A stretch of 64,000 nt of DNA from assembly GCA_963764165.1 (NCBI GenBank), contig CAVXRD010000001.1:320001-384000 (forward strand). Direction: 5' to 3'. A program made the position numbers and the translations under genes. Positions 1 to 64,000 of this stretch are shown here, one piece after another. The notes under the pieces were generated by a model, which was given only the letters and a program-made list of their open reading frames with translations, searched no databases and was not told the origin of the DNA. How positions within the stretch are numbered: the first letter of the stretch is position 1; each line of letters starts with the position of its first letter. The stretch comes from an uncultured Verrucomicrobiae bacterium. Its GTDB lineage: Bacteria > Verrucomicrobiota > Verrucomicrobiia > Limisphaerales > Palsa-1400.

Positions 1-945
1 CATGAGTTTGACGCAGCCGGACTCGAACATGAGGCGAAAGATCAGCCAGCGCAGAAGCCAGATGACGAGCGCCGAGGGCCTGGCTTGTCTTGACGGACGA
101 TCAATCCATTGCAGCGGCGCAAAAAATATGGCCAGAAAACCCGTTTCCAGCAGAAGCGAATCCCACTGAAAGCCCAGGAACGGCCCGGACAGAACGCAGA
201 ACGAAAGGTAAGTCAGCCACAGAAGAAACGACGTCAATAAAGGCGCAGCCCCGGCGAGAAGCGCGATTGAAAACACAATCCCCAGGCCGCACTGCCAATG
301 AAGCGCGGAATCGCTGGCGCTCAACCAGCCAAAGGTCGGCATCAAATGAAAACGCTCGAGCCCTATATGATTTCGCACCGCGTCCACACTCGCGGAGTCC
401 ATTAATTCATGGGCCGGCAAAATTCCATTGCTGCCGATCAACCCGTCGATCTGCCCCCAGAGCGAACCGAAGGCGACCAGATAAATCAGAGCCAGCCCGC
501 GAAAAAACGCGAAGCGCGTCCAAATGTAGGACGGCGGCGCGATTCCTGGCCCGGAATAAATCCGATCCCAATGAGACAGCGTCGTCCGATGGTAGGCAAC
601 TTCCTCGTAGAGCAGTTCAGCCAGATCGGCAAACGTATCGGATCTTCGATAAAGGCCGAGCAGCCAGCGGTGCCGATTCCCCTCCGCCAGCGATTGAAAC
701 ACGGCCTGCGCCCCGCGAGTGACGGAACCATCCGGCAGCACGAGATGAACCGCTTCCTCGAAATCTTCCATCGGGATTTCCGGGAACCGCTGCGGAATGG
801 ATTCATCCTGGAAGGGAAGAAAATCAACGGCATCGAGAGTAATCGCCTTCCACCGTTCAATCCAACGGCAGCAGAACCGGCAATCGCCGTCAAAAATCAT
901 CAACGGCTTTGGCGGCGGCGACTGGACACGTATTTCCTGCGGCAC
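1..945 (-). CDS. DCC1-like (DUF393) thiol-disulfide oxidoreductase domain fused to lipase maturation factor (LMF1) family membrane domain; 3' part runs off the window
   Basis: Manually translated, absent from ORF track. GTG at 945 gives VPQEIRVQSPPPKPLMIFDGDCRFCCRWIERW (DxxCxxC), then FRGLALIYLVAFGSLWGQIDGLIGSNGILPA, GFQWDSLLLETGFLAIF and WLLRWLIFRLMFESGCVKL (LMF motifs). Confidence 0.85.
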   Translation of the reverse strand, partial: MPQEIRVQSPPPKPLMIFDGDCRFCCRWIERWKAITLDAVDFLPFQDESIPQRFPEIPMEDFEEAVHLVLPDGSVTRGAQAVFQSLAEGNRHRWLLGLYRRSDTFADLAELLYEEVAYHRTTLSHWDRIYSGPGIAPPSYIWTRFAFFRGLALIYLVAFGSLWGQIDGLIGSNGILPAHELMDSASVDAVRNHIGLERFHLMPTFGWLSASDSALHWQCGLGIVFSIALLAGAAPLLTSFLLWLTYLSFCVLSGPFLGFQWDSLLLETGFLAIFFAPLQWIDRPSRQARPSALVIWLLRWLIFRLMFESGCVKLM

Positions 946-1157
946 ATGGGAATGTTATCTTTCACCGCCGAAAGTCGAGGAAGATTTGTCCGTTTCTCAC
1001 GTAACGGGGTGCTTCCTTCGCAGTAAAACTTGTTGGCGGGGCAGAGACTTGCATTGCCGAGGCAGAAGCGTAGGCTAATGAGGTTCTGGCTTTTGCGGCC
1101 GGCGGCGCAGGAATTGCGGGAATCCGCCGAATTATTACGAGACCATCTTGCCAATCA

Positions 1158-1385
1158 TCACCTATAAACATCTTTCCGATGTCTCACGCGCTGAATTTCT
1201 ATCAGTTTAAGTTCAGTGACGACCTCATAAACAACGCGATAGTCGCCCAGACGAATGCGATACGCGTGGCGCGATCCAGCCAGTTTTTCGACGCCGACGG
1301 CCTCGATAGTCCGCTCGCCGACGCTGGCAGGCAATTTTCGGAGTTCCTTGAGCGTGAATTTCTTCCACTCAATGCGAAACGGCAT
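1158..1385 (-). CDS. RelE/StbE-family toxin, appears to carry a short internal deletion
   Basis: YRIRLGDYRVVYEV...HRKDVYR motif; only 75 aa, lacks the usual LxxNPxPxG segment. Confidence 0.8.
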   Translation of the reverse strand: MPFRIEWKKFTLKELRKLPASVGERTIEAVGVEKLAGSRHAYRIRLGDYRVVYEVVTELKLIEIQRVRHRKDVYR

Positions 1386-1560
1386 GGCGTTTCAGCTTCT
1401 TTTTGAACTCGTCGTGAGGAATAGTTTTTTCACCGCGCCGTTTTGCGATGACTGCCAGATCGTCCATGTCCTCCAAAAGCTTTTCGTACTCGGCAATGTC
1501 CAAAACAACGGCGGTTTTATGTCCTTTGTCATTGGTCAAAAACTGCACTGGAGCGTTCAT
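1369..1560 (-). CDS. Antitoxin partner of RelE-like toxin
   Basis: 63 aa, GHKTAVVLDIAEYEKLLEDMDDL; overlaps toxin start. Confidence 0.75.
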   Translation of the reverse strand: MNAPVQFLTNDKGHKTAVVLDIAEYEKLLEDMDDLAVIAKRRGEKTIPHDEFKKKLKRHAVSH

Positions 1561-1822
1561 GCGTAAAAATTAGCTTCCTGCCGAATAAATTTCAAATTCT
1601 TTCGGGGTGTGGTGATGACTTGTCCGATTGGGAGACCAGCAGAAAACGTTCGTTGGCCAAAGCGCCTTCGGAGCGTCGTTGGCCGAAAAAATTGCGGGTG
1701 ACAAATTGCAACTGCGGGTGAATACTGCCATCTAATCTAACGTCTTGTCAGGAGCAGCCATGAGTTCGCTTTGCAGTATTATAATCTTGAAAAAAGGCCG
1801 CCTTAAGCGCCGCGTGGAGAGC

Positions 1823-4800
1823 ATGTTCTCCGATTTGAGCGCCCGTTCCGTGCCTGTCATTGCAGCATGGCTGGCCGTTGCGAACATCGCCACTGCGGAC
1901 AACATTTCCTACAATAACCAAATCGGCCCGATTCTTTCCGAACATTGCTTCCATTGCCACGGCCCCGATTCAGCCGCGCGCAAGCCCAGCAAACACCCGC
2001 TGCGCCTCGACAAGCCTGAATTCGCCTACGAAGCGCGCGATGGCGGCAAACCGGTGCTCGTCAAAGGCGACCCGGCGGCATCCGAAATGATCCGGCGCAT
2101 TGAGGCGACGGACGACGACGCCATGCCGCCCGCCAGCGAGCACAATTCGTTGAAGCCGGACGAAGTGCGCTTGCTCAAAGAATGGATTTCTCAAGGCGGC
2201 AAATACGAAAAGCACTGGTCGCTCCTTCCGCCTGTCCGTCCTGCGGTTCCCAACGACGGCGGCAGTTGGGCGCGCGGGCCGATCGATCATTTTGTGGCGC
2301 GCAAATTGGCGCAAAACGGCCTCACGCCAAACAGCGACGAAGACAAGGCGCGGCTGTATCGCCGCTTGAGTTTCGACTTGACTGGGCTGCCGCCCAGCCC
2401 GTCGGAGGTGGAGGAATTTGTCCATTCCAAATCCGGCAAAGCTTACGAGAAGGCGGTCGACAAAATGCTGGCCAGCGATGCCTGCGCGGAGCAATTCACC
2501 CGCTGGTGGCTCGACGCCGTTCGCTACGCGGATACGCAAGGCATTCACCTCGATTTCGCCCGCAGCGTCTGGCCGTATCGCGATTGGGTGATTGACGCCT
2601 ACCGCACCAACATGCCGTTCGATCAATTCTCGATTCAACAAATCGCGGGCGACATGCTGCCGCACGCGAATGACGGCGAAAAAGTCGCCTCGTGCTACAA
2701 CCGGCTGATTGAATCCACCAGCGAGGGCGGCGCCATTCCGGACGAATACGCGGCCATCTACGCGAAGGACCGAGTTGAAACGACGGCGGCGGTGTGGCTC
2801 GGATTGACGGCGGGTTGCGCGACGTGCCACGACCATAAATTTGATCCGATTTCGACCAAGGATTTTTATTCGTTGACCGCTTTTTTCCGCAACACGACAA
2901 GTTCCATTCTTGACGGTCCCAACGGCAACAACGCGCCCACGCTTTTTGTGCCGGCCAAACAGGACGTCAAGCTCGCGAAGGAATTGGAGAAAATGATGGC
3001 CGACAATAAGAAAGCCATCGAGACGCGGAAGAAAACCGCGGAGCCCGATTACAAGAAATGGGTCGCCGAACAGCAGACCAAATCCGAAAAGCTGCTGGGC
3101 TTAAAACCGTTCATGGAACTGCCGCTGGCGTCGAGGGAGTTGCTGGTGGGGCAAATGGACGGCAGACACCTTGAGTGGGCGGGAACCACCAACCTGACGA
3201 ACGGGCCGTTCGGACTGGCGCCATTGGTGAAGGGCGGCGACATCGTCACCAATGCTGCCCCGGTTGTGCCGCGCTCCGGAGTCGCAAGCTATGGCGCTTA
3301 TATCATGGTGGATGGAAAACCAAACGGCGCGGTTTTTTCGCGCATGAACAATTCGGATGGTTATCGCGGCTGGGATTTTTGGCTGACCGAGGGCCGGCCA
3401 ACGATTCACATCATCGATCAGTTTCCCGATCACGCGCTCAAAATCACCGCCAACAACGAACTGAAACCGGGCCGCTGGCATCACGTCATGGCGGTTTTTG
3501 ACGGCAGCAAGAAAGGCGCGGACGCCCTCGCGCTGTACGTCGATGGCCTGAAGGCAAACGTCGAAGTCAACAACAACAATCTTGGATCCAATATCTTCGC
3601 CAATGTGCCGTTCCGGCTGGGCGGACGTTCCAGCAAGGACGGCGCGGCCGACGGAATTTCCGGTGGCAAAGTCTACTTGCAGAACGTGCGGTTTTATCAG
3701 GCGGCGCTAACCGGCAAAGACGTGGCGCGCCTGGCGCTTGAAGGATTGATTCGCCCCTCGGTGTTCGATACGAACTCCGATTTAACTGAGGCATATCTGG
3801 TTGGTTACAATCGCGAAAGCCAGCATCTCATCGCCGAAGGCGCTGCGCTCAAGGAGAAATACAAGCCGATTCGCGAGCGCGGCGGGATGACGCTCATCAC
3901 CGAAGAAAAGTCAGACACGAAACCGAGCGCCTATGTTCTCATCCGCGGCACTTACACATCCAAAGGCGACGAAGTTTTTCCCGCGACACCATCCTCGCTT
4001 CCGCCCATGCCAACGAATGCGCCGCGCAATCGCGTCGGCCTCGCCGAATGGATGATGTCGCGCGACAACCCGCTGACGGCGCGCGTCACGATGAATCGCC
4101 TCTGGGCGCAAATATTCGGAACGGGAATCGTCGAAACGACGGAGGATTTCGGCGTCATGGGCGCGCGGCCCAGCAACCAGGCTTTGCTGGATTGGCTCGC
4201 GGTTGAATTCATGGATTCTGGCTGGGATTTCCGGCACATGGTCAAGACCATTGTCATGAGTTCCACTTACCGTCAATCGGATGCCATTTCTCCTGAAAAG
4301 CTAGAGAAGGATCCACTGGACAAGTTGCTTTCCCGCGCGCCGCATCTGCGGTTGGAAGCCGAGGAAATTCGCGACCAGGCCCTGGCCGTCTCTGGATTGC
4401 TTGTCAATAAAATTGGCGGGCCGCCGGTCAAGCCGTATCAGCCGGAAGGCGTTTGGGAAGCTGTCGCCATGAAGGAGTCCGATACAAAAATTTACAAGCA
4501 GGATACCGGGCCTTCCCTTTATCGCCGCTCGCTCTACACGTATTGGAAACGCACCGCGCCGCCGCCCAATATGGAAATCATGAACGCGCCGACCCGGGAA
4601 TCGTTCTGCACGCGCCGCGAACGAACGGACACGCCGCTCCAGGCCTTGGTCACGCTGAATGACACGCAGTTCATCGAGGCCGCCCGCCATCTTGCGGCCC
4701 GCGCCATAGTTTCCAACAAGAGCTTCGACAAACGCCTCGATGCGATCACCGAACCGCTGATGGCGCGCGACCTGCGGTCCGACGAGCGCGCCGTCATGCG

Positions 4801-4972
4801 AAAGATGGAAGAGGATTTTCAGAAAAAATATCAGGGTGATGCGACCGACGCGAATTCGCTCTTGAAAGTTGGAGAATCCCCGGCGGACGCAAAAATCGCG
4901 CCCGCCGAACTCGCGGCCTGGACGCTCGTGGCGAGTGAAGTTCTCAATCTCGACGAAGCGCTGACCAAATAG
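1823..4972 (+). CDS. Planctomycete-type cytochrome c / DUF1549 / LamG-like / DUF1553 (PSD1) protein
   Basis: CFHCH and CATCHDHKFDP heme motifs, WLDAVRYADT, RRSLYTYWKRT, TPLQALVTLN; start uncertain (1745-1823). Confidence 0.9.
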   Translation: MFSDLSARSVPVIAAWLAVANIATADNISYNNQIGPILSEHCFHCHGPDSAARKPSKHPLRLDKPEFAYEARDGGKPVLVKGDPAASEMIRRIEATDDDAMPPASEHNSLKPDEVRLLKEWISQGGKYEKHWSLLPPVRPAVPNDGGSWARGPIDHFVARKLAQNGLTPNSDEDKARLYRRLSFDLTGLPPSPSEVEEFVHSKSGKAYEKAVDKMLASDACAEQFTRWWLDAVRYADTQGIHLDFARSVWPYRDWVIDAYRTNMPFDQFSIQQIAGDMLPHANDGEKVASCYNRLIESTSEGGAIPDEYAAIYAKDRVETTAAVWLGLTAGCATCHDHKFDPISTKDFYSLTAFFRNTTSSILDGPNGNNAPTLFVPAKQDVKLAKELEKMMADNKKAIETRKKTAEPDYKKWVAEQQTKSEKLLGLKPFMELPLASRELLVGQMDGRHLEWAGTTNLTNGPFGLAPLVKGGDIVTNAAPVVPRSGVASYGAYIMVDGKPNGAVFSRMNNSDGYRGWDFWLTEGRPTIHIIDQFPDHALKITANNELKPGRWHHVMAVFDGSKKGADALALYVDGLKANVEVNNNNLGSNIFANVPFRLGGRSSKDGAADGISGGKVYLQNVRFYQAALTGKDVARLALEGLIRPSVFDTNSDLTEAYLVGYNRESQHLIAEGAALKEKYKPIRERGGMTLITEEKSDTKPSAYVLIRGTYTSKGDEVFPATPSSLPPMPTNAPRNRVGLAEWMMSRDNPLTARVTMNRLWAQIFGTGIVETTEDFGVMGARPSNQALLDWLAVEFMDSGWDFRHMVKTIVMSSTYRQSDAISPEKLEKDPLDKLLSRAPHLRLEAEEIRDQALAVSGLLVNKIGGPPVKPYQPEGVWEAVAMKESDTKIYKQDTGPSLYRRSLYTYWKRTAPPPNMEIMNAPTRESFCTRRERTDTPLQALVTLNDTQFIEAARHLAARAIVSNKSFDKRLDAITEPLMARDLRSDERAVMRKMEEDFQKKYQGDATDANSLLKVGESPADAKIAPAELAAWTLVASEVLNLDEALTK

Positions 4973-4988
4973 AACAGCAAGGATAGCC

Positions 4989-6473
4989 ATGAATTTTGAC
5001 CCGCAATGGATGCCGCTTGTGAACCATTACAACGCCGCGCTGACACGCCGCCAATTTTTCCGCCGCAGCGCCGCCGGACTCGGAGTAGCCGCGCTTTCTT
5101 CGCTGCTCGGCCCCAGGGCGTTTGCGCTGGAAAACAGCGACACGCCCGGACCCGATAGCTTGTGGCGGATTGCGCCAAAAGCGAAGCGCGCCATTTACAT
5201 TTCGCTCATCGGCGCGCCATCGCAACTGGATCTGTTCGATCACAAGCCCGATTTGCGGTCGCGTTTCAAGGAAGACTTGAAGGATTGGCTGAAGAAGGAA
5301 GGCGAGCGCCTCACCGGCATGACGTCCGGCCAGGACAAGTTTCCGCTCGCGCCGTCCATGTTCAAATTCAAGCAATACGGACCCAGCGGCGCGTGGATCA
5401 GCGAGCTGCTCCCTTGGCACGCAAAGATGGCGGACGATCTTTGCTTCATCCGCTCGATGCACACCGATGCCATTAATCACGAGCCGGCCAACCAATTGGT
5501 TTACACCGGTTCCATGATTAACGGCAAAGCCTCCATTGGCTCGTGGCTCGCCTATGGCCTTGGCTCGATGAATCAGGAATTGCCCACGTTTGTCGTGCTG
5601 CACGCCACGCACTCAAGCCCTTATTCCAACGTGCAGGCCATCACTGCGCGGCTGTGGGGTCCAGGATATCTCCCCGGCAAATACGCAGGCGTCGCGCTGC
5701 GGGCCAAGGGCGATCCAGTTCTCTACCTGAAGGACGCTCCCGGAATCTCGCGCGAAATGCGCCGCGAAATGGTCGAAGGCATCAATGCCCTGAACGAACG
5801 CTCTTACGCCGCCATCGGCGATCCGGAAATTCAAACGCGAACCCAGCAATTTGAGATGGCGTTCAAAATGCAGTCGAGCATTCCAGAGCTAACCGATTTG
5901 TCCAAGGAAACGGAAAAGACCTACGAACTTTACGGCGAGGACGCCAAAGTTCGCGGCACCTTCGCAAATTCGGCCTTGATGGCGCGTCGGCTGGCGGAGC
6001 GCGGCGTTCGTTTCGTGCAAATTTTCCATCGCGGCTGGGATCAGCACGGCAGCCTCCCGCGCGATCTTGCCTCGCAATGCAAAGACGTCGATCAAGGCTG
6101 CTATGGCTTGATCCAGGATCTCAAGCAACGCGGCATGCTGGAGGACACGCTGGTGATTTGGGGCGGCGAATTCGGCCGCACCGTCTATTGCCAGGGCAAA
6201 CTGGAGGAAACGGATTACGGGCGCGACCATCATCCTCGCTGCTTCACGATTTGGATGGCCGGCGGCGGCGTCAAGCCGGGCTTCGTCTACGGAAAAACGG
6301 ACGAAATGTCCTACAACATCGTCGAAAATCCCGTCCACGTTCACGAGCTGCACGCCACCATTCTCCACCAATTAGGAATCGACCACGACAAACTCGCCTT
6401 CAAATACCAGGGCCTGGCCCAGCGCTTGACGGGAGTGGAGCCGGTCAATTACGTCAAAGATATTTTGGCTTAA
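4989..6473 (+). CDS. DUF1501 family protein (Tat-exported)
   Basis: TRRQFF twin-arginine motif, [27 protein letters not shown]; usual partner of DUF1553 genes. Confidence 0.9.
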
Positions 6474-6502
6474 ACATTTTTCCCGGGCGCAGCCCGCTGT
6501 CC

Positions 6503-6530
6503 AAGGTAGGGACGCCTCGCCGAGGCGTCC
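6503..6530 (+). repeat. REP family A (GTAG-type), left arm of a REPIN
   Basis: AAGGTAG-GGACGCCTCG-C-CGAGGCGTCC; the inverted partner starts at 6649 and is interrupted by a MITE and IS110. Confidence 0.9.
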
Positions 6531-6661
6531 GGGGACGTGGCGTTCTACACATGCGACCTCACTTTATAAAAGCACGTATTGCGATCTCGTTGGCGCATAT
6601 TCGCAGAACGTTAGAGGAATTGCTGCGTCAACAAAATGCCACAACCTCGGACGCCTCGGCG

Positions 6662-6801
6662 GAGACTGTCTCAAAACTCAAAAACGGCTTTAAAAAGCAC
6701 CACAAAAACACCCTCGCCGAAAATAAAAATGCGCCATATCGCAAATGAGAGAATCATAGTATTGACACACTTTGAGGATTTTGTAGTTTTGAGACAATCT
6801 C
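6662..6801. mobile_element. 140-bp MITE with 17-bp terminal inverted repeats and 4-bp target duplication (GGCG)
   Basis: Left GAGACTGTCTCAAAACT, right AGTTTTGAGACAATCTC (1 mismatch); GGCG at 6658-6661 and 6802-6805; removal restores the REP. Confidence 0.85.
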
Positions 6802-6864
6802 GGCGAGGCGTCCCTTGTATCTTCTTCTTATTCTTCTTGGTAATCCGATGTCGGATCTCCAAGT

Positions 6865-7048
6865 TGATGCCGCCTCTGCGCCTGCAGGCGCAGAGGCGGC
6901 GGCGGGTTTGAGAACGTGCGTCCCTTGAAGTCGCTGTCTCGGCAGCGAGCTCCGTAAGGTAGCGTGTTCCATTCCCGCCCATTGTTCCAAACTCGAACCG
7001 TTGCCTGAGCGCGTCTAACAACGCGGCTCGAATTTTACAAGTATGAGT
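6865..7048 (+). ncRNA. Predicted IS110 bridge RNA (5' hairpin, target-binding loop, donor-binding loop); ends approximate
   Basis: 32-bp palindrome 6869-6900; guides GCGTCCCT (6918-6925), TAAGGTAG (6955-6962), ACCGTTGC (6997-7004) and TACAAG (7036-7041) match target and donor. Confidence 0.85.
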
Positions 7049-7987
7049 CAGACCAATTCGCCTTCCATTCTCTTCGTCGGCCTCGACGTTGCCAAGTCCT
7101 CTTTGCAGCTTCACCTGGCCGCTCAATCCCATGCCCTCTCCAATGACGCCAAAGGCCATCAAAAATTGATCGGCCTCTTAAAGTCTCATCCAAGCGCCCA
7201 AGTGGTCTGCGAAGCCACCGGCGGCTACGAGCAGCCTGTGCTGGCCGCTCTCCATGAAGCCGCCATCCCTCTGAGCCTGGTCGAAGCCGGACGGGTCCGT
7301 CACTTCGCCAAAGCCAAAGGCAAGCGCGCCAAGTCCGATCCCATCGATGCTGCCGTGCTCTCCGCTTACGGAGCCGCCCTCCAGCCCGCTCCCACGCCCC
7401 AGGCCTCTCCCACCCAGCAGCAATTGACTCAACTGACAAGGCGCCGCCGCCAAGTGGTTGAACAGCTGGTCGTCGAACGCAATCACGCAGAACATTATGC
7501 CGACAGCTTTTCCCAAAAACAGTCCCGCCAGATCATCGCTCTGCTGGAAAAACAAATCGCCCAGTGCGAGCGGGAAATTGCCTCGCTCATGGACAAGGAC
7601 GCCGACTTGAAGAAAAAAGCCCAGCGCCTGCAGACCATCCCCGGCGTCGGCTCCGTCACCGCCGTTTGCGTCCTGGCTGAAATGCCCGAACTGGGCACTC
7701 TCGAGGATGGCTCCTGCGCCGCCTTGGCTGGCCTGGCCCCTTACAACAGCGATAGCGGCCAACAGTCCGACCAGCGCCACATCGGCGGCGGCCGGGCCGG
7801 CATCCGCCGAGCCCTCTACATGGCCGCCCTAAGCGCCGTTCGCTGCGACCGCATTCTCAAAGAGTTCTATTTGCGATTGCGGAATAACGGCAAAAAACCA
7901 AAGGTCGCCCTCACCGCCGCCATGCGAAAGCTTATCCTCCTTATGAACCGATTGCTGAAAAATCCCAATTTCCAGCTTGCCAGTTAA
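7043..7987 (+). CDS. IS110-family recombinase/transposase
   Basis: DEDD motifs GLDVAK, CEATGGYE, KSDPIDA; IPGVG; GLAPYNSDSG (catalytic Ser region); GKKPKVALTAAMRKL. Confidence 0.95.
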   Translation: MSQTNSPSILFVGLDVAKSSLQLHLAAQSHALSNDAKGHQKLIGLLKSHPSAQVVCEATGGYEQPVLAALHEAAIPLSLVEAGRVRHFAKAKGKRAKSDPIDAAVLSAYGAALQPAPTPQASPTQQQLTQLTRRRRQVVEQLVVERNHAEHYADSFSQKQSRQIIALLEKQIAQCEREIASLMDKDADLKKKAQRLQTIPGVGSVTAVCVLAEMPELGTLEDGSCAALAGLAPYNSDSGQQSDQRHIGGGRAGIRRALYMAALSAVRCDRILKEFYLRLRNNGKKPKVALTAAMRKLILLMNRLLKNPNFQLAS

Positions 7988-8127
7988 CACCGTTGCTACC
8001 TTAGAGTGGCGCCTTTGGCGCGAGATTATTCGTAATTGTATCGCAACGGATATTTTGGCGTGAGCCATTTCAACGCCAAGTTGCAAGCCAAGTGACAAAC
8101 GGCGCTTAATCGTATAAGCTTTTTCGT

Positions 8128-8352
8128 GTGAGTACCGTCACAGAAATTATCGAAGCGGTGCAGAAATTGCCGGAAGGTGAAAAAGCGGAATTTCTCGACC
8201 GCCTGCGCGAAATTGATTTCGAGGACGCTTGGGATCGGCGCATTGAAGCTGACGCCAAGGCCGGACGGCTGGATGCGATTTGGCAGGAGGCTCTCAAGGA
8301 CATAAAAACCGGGCACACAAAACCGCTCGATGAAGTCATTAACGACTCCTAG
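8128..8352 (+). CDS. Putative antitoxin
   Basis: MSTVTEIIEAVQKL...AWDRRIEADAKAGRLD, upstream of a RelE/ParE-like remnant. Confidence 0.75.
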   Translation: MSTVTEIIEAVQKLPEGEKAEFLDRLREIDFEDAWDRRIEADAKAGRLDAIWQEALKDIKTGHTKPLDEVINDS

Positions 8353-8586
8353 CTTCTGGAAGGCGTATCAGGCGCTCTCGACGGATGTTAAGGCTCAAGC
8401 ATGAAAGGCTTACCGACTCTGGCGCACCAATCCGCGCCATCCCTCGCTTCGATTTGAACCAAAAGGGAAATATTGGAGCGTCCGTATCACGCGAGGCTGG
8501 CGTGCGCTCGCAAGTGAGCGTGAAGGAGTGTTATATTGGTTTTGGATCGGCCCACGGATGAATATGAGCGACTACTGAAATCGTGA
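8330..8586 (+). pseudogene. RelE/ParE-like toxin pseudogene
   Basis: MKSLTTPSFWKAYQAL...AQA*KAYRLWRTNPRHPSLRF...WSVRITRGWRAL...WFWIGP; TGA at 8402-8404 and a frameshift before DEYERLL. Confidence 0.8.
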
Positions 8587-8623
8587 TACATATAGAACGT
8601 TTCACACGGTTGACAATTATATG

Positions 8624-8685
8624 CCTTCTTTCAGTTGCGGGGCGGCGTATCACGCAGCACGGCGTTGAAATGATCCGGCTCGTCA
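8624..8685 (-). repeat. Diverged copy of the antitoxin 3' end / toxin start junction (11326-11387)
   Basis: 62-bp direct repeat with a few substitutions. Confidence 0.85.
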
Positions 8686-10422
8686 AGGAAGCGCCATAAT
8701 ACCGGGCAGGTTCAGGTTGTCCGCTTCCTTCGGGTCGATTTTCCGAATGGCGATTGCAGCCAATCGACGAATCAGTATGTCTTTGTCGGAGCCTAGCAAC
8801 CGTTTTAATTGAGGCAGAGCGGCGCAGGCAGGCGGACCGATGTCGCCGAGCAATTGAATGGCGTCATAGCTCCATGGATCCGACAGCGCCTCCATCAATC
8901 CTTGCACAGGCGGCCCCTTCTCCATCCCCAATCTCCAAAGCGCAACCTTGGCGGGCAATGAAATCTGAGCGGCGTACCGAGTATTTGAATTGGCTGCAAG
9001 ACTTCTCAGGATATTTACCAGACCATAGCTGTGTGGCTCAATTCTCGCCAGCGCGGAGGCAGCAGCGGTCTGAATGACCGGGTTCTGGTTTTGCAATAAC
9101 GACTGCAAGGCCGGCGTGGCAGCGGCTGCGCCAGAACCGATGATTCCGAGCGCCCTGCATGGGGCTGTAATCTCGGGGCGGGACCGTGCCAAAGCGGTGG
9201 CGTTAAGAACGTGCGTCGGCAGCGATGATACAAGCGCGTACACCGCAGCGACCGCTTCAGGTCCAATTTCGGCAAGAGCATCCGCAGCGTTCCACACGAC
9301 GATTTCAGCGTAGGGCACTAGATTGGTGGCATGCGCTGTTTGCGGGATGCATTCCTGAAGGACCTGGATCAAAGTCGGAACAGCAGGTTTGGCGGCGGGC
9401 CCATACAGGCAAATGGTCTGCAAAGCCGGTATTCTCTGCTGGCCGCTTTTTCCGATAATTTCAATTAGCCTCTCGATATTCGGGCCGGGGTGCTGGTTTG
9501 CTTCGTCAATGCTTGATCTGTATAGATCGGGATCGATCTCGCGCAGAGTCTCAGCTGCTTCGGTGCGAGCGGGTTCGGTAGACGTGAGCACGCTGTGCAG
9601 GACGAGAGCCGCAGCCGGTTTTCCCGCTAAACCCATTCCGCGCAATTCCCCTAAGGTCGTCATTTGATATTCAGTTGTTAGATTTCGCAGGTTATTTGCG
9701 AGGATATTGAGAACCGCATTCGTTTGCCGATCGATTTTCCAGAGAGCATCGGCAATCGAATTGGATAAGTCGTCGCTCCCATTGGGCAACTTATTCAACA
9801 GCGCGGGAATGGCTCCCTTTGCCTTCGGGCCAATGCTGGCCAGCAAGCGAGCGGCCAACGACACGTTTGGCTCCAATCGGCATTCTTGGAAAGCTCTGAT
9901 GAAATCCTGGGTGTAATCAGCCTTCATGTCTCCCATTGCTTCAAGCGCGTTGAAAACCGAGTCGTCGTCATCGATCCGCTCCGAACTCGCAGCCGCATTG
10001 AATTGCCGCATCAGCTCGGGCAGAGCGAACTCTGCAATCGGTCCGAGTTTGCCAACGACGAAGAGCGCGTTTCTGCGGCGGTCTATTGGGCTCGGACGAC
10101 TTGCGAGCGCCTCGCGAAAGGAATCAGGCATCGGCAGACGAGAATCCGCCAATCGCTGGAACAAGGAGGCTTCCCTTTTCTCAGGTCCGTCTTTGATTAT
10201 TCGCGCGAGAAACAAAACGCCCGGTTTGCCAAGCGATTGAAATGCGCTAACAGCGGCTGCCCTGTCGGCTTCGGAATCCATGTGATCCAACCAAAAACTG
10301 GCGGGCGTGCCTTGGAAGGCCGGTTCGCGAAAAGAAAGCCACACGGAAAGCGAGGCGATCATCAATAGCAGAAAAACCCAGAGAACTCGATTGCGCGAAG
10401 CGGCGAATCTTGCTGTCGTCAT
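8683..10422 (-). CDS. Membrane-anchored HEAT-repeat protein
   Basis: N-terminal TM then EPAFQGTPASFWL; repeated LxxIGPxAxxAxPxL units; ATG at 10422 overlaps upstream stop (ATGA). Confidence 0.85.
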   Translation of the reverse strand: MTTARFAASRNRVLWVFLLLMIASLSVWLSFREPAFQGTPASFWLDHMDSEADRAAAVSAFQSLGKPGVLFLARIIKDGPEKREASLFQRLADSRLPMPDSFREALASRPSPIDRRRNALFVVGKLGPIAEFALPELMRQFNAAASSERIDDDDSVFNALEAMGDMKADYTQDFIRAFQECRLEPNVSLAARLLASIGPKAKGAIPALLNKLPNGSDDLSNSIADALWKIDRQTNAVLNILANNLRNLTTEYQMTTLGELRGMGLAGKPAAALVLHSVLTSTEPARTEAAETLREIDPDLYRSSIDEANQHPGPNIERLIEIIGKSGQQRIPALQTICLYGPAAKPAVPTLIQVLQECIPQTAHATNLVPYAEIVVWNAADALAEIGPEAVAAVYALVSSLPTHVLNATALARSRPEITAPCRALGIIGSGAAAATPALQSLLQNQNPVIQTAAASALARIEPHSYGLVNILRSLAANSNTRYAAQISLPAKVALWRLGMEKGPPVQGLMEALSDPWSYDAIQLLGDIGPPACAALPQLKRLLGSDKDILIRRLAAIAIRKIDPKEADNLNLPGIMALP

Positions 10423-10973
10423 TTGTGCCGCGGCAATTTGGGAGCCGTCATCGCCGACGCTCTGAGATAACCCCCGTCGAAACAAACCCGCGTGACATCC
10501 TCGAAGCGCATTCGTCGCGGGCCGGTCCACTCCCCGTAGTAATTCGCGTCCTCAATGGTGAATGTCCTTTTTCCCATGCTGATAACCGGCCCGACGTAAG
10601 TGAGGTGTCGATCTCGGCTCTCGCGATGGACGGAAAGCAGGGGATAACGCTTGGCAACCGAGGCTAGCAACTCCGGAATAGAGCCAAGCGAAATGCCCAT
10701 CGGCGGTGTCGGTCGAATCTTCAGTCGGCGCACAGCACGGAATCGCCAATAGCGCGGGTCGTCAAAGAAGCAGTATGAACGAATGTCTCTCTGTCGCAGG
10801 ACGTCGTAGCCAGTGAGGCAGAAAGCCTCAGAGTCGAAAAAATGCACTAACACCAATTCTTCGTTGGCGTCCATCACGAAGCCGAACACATTGGACATCC
10901 CGGCATCGCTGCGGATAAGTTGCACCATGTGCCGCTGTTTCTTCTTCAAATCGCGTTGGAGACTGGTAGGCAC
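10419..10973 (-). CDS. Hypothetical protein
   Basis: 184-aa ORF translationally coupled to the HEAT gene. Confidence 0.65.
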   Translation of the reverse strand: MPTSLQRDLKKKQRHMVQLIRSDAGMSNVFGFVMDANEELVLVHFFDSEAFCLTGYDVLRQRDIRSYCFFDDPRYWRFRAVRRLKIRPTPPMGISLGSIPELLASVAKRYPLLSVHRESRDRHLTYVGPVISMGKRTFTIEDANYYGEWTGPRRMRFEDVTRVCFDGGYLRASAMTAPKLPRHK

Positions 10974-10986
10974 GACGATTTCACCT

Positions 10987-11336
10987 TTAGGCCGGCGGCT
11001 TGGTTGAAACCAAGAATTCCGACAATTGTTTTAATACGCGGCGATGTCGTTCGGGGGAAACCTCCCCGATCATTCCTATGACCTGCTGCCCTGTGTAAAT
11101 CGCCAGAAACCTGCGCGAATAAGCGAATCCACTTGCAATCCGCTGGCGGCAAAATCGTTGTCTGCGCGCAATATCAATTCGTCCAATCCATGCACTTGCT
11201 GACGCAATTGGCTGCTGACGCCGCACACCAAAAAATCGCCGAATGGCGGAAGGGTTCTCAGAAGGATAGCCGGTCGCGGCTTCCATTGACGGTCCGCTTG
11301 AGGCAACGGGACGAGGATTACGTCCCCTTCTTTCAC
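10987..11336 (-). pseudogene. PemK/MazF-family toxin, frameshifted
   Basis: MKEGDVILVPLPQADRQWKPRPAILL...DSLIR; 1-nt loss near 11108, continuing as FLAIYTGQQVIGMIGEVSPERHRRVLKQLSEFL. Confidence 0.8.
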
Positions 11337-11566
11337 TTGCGGGGCGGCGCATCGCGCAGCACGGCGTTGGAATAATCCGGCTCGTCATCTCCAAAGGCGC
11401 GGGCGAACCCAGCCTGCGACGCTGCCAGCCACGCCTGACGCTCATCTCCCATTGAATCTCCGGACACCACCGTCACAATGAGTCTCGCGTCGGGCTGCAG
11501 CTCGTAGGGCTCGTCGAGGCAAATCTGCTTGCCATCAAAGTGCGCTCTTAAAGTAACCGTGTTCAC
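11333..11566 (-). CDS. Antitoxin partner of MazF-like toxin
   Basis: TLRAHFDGKQICLDEPYEL...FARAFGDDEPDYS; GTGA overlap with toxin. Confidence 0.75.
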   Translation of the reverse strand: MNTVTLRAHFDGKQICLDEPYELQPDARLIVTVVSGDSMGDERQAWLAASQAGFARAFGDDEPDYSNAVLRDAPPRK

Positions 11567-11661
11567 GCAATTACTATTATCTCAAATACGCCACCCCGGC
11601 AAGCGAGGAACAGCAAACTCGTCGTGCTCTTCGCAGCGCAGGTTCCAAACCTGCGCTGCAA

Positions 11662-11749
11662 CTACATCCCCAAATGATGCTCCTGCAGCGTCTTGGTCGA
11701 GTAACAGTTTTTTTGCAGGGCGGCGATGCCAAGCGCGGCGGCTCGCGCG
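11662..11749 (-). repeat. Displaced, diverged copy of the carB 3' end
   Basis: 88-bp direct repeat of 13247-13334, encoding RAAALGIAALQKNCYSTKTLQEHHLGM*. Confidence 0.9.
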
Positions 11750-11832
11750 GATTTAAGGTCCGTTTAAGGAGATTTGGAATTCCACCGAATGTTCGCTTTG
11801 TTCATTTGGCGGCTCTTTATTAATGGAAATCG

Positions 11833-13200
11833 ATGAACGACAGCCGGAAATTGCTTCAAGATTACGCATATCATGGCGAGGAGGATGCCTTTCGGGAATT
11901 AGTGGCGCGTTATGTCAACATGGTTCATTCCACCGCCTTGCGGCTGGTGAACGGGGACTCGCACCTTGCGGAGGACGTAACCCAAACGGTTTTTCTGAAT
12001 TTGGCCCGCAATGCGAGCACGCTCTCCAAACAAGTCATGATCGGCGGCTGGTTGCACCGAAACACGTGTTTCGTTGCGCTGACCATGATCCGCGGCGACA
12101 GGCGACGGCAAAAGCGCGAAAGGCAGGCTGTGGAAATGAACTCAGCAGAAGATCATTCGGTCTCCAACTTGGCCGTGGTGGCGCCCTTATTGGATGAGGC
12201 GATTAACGAGCTGGCAGCGGAGGATCGCACAGCAATTCTGCTGCGCTTCTTTGAACAACACGAATTCCGCGCCGTGGGAGAGATTATGGGCAGCAACGAA
12301 AACGCCGCACGGATGAGGGTTAATCGGGCGTTGGAAAAACTGCACGAGATTCTGAAGCGGCGCGGAGTAGTGCTATCAGCGGCGGCCTTGGGAACGGCGC
12401 TCGCAGCAGAGGCAGTGACAGCCGCGCCGACGGGGATGGCAGCCATCGCGGCGGCGGCAGCACTCGGCGGAGCGGCCTCGAAGAGCGCAACCTTAACCAT
12501 CATAAAAGCCGGAGTCATGACCAAAACAAAAATCGCACTGGCTGCCGCCATTGTTGCCGCGCTGGCGGTGTCCGTGGTGCAGCATCAAACCATCCGCGCG
12601 CTGCGGGCGGAAAACAACATGTTGAAACAACAGGTGGCGCAGATCGCGTCATTGCAACACCAACAGGTTGATGCTGCGCAAGACGCGGCCAAGACAGTCC
12701 GCGCGCCGCTTACGGATCCGCAGATGCGTGAATTGGCGAGATTGCGAAACGAGGTGGCGCGATTGCGCGAGCAGACCAATGAACTGGCCAAGGCTCGGCT
12801 GCAAATTCAGGCACTAAATCGGCCCGCCCCGGCGAGCGGAGATCCCGGGGCAGGCATGGTCATTGCCAGCCCATCCGGAATATTCCCTGGCAGCGCAATT
12901 CAGATTGCGAATCAAATTACAAATATTTGCATCACGAATCTTCGGCTCATTGAGGAGGCCAAAGAGAAATGGGCCTCGGAAAATCAAAAGCAAAACGGCG
13001 ACACTCCGACGATGGAGGACCTGCGGCCTTATTTTGGCCATGGACCCGACGGAGCGCGACCGAACGGAACTCAGGCGCTGCTGGGGAACGGAACTGTCGT
13101 CGAACTCGACTTGGCGCACTGCCCTGACGGTGGTGTATACAAGCTTGGCACCGTCAGTGAGAAGCCGACTTGTAGTATTTCAGGCCACGTTCTGCCTTAG
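11833..13200 (+). CDS. ECF sigma-70 factor with long C-terminal extension
   Basis: AFRELVARY, AEDVTQTVF, GWLHR, AARMRVNRALEKL; then Ala-rich/TM region, coiled coil and Cys-containing C-terminal domain. Confidence 0.9.
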   Translation: MNDSRKLLQDYAYHGEEDAFRELVARYVNMVHSTALRLVNGDSHLAEDVTQTVFLNLARNASTLSKQVMIGGWLHRNTCFVALTMIRGDRRRQKRERQAVEMNSAEDHSVSNLAVVAPLLDEAINELAAEDRTAILLRFFEQHEFRAVGEIMGSNENAARMRVNRALEKLHEILKRRGVVLSAAALGTALAAEAVTAAPTGMAAIAAAAALGGAASKSATLTIIKAGVMTKTKIALAAAIVAALAVSVVQHQTIRALRAENNMLKQQVAQIASLQHQQVDAAQDAAKTVRAPLTDPQMRELARLRNEVARLREQTNELAKARLQIQALNRPAPASGDPGAGMVIASPSGIFPGSAIQIANQITNICITNLRLIEEAKEKWASENQKQNGDTPTMEDLRPYFGHGPDGARPNGTQALLGNGTVVELDLAHCPDGGVYKLGTVSEKPTCSISGHVLP

Positions 13201-13246
13201 CTTAGCAGCGGTGCCCGACCGTAAGTCGTGAATTAGCGCGCCGCCG

Positions 13247-15049
13247 TTACATCCCCAAATGATGCTCCTGCAGCGTCTTCGTTGAATAACCATTTTTTTG
13301 CAGGGCGGCAATGCCAAGCGCGGCGGCTCGCGCGCCGCTTAGGGTCGTCATGATCGGCGTGCCGGTGTAGACGGCAGTGGTGCGGATTTTCACCTCGTCG
13401 GCGCGCGGAGTCTGGCCGGCGGGGGTGTTAATGACCATGTGAATGTCGCGGTTTTTCAGCAAATCCAGCGCGTTCGGGCGGCCTTCGGACAGCTTGAAAA
13501 CAAGCGACACTTTCAGCCCCGCTTCTGTCAATACTCGCGCCGTTCCCCCGGTTGAAGCGATTTCAAAACCGAGCGCCACAAACTGCTTTGCGATTTCGGC
13601 GATTTCTGGTTTGTCGGCGTCGCTGACGCTGACGAAAATGCGGCCTTTAAGCGGCAGCGGCGCGTTGGCCGCCATCTGGGATTTTGCGTAGGCAATGCCC
13701 AAATCGGCGTCCAGGCCCATGACTTCGCCGGTCGAGCGCATCTCAGGCGAAAGTAGAATGTCCTGCCCGACAAATCGATTGAACGGGAACACCGATTCTT
13801 TGACAGCCCAATATGGCGGGCGAATTTCGCAGGTGAAACCGAGTTCGGAAAGCTTCTTGCCCGCCATGACTTTGGCCGCGAGCTTCGCAAGCGGAACGCC
13901 AATCGCCTTGCTGACAAACGGCACCGTGCGCGAGGCGCGCGGATTGACTTCCAGCACGTAAACTTTTTCCCCTTTCACGGCGTATTGCACATTCATCAGG
14001 CCTATGACGCGCAACTCCCGCGCCATCGCGTGCGTGTACTGGCGCATCGTCTCGATGACGCTTGCCGAGAGCGTGTGCGGCGGCAGCACCATCGCCGCAT
14101 CGCCGGAATGGACGCCGGCAAATTCGATGTGCTCGAGAAATCCGCCAATCACGCTGGTGCCTTGCGATGGATCGGCGAAATGTCCGACGTCCGCGATGCA
14201 ATCGACATCGACTTCGGTGGCGTCTTCCAGAAATTTGTCCACCAAGACCGGGCGTTCCGGCGAAGCCTCGACCGCGAAGCGCATGTAATGATTCAATTCC
14301 GCGTCAGAAAAAACAATCTGCATCGCGCGCCCGCCCAGCACGAATGAAGGCCGCACCAGCACCGGATAACCCAGCCCATGCGCCGCTTCGAGGGCTTCCG
14401 CCTCGTTGGTGGCCAGGCCGTTTGGCGGCTGCGGAATGCCAAGCCGCGTCAGCATCGCCGCGAACAATTTGCGATCCTCAGCGACTTCGATGCTCTGCGG
14501 CGAGGTGCCGATGATGTTGACGCCATTTTTCTGCAACCCGAGGGCGAGATTCAACGGCGTCTGCCCGCCAAATTGGGCAATCGCGCCCCAGCACTTTTCG
14601 CGTTCGTAAATGTGCAGGACGTCCTCCAGCGTCAGCGGCTCGAAAAACAGTTTATCGCTCGTGTCGTAATCCGTGGAAACGGTCTCGGGATTGGAATTGA
14701 CCATGAGGGTTTCAAATCCATCCTCCTTGAGCGCGAAAGCCGCGTGGACGCAGCAATAATCGAACTCGATCCCCTGCCCGATCCGGTTCGGCCCGCCGCC
14801 GAGAATCATGACCTTCCGCTTGCCGCCCCCGACATTGGTCTCGTCATCGCCGCAATCGTAAGTGGAATAATAATAAGGCGTGTAAGCCTCGAACTCCGCC
14901 GCGCAGGTGTCCACCAGCCGATAGCTCGGCACCAGCCCGAACTCCTTGCGCGTGGTGCGGATATCCGCCTCCGTTTTCCCCGTAAGGTGCGCAATTTGCC
15001 GGTCCGAAAATCCGAGGGATTTGGCCCTAGCCAGCAGGTCACGATTCAT
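13247..15049 (-). CDS. carB: Carbamoyl-phosphate synthase large subunit, C-terminal half only (second ATP-grasp + MGS domain)
   Basis: VDTCAAEFEA, GGGPNRIGQGIEFDYCCVHA, RPSFVLGGRAM, EVNPRASRTVPFVSKA, PEMRSTGEVMG; about 600 aa versus about 1070 for full CarB. Confidence 0.92.
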   Translation of the reverse strand: MNRDLLARAKSLGFSDRQIAHLTGKTEADIRTTRKEFGLVPSYRLVDTCAAEFEAYTPYYYSTYDCGDDETNVGGGKRKVMILGGGPNRIGQGIEFDYCCVHAAFALKEDGFETLMVNSNPETVSTDYDTSDKLFFEPLTLEDVLHIYEREKCWGAIAQFGGQTPLNLALGLQKNGVNIIGTSPQSIEVAEDRKLFAAMLTRLGIPQPPNGLATNEAEALEAAHGLGYPVLVRPSFVLGGRAMQIVFSDAELNHYMRFAVEASPERPVLVDKFLEDATEVDVDCIADVGHFADPSQGTSVIGGFLEHIEFAGVHSGDAAMVLPPHTLSASVIETMRQYTHAMARELRVIGLMNVQYAVKGEKVYVLEVNPRASRTVPFVSKAIGVPLAKLAAKVMAGKKLSELGFTCEIRPPYWAVKESVFPFNRFVGQDILLSPEMRSTGEVMGLDADLGIAYAKSQMAANAPLPLKGRIFVSVSDADKPEIAEIAKQFVALGFEIASTGGTARVLTEAGLKVSLVFKLSEGRPNALDLLKNRDIHMVINTPAGQTPRADEVKIRTTAVYTGTPIMTTLSGARAAALGIAALQKNGYSTKTLQEHHLGM

Positions 15050-15235
15050 TTTCAAAATCAAAATTCAAATCGCCCCGAGTAAGCCCCACCAAACCAACGC
15101 TTGCAAGAGGAATTGAGGGGCCGCAATTGAGGCACGACAACCCGGGCAGAGCCGCAGATGGGCGCAGTTGAACGCAGATAAAATTACCCCGGACGCGAGC
15201 CGGCCTTGCAGTGGAATTGGTTGGGTGGCGAGACA

Positions 15236-15270
15236 TTGACGAACTCTTAAAATCTGATAATCTGATTTTT
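15236..15270 (+). promoter_or_regulatory. Putative sigma70 promoter with overlapping palindromic operator for the phd-vapC locus
   Basis: TTGACG-16bp-TAATCT; imperfect IR AAAATCTGA-taa-TCTGATTTT directly before GTG at 15271. Confidence 0.5.
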
Positions 15271-15546
15271 GTGAAGAAAGTTAAAATCAGCGTGACGGAG
15301 GCTTCCCGAAACTTTGCTGACTGCATTAACCGCGCCCGCTACCAAAACGTGACATTTATTCTTCTCAAGAACGGATCACCAGTGGCTCGGTTGACGCCGG
15401 ACTCGACAAGCAAGGTTTGCGCCGGGCGCCAACTTGCCGAAGCACTTGGTGAGATCGATCTGCCGGATGCTGAAGCCAAAGAGTGGCATCGTGATTTATT
15501 GGCCGCTCGCAAGACCTTGGAATCTCCCGTTAACAAATGGCGATAA
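15271..15546 (+). CDS. Phd/YefM-family antitoxin
   Basis: ISVTEASRNFADCINRA...ILLKNGSPVARL. Confidence 0.8.
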   Translation: MKKVKISVTEASRNFADCINRARYQNVTFILLKNGSPVARLTPDSTSKVCAGRQLAEALGEIDLPDAEAKEWHRDLLAARKTLESPVNKWR

Positions 15547-15938
15547 TCCTCGATGCGGATGTCATCATTCGCGGCGAGAAAGGGGCGTTTGACCTCCAAT
15601 CGTGGGTGACAGCCCGCCCAGAGGAGCGTTTTGAGATTGCCGCGATCACGGTGGCGGAACTCTGGCATGGAGTGGAGCGCGCCACGGGCGCACACAAGGC
15701 GCGGCGTCAGCGGTACCTTCAAACGATAGTGAATGCCCTGCCTGTCATCCCCTATACGGAACAGACAGCGTATGAACACTCCCGCCTTTGGGCCGAATTG
15801 GAATCGACCGGGAAAATGATTGGTTTTTACGATGTCATCGTGGCCGCAACAGCGCTGGAGCGTGGCTGCGCGGTGGCCACGTTCAATCAAAAGCACTTTC
15901 GCGAGGTGCCGGGCTTGATGGTGATCGAGCCAAAATGA
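15537..15938 (+). CDS. VapC-like PIN-domain toxin
   Basis: IILDADVII, ITVAEL, YDVIVAATAL, TFNQKHF. Confidence 0.9.
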   Translation: MAIILDADVIIRGEKGAFDLQSWVTARPEERFEIAAITVAELWHGVERATGAHKARRQRYLQTIVNALPVIPYTEQTAYEHSRLWAELESTGKMIGFYDVIVAATALERGCAVATFNQKHFREVPGLMVIEPK

Positions 15939-16037
15939 TCCGTCTCCAACCGTGCCCGAAAACTGGCCACCGGCATCAAATGGCAGCATCAGATCTCAAG
16001 ACTTGATAAGGTTCATTTGGCGGCGCCGATTATCCTT

Positions 16038-16229
16038 ATGAGTGACAAGCAAATTGTCGAGGACTTGCTCCAGCGGATTCCCGAAGATGCGTCTCTTCGC
16101 GACATTGCCCGCGAGATCGAGTTCATCGACGCCGTGCGGGAGGGACTTGCCGAGTTGGACCGCGGCGAGCGGATTTTGATCGAGGACGTCGAGCGCGAGT
16201 TGCCGACATGGATTAACGCCAGACATTAG
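16038..16229 (+). CDS. Orphan antitoxin-like small protein
   Basis: MSDKQIVEDLLQRIPEDAS...VREGLAELDRGE; no toxin follows. Confidence 0.65.
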   Translation: MSDKQIVEDLLQRIPEDASLRDIAREIEFIDAVREGLAELDRGERILIEDVERELPTWINARH

Positions 16230-16279
16230 AGGTTAACCGCATCACGCAGGAGCGCCTGGTAATCATGCCGGATAAAAGA

Positions 16280-16346
16280 GCCACAGACGGACACAGATCA
16301 ACACAGATAAATCAAAAATCTGTGTTGATCTGCGTGAATCTGTGGC
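16280..16346. repeat. Short-period (ACACAGAT) inverted repeat element
   Basis: GCCACAGAC-ACACAGAT repeats paired with ATCTGTGT...ATCTGTGGC; related half copy near 15151-15182. Confidence 0.7.
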
Positions 16347-16396
16347 CAGCTCGGTCCTTTGTTTCTGGCTGCGTTTTGCGCCCTTTTCCCCCAATT

Positions 16397-17683
16397 CTAC
16401 CGCCTTTGCCTTCGCGTGTTCGCGATGTTGACGATCCAGCCTGAGGCCACGGATAGGACCAGGCTGACCGTCATCAGCGTTACTCCGGTTTTCAGGAGTT
16501 CCTTGGAATTTGGCGAACCCGGCGCGGCGAAGAACACCGAGATCGCGGCAATGGCAACGAGCGCGGCGACGCCTGTGTAAAAGTACATGAATGTGCGCAG
16601 TGGGCCTTTCGGGCATTTAAACATGCCGGCAACCGGCAAAAGCAATCCGCCAAAGAGCAGCGTGGCAATGATCCATGGCGTGTTTACGCCGAAAATCACG
16701 CAACCAGCCAGCGACAGCAATACCAGCAGGATGGCGCCGCCCATCCAATTGCTCGCCACAATTTGCTCGCGCGAAAGGGCCAGCCGCCCAAATGAGTTGA
16801 GGCGGAGAGTCAGGTTGAAGAGCGGGCTTGCTATCCACGTCATTACCGCGAATGCCAGATACAAAATGCGCAGCGGCAATATCCAGTGCGCGAGAGCCGG
16901 ATTCGTTTGCGAAGCGGCGCGCAGAACCTGGTTTCCAAAATATGCGCCTAACACGATGCCCCACCGCCCGCGCCTGCTGAATTTGGCCATGAACAGAAAA
17001 TACCGAAGCATCAGCGCGTAAATAAAATTCCTGGCCTTCAGCGCTTCCACGATTCCCCGGCGCGCCCATTCGTTCGTGGGATCCAAGCGCAGCGCTTCGC
17101 GGAAATGTTCCAGCGCGGCCTTCGGGTCATTCTGCTCCAGCAATGTCCAACCCCGGTTGGCGTGGGTGACGGAGTTGTCCGGGTTGCGTCGCAGGGCGGC
17201 GTCGATCGTCTCGCCCGCCTGAGTTTTTTGCCCCAGCTTGACGAGCGCGATGGCTCGGAGATTCGTGCAGGCCACGTCCTCAGCATCCAATTGCAAACCC
17301 TGTTCCGCCGCCTCAAGCGCGGGCTGCCATCGGGCCTCGTTCAAATGAATCTGGGACAGCAGCGCAAAATAATGCGGCTGTGAGGAATCGAGCCGCAGCG
17401 CTTCGTATATGGCGGCCAGCGCTTCGGCGTCGTAATTGCGTTTGTGCCACACGACCGCCAGCGCGTAATGCGCATCCGCAAGGTCCGGCGCCAGGTGGAC
17501 CGCCTGCTGCGCTTCCTCGGTCGCTTCTTTGAATTGTTCGCGCTCCACGAGGCAGCGAGCCAGCAGGGAATGCGCATGGGCATCGCGAGGTTCGGCCGCC
17601 AGCGCCTGGCGAAATTCCGTCTCCGCCATATCAAAGCGAGACTGTTGATAAAGTAAAATGCCTCGTTGAAAATTCGCGTTCAT
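16397..17683 (-). CDS. TPR-repeat protein with C-terminal multi-pass membrane domain
   Basis: About 6 TPR motifs followed by about 6 hydrophobic helices. Confidence 0.85.
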   Translation of the reverse strand: MNANFQRGILLYQQSRFDMAETEFRQALAAEPRDAHAHSLLARCLVEREQFKEATEEAQQAVHLAPDLADAHYALAVVWHKRNYDAEALAAIYEALRLDSSQPHYFALLSQIHLNEARWQPALEAAEQGLQLDAEDVACTNLRAIALVKLGQKTQAGETIDAALRRNPDNSVTHANRGWTLLEQNDPKAALEHFREALRLDPTNEWARRGIVEALKARNFIYALMLRYFLFMAKFSRRGRWGIVLGAYFGNQVLRAASQTNPALAHWILPLRILYLAFAVMTWIASPLFNLTLRLNSFGRLALSREQIVASNWMGGAILLVLLSLAGCVIFGVNTPWIIATLLFGGLLLPVAGMFKCPKGPLRTFMYFYTGVAALVAIAAISVFFAAPGSPNSKELLKTGVTLMTVSLVLSVASGWIVNIANTRRQRR

Positions 17684-17710
17684 GAAAATGGGACCTCCCG
17701 CCAGCCAGCC

Positions 17711-19069
17711 TCAGAGTTTCAGAAATTGCAGAATCTCATCGTAAATTCCGCCCTGGTTGGAATACAGAGCGTAGTTTCGCGCGGTGGCAAACCATTCTTT
17801 GGTGGTTGGTTTTTGCGCGCCCGCCGCGGCCACCAGATCCTTTGTCGTCAGCGGCTTGGGAATGCCAGACTTCATTGCCTCTTGGAGTTTTCGTTCAACG
17901 GCGATGTCGATCACAGCTTTGAGGTCCGCCCCGGAAAAGTGGTCGCATTTCTTGGCGACGTGGTCGTAATCAATCTCCTCGACGGGCTTGCCGCGGCAAT
18001 TCAATCGCAGGATCGCGGCCCGCGCCGGGGCGTCCGGCGGCGGCACAAAAAGAATGCGGTCAAACCGCCCTGGGCGGCGAAAGGCGGAATCCAGATGCCA
18101 CGGGGCGTTGGTCGCGGCGAGAATCAGCACACCTTCGTTGGAACTTTGCACGCCATCCATCTCCGCCAGGAACTGGTTGATAAGCTGACGCCCGGCGTGC
18201 TGCCGCATGTCCGAACGACTCGCTCCCAGCGCATCAACCTCGTCAAAAAACAGCACGCACGGGCGATGATTGCGGGCGTGCTCGAACAATTCATGAAGAT
18301 TGCGCTCGCTCCGGCCAATCCACATATCCAGCACGTCATTGATGCCGACGGCGATGAAGGCCGCATTGATTTCCCCGGCCGTTGCGCGCGCCAGATACGT
18401 TTTCCCGCAGCCTGGTGGGCCGTACATCAGGATGCCGCCTCCAATCGATTTGCCGTAGGCTTTGTAAAGGTCGGCATGCGTCAGCGGGTGGATGATCTTA
18501 AGGCGAATCTCCTCCTTCACCTTTTCCATGCCGCCAATGTCCTTGAAATTGACCTTGGGCCGCTCCACCTCGCGTTCGACGCCTTGAGGCTCCTCACCTT
18601 CCCAAGCGGCGCGGACTTTGCCTTCAACCACTTCGCTTTCCCGCTCGTTCGCGCCGATGCCCAGGCGCGCGGCGAATTCCGTGTCCGCCACGGCGCTGTC
18701 CAGTTCAACGGCGCGGCGATACTCGAAAATGGATTTCTCGATTTCACCAGCGGCGGCAAGCAGCCGGGCGTGCAGCAGGAAGGCCCGGGCCGGGGCATTT
18801 TGGGTTTTGCACAGGTCCTCGATAATGACCAGCGCGTGGGTGTGCTTCCCCTGCTGGTGAAAAGCACGGGCGAGGCCGAGTTTCAAGGCCGGGCTGTTGG
18901 GCGCGTTGCCGAGAGCTTCACGAAATTCCTTTTCCGCTTCTTCCGCGTGACCGTGCCCGAGCAGCGTTTCGGCGAAATGCTGCCGCAGCGCGAGATTGTT
19001 GGGCGAAACGCGAAGCGCCTCGCGCAACGCTTTCAGTGCGTCATCGGCTGAGGGATTGTCAGTGCTCAT
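17711..19069 (-). CDS. AAA+ ATPase (CDC48-like single ring) with N-terminal TPRs
   Basis: GPPGCGKT, LFFDEVD, AATNAPWHLDSAFRRPGRFDR. Confidence 0.9.
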   Translation of the reverse strand: MSTDNPSADDALKALREALRVSPNNLALRQHFAETLLGHGHAEEAEKEFREALGNAPNSPALKLGLARAFHQQGKHTHALVIIEDLCKTQNAPARAFLLHARLLAAAGEIEKSIFEYRRAVELDSAVADTEFAARLGIGANERESEVVEGKVRAAWEGEEPQGVEREVERPKVNFKDIGGMEKVKEEIRLKIIHPLTHADLYKAYGKSIGGGILMYGPPGCGKTYLARATAGEINAAFIAVGINDVLDMWIGRSERNLHELFEHARNHRPCVLFFDEVDALGASRSDMRQHAGRQLINQFLAEMDGVQSSNEGVLILAATNAPWHLDSAFRRPGRFDRILFVPPPDAPARAAILRLNCRGKPVEEIDYDHVAKKCDHFSGADLKAVIDIAVERKLQEAMKSGIPKPLTTKDLVAAAGAQKPTTKEWFATARNYALYSNQGGIYDEILQFLKL

Positions 19070-19221
19070 GATCTAAAATTGACCAGCGATGCTACACTTA
19101 GACGATTCGGCTGCACAGAAAATTAGAACCTGCGGCAAGGTCCGGGAAAAACCGGTGTTGGCCGTGCCGGTTGAACCGACCTGCTCGTGAGCTTCGCCGC
19201 TGAGTTCCTCGTCTTCCGGTT

Positions 19222-19416
19222 TTACATCGCAAGATACTTTGTCGAATCTGAATCCTTCGAGACCACTGTGAAGCCATGCACCCACGCGCACTCCCAAATT
19301 TCGTCGTCCCCGGCTTCGTGCATCCCGACCAATCTCACTTGGCTCGACTCTGGAAACACATCCTCCAGATCCTTCTCCAATTTGAAGCTCAAGTTCTGGT
19401 CGAACAGCAGTTTCAT
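19222..19416 (-). pseudogene. DUF5615 PIN-like toxin, truncated
   Basis: MKLLFDQNLS...DDEIW...VVSKDSD, then stop at 64 aa (family members are about 110 aa). Confidence 0.75.
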
Positions 19417-19637
19417 CCGGCCACAGTGACGAGGCGGCGTTCGCGTTCAGAGGCGTATTCGAGACAAGCCCGGATGTCTTCCTCCGTCAATTCAGGAAAG
19501 TCGCCAATAATTTCAGCGTGCGTCATCCCCGCAGCCAGCCAGCCAAGCACGTCGGCCACGGCAATTCGCATCCTTCGGATGCACGGACGCCCGCCGCGCT
19601 TGCCGGCCTCGATGGTGATAATCTGTTTGTAATCCAT
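19413..19637 (-). CDS. DUF433 antitoxin
   Basis: GKRGGRPCIRRMRIAVADVLGWLAAGM...FPELTEEDIRACLEYA. Confidence 0.9.
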   Translation of the reverse strand: MDYKQIITIEAGKRGGRPCIRRMRIAVADVLGWLAAGMTHAEIIGDFPELTEEDIRACLEYASERERRLVTVAG

Positions 19638-19978
19638 ACTTGGTCATCCCTATAACATCCCAGCGCCGACGGACAGGCAATACTTTCGACTTTAGCCCAG
19701 CCACCGGACGCAAATGGGCACTTATGTGTGACCCTTTTTCCGATCCGAGCCAATCGCTGTTATCGCGGGAAGCTGTCGAAATGCCATGGCCGGTGAGTGC
19801 CGTCAGGCACGCCATATTTGTACCATCCACGAAATAACAGGCCCAAGCCCCGTCAGAGGCGAGACGCCTCTGCCACCTTCAACGCACCCAGCAGCAGAAG
19901 AATTTGTCCTGCGCTCCGCAGCCCGTTGCGTTTACTTTTCGCTTTTACCACGGAACGAATGCCGTTAGCGTAACCACC

Positions 19979-20899
19979 ATGGCTAAACCTGCATTGGGGC
20001 GCGGACTTGGCGCCCTGTTCAGCGGCGCGCCTTCTCCAGCTCCCGCGGCTGGAAAAGATTCCGCGCCGCCCGTCCCGACGCCCGCTCCGGCTGGCGGCGA
20101 GCAGGTGCGCCGTGTCCCTGTCAAGCAATTGCATCCCTGCCCTTTTCAACCACGCAAGGATTTCGCCCCGGAATCGCTCCAGGAATTGGCCGATTCCATC
20201 AAGGAACAGGGCATTGTGCAGCCGTTGATTGTTCGCGCCGTGGGCGACGGCTACGAAATCATCGCGGGTGAACGGCGATGGCGGGCGGCGCAATTGGCGT
20301 CGCTGACTGAAGTGCCGGTTATTGTTCGCGAAGCGGATGACCGCGCTGTCCTAGAGATGGCGCTCATCGAAAATTTGCAGCGCGAGAACCTCAATGCCAT
20401 CGAAGAAGCCCAAGGTTACGCGCAACTCGTCAGCCAGTTCCAACTCACGCAGGAACAGGCCGCCGTCAAGGTCGGCAAGAGCCGCGCGGTGGTGGCAAAT
20501 GCGCTGCGGTTGTTGAAGTTGCCGCAGGCGCTGCAGACATTTGTTCGCGATGGCCGCCTCTCGGTGGGCCATGCGAAAGTAATTCTTGGATTGCCGCTTC
20601 CTGAAACGCAGCAAACCGCGGCGGAACGGGTGTTGAAGGACGCACTCAATGTCCGCCAGACCGAGGAATTGATCGTTGAGCTGCAGAAACCGGCCCCCGA
20701 AAAAAGCGCGCCCAAACCAACTCCCGCTCCGCCGAAGACGGATGCCCACGTCATGGCGGTGCAGAACAAATTTCAGGAGCGTTTCGGCACCAAAGTCGCG
20801 ATCCGTTATAAATATGGCAGGGGCTCAGTCGAAATTAAATTTTTCAGCGACGATGATCTTGAGCGGATTTTAAAAGTCGCGGGAATCGAAATGGATTAA
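19979..20899 (+). CDS. parB: ParB/Spo0J chromosome partition protein
   Basis: MAKPALGRGLGAL, QPRKDF, IIAGERRWRAA, ALIENLQRENLNAIEEA. Confidence 0.95.
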   Translation: MAKPALGRGLGALFSGAPSPAPAAGKDSAPPVPTPAPAGGEQVRRVPVKQLHPCPFQPRKDFAPESLQELADSIKEQGIVQPLIVRAVGDGYEIIAGERRWRAAQLASLTEVPVIVREADDRAVLEMALIENLQRENLNAIEEAQGYAQLVSQFQLTQEQAAVKVGKSRAVVANALRLLKLPQALQTFVRDGRLSVGHAKVILGLPLPETQQTAAERVLKDALNVRQTEELIVELQKPAPEKSAPKPTPAPPKTDAHVMAVQNKFQERFGTKVAIRYKYGRGSVEIKFFSDDDLERILKVAGIEMD

Positions 20900-20936
20900 C
20901 GGCACAAGAGACACACGCTATTTCCCAATTACATAC

Positions 20937-22052
20937 ATGAATACACAACAACTTCGCGCGCAGTGCGCGCAAGCATTGATGGCCCAGCAGGAACGGGCGA
21001 CACATCTGAGCGCCTTTGTCGGGCTGGATGGCTTCGTCGACGAAATTCTCCACGTCGTTGACAAACGCGAAAATGCGGAAGTCTACCAGCGCCTGCCGAC
21101 CATCGCGCAACTGGCCTCGCGTTTCGCCGCCGCCGCCGGCAGAAGCACCAACCTGGAGCTTGTCAAACAAATTACCAAGCTCGGCGGCAACGGCCCGATC
21201 ATGGCCAATGCCCTGGCCAGTTTTGGCGTGCGCGTGACGTATCTCGGCGTGCTGGGTTATCCCGCGCTTCACCCCATCTTCAGTGACTTCTCGAAAAAGG
21301 CGGAAGTCTACAGCATCGGCGATCCCGGAACCACAGACGCCCTTGAATTCGACGACGGCAAGGTGATGGTTGGCAAACATTACACGCTCAAAGAAGTGAC
21401 CTGGCCGAATATCCAGGCACGATTCGGACGCGACAAGTTCGCCGCGAAATTCGGCTCGTCGGACCTCGTCGGCTTTGTCAATTGGACAATGCTCCCCTAC
21501 ATGAGTGATGTCTGGGAAGCGATCCTCTCTGAAATCTGCCCGTCGATGAAAGGCCCGCGCCGCACGATTTTCTTCGATCTGGCCGACCCCGAGAAACGCA
21601 CGAAGGAGGACATTTTGCGCGCGCTGGATTTGATCGGGAAATTTGAGCCTTATTTCGATGTCATCCTCGGGTTGAACGAGAAGGAGGCATACGAAATCGG
21701 CAACGTGCTCGGGATGAAACCGGCATCCACCACGCCGGATGCGTTGATGGATTTTTGCATTGCGATCGCGAAACAGTTGAAATGCGGCACACTGGTGGTG
21801 CATCCAGTTTCCTACGCGCTGGCGATTACGAAGGGCCAGGGCGCGATGGTGGAAGGGCCGTTCACGCCCAAGCCGCTGATCACCACCGGCGCGGGCGATC
21901 ATTTCAATTCCGGCTTCTGCCTTGGAAAATTGCTTGGCTTTGACAACGCGATGAGCGTCCTAACGGGCGTCACAACCAGCGGTTATTACGTCCGCTCGGC
22001 GCAGAGCCCGACGATTCCGCAACTCGCGGCGATGTTGAACGAGCCAGCGTAA
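20937..22052 (+). CDS. PfkB/ribokinase-family carbohydrate kinase-like protein
   Basis: GGNGPIMANAL and TTGAGDHFNSGF motifs. Confidence 0.8.
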   Translation: MNTQQLRAQCAQALMAQQERATHLSAFVGLDGFVDEILHVVDKRENAEVYQRLPTIAQLASRFAAAAGRSTNLELVKQITKLGGNGPIMANALASFGVRVTYLGVLGYPALHPIFSDFSKKAEVYSIGDPGTTDALEFDDGKVMVGKHYTLKEVTWPNIQARFGRDKFAAKFGSSDLVGFVNWTMLPYMSDVWEAILSEICPSMKGPRRTIFFDLADPEKRTKEDILRALDLIGKFEPYFDVILGLNEKEAYEIGNVLGMKPASTTPDALMDFCIAIAKQLKCGTLVVHPVSYALAITKGQGAMVEGPFTPKPLITTGAGDHFNSGFCLGKLLGFDNAMSVLTGVTTSGYYVRSAQSPTIPQLAAMLNEPA

Positions 22053-22056
22053 GCGC

Positions 22057-22632
22057 ATGATCTTGGAGGTTGTCAAATACGGGCATCCGGCCTTGCGGCA
22101 AAAAGGGGCGCGGATTGAAAAAGTCACGCCCGAGATCGAGAAACTGATCGCCGACATGTTCGACACAATGTACGTGTCGAAAGGCGTAGGCCTCGCGGCC
22201 CAGCAAGTCGGCAAGGCATTGCAGTTGACAGTGGTGGACGTGCGGGCTTCGACGGAACGCCCGTCCACGCTTGAACTCGACGGCAAGCCGGCGGTGGTGG
22301 AGCCGTTCATGCCGCTGGTGCTGATCAATCCCAAAGTGGAACCCGTTGCCGATCCCGAGGAAGGCCCCGAGGGCTGCCTGAGCTTCCCCGAGATTTACGC
22401 GGATATCAGCCGCCCAGCGAAAGTGGACGTAACCGCCACGAATGAGAAGGGCGAGGAAATCAAATTTCGCGCGGGCGGATTGCTGGCCCGGGCCGTTCAA
22501 CACGAACTCGATCATTTGAACGGAATCCTTTTCATCGACCGCATGAAACGAGCGGACAAGGAAAAGCTGCGGGACGAATTGGATGTGCTGCAAGCCGAGA
22601 CCAAGGCTGAGCTGAAAAAGAAAAAGAAGTGA
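22057..22632 (+). CDS. def: Peptide deformylase
   Basis: GVGLAAQQ, EGCLS, QHELDHLNG. Confidence 0.95.
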   Translation: MILEVVKYGHPALRQKGARIEKVTPEIEKLIADMFDTMYVSKGVGLAAQQVGKALQLTVVDVRASTERPSTLELDGKPAVVEPFMPLVLINPKVEPVADPEEGPEGCLSFPEIYADISRPAKVDVTATNEKGEEIKFRAGGLLARAVQHELDHLNGILFIDRMKRADKEKLRDELDVLQAETKAELKKKKK

Positions 22633-22757
22633 GCGGCAGCCATGCGGAAAAGTTTTCAACTTTTGCCGTGCGGCGTGAGACGAAAAAAATACGAGGAACA
22701 TTCGTCAAAGCAGCGGGAAGAATTTTTATGCAGACCGCAGATGTTCTGTTTCCCGTA

Positions 22758-22956
22758 CCTCTCATTAACACCCCGCTTCAGCGGGGTGCGGGCGCCGTCG
22801 GCCCGACAAAAACCGTTTCAACGGTTTTGGCATCGCGTCACTTCGCCCCGTAACGTTCCACCCGCAATTTCGGCGCGGCAAGACCGGAAACCGTTAAAAC
22901 GGTTTCCTCTTCGCTCGCATGGGGCCTCCCCGCTGAAGCGGGGTGTTAATGAGAGG
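22758..22956. repeat. 199-bp REPIN/MITE-like element with 29-bp perfect terminal inverted repeats and internal palindromes
   Basis: CCTCTCATTAACACCCCGCTTCAGCGGGG ... CCCCGCTGAAGCGGGGTGTTAATGAGAGG; internal AAACCGTTTCAACGGTTT and AAACCGTTAAAACGGTTT. Confidence 0.85.
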
Positions 22957-22971
22957 AAAGCCAGAAGATTC

Positions 22972-25026
22972 TTGTCGTGCGCCTTTTTGCTGCGGCTTGC
23001 CATAATTTTTGTTGACGTCAATTTGCGGGCAGAGGCACCGCGGGGCCTGCGCCCTTGGAACGACTATCGCACGATCATGTGGATTGGCGAAAGTCCGGGG
23101 CGCAAGCCGGACAAACTTCCGCTTTTCTATCAGCGCCTCAAAGAAATGGGCATCAATACTACAATGGTTTCAGGCGAGGCGGATCCCGCGCCTGCTTTGG
23201 AGAATCATTTTCCATATTACGTTGAGAACATGGTCAATCGCGGGCTGTGCCTGAAGTTCAATTCCAATGTTCGCGACTGGGATAAATTTGTCACCGAGTG
23301 GAACAAAAACGGGCGGCCAAAATCCGCGATGACGCGAGACTATTGCCTTGTCGATCCTGAATGGCGTGATTGGGCAAGCAAGGAAGTGACGCGCATCGCC
23401 TCGCAAAACGCTCAGCACCACCCGCTCGCCTACAATTTGCGCGACGAACTTTCCACGACGTATTCAGCCAACCCGTTCGATTACGATTTCAGCCCCGCGT
23501 CGCTCGCCGCGTTTCGGAAATGGCTGCATGGACGATATTCGACTTTGGCCGCGCTGAATGCGGAATGGGAGACCGCATTTTCCAATTGGGACGAGGTCAC
23601 GCCCTTCACCACCGACGAAATCAAAGCGCGCATGTCCGGCCAAAAACCTGGCGTCAAAGCCGATTGGCCGGAGTTGCGCGCGATGAAATTCGACAAAGAG
23701 TTGGCAAGGCAAAATCCCCTGCGTTGGAACTTCGCCCCGTGGGCGGACTTCCGCAGTTTCATGGATCGTTCGCTGATGGACACCTTGCAAACTCTCACGA
23801 TTGCAGCGCATCACATCGATCCAGAAACGCCCGTCGGCATCGAAGGAACGCAAATGCCGAGCGCGTTCGGCGGATATGATTTTCGGCATCTGGCGGATGA
23901 GATGGACTGGGTCGAGGCCTATGATATTGGCAGCTCGCGCGAGATTCTGGAATCGTTCATGGCGTTCAAGCCAGTTCTCACTACGGTTTTTGAGAACGAC
24001 ACCAACCACGCGCGCCGCCGCCTGTGGCATCTCTTGCTCGAGGGCGATCGCGGATGCATCGTCTGGTGGAGCGAGGACTGCATTGACTTCACACGCGACG
24101 ACTACGCGCTGACGCCCAAGGCAAAGGCGCTGGCCCCGGTTCTCAAAGAGATGGCTTCGCCGCTGGCCAAGATTTTCATTCGTCCGGCGCTGAGGACGAG
24201 ATCGTCCATTTACATTTTGTATTCCCAGCCAAGCATTCAACTCGATTGGATGCTGGAGTCCGCGCCCGACGGCGTGACGTGGCAGCGGCGTTTTTCCAGT
24301 TACGAAGCCGCCAACAACCACATGATCCAAATGAGGGATGGCTGGCTCAAGGCATTGCAGGATTTGGGCTATGATCCCGTGTTTCTCGCCACGGATGAGT
24401 TGGACACAGGCATGATGCCCGGCTCGGGCGTTCTTATATTGACAGACGCCGCCGCCCTCGACGACGTGACCGCCGCGAAGGTCAACGCCTTCGCGGCGCA
24501 AAACACGGTGCTCTACGATGCGGAGCCCGGAACATTCGATGGGCACTGCAAGCTGCGAATAACGAACGCAATTCATGTGGACACCTCAGGAAAATGCCCG
24601 TTCGATCCGGCGGACTATGCGAAGAATCGCCTTGGCAACAAAATGAGCGGAACGAGCAATTTGGCGGCGTGGCTCTCAGGCAAATTGAAGGCGCCGCCAG
24701 TTCCACTGGACGCCTCGGACCACGTTCGCTTGCACCAATACTACACCGGGGCGGCAAACATCCTCGCGTTCGAGCGGAACGCGGAATATTCGATGAGCGA
24801 GTCACTCTCGCAGGCGGGCGGCAATGAGGCGCTGGAAAAGCCGATTTCGCAAAATGTGATTTTGGCGGAGAAAGGGCATTTGTATGATCTCAACACCGGC
24901 GCTTACTTGGGCTTCACAAATCAATTGCGCTTCACGCTCGACCCGTGGCATCCATCGTTGTTCGCGGCTGCCCGGAGAAAAATTGAGGACGGGAAATTGA
25001 TCGAGACCCTTGGTTTCCGCGAGTAA
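22972..25026 (+). CDS. Beta-galactosidase (GH42)-like glycoside hydrolase; start uncertain
   Basis: AFRKWLHGRYSTLAALNAEWETAFSNWDEV, WADFRSF; the ORF 5' extension runs through a repeat and is probably non-coding. Confidence 0.7.
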   Translation: MSCAFLLRLAIIFVDVNLRAEAPRGLRPWNDYRTIMWIGESPGRKPDKLPLFYQRLKEMGINTTMVSGEADPAPALENHFPYYVENMVNRGLCLKFNSNVRDWDKFVTEWNKNGRPKSAMTRDYCLVDPEWRDWASKEVTRIASQNAQHHPLAYNLRDELSTTYSANPFDYDFSPASLAAFRKWLHGRYSTLAALNAEWETAFSNWDEVTPFTTDEIKARMSGQKPGVKADWPELRAMKFDKELARQNPLRWNFAPWADFRSFMDRSLMDTLQTLTIAAHHIDPETPVGIEGTQMPSAFGGYDFRHLADEMDWVEAYDIGSSREILESFMAFKPVLTTVFENDTNHARRRLWHLLLEGDRGCIVWWSEDCIDFTRDDYALTPKAKALAPVLKEMASPLAKIFIRPALRTRSSIYILYSQPSIQLDWMLESAPDGVTWQRRFSSYEAANNHMIQMRDGWLKALQDLGYDPVFLATDELDTGMMPGSGVLILTDAAALDDVTAAKVNAFAAQNTVLYDAEPGTFDGHCKLRITNAIHVDTSGKCPFDPADYAKNRLGNKMSGTSNLAAWLSGKLKAPPVPLDASDHVRLHQYYTGAANILAFERNAEYSMSESLSQAGGNEALEKPISQNVILAEKGHLYDLNTGAYLGFTNQLRFTLDPWHPSLFAAARRKIEDGKLIETLGFRE

Positions 25027-25043
25027 CCGCGCATCGCGAAGCG

Positions 25044-25076
25044 AGGTAGGGACGCCTCGGCGAGGCGTACCTGCCT
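25044..25076 (+). repeat. REP family A copy between convergent genes
   Basis: AGGTAGGGACGCCTCGGCGAGGCGT. Confidence 0.85.
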
Positions 25077-25851
25077 ACTGACTCCTTTCGAGCGCGGCAA
25101 GGTTCGCGGCAGACGCCGCATCCAGAAAGTATTTCACACCCGAATGCCACCGCAGCGCGGAAGCGGGAGCGGCGGGATTAATTTCTCCTGTCAAACATTC
25201 CGCCACTGCCTTGGCTTTGCGGGCGTCCGGGACAATGCAGAGGATCTGCTTCGCCTTGAGAATTTGCTGAATCGACATGGAGATGGCGCGCAACGGCACG
25301 TCCTCCAAAGTCGGAAACCAGCCTTCTCCCCATTGTTGACGGCGGCACGCCTCGTCCAGAGTGACGACAATGTAAGGCTCCTCCGTCACAAAGTCAGCGG
25401 GCGGATCGTTGAAGGCAAGATGCCCATTTTCGCCGATGCCGACGAAGGCCACATCAATCGGCGCTGCGTTCAAAGCCGCGCCCACCGCGCGGCAGACACC
25501 GCCCGGCTCCGCTTCGCCGTAAAGAAGATGGTATTGGGAAATGCACGCGGGCTGAATAAGCCGCTCCAGAAGATATTTCCGAAAGCTCGCCTGATGCGTG
25601 GCAGGCAGCCCAATGTACTCGTCAAGATGAAACATTTCCGTGCGGCTCCAGTCGACATCTTTGCGCGATGCCAATGCCGACAGAAAATGAATCTGCGAAG
25701 CTCCCGTCGCGGCTATAAAGCGCGCCCTGCCCTGCCGCGCAATGGCGTCGTTCAAAATGGAAGCCGCTTCCTCCGCGGCAGCGCGGCTCAATTCGTCGCG
25801 ATTGGGAAAAATCCGAATGTCTTGGGACGGCGCGAGATTAATTTTGATCAT
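25075..25851 (-). CDS. Glucosamine-6-phosphate deaminase-like (NagB family)
   Basis: [28 protein letters not shown]. Confidence 0.85.
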
Positions 25852-25884
25852 ATCGCGCGGCGCCACCATCGCGCCCAACGGAAA

Positions 25885-26334
25885 TCAATGCTTTGGCCGC
25901 AGCAGAATCGCCTTCTTGGTCGTGCCCTCGACTTCGACGCTGCTGGCTTCGATGCCCGGGTCGTCCTTCAAGGAATTGTAAATGACGCGCCGATCAAACG
26001 CGCTCATCGGCTCCATCTCGACGACATCGCCCCAGCGGCGCACCTTCTCGGCGGCAGCCTGCGCTTTTTGCACGAGAGCTTCGCGGGCCTTGGAACGGTA
26101 GCCGCCGACATCGATGAGAACCTTGGGAGCGTTTTGATCCTTCTGAAAAAGCATCCGGTTGGTGATATACTGAAGGTCGGATAACGTCTGCCCCTGGCGG
26201 CCAATCAAGCGGCCCGAGTCGTCCGTTTTGACGTCGAGGAAAACACCGTCGTCCAGAGGATGTTCTTCGACGGTCGCTTCAAATCCCAGTGTCTTGAGGA
26301 TTTCTTCGAGTATGGCTTTGGCTTGCTCAGGCAT
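25885..26334 (-). CDS. jag: Jag/KhpB-like KH-R3H RNA-binding protein (short form)
   Basis: LIGRQGQTLSDLQY, EPMSAFDRRVIYNSL; downstream of yidC. Confidence 0.85.
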   Translation of the reverse strand: MPEQAKAILEEILKTLGFEATVEEHPLDDGVFLDVKTDDSGRLIGRQGQTLSDLQYITNRMLFQKDQNAPKVLIDVGGYRSKAREALVQKAQAAAEKVRRWGDVVEMEPMSAFDRRVIYNSLKDDPGIEASSVEVEGTTKKAILLRPKH

Positions 26335-26384
26335 AGAACCCAACTACTTTCTCCGGGCAATATAGCCCGGCTGTCAAACATTGG

Positions 26385-28193
26385 CTATCTTTTTTTCCTG
26401 ACCGGCACGGCGGCAACGGTGACTGGCGCGTTGCTGTCGGTCGTCCTGGTCAGCTTCAATTGCAAAATGCTCAGCAGCGTGCTGACCGTCCAATAAAGCG
26501 TCAAACCGGCGGACATCCGGTAGAAAAATACGATCATCATCAGCGGCATCCAGCGCATCAATTTTTGCTGGGCGGGATCCATCCCGGGCGATGGCGGCAT
26601 GGTATGCGATTGCCAAAGCTGGGTCGCGCCCATGATGAGAGGAAGCGGGTTAATGGGGAGGCTTCCGACAAACGGCAGCGTAATCGAGGCAATGGTGTCC
26701 GGCTGCGAAAGATCCCACGCCCACAGAAAATGCGCGCCCCGCAATTCAATGGCCCCGCGCAGCATCGAATAGAAGCCAATGAACACCGGCAATTGAAGCA
26801 TGCTCGGGATGCAACTGCCCATCGGGTTGATCTTGTTCTGCTTGTAAAATTCCAGCGTTTTCTCGTTCTTCTTGACGGCATCGTCCTTGTATTTCTCGGA
26901 GATCGCCTTGAGTTGCGGCTGCAGCGCTTGCATGCGCTTCTGGGATTTGTTGGCTGACGCCGTGAGCGGCCAGAACACCATCTTCAGCACAAACGTGATG
27001 ATGACGATATCGAGCCAGTACGACGCCCCCAGCAGGCTGTGGAGCCCGTTCAAAGTCAAGAGCATCAGCTTGGGCACGTAACCCCAAAAACCTGTGAAAT
27101 CCATGATCAGGTCCAGGTTGTTGTCCATCGCCTCGCCGATGTGGGCCAGGCGGTTGTATTCCTTCGGCCCAGCGTAGAAAGTGAAGTCGGACTCAATCGT
27201 TTGGCTGGCGGCCAGGGTGGCGCTTGGGTAAACGAGGGATGCCTGATAGCCATTTGTCAGGTAGGCCGTCATCGCGTTGGTGGGGCCGCTCATATCCGGC
27301 GGATCCACCCGGATCTTGTCGATGATGACTTCGGCGGCGTTTGTCGGTGGTATTGCGGCGAGCGCAAAAAACTGATTGTCCACCGCCGCCCAAACCACAT
27401 TGGTGGCGCCGTCTTCAAAGCGCCAGCGCGGCGTTCCGGTGCCGGGCACGCACCCGAAAAGGCGATTAGCATACCATCCGTCGCGGATTTTGGTGGATTT
27501 TACGCCGTTGAACCAGAGCCCTCCAATCGCCGTGGGATCATCCAGCGGGCCGATGGCCGTCGCAGTGCCAATGACAATATCGCGATCCGGCAGCGCCAAT
27601 GGCTGCGCAGTGGAATTCTCCAGCCACAGACGCGCCTTGAACATGTAATTCGTCCCCGGCGTGAATTCCTTCACGACTCGCAAACCGTTATGAAACTTCT
27701 TCTCGGCGTGAACGACATCGCCCTTCCTGGAAAGCTCAAAATCTCCGGTGCCGTCGAGATCGGATCCCATCAGCGCAAAAATCGGAAGCGTCGCGTTGTG
27801 GTTCAGACAGGCCAGCTCGTTGCTGGAAGGAGCGGGCTGGCCGGGACGGCGAACCACCGCCTGAAAATTGCGCAATTCAATGTCCTTCACACCGCCGCCA
27901 TGAGAAGTGAAGTGGAAAATTAAATCCTCATTGGTGACGGAGATGATTTGCTCTGGGCCTTCGTTGCGGGACGTCGCATTCGTCGACGACTGTGGCGCGC
28001 CCGGCGATGCAATCGCCGTATTGGATGCGCTGCTGTTGGGCTGCGGAGCGTTGGTCAATCGCGCTTGCGGATGAATTGCGCTGGGCGGCGGCAACACCAC
28101 CTTCTTGGGCGGAAAATAATGGTCGATCACCGGCGACGCTACAAAGTAGAGCGCGATGGCAGCGACAAGGATAATGATCGATTTACGATCCAT
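26385..28193 (-). CDS. yidC: Membrane protein insertase YidC
   Basis: [46 protein letters not shown]. Confidence 0.95.
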
Positions 28194-28476
28194 GGCAAAT
28201 TCCAGAAGTCCGCAAAGTATGTTTTACCGAACGTGAAGGCGGCGGGCACGGATCATCGCCGCACTTGCCCCACGGATGGCATCGCCCCAAACGGCGCAAC
28301 GCCAGCCACCCGCCGCGAATGACCCCATGCTTTTCGATGGCCTCCCGCGCATATTGCGAGCAGCTCGGATTAAAACGGCAGCGCGCCGAAGGCCCCAAAA
28401 TGAAGACCAATATCGGCGAAATAAAAAGCTGATAGAGACGGATGCAGAAGCTGAGGCTAAATTGAACGATATTCAT
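28183..28476 (-). CDS. yidD: Membrane protein insertion efficiency factor
   Basis: [19 protein letters not shown]. Confidence 0.95.
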
Positions 28477-28497
28477 GCGCCAGACCCGTTAGCAGCC

Positions 28498-28863
28498 CTA
28501 TTCCAAACCCGCCTGACGGAGAACGCGCACCAAGTCGTTTTCGACCTCAGCCAGCTTCTTGCCGGCAATGGACGGACGTGCGATCAACACCAAGTCCACC
28601 GGTTTCGACAAACCATGCTGATGCAGGCGAAAGCCTTCGCGCAACAAACGGCGAGCCCGGCTGCGCACCACGGCGCCCCCAATCTTCCGGCTCGTGACAA
28701 CGCCAAGACGGCTCGATTGCCCCGCCGGACGCGGCAGGACATTGGCAATCAGACAGCCGCAGACCAATCGGCGGCCTTGGGCCTTGGCGCGGGCAAATTC
28801 ACCCCGCATCTTGAGGCGGCTGGCACGCGGAAAGGTCAAACGCGAAGATGGCGTTTGGGCCAT
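28498..28863 (-). CDS. rnpA: Ribonuclease P protein component
   Basis: RLGVVTSRKIGGAVVRSRARRLLRE; synteny. Confidence 0.95.
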   Translation of the reverse strand: MAQTPSSRLTFPRASRLKMRGEFARAKAQGRRLVCGCLIANVLPRPAGQSSRLGVVTSRKIGGAVVRSRARRLLREGFRLHQHGLSKPVDLVLIARPSIAGKKLAEVENDLVRVLRQAGLE

Positions 28864-28877
28864 GCGATTGAGCGCAA

Positions 28878-29015
28878 TTAAACCGGGGTAAGGCGGCGGC
28901 GGCCCACGCGGCGGCGATTGGCCAGGGTGGCGCGCCCGCTCTTGCTTGAATTGCGATTCAAAAAGCCGTGTTGGCGCTTGCGCCGGATCTTTGACGGTTG
29001 ATACTGACGTTTCAT
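28878..29015 (-). CDS. rpmH: 50S ribosomal protein L34
   Basis: Manual translation [45 protein letters not shown]. Confidence 0.95.
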
Positions 29016-29105
29016 TTCTTTATTAGATTAACCAGACGTTGCCACATTTTCCCGGGGAGGCGACGGCCCCGTCCTGAGCGGGCAGACCGCAAATCAGAGT
29101 GTGAG

Positions 29106-29133
29106 AAGATAGCGGCTCGCCGCAAGGTGTCAA
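29106..29133 (-). promoter_or_regulatory. Putative sigma70 promoter of the rpmH operon
   Basis: TTGACA-16bp-TATCTT on the minus strand. Confidence 0.55.
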
Positions 29134-29172
29134 TCGCGCAAATTGCCTTTTGGATCGTCGCAAAATCAATCT

Positions 29173-29273
29173 GGTAGGGACGCCTCGCCGAGGCGGCGGG
29201 GGTGAAGCTTTATATATGCGGCTACTGCGGCATTTATCCCGCGCAACCGGACGCCTCGGCGAGGCGCTACCTT
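29173..29273. repeat. REP family A inverted pair (REPIN)
   Basis: GGTAGGGACGCCTCGCCGAGGCG ... GGACGCCTCGGCGAGGCGCTACC. Confidence 0.85.
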
Positions 29274-29294
29274 CGGGAAGTCGTTTTAACTCCC

Positions 29295-30449
29295 TCAATA
29301 ATATATAATCACCCGTCCGTGTCCTCCGAGGCCACCGGCATCCCCTTCCCCGCCGCCACCCCCTCCGCCGGGCGCCAATCCGTTTCCAGCGCCTGACCCT
29401 GAATCGCCATAACCGCCAGAACCACCGTTGGCGGCGCTTCCGCCATAATTGCCGCCGACCGCGTTACTCCATTGGCCAGTTCCGCCGGTTATGTTAATCG
29501 GCGCAGAACTTGTCCCGCCCGCTCCACCGATTCCGAAACTTAATGAATTGGAGCCGCCCGCCCCGCCTGTCGCACTGATCAAATTTCCGAAGCTCGTCAT
29601 GCCCCCCGCGGTCGCCGCCACACCTCCAGCACCTATAACAACCGTGTATCCCGCTCCCGGCGAGACGCTAAATACGCCCTTCCCATAGCCCCCGGCGCCG
29701 CCGCCAGCGCCATGCGCGCCGCTTCCCGCGCTTCCACCGCCGCCGCCACCACCCCAAACTTCAACCATGATCCGGGATATTCCGGCAGGAATTACAAACT
29801 GATTCGTCCCCGCCGCATCGAAGACGGTGATCGCGGGAATCGCCGAGCCTGCGGCGCTGTTCGAAACCGAATTCGCCAGCGCGTAATTTGTGAGGTCATT
29901 GAGCATCGCGTAATTCGAGCCGGGAATTCCGTTGAGCCATGCGGCATCGACGTTTTCGAGGCTCGTGCCATCGCCGGAGAAGATTCCGGCGAACTGATTC
30001 GTGGCGTTGTCAAAAATGACATTCGCCGGATAAGCGCCGCTGAGTTGGGAGGCTGGCAACGGACCGGCAAGATTGCTGGCAGTGTCAGCCATTAAAGCAT
30101 GCGGCGTCGCAAGAATGGGCTGCATCGGCGCCAGCGTCGTGAAAGCTCCACCGCCGTTCGTCCGCACCGCGATTTCGAGCCAGCCATTCGAGGCACTGTA
30201 AATGGCGGAGCCAAAATCCAAGGAAACGGAAAAAAGCCCGTTGCTGACCGCGACAGCGGAATTCGTCGTTATTCCGCCCGGCGTTCCTGCTGTGTCGCAA
30301 AGGGAGAAAACGAAATCGAAGCTGCCGTTGGCGGAGCGTCCGCCAGCGTTTAATTGGCCTTGATAGAAAAATGCCGTGCCCTGTCCAAACGCAGCCGCGG
30401 CGGCGAACGACAAAGCCCCTGCCCCAACCAAAAGACGCAGCGGGTTCAT
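29295..30449 (-). CDS. Secreted protein with PVC-type N-terminal GTAFxYQG domain and glycine-rich C-terminal domain
   Basis: Signal peptide, QGTAFFYQGQL, WLEIAVRTNG, VEVWGGGGGGG...GRVIIYY. Confidence 0.8.
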   Translation of the reverse strand: MNPLRLLVGAGALSFAAAAAFGQGTAFFYQGQLNAGGRSANGSFDFVFSLCDTAGTPGGITTNSAVAVSNGLFSVSLDFGSAIYSASNGWLEIAVRTNGGGAFTTLAPMQPILATPHALMADTASNLAGPLPASQLSGAYPANVIFDNATNQFAGIFSGDGTSLENVDAAWLNGIPGSNYAMLNDLTNYALANSVSNSAAGSAIPAITVFDAAGTNQFVIPAGISRIMVEVWGGGGGGGSAGSGAHGAGGGAGGYGKGVFSVSPGAGYTVVIGAGGVAATAGGMTSFGNLISATGGAGGSNSLSFGIGGAGGTSSAPINITGGTGQWSNAVGGNYGGSAANGGSGGYGDSGSGAGNGLAPGGGGGGGEGDAGGLGGHGRVIIYY

Positions 30450-30644
30450 GAGTAGACGGCTGCCAATGCCGACGGAGCGGGAAGGTGGCGGAAGGCACCC
30501 ACCTTTGTCAATTGTTTTTCCAGCCTTTTCGGGAAAATCCGACGGCACGCTGCTGTGACACAGACCAGCCGCCGCAAGTCGAAACAAACGGCGCGCCGAT
30601 GCATTACAATGCACGTATGATTAGAGGTGGGTGAGGCCTTCAAG

Positions 30645-30717
30645 AATATTGGGGCGGCGACGCAGCACCGCCCTACCTCAATTTGGTAGGGCGGACCTGC
30701 GTGCCCGCCCAAATATT
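30645..30717. repeat. REP family B doublet
   Basis: AATATTGGGGCGGCGACGCAGCACCGCCCTACC-tcaattt-GGTAGGGCGGACCTGCGTGCCCGCCCAAATATT; second copy at 50549. Confidence 0.85.
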
Positions 30718-31250
30718 GTCACCCTGTTCCAATCACACCCTAACAACGCGCCGCGGCAGATTCATCGTCGCATCGCTCCTTCTAATCAATACAATATATA
30801 ATCTCCAAAAATAGGTAACATCGGTTACATTGTTGATTACAAGGCATTTACGACGCTACAATTAGGTAACACTTCCGCTACATTCCGCTACATTTTCGGG
30901 CCGGCGTGTCTTCGCGACCTCGTGTCCTTGTTGTTAAAGGTCTTTTTTCAGGTTGCCGAGGGCGTAGCGCGCATGGCATTGCCGGGCCAGCCGGAAACGG
31001 CAAGAGGATTGAACAACAAGCACGCAAAGGCCACGAAGAGACTTCCGTCAACGCGCCCGGCCAGTGGGAAGAGAACTCTCGCGCAGAGAAGATGAGTGCG
31101 CAGAGGAAGACAAAGACAAATCCGCACTCCACTGAAAACGGCGAGGAACTTTTTTTGGTTGCGGCTGGCCGCGCTGCGCCCTCGCACCCTTGCGTTAAAA
31201 ACCCCCTTCCCCGGCTTCAAAGAGGGACATTAGCGCCAGGACGCCAGGGC

Positions 31251-32960
31251 ACAGCGCGGCAAAGCCGCAACCAAAAATAAGAGGAAAGCGCCGTCCGGTC
31301 TGGGTAAGATTGGATGTATGCAAAACAAACCGCTTACCCATGACGGCGCTTCCAACTCTTTTGTACACAAACATGCTTCCTCAATTCTAGGAGTTCTTTC
31401 GGGCTTTGATCGCCTGCGATTGCGCGGGACGCTGCGCCAGTTGTACGGCCCCCAGGTGATGGAGGCCTACTTGAACGCCTGCCACATTCTGATCAAGGAT
31501 TTCAGCCAGTTGGTCGAACGGACCACCAAAGCGGTCAAAGACAAAGCCAGGGCCCTGGCACAAACAGCCGGGCGGCCTTTTCTTTTCGTCCCCTCCAGCC
31601 AAACCAGCAAGGAGGAGGTGGCGCGCAAGATTGCCGCCCGCGATAAAATCACCGAGGGACTGATCGCCATTCTCAATTGCACGGAACCCTGCATGTCCTT
31701 TCAAGTCGTCGGAAACCCCCAAACCAAACACATTGAGGTGAAGGTTCAGCAGCGCAAGTGCAGCCATCTTTATTTCTATTTCGAGCATTCCAAGTTTGGC
31801 TTCATGCACCTGCGCCTGCAAACCTGGTTTCCCTTCCAGATTAATATCTGCCTCAATGGCCGGCATTGGCTGGGAAAGCAGTTGGATCAGGCAGGCATTG
31901 CCTATCAAAAGAAGGAGAACACCTTTTTGCGGGTGGCCGATATGGGGCGCGCTCAAGGCCTGCTGGACCAGCAACTGCAAACTGACTGGCCCAAGGAGCT
32001 GGGCCGGCTGCTCAATGAGGTTCATCCCCTGCACCGGTCGATTTGCCAGCCGCTGAACCTCAAATACTATTGGAGCGCTTCGGACACCGAATATGCCACC
32101 GATGTCATTTTCAAGGAGCCCGAGAGCCTGGCCCGGCTTTATCCCAGCCTGGTTCACCATGCCATCAGTTCCTTTTCCAGCGCGGACGTGATGAGGTTTT
32201 TGGGCCGATACGTTCCCATCAGCACGGGCAGGGTGTACGGCCAGTTTGAGGGCGAAATCACCAGCGACACCAAACGGCGGCCGGAGGGCGTGCGGGTCAA
32301 GCACAGTCTTAACGGCAACTCGATCAAATTTTACGACAAGCAGGGCTCGGTTTTGCGGATCGAAACGACGGTGACGCACCCGGAGGAATTTAAAGTTTAT
32401 CGCAAACCGGAAGGCCGGCCCAAGGAGGCCAAACGCTGGCTGACATTGCGCCGGGGGCTGGCCGACCTGAAACGGCGCAAAGAAATCTCTCACCGGGCCA
32501 ATGAACGTTATTTGCAGGCGTTGGGATCCGTCAGCGGAACGGTGCCGCTGTTCCAATGGGTTGAAAAATGCTGCAAGCCCCTGCGGCAGGCGGGGCGGCG
32601 CTACCGCGCCCTCAATCCTTGGGCCCCGGAGGACGGACGCCTTTTGGAAATGGTCAGCCAGGGAGAGTACGCCCTCAACGGCTTTCGCAGTCGAGACATT
32701 CGGCAGGCCTATTTTCCCAGCCGGTGCGATGACCGCGAACTCAAACGCAGAATGGGCTGGATTGGACGCCGACTGCGGCTCCTGCGAGCGCATGGCTTGA
32801 TCGCCAAAGTCAGCGGCACCCACCGCTATGTTGTCACCGAGAAAGGGCGCACCACCATTACTGCGCTCTTGACCGCCCGCAAAGCGGACGTGGACAAATT
32901 GACCAAACTCGCCGCCTAAAACTTTGCCAAAAATGAAGAGTTTTCCGAAATAGCACTACA
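31251..32960 (+). mobile_element. Unclassified 1.7-kb insertion element without terminal inverted repeats, bounded by ACA
   Basis: Removal reconstitutes a hairpin repeat homologous to 33657-33763; left end GCGCGGC-AAA-GCCGCAACCAAAA. Confidence 0.7.
31318..32919 (+). CDS. Putative transposase of unclassified family with C-terminal winged helix
   Basis: 533 aa; GFDRLRLRGTL, HLYFYF, TWFPF, EYATD, NSIKFYDK, VLRIETT, LRAHGLIAKVSGTHRYVVTEKG; sole ORF of the insertion. Confidence 0.65.
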   Translation: MQNKPLTHDGASNSFVHKHASSILGVLSGFDRLRLRGTLRQLYGPQVMEAYLNACHILIKDFSQLVERTTKAVKDKARALAQTAGRPFLFVPSSQTSKEEVARKIAARDKITEGLIAILNCTEPCMSFQVVGNPQTKHIEVKVQQRKCSHLYFYFEHSKFGFMHLRLQTWFPFQINICLNGRHWLGKQLDQAGIAYQKKENTFLRVADMGRAQGLLDQQLQTDWPKELGRLLNEVHPLHRSICQPLNLKYYWSASDTEYATDVIFKEPESLARLYPSLVHHAISSFSSADVMRFLGRYVPISTGRVYGQFEGEITSDTKRRPEGVRVKHSLNGNSIKFYDKQGSVLRIETTVTHPEEFKVYRKPEGRPKEAKRWLTLRRGLADLKRRKEISHRANERYLQALGSVSGTVPLFQWVEKCCKPLRQAGRRYRALNPWAPEDGRLLEMVSQGEYALNGFRSRDIRQAYFPSRCDDRELKRRMGWIGRRLRLLRAHGLIAKVSGTHRYVVTEKGRTTITALLTARKADVDKLTKLAA

Positions 32961-33059
32961 AAGGGCGCAAAGATTTTGCCGATTGTTTTGGCCGATCCCC
33001 GAGGAGTGGCGTCAATACTTCTTGAAAATGGCGTTGGCGTTCTTATGTTAATGTTCAAT

Positions 33060-33317
33060 ATGGAAATCGCGCTCGCTAAAGATGTTGAAGATTTTCTTCA
33101 GGAGCAAATCCGCGAAGGCGTTTGCGCGGATGCGAGCGATCTCGTTAACGATATTCTTCGAGCCGTCCGCGATCAGCAATCCGCCCGTGTCGCGGCGACA
33201 CCGGAATTGGAAGCGTGGCTGCTGGCCGCCGCTGACGAACCTGCCACACTGCTGACAGGCGCGGATTTCGCTGGGATTCGGGAGCGATCTCAGGCGCGAC
33301 CAAACCCTTCGGCCTGA
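33060..33317 (+). CDS. ParD-like antitoxin
   Basis: MEIALAKDVEDFLQEQIREG...ASDLVNDILR; TGATG coupling. Confidence 0.75.
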   Translation: MEIALAKDVEDFLQEQIREGVCADASDLVNDILRAVRDQQSARVAATPELEAWLLAAADEPATLLTGADFAGIRERSQARPNPSA

Positions 33318-33646
33318 TGAACGTCCGTAAAACGGACACATTCCTCGCCGATATTGAGCGGCAATATGGGTGGTACGTCTCGAACGCGGGTGTCGCCGTG
33401 GCTGATCGCTATCTTAACGCCGTGGAAACAGTCTGCGGGCTGCTTTCTCACCATCCAAACATTGGCCCGGCTGGCGGGTTTGCGCATCCAAAATTGCGGG
33501 ATTGGCGTTTCTTTCCCGTGCTCCGGCCATTTGGAAGGCACATCTTGTTTTATCAAATCGTGGCCGGGGAAGTCGTGCTGAGGCGCCCTTTGCATGGGCA
33601 TCGAGATTTGCAAGGGGGGTTGCTCGACCCCGCCTCGGACCATTGA
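33317..33646 (+). CDS. ParE-family toxin
   Basis: VADRYLNAVE, HPNIG, HILFY, LHGHRDL. Confidence 0.8.
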   Translation: MNVRKTDTFLADIERQYGWYVSNAGVAVADRYLNAVETVCGLLSHHPNIGPAGGFAHPKLRDWRFFPVLRPFGRHILFYQIVAGEVVLRRPLHGHRDLQGGLLDPASDH

Positions 33647-33656
33647 AGCATCTGAT

Positions 33657-33763
33657 CCTTGCGACTCTGCGGCCCTTGCGTTAAATCCCTTCCCCGGATC
33701 CGATGGGGTAATTTAACGCCAAGACGCAAAGGCCCGAGAGCGCAAAGATTTTGCAGATTGTTT
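33657..33763. repeat. ~100-bp imperfect hairpin repeat built from CGCAAAG-like 9-nt units (intact copy)
   Basis: CTTTGCGACTCTGCGGCCCTTGCGTTAAA ... TTTAACGCCAAGACGCAAAGGCCCGAGAGCGCAAAG. Confidence 0.8.
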
Positions 33764-33764
33764 C

Positions 33765-34142
33765 ATGTGCCTTCTCCAAGAGTTTTTCCGGGCCATCCTC
33801 GGCCACATTCGCGAACAAATGGTAAAGCTGGAACAAGGCAAAGATTTTAATGGCAGCGTAACTTGGACGGAAAAGGCCAAAGCCCAACAATATTACGACA
33901 GCCTGAATATTGAGAAGGATCCATCGTCCAAAGAGAAATGGCTGAACCGCACCCGCCTCATTGCAGAAAGGAGGCAGCGGTTTGCATCAAAGCTTTCCTT
34001 CGTGGAAGATGATGAAGCAGCGGTAGGCGTCAAATCCCAAATACCCGAGGATCCCATCCCAGTCAAAGTTGGAAGCCCCTTAATTGGAGAAGCGGTCAAT
34101 TCCGATCACGAACCCACTAAGACAACGCCAAATACGACGTGA
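33765..34142 (+). CDS. Hypothetical protein or gene fragment
   Basis: 125-aa lower-GC ORF between hairpin repeats. Confidence 0.4.
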   Translation: MCLLQEFFRAILGHIREQMVKLEQGKDFNGSVTWTEKAKAQQYYDSLNIEKDPSSKEKWLNRTRLIAERRQRFASKLSFVEDDEAAVGVKSQIPEDPIPVKVGSPLIGEAVNSDHEPTKTTPNTT

Positions 34143-34712
34143 GTGTAAATCAGGCCACGGGTGTGGCGCGCAACTGCGTCGAAGACCAGTCATAGCGCGT
34201 TGAACCGGAGGGAGTGAACTTTTTTTTGGTTGCGGCTGCGCGTGCCTTTGCGCCCTTGCGTTGAAGTCCCCCTCTGGCCTCTTTTCCTGAGTTCGGTCGT
34301 TCCAGATTCAATTTTCCTAATTTTTCTCCAAAAATCGCTTCAAAAACACTCTGGTAGGTTTTCCACCACACGATATCCGTGCCAAAATGCGCCCATGCTT
34401 ATGCAGGGTCATATTGAGGGAGGCGGCGCCGCGGGCGACTTCATGCTCAGGCGCGGCAGTCTGGGCGCTCTTCCAGCGGGGCCACATCGACGGATGTTTC
34501 ACTACATTCCCACGCGGGATTTTCAACATTCCAGGAAAAACTGTTGCACTCTATTTCACCCTATTGCACCTACCGTTTTTGCACCCAGCTTGCACCCTCC
34601 AGGACGGGTTTCCGGCAAAGGTCGGCGCGGCGATGCCCGGTGCCAAAACGAACCTTGTCTGAGCCGTGGCGTTGCTTTAGCGTCCTGCCGTTCGTGGTCT
34701 TTATGTTCGTTT

Positions 34713-35870
34713 ATGGATGATGCGCCGATTTCGTTTGCGGATGCGGAGATTACATCTCCTCCCTCGCTCCATATCGCGACGGACAACGGGCGCACGACGA
34801 TGACGTTTGCGGGCGATTGGGTTTGGCGCGCTTGCCCGCCTCCGGTGCAGCCGCTGGAATTAGGCGTCCCGGGAAAAGTCACCGCGGTCAGATGCGTGAT
34901 TGCGGGTGTCAAAGCCTGGGATAGCACGCTGCTGGCGGTGCTTTTGCAATTGCGCCGCCAATGCGCGGCTTCGCGTGTCCCATTCAGCGCGGAGGGGCTG
35001 CCGCCGCATCTCAAAAAGCTGCTGGATTCCGCGCCCGACGCCAAATGGCCTGATGAGCCGGTTCCGCCGCCCTCCGGTTTCTTTTATGGCGCGGGGATTA
35101 AACTCAAAAAACTCGTGGCTGGACTTTACCACGCCGTTTATTTCACGGGCGAATGCGCCCAGGCGCTGTTCCACGTCCTGCGCCATCCCAAGGCGCTGCG
35201 GTGGGATGAATGCCGCCTTGTCATGCAGGAATGCGGGCCGGCCTCGCTGGGAATCGTCGGATTGATCAGCTTTTTGACCGGGTGCATCCTGGCCTGGCAG
35301 GGCGCGCTGCAATTGCGCCAGTTCGGCGCGGAAATTTACGTGGCCGATCTTGTCGGCGTGGCGCTCGTGCGCGAGATGGGGCCGATCATGGTTTCAATCG
35401 TTCTGGCGGGCCGGATTGGCGCGGCCTTTGCGGCCCACCTGGCTACCATGGAGGCGTCGGAGGAAGTTGACGCGCTGCGGACTTGGGGGTTCTCGCCGGT
35501 GCAATTTCTCGTGCTGCCGCGCATCGTCGCCTTGACAGCGATGATGCCAATCCTGGTGCTTTACGCCAATCTGCTGGGGATCGTCGGCGGCCTGCTGGTG
35601 GGAATGGGCGTGCTCGGTTTGGCGCGCGACGCGTATATGTCAGAAACGTGGCGGGCGCTGCACATGGGCGACCTGGAAATCGGACTTGCCAAGAGCATCG
35701 TCTTTGCCATTGGCGTGGCGAGCATCGGCTGCGCGAGCGGATTGAAGGCGGATCGCAGCGCGGAAGGCGTGGGCGCGGCGACGACTTCATCGGTTGTCAA
35801 AAGCATTTTGTTCATCATCATCGTGGACGCCATTTTCGGCGCGTGTTCGCAGCCCGCAACAGTGGCATGA
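34713..35870 (+). CDS. MlaE-family ABC permease with N-terminal STAS-like domain
   Basis: WDSTL, VREMGPIMVSIVLAGRIGAAFAA, EEVDALRTWG, GVGAATTSSVV. Confidence 0.9.
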   Translation: MDDAPISFADAEITSPPSLHIATDNGRTTMTFAGDWVWRACPPPVQPLELGVPGKVTAVRCVIAGVKAWDSTLLAVLLQLRRQCAASRVPFSAEGLPPHLKKLLDSAPDAKWPDEPVPPPSGFFYGAGIKLKKLVAGLYHAVYFTGECAQALFHVLRHPKALRWDECRLVMQECGPASLGIVGLISFLTGCILAWQGALQLRQFGAEIYVADLVGVALVREMGPIMVSIVLAGRIGAAFAAHLATMEASEEVDALRTWGFSPVQFLVLPRIVALTAMMPILVLYANLLGIVGGLLVGMGVLGLARDAYMSETWRALHMGDLEIGLAKSIVFAIGVASIGCASGLKADRSAEGVGAATTSSVVKSILFIIIVDAIFGACSQPATVA

Positions 35871-36652
35871 GCGCCGCCGATTCCAAATTTGCGGTCGAAG
35901 CGCGCAATCTGGATTGCGGCTACGGCGGAAAGCCCGTGCTGCGCGGCCTGAACTTTCAAGTGAGGCCCGGCGAGATTTTCGTCATCATGGGAGAAAGCGG
36001 CTGCGGCAAAAGCACGCTCTTGAAACATCTCATCGGGCTGAATCCTCCGCTGGCGGGCGAGGTTATTTTTCACGGGCGCAATTATTCGCACGCGCAAGGG
36101 CCGGAGCGATACGACTTGCAGCAGCGTTTTGGCGTGCTTTATCAAAGCGGCGCGCTCTGGAGTTCGCTGACGGTGGCGGAAAATGTCGCGCTGCCATTGA
36201 TCGAGCACACGACGCTGGATCGAGCGACGATCAATGAATTGGTCATGCTGAAGTTGGCGCTCGTTCGCATGGAGGCTTTCGCGCATTTTTTCCCCTCGGA
36301 AATCAGCGGCGGCATGAAAAAGCGCGCGGGGCTGGCGCGGGCGATGGCGCTGGACCCGAGCCTGCTCTTTTTTGACGAGCCATCCGCGGGGCTTGATCCG
36401 ACTTCATCGCGGGAATTGGACGATTTGATGATTCGCGTGCGCGACAATCTTGGCACCACGCTCGTCGTGGTGACGCACGAACTGGCGAGCATTTTCGCCA
36501 TCGCGGACAACGCGATGATGCTGTGCAAGGAAACGCAAGGCATCATCGAAATCGGTCATCCCGCCGAGATGGCGCGCAATTCGACGCACCCGGTCGTGCA
36601 TCGTTTTTTGAATCGTGAACCTCGGGACAAAACCGCGGCAGCTTCCTTATGA
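35867..36652 (+). CDS. MlaF-like ABC ATP-binding protein
   Basis: GESGCGKST, ISGGMKKRAGLARAMALDP, DEPSAGLDP. Confidence 0.92.
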   Translation: MSAADSKFAVEARNLDCGYGGKPVLRGLNFQVRPGEIFVIMGESGCGKSTLLKHLIGLNPPLAGEVIFHGRNYSHAQGPERYDLQQRFGVLYQSGALWSSLTVAENVALPLIEHTTLDRATINELVMLKLALVRMEAFAHFFPSEISGGMKKRAGLARAMALDPSLLFFDEPSAGLDPTSSRELDDLMIRVRDNLGTTLVVVTHELASIFAIADNAMMLCKETQGIIEIGHPAEMARNSTHPVVHRFLNREPRDKTAAASL

Positions 36653-37692
36653 CACGAACCGAATTCAATCCGGCCAAGCTGGGAGTCTTTTTGATTGGCG
36701 GCCTCGCGCTTGGCGTCATGGCCTTTGTTTTGTGGGGTCCGCTCAGCGATCTTTGGCAGAAGCGCTACGTGACATTCTTCGACGAAGCGGCGACGGGCCT
36801 CGACGTCGGCTCGCCCGTCCGCCTCAACGGGGTGAACATCGGCAAAGTCGAATCCATTGATTTGTTTTTCGACCAATCGCAAACCAACCGGGTTTACACC
36901 GCGGTCGTGGTGCAACTGGATCCCCACAAAGTCAACAGCATCAGCAAAGGCGGCGTGGGATTCAATGCGATGCTCGCGAACAAGGAGGTTTCCGCGATGC
37001 TTGGCATTTCCGGCCTGGTCAGCATGACGCTGGAGGTGGATTTGAAAATTGAGCCGCACCCGCTGAAGGAAAGCGATTACCACGCGTGGGAGATGTCCAA
37101 TTACGCCAATTACTTTGGCAAATATCCATGGATTCCCGCGCGGCAATCGATAATCGCGAAGGTGATGGAAAAATTGGACGATGTTCTGGAGGACGAAGCG
37201 CTTCCGAGCATCATCGGCTCCCTCGGCGCGCTCATCAGCACCAACAACAGCAACGGGCTGGTTTTCAAAGTTTCCGCCGCCGCCGACAATCTCAACGCGC
37301 TCACCAAAACGCTGAACACGATGCTGGCTGTCAATACGAATGACATTCACACCGTCGTCAGCAATTTCGCGCTGCTCTCCGCAGACGTCACCCCCAAACT
37401 GGACATGCTGGTGAGCAATCTCAGCAACGCTTCGATCAGCGCGCAAACGAATCTCGATAAATTTGGCGCGGGCGTGCAATTCATCACCAACAGTCTGCCA
37501 GGCATTTTGACAAATCTCGACGCGCTTTCGTCGGAGCTGTCGGTGGTGTTGCGGGGCGCGGCACCCATTCCGCCGCAAGCTGTCGAAACATTGCGCAGCT
37601 TGCAGGACACCAGCGAAAGCCTGCACCGCCTGGTTGATTTCGTGGAGCGCCACCCTGAATCGCTGCTGCGCGGGCGGGCCAGCGAAAAATGA
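36649..37692 (+). CDS. MlaD/MCE-domain protein (PqiB-like tail)
   Basis: GLDVGSPVRLNGVNIGKV; C-terminal ERHPESLLRG. Confidence 0.9.
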   Translation: MTRTEFNPAKLGVFLIGGLALGVMAFVLWGPLSDLWQKRYVTFFDEAATGLDVGSPVRLNGVNIGKVESIDLFFDQSQTNRVYTAVVVQLDPHKVNSISKGGVGFNAMLANKEVSAMLGISGLVSMTLEVDLKIEPHPLKESDYHAWEMSNYANYFGKYPWIPARQSIIAKVMEKLDDVLEDEALPSIIGSLGALISTNNSNGLVFKVSAAADNLNALTKTLNTMLAVNTNDIHTVVSNFALLSADVTPKLDMLVSNLSNASISAQTNLDKFGAGVQFITNSLPGILTNLDALSSELSVVLRGAAPIPPQAVETLRSLQDTSESLHRLVDFVERHPESLLRGRASEK

Positions 37693-37694
37693 TT

Positions 37695-38318
37695 ATGAAG
37701 AAACGGAATTTAATCGCATCTGCGTTTATTGCCCTCATGGCCGCCGGCTGCCTGAGCCAGCCCGACCGCGTCCAGTATTACTATCTTTCGGCGCCGGCGC
37801 CGTCGCACGCCTCGCCGATAACACCGGACAAAACATTCATCACTGGTCTGCGCCTGAGTTCCGCCGATTTCCTGCGCGCGCGGCACATGCTCGTGGAGGT
37901 GGGTGACAACCAATTGCGCCCCTCGGAAGACAATATTTGGGAAGAGCTGCCGCAGGCCGGATTCGCCCGCGTGCTCTCGGCGCGATTCGCGCAGAATCTG
38001 CCGAACTGCCAATTGATTCCGCTCCCGAGCGCCAGCGCGAGCCAGCCGCAAATTATTTTGGAAATTCAATTGCTCGCCCTGGCCGGCCGCCTCAAGCCCA
38101 GCAGCGAAGCGGAAGTCGCCGCGGAAATTCGTATTCTTGACGCGAAGGGTCATTTGATTGAACGCGATGAAATTCGCAAAGCGGTCCCGTGGAATTCATC
38201 CGGCAAAACAAAAAACTACTCAGCGCTGGCGGCGGCGGAAAGCAAAGCCGCGGCGGAAATGGCGGACGAAATCGCGGTCAAACTAGGAGCCTGCTGGGGC
38301 AAGATGTCTGTCAAATAA
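37695..38318 (+). CDS. PqiC-like ABC auxiliary lipoprotein
   Basis: Lipobox AAGC, YYYLS, WEELP; operon position. Confidence 0.8.
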   Translation: MKKRNLIASAFIALMAAGCLSQPDRVQYYYLSAPAPSHASPITPDKTFITGLRLSSADFLRARHMLVEVGDNQLRPSEDNIWEELPQAGFARVLSARFAQNLPNCQLIPLPSASASQPQIILEIQLLALAGRLKPSSEAEVAAEIRILDAKGHLIERDEIRKAVPWNSSGKTKNYSALAAAESKAAAEMADEIAVKLGACWGKMSVK

Positions 38319-38436
38319 AGGTAGGGACGCCTCGCCGAGGCGTCCGGCGACGTGGCATTTTTCGAACGCGTAAGGATCTGCGAATGTCCCCGGACGCCTC
38401 GGGCGGAAGTTCCGCTTCCCAGAGGCGTCCCTACCT
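38318..38436. repeat. REP family A inverted pair (REPIN) between convergent operons
   Basis: AAGGTAGGGACGCCTCGCCGAGGCGTCC ... GGACGCCTC-[extra hairpin]-GAGGCGTCCCTACCT. Confidence 0.88.
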
Positions 38437-38452
38437 CGCTTCGCGATTTCGC

Positions 38453-39587
38453 CTACGCGCGGAAAAAGCGCATGGCCAAAACATTTGCCACGAGTCCGAA
38501 CGCCAGCAAAACACTCATCGGCAGCAATGCCGCTTCAATGCCCGCGCCGAAGCTGATGAGTTGATTAAGCGCGGCCAGCGCCCAGCCCGTCGGAAAACAG
38601 AGCGCCACCGTTTTAAAAATGGGCGGCGCGATCTCCATCGGCCACCAGCAGCCGCCGAGCGCGCCCATCATCAGGCCGGCCAGAACACATATAGGCACCA
38701 CGCGGTCTTCCGACGCGAGCACGCACCCGGCCAAAACTCCAGAGCGTGCCTCCCACCCACGAGAGCAGCAGGAGCACAAGGAAAACGCCGGGAAAGTTCG
38801 CTCCAATGTTGACGTGAAAAACAACTTTTCCCAACACAAGGAAATACGCGACCTGCGCCGCGCCCAGCAACGTGTTGCCGTAAATCTTTCCCAGCACAAT
38901 TTCCATTTTCGAGGCGGCGGATGTGGTCAGGCGCTTAATGACTCCGTTGCGGCGGGAGGCCGCCATCGAAGTGCCGCCAAAGATCAGCAAGTTCAGCATG
39001 ACATACATCACGAGATTGCCGGGGAGCGAGAAATTGTATCCGGACGGCACCGGCTTCCGGCCCGCGAAATGCGAATCCAGCGTGACCGGATTCGGCGCCT
39101 TCATAATCTCGTGCAGCGATTGATCGGTGAGATTGGAAAGGCTGCCTTCCTTGCCGACGGCTTCCAGCAAATGCCCGTTCAATCCGACCAGCGCACGTGT
39201 CAAGCGAAGGTCCAGCATCGCGCCATCCGCTTCCCCCGCCCCCTCGGCGTGAATGAATGCGAGTTTCGTCCGTTCGCCGCGCAGCGTGCGCTCGGTGAAA
39301 TCGGCGGGAATATGAAGCTCGCGAACAGGCTTATCGGTGTTGGTCGGCGAGAGCACCCACATGCCTTCGGCGCCCATTTCTTCAAGGAGCGTTTTCGACA
39401 AAAAATTTGTGTCGTCGTTGAAAATTTTCACCGGCGCGGTGCGGTCGCGCGCGTCGCCGGGCGCCTTGTTGACACTGCCGAGAAAGTAAACCATCACCGT
39501 CGGAATCAGAAACAGCCAGACGTAGGCGGTGCGGCTGCGAAAGAAAATCCGGAGGTCATTATGGCCGATGGTGAGAATTCGATTCAC
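38453..39587 (-). CDS. ABC-2 type permease with an apparent frameshift near 38740
   Basis: VNRILTIGHNDLR...IVLGKIYG in one frame; GVLAGCVL...LGGCWWPMEIAP in another. Confidence 0.8.
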
Positions 39588-40885
39588 TAGCGAAGCCCCT
39601 TTCCAAACCGCCGTTTGAAGGCAAAAGCCGCAATGGCGACGCATGCAATGCCAGTCACCAGTAATTTTGCCGCGGGCGAACTCCAACCCGCGCCAGGCCA
39701 CCAAAGACCGCGCCCGGCAGTCGAAAACCAAAACGTTGGCAACAGCGGCATGATGCTCTCGCGCAGGAATAGCGGCATATTGTCGGGTGGAAACATGCAG
39801 CCGCCAGCCATGCTCAAGACCATGCACAGCATATTATTGAGCGCGTTGGCCCGCCGTTCGTCGGGCATGAGCGCGACCGTCACCGACATCAAACCGGCGC
39901 AGAAAACAACATAGGCGACCGTCAGCGCGGCCAGTTGCAGCGGATGCGTCCAATGAAAATGAAACATCACCTGGCCCGCCCCCAAAATGATGGCCGCGCC
40001 GATCGAGACAACGACCGCCGTAAAAATCACCTTCCCGATGATGAACGGGAGCAAGTTCTCGTGCAACGTCGTGTAGCGCTCAAAGGTCCGCTTTTGCAAT
40101 TCCTTGTGCAAATCGTTCATGCCCTGGCTTGCCAGCATCAGGAGAAACATACCCGCCATGCCGACGAGCATGTAGGCGAACAAATTGAATTTCTGCTCCG
40201 GCTCTTTCGCGGCGCCAGTCGGCGCGCTGGCGGCGACTGCGTTGGTGGCGGGCCTGGCTGCCGCGTCGCTTTGCTCGGCCAGCGCGTTCGTAAAGGTGAT
40301 TAACGGTGGGAAAAGGTAGCCGCGGGCGGCGTGCAATTTATTCCCCGTTTCATCAACCAACCGGGCGATGTCGTGGTAGTCGGATTTGTCCTCGATGACC
40401 GCGCGCCACTTTGGAAATTCGCCGTTCAAGTTTCGGGAGATGGCGTTTAATCCGCTAACCACCACGCCAAATAGCTCGTTCAGAACTGTCGGGTGAATTT
40501 GCTGGGCCGGATTCTTGATCAGTTCGAGTTGAACTTTCTCGCCCATTAAATAGTTTGACGTGAAATTCGGGGGAATGACGAGAATGGCGGCGAGTTTGTC
40601 ATCCCTCAATTGCCGCTCGGCCTCTTCGCGTTCGAGGAAAACTGGCTCGAGAAATTGGCCGCCCTTCCCTTGAGTCGCCGCGCCGCGCAAAATGTCCGAG
40701 ATCGCTGACTTGTCATTTTCCACCACGCCAAATCGAATGCGCCCGATGCTGTTGTCGCCCCCCTGCCCGCCGAACACTAATCCGACTATGGCCGTGATGG
40801 CGATGGGCAGCGCCAGATTCAAAAGCCAAGGCAGCGGATTGCGAAATACCCGCCGCAGATCTTTTTCTATAAGGGCGCGCAGCAT
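39587..40885 (-). CDS. ABC-2 type permease
   Basis: KDLRRVFRNP, IIGK, AGGCMFP. Confidence 0.88.
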   Translation of the reverse strand: MLRALIEKDLRRVFRNPLPWLLNLALPIAITAIVGLVFGGQGGDNSIGRIRFGVVENDKSAISDILRGAATQGKGGQFLEPVFLEREEAERQLRDDKLAAILVIPPNFTSNYLMGEKVQLELIKNPAQQIHPTVLNELFGVVVSGLNAISRNLNGEFPKWRAVIEDKSDYHDIARLVDETGNKLHAARGYLFPPLITFTNALAEQSDAAARPATNAVAASAPTGAAKEPEQKFNLFAYMLVGMAGMFLLMLASQGMNDLHKELQKRTFERYTTLHENLLPFIIGKVIFTAVVVSIGAAIILGAGQVMFHFHWTHPLQLAALTVAYVVFCAGLMSVTVALMPDERRANALNNMLCMVLSMAGGCMFPPDNMPLFLRESIMPLLPTFWFSTAGRGLWWPGAGWSSPAAKLLVTGIACVAIAAFAFKRRFGKGLR

Positions 40886-40886
40886 G

Positions 40887-41819
40887 TCACTCGCGAAGCT
40901 GGCGGCCTGTCAACTGCAAGAACACGTCGTTCAAGCTGGGCCGTTTCAGCGAGACGTTTTGCAAATGAATGGGCAGCGCCAGCAGTTCCTTCAGGCAATC
41001 GGACGGATCGCGCTTGCCGACAGCCGCCACCACCAACTGTTTTTCGGACTTCTGCAAAATCATGAAATGCTCGGTGAATCCGTCCCATTGCGCGGGCGAG
41101 CTTTGGCCAAAATCCGCCTCGACCGTGAACACCAGCCCCTGCCCCAGCCGCTCCTGCAACTGGCCCAGCGTGCCCTCGGCCAGCACTTTTCCGTGATCGA
41201 TGATTCCGATGCGCTGGCAAAGGGTCTCCGCTTCTTCGAGGTAATGAGTCGTGTAAAGAATGGCCGTGCCGGAGGCGCGCAAGGCCAGGATGAATTCCAA
41301 AATTTTATTCCGCGCCTGCGGATCGATTCCCACAGTTGGCTCGTCAAGCAAAACAAGTTTGGGGCGGTGCATCAAGGCGCAGCCGAGATTGATGCGGCGT
41401 TTCATGCCGCCGGAATACGTCTTGACAGGATCTTTGGCGCGGTCTGTCAACGAAAGGGCCTCCAGAAGTTCCGCGCCCCGCTGCTTTGCTTCGGACGCCT
41501 TCAGTCCCGCAATGCGCCCCCAAAATTCCAGATTCTCGCGGCCGGAAAGCTCCTCGTAAAGCGCCAGGTCTTGCGGCGTCACGCCCATCGCTTTTTTTGC
41601 ATCGGAAGGGCTGTCGGAAAACGCCCTGCCATTGACGAAAATCTCGCCGGAATCCGGCTGCAGAAGCCCGCAGACCATCGAGATGGTGGTGGTCTTGCCG
41701 GCCCCGTTCGGGCCGAGCAGCCCGTAGACCTCGCCGGCGGCGACGTTGAAACTGACACCGTCCACCGCCCGGTTTGCGCCAAATGTTTTGGAGATTGCGC
41801 TGACTTTGAGTGCGTCCAC
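40887..41819 (-). CDS. ABC-2 type ATP-binding protein
   Basis: GPNGAGKTT, YSGGMKRR, LDEPTVGIDPQ. Confidence 0.93.
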   Translation of the reverse strand: MDALKVSAISKTFGANRAVDGVSFNVAAGEVYGLLGPNGAGKTTTISMVCGLLQPDSGEIFVNGRAFSDSPSDAKKAMGVTPQDLALYEELSGRENLEFWGRIAGLKASEAKQRGAELLEALSLTDRAKDPVKTYSGGMKRRINLGCALMHRPKLVLLDEPTVGIDPQARNKILEFILALRASGTAILYTTHYLEEAETLCQRIGIIDHGKVLAEGTLGQLQERLGQGLVFTVEADFGQSSPAQWDGFTEHFMILQKSEKQLVVAAVGKRDPSDCLKELLALPIHLQNVSLKRPSLNDVFLQLTGRQLRE

Positions 41820-41927
41820 GACGCGATAGTAGAATTCTTTCGCGCGACGGCAAGATTATATGCTTTACAAAGTCCGCCGCTGTTTGGAATTGACTTAACT
41901 GCCCCTCAAGCGTGGCAGGCTTGGGCT

Positions 41928-42557
41928 CTACTTTTCCCGCGCGTAGGTGATTTCCATGACTTTGACCTCTTTGCCAGCCTGAATTTGAAAAAATTCCATC
42001 ATGCGGTGGTCTTTGTCCAAGGCCTTTACCTTTTGGCGCATCTTCATTGTAACGCCGGGCATCGGCTGTTCGTCGCCTTCGTAGGTCAGTGTCTTGGTGG
42101 CCGGATCGTAGGTGCCTTCCAGCAACATGATGCCCGTGCCCATGTTATCGATCCACGACGCCACATATTTCTTCTTGGTGTTGTCGTAACCCTCAGTGGC
42201 CATGCCTTCGTATTTCGCGTCCATCGGCTTCCCATCCGGCCCGGGCACGGACATTTTGCCGCTGTTTTCGGAAATGAAATACCGGCCGTCCATCACGGAT
42301 TTGGTGACGCTCACGCCGCTGGCCTCCATGGGCGGGGCGTCCGGGCTCATCCACCATTTGACTTTGTATTTCCAGGTGCCGACCGCTTCCTCCAGCGTCT
42401 TATGGTTTTCGCCGGGCTTTGCCATTTCCGCCATGGCCGCCATCGCCTGGGCTTCGGGGCCGCCGGCTGGCTTGGCGTCCTGGGCTGCAACAACAGCGCT
42501 CAAGGCCAGGGTCAATAACGAAGTGGTCAAGTGAATTGAAAATTGGACATTCTTCAT
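41928..42557 (-). CDS. DUF1579 family secreted protein
   Basis: PGENHKTL, GYDNTKKKYVASWIDNMGTG, MEITY. Confidence 0.85.
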   Translation of the reverse strand: MKNVQFSIHLTTSLLTLALSAVVAAQDAKPAGGPEAQAMAAMAEMAKPGENHKTLEEAVGTWKYKVKWWMSPDAPPMEASGVSVTKSVMDGRYFISENSGKMSVPGPDGKPMDAKYEGMATEGYDNTKKKYVASWIDNMGTGIMLLEGTYDPATKTLTYEGDEQPMPGVTMKMRQKVKALDKDHRMMEFFQIQAGKEVKVMEITYAREK

Positions 42558-42724
42558 AATGCAATCTCCAGATTTATGGTCTTGGTTTGAAAAAGGAACG
42601 GCAACAACCCATTCACTCGCACGAGGGCAGGTCGTCGGTATCGTTCGGGCGAAACGGAGCATACGCCGTTCTTCGGAAGCGTAAAGCAAAAATTCGGCGA
42701 CAACGGGGCTGCCCCGCAACATAA

Positions 42725-44932
<2,208 letters not shown>

Positions 44933-45304
44933 AATTAAACAGGAGTTTTCATGGACTGCGTCCACCACCCATGATGAAAAGCTGTTTTCACGGGAGAAAA
45001 TACGAGGAAGCGCAGGTAAAAGGATTCCTCGCCGTTTTTTCAGCGGGATTCGGTGCTCTTCTGAAACTGCATTGAACACCTGTCCGCAAATCCCGAAGGG
45101 ATTGTTTGGCGGGCTGACGCCGCATTCCGGGAAGACTTCACCTCTGCGCCCTCGGTCCTCCTCTTGTTCCAATCTTTTCAGTCCTGCACGCACTGTAAAA
45201 CAAACCATATTTGCTTGCGCGACGGGCACAGAGGTTGCACTATCACTCCTGCAATCGCTGGCAAGGAATTGAGCACCCTTGTCGACAGCAGCGAGCAGGA
45301 TTAG

Positions 45305-46645
45305 ATGAGCAAAACAACATTTGCAGTCGCAGCATCCCGCGGCGGCTTTATGGCTGTCTTGGCATTCCTTGGTCTTGGCGTTGTGCCGTTAACAACGTTG
45401 GGTGAGCCTTCGCTGGGCAAGCCCATTATTCCCCCACCCCCATCCACAGCGCCACGGTCTGCCGCTGCGGCGAAGCCAGCGACGAACCACCTTGAACTGA
45501 CCGCCAGCCAAGTCGCCCTGACCGATGCCAACACCGGCTTCGCGTTTGGGTTGCTTCAGCAAATTTCCGCGGAAAACCCCGGGGCGAACATTTTCATTTC
45601 GCCCTACAGCGCTTCGACCGCGCTGGAAATGGTGTCGCTTGGAGCCGCAGGAGAAACGCTCATTCAATTCCAACAAACGCTCGGCCTCACGAATCTTGAA
45701 ACATCCGCGCTCGAGACGGCCAGCAAGGCCAACGCCTCCATCGTCAGCGCCAAAAGCTCCAGCTTCCTTCTCTCCACGGCAAATTCGGTCTGGTATAAAA
45801 AAGGCCTGAAGGTCAACCCTGAGTTCTTGAAGGAGAACGAATCGTATTTCGGCGCGAAAGTTGAGGCGCTCAATTTCCTAAACCCGACCGCTTCCCACAC
45901 CATCAATTCCTGGGCTTCGCAGGCAACCCACGGCGAAGTCAAGGATATCGTCGCCTCGCTGGATCCCCGCACGCAGATGATTCTAGCCAACGCCGTTTAC
46001 TTCCGCGGCTCGTGGCAAACCGCGTTTGATCCCAAGCAAACCAGCATCCAGCCGTTTTATACGGAAGGCGGCGGACAGGTCCCGGCGCATATGATGTCGC
46101 AAACGGGCACTTACAATTACTCAGCCGTGAACGGCTATCAGGCCATCGAGCTTCCCTACAAAGGGGGCGATATGGCCATGTATGTTTTTCTTCCCGGACC
46201 TGGAACGAACGTGCAGGATTTTGTGAATCTGATGAGCGGATCGTGGTGGCAGCAAACTGTTCCTTCCGCGTTTTCACCGATGCAAGGCACGATTGATCTG
46301 CCCAAATTCAGCCTGAATTTTTCGGTCGGCATGATTCCGGCGCTGGAATCCATGGGCATCACCAACGCCTTTTCGAGTGAGGCGGCTGATTTCAGCGGCA
46401 TCACCACGACAGAACAGCTCTACATCTCGCAGGTCAACCAGCAAGCCGTTGTCGAAGTCGACGAAAAAGGAACGGTAGCCGCCGCCGTCACGACAGTCAC
46501 CGTGGCAGCCGGCGCGGTTCCTCAGCCAGGCACGCCTTTTGTCATGAACGTTGACCGCCCATTCGTATTTTTCATCGAGGACTTGCAAACGAAAACGGTT
46601 TTGTTCTCGGGAACGGTGCTTAATCCGAGCGCGGCGGGGAATTGA
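45305..46645 (+). CDS. Secreted serpin (serine protease inhibitor)
   Basis: NIFISPYS, NAVYFRGSW, LPKF, EVDEKGTVAAA hinge, VDRPFVFFI. Confidence 0.93.
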   Translation: MSKTTFAVAASRGGFMAVLAFLGLGVVPLTTLGEPSLGKPIIPPPPSTAPRSAAAAKPATNHLELTASQVALTDANTGFAFGLLQQISAENPGANIFISPYSASTALEMVSLGAAGETLIQFQQTLGLTNLETSALETASKANASIVSAKSSSFLLSTANSVWYKKGLKVNPEFLKENESYFGAKVEALNFLNPTASHTINSWASQATHGEVKDIVASLDPRTQMILANAVYFRGSWQTAFDPKQTSIQPFYTEGGGQVPAHMMSQTGTYNYSAVNGYQAIELPYKGGDMAMYVFLPGPGTNVQDFVNLMSGSWWQQTVPSAFSPMQGTIDLPKFSLNFSVGMIPALESMGITNAFSSEAADFSGITTTEQLYISQVNQQAVVEVDEKGTVAAAVTTVTVAAGAVPQPGTPFVMNVDRPFVFFIEDLQTKTVLFSGTVLNPSAAGN

Positions 46646-46704
46646 CTGAACTTCACGAAGTTTCTGCCCGTTTCCGCACCTCGTCACTCGCCGGCGCTGG
46701 CGAT

Positions 46705-48042
46705 TTACGAGGCGATTTCGAGAATAACGGGGTGGTCAGTCAACTGCAAAGTGACTCGGTCAAGCAGATCTTGCGCCCGCACAGCATCCGTGCCCACGGT
46801 CGGATCGTAGACTTTCACCGATCTGCCGCGGCCAAATTTTACTTCGACGCTGTTTGTGCCCTTCGTCAATTCGCTCCAGACGGCCAGAAAGAATTTTCCG
46901 CCGCTTTTTTGAAGGAGCATGTCATGCACCGTTTCCGCTTTGTTGGAAATGTCGCACGTCATCTTGCCCGGGCTTGCCAGCTTTCCGGAATCGGCGAGAA
47001 TAGAGGTTAAATTGTGCAGGTAAACGGCGGATTTTCGGGCGGTGGTGTAATCGCTTTTGTAAAATCCGCAGGAGCCATCCGGGTCATCCATCATCTCGTA
47101 GACAAAAGTGTATTTCCAGCCAGCCTGAAATTGATCGAGGAACATGTTCAGGAAAACTTTCCCCTGCGTGTCGTCGCCAGCGGGCGTGTTGTCCGTCCAC
47201 CAGCCTGTCTCGGTCGTCACCTTGGGCAGTGTTTCCAGCGCCGCCACCGGATAGCCCTGAAAATGCATGCGCCAGGTTCGCCCGTGATTTCCGAACAATC
47301 CATCGATCCCCGGAACATCCGCCGCTTCGGCTGCCTTGAATGGTTGATTGTCAATAAGACCTTTGAGATGGCCGCAGACGTAATTATGGACATTCGCAAA
47401 ATCGGCAAAGCGCGTTCCATCAGGCATCAGGCAATGCGCGCCGTTCGGGATCGTCAAGTATTGCAATCCGACATTGTCGATTTCCGCGCCCATTTCGCTC
47501 GAGCCGAAGACGGGGTATTTCTTGAGAGTCGCATCGCGTTTGACGGCGTTGTAAAGATCGCGCTGAAATCTCGCCACCGGAAGCCAGGTGCCATTGGTCA
47601 TTCCAGAATCCTGCCCCTGGTAATGCACGCCGCCGAAATTATTCGGCTCATTCGGGCCTTCAACCGCGAGCAGCGCGCCCGCATCCGCCAGAATTTTCGC
47701 GGCGGCGATGGTTTCGGTGAGAGCGCTATTGGTTGTCTTTGTGCGCTGATTGAGAAAGTGGTCTGACGCGCCGCTTCCAGGCCCGAAGGCCACCATGACT
47801 CCTGCATCGCTGTGAACCTTGAGAAGGCCGGAAATGTCGTAATTGCCGTCCGCCCCATCGCGAACATTCCGCACGCCGAGATATTTCAACGGCTCGACCA
47901 TTCTCGCGGCGTCGTAGCCGTGCTGGATGTGGACACAGACGCCGAGGGAATTGAGAAAATCGCTGGCGCTGGCGGCCGTGGTTTCGGCGCCTTGGGCCGC
48001 AGACGCAACGGATAACAAAAGCCCGAGGGCAACGCGATTCAT
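46705..48042 (-). CDS. Secreted clan GH-A glycoside hydrolase-like protein
   Basis: Signal peptide, EGPNEP (acid/base), NVHNY, TETGW (nucleophile). Confidence 0.75.
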   Translation of the reverse strand: MNRVALGLLLSVASAAQGAETTAASASDFLNSLGVCVHIQHGYDAARMVEPLKYLGVRNVRDGADGNYDISGLLKVHSDAGVMVAFGPGSGASDHFLNQRTKTTNSALTETIAAAKILADAGALLAVEGPNEPNNFGGVHYQGQDSGMTNGTWLPVARFQRDLYNAVKRDATLKKYPVFGSSEMGAEIDNVGLQYLTIPNGAHCLMPDGTRFADFANVHNYVCGHLKGLIDNQPFKAAEAADVPGIDGLFGNHGRTWRMHFQGYPVAALETLPKVTTETGWWTDNTPAGDDTQGKVFLNMFLDQFQAGWKYTFVYEMMDDPDGSCGFYKSDYTTARKSAVYLHNLTSILADSGKLASPGKMTCDISNKAETVHDMLLQKSGGKFFLAVWSELTKGTNSVEVKFGRGRSVKVYDPTVGTDAVRAQDLLDRVTLQLTDHPVILEIAS

Positions 48043-48091
48043 GCTGGCAAGAATATTGGAAGCAAGCAAGCGATGCAACCCGCTAGACGGA

Positions 48092-48187
48092 GCGCGGCTG
48101 TGTCGAAGACCAGCCGCAGCCACGTGGAATTGACCGACGCGCCTGGCAATGGAAACGCGCTGCGGCTGGTCTTCGACACAGCCGCGC
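48092..48187. repeat. Repeat family C: 29-bp perfect inverted repeat downstream of aspS
   Basis: GCGCGGCTGTGTCGAAGACCAGCCGCAGC and its reverse complement; degenerate copies near 30549 and 34166. Confidence 0.85.
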
Positions 48188-48199
48188 CCCTTTCCAATT

Positions 48200-49999
48200 T
48201 TACTCTTTCTTCGGAAGTTTCACTTCCAGATACAAATCGCGCAATTGCCGCGCTTCAACTCCAGCCGGCGAGTCCGTCATTAAGTCGGCGCCTTTGGCGG
48301 TTTTGGGGAAGGCAATGACGTCGCGAATGCTGGGCGTTCCGCACAGAATGGCAATCAAGCGATCAAATCCCAGCGCAATGCCGCCGTGCGGCGGCGCGCC
48401 GTAGCGAAACGCTTCCAGCATGTAGCCGAACCGCGCCTTGACCAAATCCGGCGGAATTTGCAGCACCTGCTCGAATACGATCTTCTGCACTTCGGGCTGA
48501 TGAATTCGAATCGATCCCCCGCCCAACTCCACGCCGTTCACCACAATATCGTAATGCTGGCCGCGAACCTTTTTCGGATCGGTGGTGAGAAATTGAATAT
48601 CGTCCGCCACCGGTGCGGTGAACGGATGATGGCTGGAATACCAGCGGTTCTGTTCCTTGTCGAACGCGAGCAATGGAAAATCCACCACCCACAAAAAATC
48701 AAAACGATTCGGATCGATCGTTAGTTTCCCGCGTGTCCGCAAAATATCAGCGCAGTAAATGCGAATTTTTCCGAGAATTTCGCAGGCATTGAGCCATTGA
48801 TCGGCGGCGAACAAAATCAAGTCGCCTTCCTCGATCTTCAACTTTTCAACCAGCGCCGCTTTTTCCGTATCGTTGAAAAATTTGACTATGGGAGATTTCC
48901 ATTCGCCATTCTCCACCTTGATGTAAGCGAGGCCTTTCGCGCCAAAGCTCTTGGCGTATTCAGTCATCGTTTCGATCTGGCCCTGCGTCGCGTCGGCCAT
49001 GCCTTTGGCGTTGAGGGCTTTGACCGCGCCGCCGGCGGCAATTGCGCCGCTGAAAACCTTGAACGTGCTCTTGCGAAATTCCTCCGTGAAATCCACCAAC
49101 TCCATCCCGTAGCGGGTGTCCGGCTTGTCGATGCCGTAACGGTTCAGCGCCTCTTCAAATGAAATGCGCTTGAATGGCGTCGGAATTTCCATCCCCAGCG
49201 CCGTCTTCCAAATGCGCTTCAGCAAACCCTCGATCAAAAGGTAAATGTCCTCGCGCTCGATGAAAGACATCTCCAGATCGACTTGAGTGAATTCAGGCTG
49301 GCGATCGGCGCGCAAATCTTCATCTCGATAGCAGCGGGCCAGTTGAAAATATCGCTCCACACCACCGACCATGAGGATCTGTTTGAATTGCTGCGGCGAT
49401 TGCGGCAGCGCGTAAAATTTTCCGGGATGCACGCGGCTCGGCACCAAGAATTCGCGGGCGCCTTCGGGCGTGGATTTGAAAAGCGTCGGCGTCTCCACTT
49501 CCAGAAATCCCTGCTCGTCAAAATAGACGCGCGTGGCCGTGGCCACTTTGCTGCGCAGGCGAAGATTCCGCACCATTTCAGGCCGGCGCAAATCGAGGTA
49601 GCGATATTGCAGGCGCAATTCCTCGTTGACGTTCTTCGCGACCTCTGGGTCGTCCACTGGGAATGGCAGCACCTCCGCCATGTTCAGCACATCCAAGGTC
49701 TTGACGCCGATTTCGACTTCGCCCGTGGGAATCTTGGTGTTGTTTGTGCCAGCCGGGCGGGCGCGAACAACACCAGTCACCGTCACGACGCATTCGCTTC
49801 GCAGCGAGGCAGCGCGGTCAAAAAGCTCCTTGGCCAAATCCGACGGATCGAAAACGGTTTGGGTGCGCCCCTCGCGGTCACGAACGTCAATAAAGATTAA
49901 TCCGCCGAGATCCCGCCGCGAATGGACCCAGCCCGAGAGAGTTGCAGTCTGGCCAATGTGGGCCGGACGCAGCTCATTGCAGTGATGCGTGCGTTTCAT
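48200..49999 (-). CDS. aspS: Aspartate--tRNA ligase
   Basis: STPEGAREF, ALPQSPQ, YRDEDLRADRQPEFTQ, GAPPHGGIALG. Confidence 0.97.
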   Translation of the reverse strand: MKRTHHCNELRPAHIGQTATLSGWVHSRRDLGGLIFIDVRDREGRTQTVFDPSDLAKELFDRAASLRSECVVTVTGVVRARPAGTNNTKIPTGEVEIGVKTLDVLNMAEVLPFPVDDPEVAKNVNEELRLQYRYLDLRRPEMVRNLRLRSKVATATRVYFDEQGFLEVETPTLFKSTPEGAREFLVPSRVHPGKFYALPQSPQQFKQILMVGGVERYFQLARCYRDEDLRADRQPEFTQVDLEMSFIEREDIYLLIEGLLKRIWKTALGMEIPTPFKRISFEEALNRYGIDKPDTRYGMELVDFTEEFRKSTFKVFSGAIAAGGAVKALNAKGMADATQGQIETMTEYAKSFGAKGLAYIKVENGEWKSPIVKFFNDTEKAALVEKLKIEEGDLILFAADQWLNACEILGKIRIYCADILRTRGKLTIDPNRFDFLWVVDFPLLAFDKEQNRWYSSHHPFTAPVADDIQFLTTDPKKVRGQHYDIVVNGVELGGGSIRIHQPEVQKIVFEQVLQIPPDLVKARFGYMLEAFRYGAPPHGGIALGFDRLIAILCGTPSIRDVIAFPKTAKGADLMTDSPAGVEARQLRDLYLEVKLPKKE

Positions 50000-50027
50000 T
50001 TGAACTGCGAAGGAAATTGCCGGGGCG

Positions 50028-50330
50028 CTAAATCTCGAAATCGAAAATCAAAATGTTTTCCACCAGGGGCGCGGCGCCGGTCTTGAAGCGTTCGTGCTCG
50101 GGGTGAACCAAATAAGCGTCGCGCGCCCCAATATCCGAAAAAGTCATGATATAGCCGTGAGTCATCCCTTGATTGGGCTCTCCCACGCTGCAATTCGTTC
50201 CCGAAACGTAGTCATCGATTCCCGGCACCGTCTCCGACAAATCCAGCACATCGTCGAAGAACTTCGTGATCAGGTCTTCGCCCGTGCCGTCTTTAAACTT
50301 CAAAAGGACAATATGTTTTACCTTAGACAT
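50028..50330 (-). CDS. Dabb (stress-responsive A/B barrel) protein
   Basis: HIVLLKFK, THG, YLVHPEH. Confidence 0.85.
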   Translation of the reverse strand: MSKVKHIVLLKFKDGTGEDLITKFFDDVLDLSETVPGIDDYVSGTNCSVGEPNQGMTHGYIMTFSDIGARDAYLVHPEHERFKTGAAPLVENILIFDFEI

Positions 50331-50548
50331 GGGGTTAACTTAGTTTTTTTTGCCGCTGGCTCAAGCCTTATTCTCATAATTCATGCGTCCCGGAAAGCAC
50401 GTCCGAAAGCCACTTCCCGGTTTTTCGCCTCAAAAATCGTTGCGTGCTATTGCGCCCTGTTGCGCCTTGATTTTTGATCACGTAAATTGCGCCTTCCGAA
50501 CTCGGGAAAAGTGGCCGGAGCCGTTTTCGGGGGTTGGGATGCATCAAA

Positions 50549-50620
50549 AATATTGGGGCGGCGACGCAGCACCGCCCCGCCTCAATTGGCAGGGCGGACC
50601 TGCGTGTCCGCCCCAATATT
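50549..50620. repeat. REP family B doublet
   Basis: Near-identical to 30645-30717. Confidence 0.85.
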
Positions 50621-50699
50621 CTCCCCGCCTCCGGACACGCCCCCGCCGCTCGCTTTGTTTCTCGCTTGCGACTCCTTCCACGATACAATCGCTAATCGC

Positions 50700-51725
50700 G
50701 TGCCTACTCTGCTGGCCATTGAAACGTCCTGTGATGAAACGAGCGCTGCTGTCATTTGTGATGGCGTGGTGCTCGCCAATGTCGTTTCTTCGCAAACGGC
50801 CATTCATGCGGAGTATGGCGGCGTGGTTCCAGAATTGGCGGCGCGGGAACATTTGCGCAATCTGCTCCCGGTGACGCGGGAAGCGATGCGGCTCGCCCAT
50901 ATTTCACCGCGGGATTTGGATGCGGTCGCGGCCACGCGCGGGCCGGGTTTGCCCAACGCCCTGCTCGCCGGCCTCAAAGCGGCCGAGACACTCGCCTACA
51001 CCTTGCGCAAGCCGATGCTCGGCATTCACCATCACGAAGCGCATCTTTACTCGCCCTGGATCACCGGCGAGCCTCCGCGTTTTGATGCAGCGAGTTTCGA
51101 GCCGTCCGTTTCGCTGATTGTCAGCGGCGGGCACACGCTGCTGGTCCTGGTGCGCAATATGTTTGACCACCGCGTCCTTGGCTCGACGGTCGATGATGCG
51201 GCGGGAGAATGTTTCGACAAGACCGGAAAATTGATGGGTTTGGTGTATCCGGCGGGTCCGGAAATTGACCGACTTGCGGCGCAGGGAAATCCCAAAGCGT
51301 TTGCATTCCCGCGCCCGATGATTCATGAACCGCACGATAATTTCAGCTTCGCGGGCTTGAAGACGTCCGTGCGCTATTTTCTCCAGAAGCAGCCTGCCCT
51401 GCTCGATGACCCAAAAACCTTGCGCGATGTCTGCGCCAGCGTGCAGGCCGCAATCGTCGAAGTGCTCGTCACAAAAGCGATTCGGGCGGCGATGCGCCAC
51501 GCCGTTCCGTGCGTGACTGCTTCCGGCGGGGTGGCGTGCAACAGCGCGTTGCGGCGCGAATTGGAGTCCGCCGCCAGGAAGGCCGGCCTGCGCTGCCGCT
51601 TCTCCGACAGAAAGTTTTCGACTGACAACGCCGCGATGATCGGTATTTTGGCCGAGCGCAAGTTGATGGCCGGCCTGGCGGAAATTCCGCTGGACACTGA
51701 GATCGAGCCGGGCTGGGCCCTTTGA
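50700..51725 (+). CDS. tsaD: tRNA N6-adenosine threonylcarbamoyltransferase
   Basis: IETSCDET, GGVVPELAAREH, HHEAH, DDAAGECFDK, TDNAAMI. Confidence 0.96.
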   Translation: MPTLLAIETSCDETSAAVICDGVVLANVVSSQTAIHAEYGGVVPELAAREHLRNLLPVTREAMRLAHISPRDLDAVAATRGPGLPNALLAGLKAAETLAYTLRKPMLGIHHHEAHLYSPWITGEPPRFDAASFEPSVSLIVSGGHTLLVLVRNMFDHRVLGSTVDDAAGECFDKTGKLMGLVYPAGPEIDRLAAQGNPKAFAFPRPMIHEPHDNFSFAGLKTSVRYFLQKQPALLDDPKTLRDVCASVQAAIVEVLVTKAIRAAMRHAVPCVTASGGVACNSALRRELESAARKAGLRCRFSDRKFSTDNAAMIGILAERKLMAGLAEIPLDTEIEPGWAL

Positions 51726-51740
51726 TTTGCCACCAATTAC

Positions 51741-53105
51741 ATGAAAGCCGTATTGCAATATATCGAGGACCACAAGAAACGCTTTGTGGATGAGCTGTGC
51801 GAATATCTCCGTTTTCCTAGCGTGTCCGCCCAGGAGCAGCACAAGCCGGACATGGCCGCTTGCGCCGAGTGGCTTGTCAAACATTGCCGGAACATCGGCC
51901 TGGAAGCGGAAATCCGCCCGACCGCCGGCCATCCCATCGTCCTCGCGAAGACAAAGCGCACGGGCAAGCCGGCTTATCTCGTTTACGGTCATTACGATGT
52001 CCAGCCGCCGGAGCCGTTTGAATTGTGGAAAACGCCGCCCTTTGAGCCGCGCATCGAAGGCCGCTCGCTTTTCGCGCGCGGCTCGTGCGACAACAAAGGC
52101 CAAAATCTCGCCCACCTGATCGCCGTCGAAGCTTACTGCAAGACGAACACGGAGCTTCCGTGCGACTTGACCTTCCTGATTGAGGGCGAAGAGGAAGTCG
52201 GCAGCAAACACCTCGAAGAATTCCTCAAGGCCAATAAAAAAGAGCTGGCGTGCGAAGCGGTCGTCATATCCGACACGGGCATGCCGAGCATCAAACATCC
52301 GGCGCTGACGTATGCGTTGCGCGGAATCATGGCTTGCGAAATCACGCTGCATGGGCCGTCGCGCGATCTGCATTCCGGTATTTTTGGCGGCACGGTCGAT
52401 AATCCGGCCATGGCCTTGAGCCAGATGCTCGCCAAATTGCGCGATAAAAACGGACGCGTCGCCATTCCGGGCTTTTACGACGATGTCGAAAAGCTCTCGG
52501 CTTATGAGCGCCAGCAGGCGGCGAAAATTCCAATGACGGAAGCGCAGTATAAAAAGCTGATGGGCGTCCAGCAATTGTTTGGCGAGCGCGGATTCACGTT
52601 CGTCGAACAGCGGAGCGCGCGTCCGACCATCGAAATCAATGGCTTGACCAGCGGTTATCAAGGCGAAGGCAGCAAGACGATCGTGCCCTCCTGGGCGCGG
52701 GCCAAACTCACTTTCCGCCTTGTGCCGAACCAAAAGCCGGAAAAAATCCGCAAATTAATCTTGAATCATTTGAAGGATATTTGCCCGCCGACAGTTCGGA
52801 TGGAAGCAACCTCGGGCCACGGTGGCGAGCCTTATTTGGTTTCGCCCAAAAGTCCAATGGCGCAAGCAGCGCTGCGGACGTTGAAGGAAGCGTTCGGCAG
52901 CGAGCCCATCATGATGCGCGAAGGCGGCTCCATTCCGATTGTAAACCAATTCAAGAAAGTGCTCGGCGCTGACTCGCTCCTGCTTGGCCTATCCCTGCCG
53001 GACGACAACGCGCATTCGCCGAACGAGAAATTTAATTTGGATTGCTTCGAGAACGGCGCGCGCATGGGGGCTTTGTTGTGGCAGGAACTGGCGAAGCTGG
53101 GATAA
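51741..53105 (+). CDS. M20-family dipeptidase
   Basis: YGHYDVQP, RGSCDNKG, EGEEEVGS, HSPNEK. Confidence 0.92.
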   Translation: MKAVLQYIEDHKKRFVDELCEYLRFPSVSAQEQHKPDMAACAEWLVKHCRNIGLEAEIRPTAGHPIVLAKTKRTGKPAYLVYGHYDVQPPEPFELWKTPPFEPRIEGRSLFARGSCDNKGQNLAHLIAVEAYCKTNTELPCDLTFLIEGEEEVGSKHLEEFLKANKKELACEAVVISDTGMPSIKHPALTYALRGIMACEITLHGPSRDLHSGIFGGTVDNPAMALSQMLAKLRDKNGRVAIPGFYDDVEKLSAYERQQAAKIPMTEAQYKKLMGVQQLFGERGFTFVEQRSARPTIEINGLTSGYQGEGSKTIVPSWARAKLTFRLVPNQKPEKIRKLILNHLKDICPPTVRMEATSGHGGEPYLVSPKSPMAQAALRTLKEAFGSEPIMMREGGSIPIVNQFKKVLGADSLLLGLSLPDDNAHSPNEKFNLDCFENGARMGALLWQELAKLG

Positions 53106-53184
53106 AGGCAGGGTCGCCGGGGCGTCCGGGTCGCGGCATTATATGTGCGCCGGTCCGGACGCCTCGGCGAGGCGTCCCTGCCTA
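53106..53184. repeat. Degenerate REP family A pair
   Basis: AGGCAGGG...GGCGTCC / GGACGCCTCGGCGAGGCGTCCCTGCCT. Confidence 0.8.
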
Positions 53185-53232
53185 TGATGCTTCATCGTTG
53201 CGCTGAAATGCGTTTCATATCATAATTCGCTT

Positions 53233-53511
53233 ATGGCAGTACCAACGGTTCCCGTCACATTGTCACCTGAGCAATTGGATGTGCTGAACAAGCAGCTTTC
53301 CCACATGCGCCATGAAATCAATAACCAGCTCTCGCTGATTGTCGCGGCGCTGGAACTGGTGCGCTTCAAGCCGGATATGCGCGAGCGCCTGCTGGAGACG
53401 ATGAGCCAGCAGCCTCCAAAAATCACCGCCGAAGTTGCCAAGTTTTCCGAGGAATTCGAACGCGCCTTCGGCATCACCCGCGACAGCGCTTCGGCGAAGG
53501 GTTTCTTTTGA
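53233..53511 (+). CDS. Small stand-alone HisKA/DHp-like protein
   Basis: H-box-like LSHMRHEINNQLSLIVAALELV; no ATPase domain. Confidence 0.65.
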   Translation: MAVPTVPVTLSPEQLDVLNKQLSHMRHEINNQLSLIVAALELVRFKPDMRERLLETMSQQPPKITAEVAKFSEEFERAFGITRDSASAKGFF

Positions 53512-53530
53512 GCCAAATCATTATTTCTAT

Positions 53531-53773
53531 ATGACAAAAACAGTCAGGACTTTGATCGTTTCAGCCGCCATGTCGGGATTGGTCGCCGGGGCCGTTGTCA
53601 GCGGTGGCTGTAATTCAAAGAAAGATTCCGGCGCAACCGCTGCGAGCCCATCGTCGGACAAGCACGATTGCAGAGGGATGAATAGCTGCAAAGGCAAGGG
53701 CGGCTGCAACAGCGGCGACATGGGCTGCAAAGGCAAGAACACCTGCAAGGGGAAAGGCGGCTGCAAAATGTGA
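53531..53773 (+). CDS. Exported Cys-rich peptide, bufferin (BufA2)-like precursor
   Basis: Signal/lipoprotein leader then CRGMNSCKGKGGC and CKGKNTCKGKGGC repeats. Confidence 0.75.
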   Translation: MTKTVRTLIVSAAMSGLVAGAVVSGGCNSKKDSGATAASPSSDKHDCRGMNSCKGKGGCNSGDMGCKGKNTCKGKGGCKM

Positions 53774-54687
53774 TCTCGCCGGGGCGTTTGTCCTCCCGCT
53801 GCGCTGCCCTTCTTCTCGCGCTGAGGTTGATGTCGAGTTTCACAGCTTCTGCGACTGACGCAATTCTCACTGTCGGCAAATCCAAAATTCATATTGACGC
53901 CGCCGCGGGCCGTTCAGTCACAGATTCCGACCTTTTGGATTGGGTCCAGCGCGCCACCTCTGCGGTGACAAATTATCTCGGGCGTTTTCCTGTCCGCGAC
54001 CTGTCTTTGGAAATCGCGCGCGGCGGGCGTGGCGCCGTCAACGACGGTGTCACCCATGGCGGAACGCGCATCACGATTCGCCTCGGACGCCGCGCGAAGG
54101 CTGGCGATCTGCGCAACGATTGGATGCTGACGCACGAGATGTTCCACCTCGCGTTCCCAACCCTTGACGACCGTTACAAATGGGCGATGGAAGGCCTCTC
54201 CGATTATCTCGAACCGATTTCCCGCGCCCGCGCAGGCCAACTCACGCCGGAGGAAGTATGGCGCGGGTTTGTCGAGGGACTTCCGCAAGGACTGCCCGGG
54301 CCCAACGACAAGGGCCTGGACGGATCAGAGAATTGGGGCCGCATTTATTGGGGCGGCAATTTGTTCTGGCTTTTGGCGGACATTCGCATTCGCGAAAAGA
54401 CCGGGGGCCGCCGCACCCTTGAGGATGCCATTCGCGCGATCCTCGACGCGGGCGGAAACGGAGACGCGAATTGGTCCATCGAGCGCGTCATAAAAGTCGG
54501 CGACCATGCCACCAAAACAAGCGTCCTCGAGGAATTGCATGAGGAATTTGGCCTGAAGCCCGGCGCAGTGGATTTGGACACGCTTTGGAAAAAGCTCGGC
54601 GTCAAATATAATGCGGGCGCCGTCACTTTCGACGACACCGCGCCGGACGCCGACATTCGCAGGGCGCTGACACGCTCTCCGAGGTAG
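53770..54687 (+). CDS. Gluzincin-type zinc metallopeptidase (M1/M61-like)
   Basis: HEMFH followed by WAMEGLSDY; YWGG; GTGA overlap with the peptide gene. Confidence 0.75.
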   Translation: MISPGRLSSRCAALLLALRLMSSFTASATDAILTVGKSKIHIDAAAGRSVTDSDLLDWVQRATSAVTNYLGRFPVRDLSLEIARGGRGAVNDGVTHGGTRITIRLGRRAKAGDLRNDWMLTHEMFHLAFPTLDDRYKWAMEGLSDYLEPISRARAGQLTPEEVWRGFVEGLPQGLPGPNDKGLDGSENWGRIYWGGNLFWLLADIRIREKTGGRRTLEDAIRAILDAGGNGDANWSIERVIKVGDHATKTSVLEELHEEFGLKPGAVDLDTLWKKLGVKYNAGAVTFDDTAPDADIRRALTRSPR

Positions 54688-54711
54688 GGCCTCGGCGAGG
54701 CGTCCCTACCT
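54682..54711. repeat. Collapsed REP family A copy
   Basis: AGGTAGGGCCTCGGCGAGGCGTCCCTACCT; supplies the TAG stop of the peptidase gene. Confidence 0.8.
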
Positions 54712-54778
54712 CGCTTCGCGACTTGCATGTTTTCGGATTTACCAGCTTGAGAGGCGGCTCGCCGTGCGCTAGCGTCCC

Positions 54779-55753
<975 letters not shown>

Positions 55754-55945
55754 GCAATTCGCCCCCCCGACAAAACCTATTCTGGACAATTCAGTTGCGC
55801 CTTCATCGGTCCGTGGCCGTGTAAGACTCAACTTTGGGAACGCTCTCAATTCAACCGTGTTATCGATTCAGAACCAATGATAACATCGGCTTGAATTTGA
55901 AAGAGTTAACCGAAATGCCGAAAGAATTTTGCCAAAGGTCCGGCA

Positions 55946-56407
55946 CTACTTCGCAGCCGGCCGCGCCGGGTCAGCCGCAGGTTTCCGCTTGTAAGTGGCA
56001 AGAAAATGGTTCGAACCAACGGGACTTTGAAACTCAGTCGGGCGAGGGCCGGGCCCAAGGTTGTAACAAACGCGGAGCGTGTCGCCCTTCAATTCATAGA
56101 TCGCGAGAATCTTTTTTCCAGCATTCGGGCCTTCCACACCGCTAATATCGAGCGTCTTCGGCTTCGCATCCGGATTGATAGCATAGGTGCCTTTGTCGAC
56201 AACCTCGGCGGTCACTTCATATTTTCCGTCGTCAATCTTCAGCGTGATGAGTTTCAAGGTGTCGGGGCTCATTCCCACGCCGCCAAGTTCAGCTTTGGTG
56301 GGTATCCAAGTGCCCTGAATCACCTTTGAGTCTCCGGGCCGGGGGCCGGCAGTGGCAGTCATCAGGGTTGACAGCAACAATATCGAGAGAAACGCGCGAA
56401 TTTTCAT
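55946..56407 (-). CDS. TIGR03067 domain secreted protein
   Basis: IQGTW, PKTLDI, GKKILAIYELKGDTLRVCY, RPTEF. Confidence 0.85.
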   Translation of the reverse strand: MKIRAFLSILLLSTLMTATAGPRPGDSKVIQGTWIPTKAELGGVGMSPDTLKLITLKIDDGKYEVTAEVVDKGTYAINPDAKPKTLDISGVEGPNAGKKILAIYELKGDTLRVCYNLGPGPRPTEFQSPVGSNHFLATYKRKPAADPARPAAK

Positions 56408-56592
56408 AGTTGGGTTTTGTGAAATCTTGGCTGCACGGACCTTCGAACGCGCAAAAGGTAGCCAATTTCCCGCCTGCCGGTCAAGAATGATCAGGCTGTC
56501 CGCGCAGCCCGGCTCAGAGGCAAATGCCGGCGTGGCGCCCCTGCCCTTAAATTCCTCTTTGAAGTTCGGGCAATGCGATTTAAATTCGTGGC

Positions 56593-57303
56593 ATGTTACG
56601 TCTGCGGGCCATTTCGCGCGCCGGCGGCCTTCTCGCGCTGGCCGCCTGCCTGAATGGCTGCATTCCGGGCGACCCGCGTGTGGATGAAGAAAAAGATCCA
56701 CACTTTCAACGCGGCATCACGCTGGTCAACGGGCTTGATTACAAGGGGGCGGCGGATGAATTTGAAAAAGCGCTCGAGGAGAATCCGCGTTCCGCTGCGG
56801 CGCACTTCGAACTCGGCTGCCTGTGCGACTCGATGAGCAACAGCGCGGCGGCCATTTATCACTATGAGCGCCACCTGGAATTGATGCCCAATTCCCCGCA
56901 CGCGGCAATGATTCAGCAGCGCATTCACGGCTGCAAACAGGATTTGGCGAAGTCAGAATTCCTTCCGCCCAACACGCAAAATCTCCAGCGCAAAGTCGAT
57001 GAATTGCTGGTGGAGAACCAATCACTAAGGGAGAAATTGGCGGCGGCCCAGCGGCAGCCTGGGATGGCCCAAGCCGCCGTCGAGCCTTCGCGGCCGGCGG
57101 TCGAGCCGGTGCGTTTGACACAAGCCGTCCAAAACGCCCAGGCTCTTCCCGCGGCTCGCCCAAAGACGCACGTCGTCCGCGAGCGCGAAACGATCAGCTC
57201 AATTGCGGCGCAATACGGCATCAAGGCCAGCGCAATTCTCGCGGCAAATCCGCGCATCGACCCTCGGCGATTGCATGTGGGCCAAAGCCTGCAATTGCCA
57301 TAA
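56593..57303 (+). CDS. TPR + coiled-coil + LysM putative lipoprotein
   Basis: LNGC lipobox, TPRs, HVVRERETISSIAAQYG...ANP...LHVGQSLQLP. Confidence 0.85.
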   Translation: MLRLRAISRAGGLLALAACLNGCIPGDPRVDEEKDPHFQRGITLVNGLDYKGAADEFEKALEENPRSAAAHFELGCLCDSMSNSAAAIYHYERHLELMPNSPHAAMIQQRIHGCKQDLAKSEFLPPNTQNLQRKVDELLVENQSLREKLAAAQRQPGMAQAAVEPSRPAVEPVRLTQAVQNAQALPAARPKTHVVRERETISSIAAQYGIKASAILAANPRIDPRRLHVGQSLQLP

Positions 57304-57307
57304 AAGC

Positions 57308-58123
57308 ATGCGATCACGGATTTTTTTCCTGGCCATCGTCTCCTTTTGGCTGGTGATGAATTACCTGCTTTACCGCTCCCAATGGGGCGCGCACAGCCGC
57401 CTTGGCAGCGAGATTCCGCCGGCCGTTGTCTGGGAAAAAATTCTCACCGCGCCGGACACGTCCTCGCTCAATATTTACGATCACAACAAGCGCATCGGCA
57501 TCTGCCACTGGATCGCAAACGTCGGAAATTCCCCCGTGGCCTCGAACAAACTTATTGACAACGAGTACACCCCAGATGGCGAGGATGAACAAGTCACGGG
57601 TTATTCGCTGATCTTTGAGGGCAACGCGGCGCTGGCCAACAGCAACCGGCTTGGCTTCGAGATAAATCTCGATCTGGCAACCAATCGCGATTGGAAGGAT
57701 TTTCATTTGCGAGTGAGCATTCGCCCGGATATTTGGGACATCCAGGCGGTGGCCGCCACGGAGAAAGTCATTCTGCGGATCGACGACAACCACACGCATT
57801 ACACGAAAAACCTGAGCTTTTCGGACCTGCGCAATCCTGAAGCGTTGTTGGCCGACCTCGGCGGACCGTCCGCATGGGCGGTGCCGGCTGGGGCCGGAAT
57901 CGCCCCGTCAAAGGAATCGGTTTCCAAAATGGTGGTCTCCGTGCAGTGGCAGGCGCACGAGGACTGGATTAATTTCGGCCACACCCGAGCGCGGGCCTAC
58001 CGCATCGAAACCGCCTTGCTCGGAAATCATATTCGGATTTTCACCAGCCGGGTCGGGGAAATTCTGTGGGTGGAATTGCCGAATGGCATCACGCTCCGCA
58101 ACGAGGCGTTTGAACATATTTAA
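57308..58123 (+). CDS. Membrane-anchored hypothetical protein
   Basis: N-terminal TM; operonic between the LysM gene and the ABC ATPase. Confidence 0.7.
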   Translation: MRSRIFFLAIVSFWLVMNYLLYRSQWGAHSRLGSEIPPAVVWEKILTAPDTSSLNIYDHNKRIGICHWIANVGNSPVASNKLIDNEYTPDGEDEQVTGYSLIFEGNAALANSNRLGFEINLDLATNRDWKDFHLRVSIRPDIWDIQAVAATEKVILRIDDNHTHYTKNLSFSDLRNPEALLADLGGPSAWAVPAGAGIAPSKESVSKMVVSVQWQAHEDWINFGHTRARAYRIETALLGNHIRIFTSRVGEILWVELPNGITLRNEAFEHI

Positions 58124-58866
58124 TGATCGAGCTCAAAAATCTCACCAAGAAATTTGGCGACCTGGTGGCGGTCGATGATCTAAGCCTGAAGGTGGAGCGA
58201 GGGGAATTCTTCGCGGTGCTGGGGCCGAACGCCGCCGGGAAAACGACGTTGATCCGTGTGCTCGCGGGTTTGCTGAAACCGACGGCCGGCACCGCGCGCG
58301 TGGCGGGATACGACGTGCAGGCCGATCCATTGGAAGCGCGGCGGCGGCTCGCTTACGTGCCGGATTTTCCGTTTCTTTACGACAAGCTGACGCCTTGGGA
58401 GTTTCTGCGCTTCACAGGACACGTTTTTCAAATGAGCGAGCACCATATCCAGGAGGCCAGCCGCGCGCTCATTCCGCGTTTTCATCTGGAGCCGTTCATC
58501 GGCCGCCCGATTGAAGGGCTTTCGCACGGAACGCGCCAGCGGGTGGCCATCGTATCAGCGCTGCTGCATGATCCGGAAGTTCTTGTTATTGACGAGCCGA
58601 TGGTCGGCCTGGATCCTCAGCACGCCCGCGTGGTGAAGGATGTTTTGAAGGAGCGCACGCTCAAGGGCGCGACGATTTTTCTTTCCACCCACCAGCTGAG
58701 CGTGGCGGAGGAAATGGCCGATCGCATCGGGATCATGTATCGAGGCAAAATGGTGGCCGTCGGCACGCGCGACGAATTGCGCCAGCGCGGAGGCCCCAAT
58801 GGCGGGCTGGAAGACGTTTTTCTTGCCCTTACCGCCGGCGGTTACGGACCGGCTGCGCCTGCTTGA
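58123..58866 (+). CDS. ABC transporter ATP-binding protein
   Basis: GPNAAGKTT, LSHGTRQR, IDEPMVGLDP. Confidence 0.92.
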   Translation: MIELKNLTKKFGDLVAVDDLSLKVERGEFFAVLGPNAAGKTTLIRVLAGLLKPTAGTARVAGYDVQADPLEARRRLAYVPDFPFLYDKLTPWEFLRFTGHVFQMSEHHIQEASRALIPRFHLEPFIGRPIEGLSHGTRQRVAIVSALLHDPEVLVIDEPMVGLDPQHARVVKDVLKERTLKGATIFLSTHQLSVAEEMADRIGIMYRGKMVAVGTRDELRQRGGPNGGLEDVFLALTAGGYGPAAPA

Positions 58867-59123
58867 TCCGGACCATGCCATAACCAGAAAGAATTTTGAC
58901 AGGATAACAGGATTTACAGGATGGATAACAAGATTGCCCTCCGAAGAGAAGCATCCGCATGCTTGCGGCCACGCCCTGCCGATGTTGTTAAAAAGGCTAG
59001 CGTGACCGTCTCGGTCGCCTCCGGTGGGCGTCCCGCCGACTGGCTCCGGCGGATAATGTGGTTCCACCTGCCTGGTGATTTAAATGCGGAAGCTCCCCAT
59101 TGCAACCGAATGGTCACGGCAGC

Positions 59124-60164
59124 ATGCCTATGACGCCGCCTGAAATATTCGCGTCAATTCTTCGCGACCCGAAACCGTTTCTCGCCCTGGCTCCCATGCA
59201 GGACGTGACGGATTTGGCCTTTTGGCGCGTCATCGCGCCGTACGGCGGCGCGGATGTTTATTGGACGGAGTATTTTCGGGTGCATGGCGACTCGCGTCCC
59301 GAGCGTTGGATACTTGACTCAATTATGCACAATCCAACCGGGCGGCCCATTGTGGCGCAGTTGATCGGGAACGACATTCCGGCGCTCACCCGCACCGCTC
59401 GTGAATTGCAGCGCCACCCCATCGCGGCGATTGATTTGAACCTCGGATGCCCCGCGCCGGTCGTCTACCGCAAGTGCGCCGGGGGCGGACTGCTGCGAGA
59501 ATTGCGAAAGACAGATGGAATCCTGGCGGCTTTGCGGGAGGCGGTCACGATCCCCTTTACTGTCAAGACTCGGATTGGATTTGAATCGCCCGGCGAATTC
59601 GATGCGCTGCTCGAATTATTTTCGCGCCACGCGATTGACCTGCTGACGGTTCATGGTCGGACTGTCAAACAAATGTACAGGCCCGGCGTGCGTTATGACC
59701 TGATTGCGCAGGCGGCGCGCGCGCTCAAATGCCCCGTGCTGGCCAACGGCAATGTTCATTCCGCAAGCCACGCGCTTTCAGTGCTCTCGGAAACCGGGGC
59801 GCGGGGATTGATGATTGGCCGCGGCGCCATTCGGAATCCGTGGCTCTTCCGGCAAATTCGCGAGCTGCAAGCAGGGCAGTCCGTTACGCTTCCGTCGGGC
59901 CGCGAGGTGCTCGCCTACATCCGCCAGCTTTGGGATTCACAGGTCACGCCCGACGCCAAAGAGCTTGCCCAAGTGCAGCGTTTGAAAAAATTCATGAACT
60001 TCATCGGCGAAGGCGTCGTTCCGGCGGAACCATTTCTGCACGACGTCCGGCGAGTCACGACGCGGGCGGATTTTTTCCGATTATGCGAAGATTACTTTGA
60101 TCACGACAGCCCGATGACACTGGAACCAACAGAAGCTGTATTCCCGGAAGAGGTCAGTAATTGA
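59124..60164 (+). CDS. tRNA-dihydrouridine synthase family protein
   Basis: [46 protein letters not shown]. Confidence 0.92.
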
Positions 60165-60864
60165 TGCTGGGCAGCGTCTGGCTGAACGTCATGTCAGCCG
60201 GGGTAAAATGCTTGTAATTTTTGACGTGCCAATCCGCAAAGAGCACATTCACCCGATTGTTGTGCGTCGGCGAACTGAGGCTAAACAGCAGATTAGTATC
60301 GTTGTCGTTAATATCCGCGTTGTTGGTGGGTGTGGGATAATTGACATCGCCGGATAGCACGTAGGCCGATGGGTACATGATGCTGCGGAGAATTACGCTC
60401 GATGGATTCCAGCCGGCACTCGCATTCGGATCGTCGGCGAAGGCAATGGACCCCATGAAATAATTGTAGCCAGAATGATTGTAAAACCCGGAAAAAGCGG
60501 GGCAGCGAAGAACATTGGTGTTGTTTCCGTAATAGGGCATCAGCGCCTTCGTCCAAGGCATGTTGGGGTCGTTCCAGCCGCCTTCGGCTGGACTGGATAT
60601 GCTGGCAAAGGAGGTCGGCAGCCGGTCATTCGCATCGTCCCCGTACATTTGCATAGACAAGCCAATCTGGCGAAGGTTGTTGACGCAGAAAATGGCCACG
60701 CCCTTTTCTTTGGCCCGGCTCAAGGCAGGAAGCAGCATGCTGGCAAGAATGGAAATGATGGCGATGACGACCAGCATTTCAATCAGTGTAAAAGCTCTCG
60801 CGGATCGTTTCAAAGTTACCTCGTTGTCTGATTCACTATAGGTCACCGAGCCAGCATTCGCCAT
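60154..60864 (-). CDS. Prepilin-type N-terminal cleavage/methylation protein with H-X9-DG-like tail
   Basis: [51 protein letters not shown]. Confidence 0.88.
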
Positions 60865-60883
60865 AAGAATCCGGCCGCCGTCA

Positions 60884-61171
60884 TCACTTTTGCTTCGCCG
60901 CCTTGGCCTGCACCATTTCCAGCGTGTCCTGCAAAACAATCTGCTGATCCTTGTCCAGTTTCGCGGTGTAAGCGACCTTCTTCAACGGTTTCAAGGCGGC
61001 GACGTAATTGCTTTGGTCGATCATTTGGCACGCCTGCTCCATGTACTCCTTCGCGGCGGTCGATTGGAAGGTCGCCCGGATTTTGGCCGTATCGAGCGTT
61101 TTATGGGAACAGCCCACCGACGCCAGAGCGACAAATCCGGCCATGGTGAAAATGAAGATCAAACGTTTCAT
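60884..61171 (-). CDS. Small putative lipoprotein
   Basis: [21 protein letters not shown] leader; AGGAGG upstream. Confidence 0.7.
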
Positions 61172-61313
61172 CCTCCTTTCAACATAACACTGCCGCCCTA
61201 ATTTGTCTGTCTTTTTCAATGACACCGGAAAGCGGGCAATTTTACGAAATTTTAACTCCCTTTTTCCGCAAGGTTGACTTAGAACCTACGCGCGGTGGAG
61301 GAACTTTCATCGC

Positions 61314-62646
61314 ATGATGAAAGCCATCTTTGCCATCGCCTGTTCCAGCATCGCGCTAAACGCGATTGCACAGGAGACTGTAAAACCGACCGAGCCGGTC
61401 GAAGGGCCGACGACGGATCAATGGTGGAATTTTCACGCGGCCACCACAGAGGTAGGGCAGCTTCATCCCTCGTTTCCCGCTCAATACTCGGGGCCTAACA
61501 GCTTGAACAACAACTTTGAATCCGCTGAAACCGTCTCGGTGGACTTATATGCGGGGCTGCGGCTTTGGCGCGGGGCGGAATTTCACATGGACGCGCTGGC
61601 GTGGCAGGGCTTCGGCTTGAGCAAAACCTTCGGCATCGAGGCATTTCCCAGCGCCCAGGCTTACAAGCTGGGGGCGCCCGTTGGAAATTTCGCCATCACC
61701 CGCGCGTTCATCCGGCAGACGTTTAACTTCGAGGGGGAAATGCAGCCGGTCGCGAACGACCTTCTTCATTTGCAGGGCAAACAAAGCGATTCGCGCGTCG
61801 TCGTGACGGTCGGAGAAATCAGCCTGCTCGATATTTTTGACAACAACGCCTACGCCTCTGATCCCACCAAGCAATTTATGAGCTGGGCGCTGGTTGGGAA
61901 CGAAGCGTGGGATTATCCGGCCAACAGTCTTGGCTTTACCACGGGCCTGGCGGGCGAACTTTATTTGAAGGATTGGGCCGTCCGCTACGGATTCTTCCAG
62001 ATGCCGAAGCAGGCGAACGGCCTCGCGATGGACATGGCTTACACAAAGGCGTGGGGCATGGTGACGGAACTCGAGCGCCGATTCCGCCTCTACGATCACC
62101 CAGGCGCAATCCGGCTGCTGGCCTATCTGAACAGCGCGCACATGGGCAGTTACGAGGAGGCAGTCGACTCTGGCATCCGACCCGCGAATATAGATTTGAC
62201 ACAAACTTACCGCGTCAAATACGGCTTTTGCCTCAATTTCGAACAGGAGATTTGCAAGGACATTGGCTTCTTCACGCGCCTCGGCTGGAGCGATGGCCAC
62301 TCGCAAGCCTGGGTCTACAGCGACGTAGACCAGCAGGCTTCGATGGGCGTGAGCCTCAACGGCGATTTATGGAAACGCCCGAATGACACCTACGGTTTGG
62401 CCGGCGTGATCAGCGGCGCCTCGAAAATCCACCAGGAATTTCTCGAGGACGGCGGGCTTGGAATTTTGGCTGGCGATGGCGCGTTGAATTACGGTTTGGA
62501 ACAGGAATTGGAGACTTACTACAATTTCCAGGTCTACAAAAATCTCCACTTGACCGCCGATTACCAGTTCATCATCAATCCGGCCTTCAACCGCGACCGG
62601 GGACCGGTTTCGGGTACTGGGCGGGCGGGTGCATTGGGAATTTTAG
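61314..62646 (+). CDS. OprB-like carbohydrate / Mn2+ porin family protein; apparent +1 frameshift near the 3' end
   Basis: AWDYPAN, GILAGDGALNYG, NPAFNRDRGPV; removing one G at 62612-62614 gives PVSVLGGRVHWEF* with terminal Phe. Confidence 0.85.
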
Positions 62647-62656
62647 AAATCACTGC

Positions 62657-62829
62657 TACTCCAAGATTGAGTCCAAGTCCCGTGCGCCATGGGCGATGGC
62701 GATGATTCGACCGTCTCAAATGCTGCTTCGACAAATCTCCGGGCCGCTTCGGCGTTGCTGCGCGGCGATGTGATCGGCAATCGCATCAATGTTGTCGGCG
62801 GCGGCTTCCGAAAAGACGAAATTACCCAT
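62657..62829 (-). pseudogene. ParE-like toxin remnant
   Basis: MGNFVFSEAAADNIDAIADHIAA, frameshift, then NAEAARRFVEAAFETVE, then truncated. Confidence 0.65.
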
Positions 62830-63093
62830 TTCCTCCGCGGGCCTTGTGTTTTCTGCGCAAGCGAGCAAACACGTCTCTGCCATCAATTCCTTCGCCTCGA
62901 TCTATTGATTCCATTGCAGCAACCAATTTCTCTTCCAGTTCCGCCTTTGAGCTAACCGTAAAACGCTTCAACAACTCCTCCTTCTCCAGCAACCGCAACC
63001 CATCGCGCCAGACCTCGCTGGCGGTCTGGCAATCGCCGCTTTGAACCCTGCCTCAACAAATTGCTCCCACTTTTCTCCGAGTGATACAATCAT
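62822..63093 (-). pseudogene. ParD1-like antitoxin, frameshifted
   Basis: MIVSLGEKWEQFVEA, shift, then VQSGDCQTASEVWRDGLRLLEKEE...IDRGEGIDGRDVFARLR. Confidence 0.7.
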
Positions 63094-63169
63094 AGGCGTT
63101 TTGATTAAATCGTTAAGATCAAGATGCCGAATAACAAAAATGCGCAAGCAGTGTTATTGGCCGCGTTGA

Positions 63170-64000
63170 TCACAAGGTCGCGAATATCTTCTCCAAAAAC
63201 AATCGGTTCGCCTTCGCGCTGGCGGTGACTTCATCGAACGTTTTTCCTCCCGCGCATTCCACAAAACTCGGCCCGTTGAATCCGGCTTTTTTCAATACGC
63301 GGTACACACCGGCAAAATCCACTTTCCCCTTCCCGAACTCAATCATGACGTCCTCTTTCTTGCCGCCGCAATCCTTCGCGCAAAATCCTGTGACGTGTTC
63401 GGCAATCGGTTTCAATTCCTCGATGGGATCCTTGCCGGTGTAGTAAATAATATTTCCGGCGTCATACCAGATTTTGAAATTGGGCCGGCCTACCGCCTTG
63501 AGGCAGCGCATGATTTCCTCAGACGCGCCGCTGCCGCCGCCGTGCGGTTTCATCACCAGCTTGATTTTGCGGTCTTGCGCGTAATCGGCAGCCTCTTTCA
63601 TCGCGTAGTAATACTTCTGGTCATCCGCCGCCTTGTCGAAGCCGAAGGTAAGCATCCACTCGATCTTGAACATCGCCGCGTGATCGATCTGCTTCCGAAC
63701 CTGCGCCGCCGCCTCTTCTTTAGCGGCCTCAAAGTTGATGCGAATTGCGCCCATGGTGGCTTCGAGGCCTGAATCGGCGATGCGCTTCTTGAGGCCATCC
63801 AAATAATCCTGGCTCGAATCCGCCGCCAGAAACGACTCGCCGGGCATCGGTGTCAACAAACCGATGGTTGAATATCCAGCTTGTTTGGCTCCATCCAACG
63901 CGGCGTCAAATCCCCAATTCGCCGGCTGCGGCACAGAACGCGGCTGGGTGCCCGAACCGAATTTCTGCATCCATGGCCGATTGAAACATCCGATTGGCCA
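63170..64000 (-). CDS. Sugar phosphate isomerase/epimerase (xylose isomerase-like TIM barrel); 5' end outside the window
   Basis: KPHGG, WYDAGNI, CAKD, FGKGKVDF; frame open to the window edge (WPIGCFNRPW). Confidence 0.8.
   Translation of the reverse strand, partial: WPIGCFNRPWMQKFGSGTQPRSVPQPANWGFDAALDGAKQAGYSTIGLLTPMPGESFLAADSSQDYLDGLKKRIADSGLEATMGAIRINFEAAKEEAAAQVRKQIDHAAMFKIEWMLTFGFDKAADDQKYYYAMKEAADYAQDRKIKLVMKPHGGGSGASEEIMRCLKAVGRPNFKIWYDAGNIIYYTGKDPIEELKPIAEHVTGFCAKDCGGKKEDVMIEFGKGKVDFAGVYRVLKKAGFNGPSFVECAGGKTFDEVTASAKANRLFLEKIFATL

Follow-up and report, generated by a model that had tools for sequence, protein, structure and literature searches.

Organization of the locus

The window, the whole stretch of 64,000 nt that was analysed, derives from an uncultured Verrucomicrobiae bacterium. 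Near its left end lies an ORF for a 314-aa recombinase, preceded by a 229-nt left end and followed by a right end that reaches only 10 nt past the stop codon (Table 1). The ORF starts with an ATG at position 7043, contains the domains PF01548 and PF02371 (Pfam) and scored 208.7 bits with NCBIfam model NF033542, for which the cut-off is 140. Weak NCBIfam matches to TIGR-Tas and SidA were far under the cut-off, and these identities were rejected. The only matches in the PDB were IS621 (7e-36) and ISCro4 (IS622; E 1.6e-34), the latter with the same domains and compared on the level of the protein alone. D15, E57, D99, D102, S238, Y259, M260 and L263 are the counterparts of catalytic or wedge residues of IS621. 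The earlier claim of an intact 314-aa recombinase was thus confirmed by ORF, domains and catalytic residues.

Table 1. Features of the IS110-group element and its surroundings (positions in the window).
Feature	Position	Strand	Remarks
Left REP of inverted doublet, empty	6503..6530	+	GTAG head at 6506
Right REP of doublet	6648..6813	-	GTAG head on - strand; left target GGCGTCC 6807-6813; hairpin split by MITE
140-bp MITE of IS1182-family element, outside the IS110 element	6662..6801		15-bp terminal inverted repeats
IS110-group element (putative bridge-recombinase element)	6814..7997	+	1184 bp counting both CT cores
Left CT core and right donor arm TGTAT	6814..6820	+	TGTAT conserved in homologues
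-10-like hexamer TATCTT of putative junction promoter	6818..6823	+	sequence match
SL0, first 5' hairpin of predicted RNA	6836..6863	+	structure conserved, sequence not; z -4.2 here
SL1, second 5' hairpin (32-bp palindrome)	6869..6900	+	compensatory changes in 14/14 pairs
Predicted target-binding loop	6901..6980	+	left guide GCGTCCCT 6918-6925; right guide AAGGTAG 6956-6962; handshake C 6963
Predicted donor-binding loop	6991..7048	+	left guide ACCGTTGC 6997-7004; right guide AT 7032-7033 and CAAG 7038-7041
IS110 recombinase ORF, 314 aa	7043..7987	+	D15, E57, D99, D102, S238-G239; wedge Y259/M260/L263
-35-like hexamer TTGCCA	7977..7982	+	17 nt from -10 only with ends joined
Left donor arm ACCGTTG and right CT core	7989..7997	+	sequence
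Right target ACCTT (remaining REP head and flank)	7998..8002	+	sequence

All motifs named in a preliminary description of this DNA were found by a sequence check where it had placed them, including GCGTCC (6808-6813), CT (6814-6815) and TGTA (6816-6819) at the left junction. The element end at 8003 given there was wrong. The right CT core is located at 7996-7997, where the element stops, and positions 7998-8003 therefore belong to the host REP. The element has a short CT core on both sides and no terminal inverted repeats, and taking it out of the sequence leaves an empty target at both copies present in the genome. When we checked for the short (2-3 bp) subterminal inverted repeat (ATA...TAT), ACA (7987-7989) and TAT (6818-6820) agreed at 2/3 positions. 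Apart from this imperfect 3-bp subterminal repeat, all traits of the IS110 group that could be examined in the sequence are present. Features of the IS1111 group were absent: it has neither a long, RNA-bearing right end nor subterminal inverted repeats of 7-17 bp. We conclude that positions 6814-7997 very probably represent an intact, autonomous bridge-recombinase element of the IS110 group (IS621-like), for which we infer the RNA, the circle and the recombination.

To the right of the element, at 8128-8352 and onward, short ORFs are present which by eye resemble a toxin-antitoxin pair; the ORF at 11076-11336 is presumably PemK/MazF-like, likewise by eye. Neither of the two short ORFs scanned to the right of the element had a Pfam match.

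Structure of the predicted bridge RNA

The left end is predicted to encode an RNA with two 5' hairpins (SL0 and SL1) followed by a target-binding and a donor-binding loop. The palindrome that forms SL1 is perfect, with 16-bp arms, and cannot be lengthened; by analogy, SL1 appears to be the counterpart of the 5' stem-loop of IS621. The right donor guide seems to be split into two parts, which would also resemble IS621. The 8-nt right target guide described earlier (TAAGGTAG, 6955-6962) and TACAAG in the donor loop (7036-7041) are both present in the sequence. The region 6850-7050 folded with z = -6.15, and 0/200 shuffled sequences were as stable. Because of this z value, and because the same model columns match the elements' own flanks in homologues (see below), the set of motifs goes beyond chance.

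The consensus fold of 18 aligned left ends comprised the palindrome hairpin, the target loop and the donor loop. In this structure 95.7% of cells were paired and two-sided changes occurred in 32/46 pairs, compared to 34-43% for slid controls, a score that favours the structure since it was calculated on the alignment from which the structure had been derived. At least two 5' hairpins were found in 23/29 elements, the extra hairpin being located 5' of the palindrome. The RNA start at 6865 assumed earlier is therefore not supported, as the conserved hairpin at 6836-6863 lies 5' of it, and we place the start near 6830.

The preliminary description had closed the donor loop by an ACTC/GAGT helix (6991-6994/7045-7048). 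These bases were indeed conserved, but the helix was absent from both minimum-energy folds. No compensatory change was seen for it in the homologues and 3/4 pairs were invariant. Invariant and unformed in the single-sequence folds, the helix is the weakest part of the structure; conservation and analogy to IS621 give a weak indication that it may form over the start codon. The start codon and the conserved GAG of this helix overlap (7043-7048), and no obvious ribosome-binding site was seen there. Folding of the RNA over the start codon may limit translation of the recombinase. Some of the bases of the left target guide are paired with the right one in the free fold, and for this reason an open target loop is only a prediction.

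A search of 6400-8200 against Rfam gave four weak matches only, all far under the gathering scores. Model R1 matched the genome at just the two left ends (150 of 1735 candidates scored), and neither orphan bridge RNAs nor MITEs of the IS110 element were found in the genome. One of two enterobacterial IS110 elements matched model R1 weakly (28.1 bits). The homologous element at locus L028 (2430-2566, - strand) has a left end that lacks the palindrome and the entire target loop, while SL0 and the donor loop are kept; the gap is probably a deletion that occurred after insertion.

Guides covary with the flanks of homologous elements

Homologues were present in 18/61, 35/401 and 28/401 genomes, each at the threshold of its own search. 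We built a model from the alignment of the 18 left ends and ran it on the window and on 68 of 92 homologue loci; it matched all but one. Four of the 70 model matches were left out (three were short, one had no target loop), and the remaining 66 rows comprised 54 distinct guide pairs. The model columns served to read the guides, and the ends of the elements were fixed by the donor-side sequence and not by the target guides.

The preliminary description had expected guides to covary with targets, and this covariation was strong across the distinct guide pairs. The left guide matched its own flank at 164/280 positions (n=40; 95.5 expected) and the right guide at 210/276 (n=46; 85.4 expected). In both cases 0/20,000 permutations reached the observed value, although these counts overstate the significance, since the homologues are related and not independent. 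At right positions RT1-5, we counted 45, 43, 38, 36 and 35 matches of 46, respectively, and at RT6 13/46 with 11.4 expected. Left positions LT4-7 showed 27, 28, 31 and 29 matches of 34, compared to 14 and 15 for LT2-3 (expected 10.3 and 10.7) and 8 for LT1 (expected 9.4). Clear covariation of the left guide is confined to the four core-proximal bases. Possible wobble pairs were seen at LT1-3 (8, 8 and 5), and these positions may therefore be tolerant and not unread. When guides were read in a free register, 150/203 matches were obtained compared to 111.7 expected. Reading the guides by a fixed pattern was given up, as it lost 37/83 loci with a match and, in one subclade, placed the left guide in the wrong register.

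The right target guide is read here with 7 nt. The eighth base included earlier is not supported, because copy 2 of the element (see below) continues with ACCTCG and RT6 is close to expectation in the clade; only 19/269 REP heads read ACCTTA.

Six metagenome loci lay outside the model. Four of these are distinct new elements, which by eye matched their right flank at 5/5, 5/5, 4/5 and 5/5 positions. The other two (L119, L120) represent the element of locus L001, with 1/5 matches at the right flank. The L001 element carries one extra base, and the right match is 6/7 if this base bulges. L001 DNA was also found in metagenome contigs and in a genome bin titled Bifidobacteriaceae, possibly by a binning error. 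The left guide of L068 matched its flank at 1/7 positions. The left end of this locus (L068:376-579) has no palindrome hairpin, and the flanks fit neither of its guides; it is possibly a hybrid of two elements. Loci L006, L073, L117 and L118 have, independently of each other, guides for other repeat heads ending in CTAC (GTAG-type). Further homologues aim at non-repeat or pyrimidine-rich sites.

These data also bear on whether the protein itself might recognise the REP hairpin or its GTAG end, the matches in the left end being relics of target capture and not guides. Both copies of the element are located in a palindromic REP, and for ISPpu10 a stem-loop in the target is described as a further determinant (10.64898/2026.03.19.712850). 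However, close homologues with different guides match different targets, often without a hairpin, and the left target paired upstream in only 2/32 rebuilt sites compared to 7/32 control flanks. A target stem-loop like that of ISPpu10 is thus unsupported as a trait of the clade among the 32 rebuilt sites. In addition, the REP stem at copy 1 is split by the MITE, although either insertion may have come first. We regard recognition by the protein alone as highly improbable and retain guidance by the RNA as the explanation.

The second copy and the REP target

The 7.0-Mb genome harbors exactly two copies, which are identical over 1184 bp; copy 2 is located at G000:C2:1264210-1263027. Both are inserted in GGCGTCC|CT|ACCT, followed by TA at copy 1 and by CG at copy 2. 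Copies at unrelated sites would have spoken against the earlier reading, and 2/2 were in GCGTCC|CT|ACCT. The identity over exactly 1184 bp, together with flanks that differ outside of the REP, fits transposition and not duplication.

Both insertions thus target the head of GGTAGGGACGCCTCGCCGAGGCGTCC, a repeat with a GTAG head and an imperfect palindrome, for which 269 empty heads (5.8 expected) and 62 inverted doublets were counted; empty sites with GCGTCCCTACC numbered 268. Only 2 of about 271 heads are occupied. Read out from the guides, the target GCGTCC-CT-ACCTT has 117 perfect 13-nt sites, 114 of them in a REP-like context. Based on a crude gene model, most REP heads lie outside ORFs, with 74/269 inside, compared to 192/320 control sites and to a crude coding fraction of 87.7%. 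Two intact RAYT genes lie between inverted REP copies (L113:112-573, - strand; L114:142-633, + strand). A search with PF01797 revealed 10 Y1 genes in the genome, none of them beside the target REP. It missed the two RAYT genes, which were found only by tblastn with proteins of relatives and were confirmed by scores over the NF047646 cut-off. Two more RAYT genes are present in relatives. The 269 empty heads and the two bracketed RAYT genes identify the repeat as a true GTAG-type REP. It was found in 10/24 sampled genomes of the family and in 0/16 others. Five further empty REP heads are located in the window (25046, 29174, 38321, 38425 and 54700). Taken together, the earlier assignment of an IS621-type bridge-RNA architecture with a CT core and REP targeting appears to hold on the level of the sequence.

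The small number of copies, just two compared to 117 perfect 13-nt target sites, would also be expected if the element were as described here but now inactive, the two copies dating from an earlier event or from duplication of a segment. The exact 1184-bp identity with differing flanks outside of the REP argues for transposition instead of duplication, and no defect is seen in the ORF, the catalytic residues, the guides or the two promoter halves. We consider a loss of activity improbable.

The left target GGCGTCC is at the same time the 3' arm of the REP stem, which is intact at copy 2 and at 198/269 empty heads. RNA pairing may thus provide the address while, for the element studied here, the REP stem-loop makes insertion more efficient, as described for ISPpu10, with which it shares the guide layout of 6 + CT + 5. 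The stem is interrupted at copy 1, though, and the 32 rebuilt sites gave no clade-wide signal for a target stem-loop. Such a contribution of the stem is conceivable but rather doubtful in our view; it would be an add-on to RNA guidance and not an alternative to it.

Donor side and putative junction promoter

The left donor guides were identical to the own donor arm at 7/7 positions in 46/48 elements with seven arm types, a count that is partly circular because the right core was chosen by the best match to the guide. The handshake base of the target loop complements donor position 7 in 48/48 elements, as expected from the handshake of IS621. In the donor loop the handshake base is T7042, which is not complementary to the C at target position 7; the corresponding base is so in 19/40 homologues.

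Joining of the ends creates TTGCCA-17-TATCTT, which agrees with a promoter at 9/12 positions as a sequence match only. This placement also points to an RNA start near 6830. In a strict promoter scan 5/27 joined ends were positive, including the element studied here, compared to 0/27 integrated left junctions; the other 22/27 joined ends failed. Four DNA sequencing runs contained only short or partial pieces, none across the element or the circle junction, and were uninformative either way.

Based on IS621 and ISPpu10, we propose that low read-through transcription would lead to excision of the element as a circle. For IS621, a preprint argues for single-strand excision that needs only the donor half (10.64898/2026.08.31.748434). 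The joined ends of the circle would then form the TTGCCA-17-TATCTT promoter, and the RNA made from it would start near 6830, stop near 7048 and measure about 215 nt. A recombinase tetramer would open GCGTCC-CT-ACCTT with the help of the target loop and ACCGTTG-CT-TGTAT with that of the donor loop, and strand exchange would take place at CT via S238-DNA intermediates. Landing in REP heads would keep insertions mostly between genes.

Comparison with known systems

The guide mechanism of IS621 and its REP targeting have been published, and its natural target ATCAGGCCTAC is the CTAC end of the E. coli REP, as stated in the available excerpts of PMC11208160, PMC11208158 and PMC13626964. For our comparison the features of IS621 were taken from papers and not from IS621 DNA. 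As far as these excerpts describe IS621, the recombinases of both elements are of the DEDD + Ser type and agree in their catalytic and wedge residues. Both elements also have an RNA in the left end, a CT core, an 8-nt left donor guide, a junction promoter, a handshake base after the right target guide and the CTAC end of a host REP as target, several of these being predictions for the element studied here. The proteins are only distantly related (127.6 bits in phmmer), and the element has its own target and donor sequences. According to the same excerpts, the natural right guide comprises 7 nt here but 4 nt in IS621, and clear covariation on the left covers four bases and the core, compared to a 9-nt left guide in IS621. 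Two 5' hairpins and a predicted RNA of about 215 nt contrast with one hairpin and 177 nt.

ISPpu10 of P. putida, likened here from the available parts of its published description, also has a REP target and a CT duplication (10.64898/2026.03.19.712850, PMC1525189). A junction promoter and an RNA that extends as far as the start codon, both predicted for the element studied here, guides with 6 positions on the left and 5 on the right, and a strict right side with tolerant distal left positions are further similarities reported there (10.64898/2026.03.19.712850). Elements of the IS1111 group share the recombinase family and the RNA guidance, but their seek/bridge RNA is in the right end, whereas the RNA predicted here is in the 229-nt left end. 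A survey from 2006 dealt with insertions of IS110 and further IS families in REPs (PMC1525189). Our literature search revealed no paper that combined IS110, bridge RNA and Verrucomicrobi*; the Durrant supplements may list the clade.

Mechanism and REP targeting are already known from IS621 and ISPpu10, and the element is a new example and not a new kind of system. It leaves the mechanism unchanged and opens no question beyond those that IS621 and ISPpu10 made testable. What it contributes is an intact bridge recombinase of small size (314 aa) whose right guide is long by nature, a trait that improved specificity when engineered into IS621; longer right guides also occur in some IS621 orthologues, according to the available excerpts (PMC11208160, PMC11208158, PMC13626964). 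More than 50 natural guide-target pairs map the positions read by the clade.

Only tentatively, and with more doubt than confidence, the element may be assigned to a distinct compact subtype of bridge recombinases with more than 50 guide variants in the order and class of the host. Its footprint would be shifted to the right (about four strict left positions + CT + five right, compared to 7 + 2 + 2 in IS621), and it would have two 5' hairpins and a donor loop over the start codon, so that a single transcript would have to serve as either guide or mRNA. The REP, maintained by RAYT, would be shared in this host with an IS1182 family directed at the hairpin loop.

An IS1182 element and its MITE in the same REP

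The MITE that splits the right REP is flanked by a GGCG duplication (6658-6661 and 6802-6805). Its parent, locus L103 (G000:C1:66876-68558), is a 1683-bp IS1182 element encoding 486 aa. This element is present in 27 copies with 99.9-100% identity, 24 of which are located in REP loops by pattern and three in REP-like hairpins by eye. The MITE gave 22 matches, likewise in the loop of the REP hairpin, and both the IS1182 element and the MITE insert with a 4-bp duplication. REPs interrupted by IS1182 or MITE insertion account for 42/269 empty heads. The same REP is used by RAYT, by IS110 (at the head) and by IS1182 (at the loop), three mobile elements in all. None of the entries listed in our literature search describes IS1182 insertion in REP hairpin loops, and the loop insertion of IS1182 and its MITE is possibly more novel than the IS110 finding. 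One MITE copy lies directly beside the IS110 element, in the REP to its left.
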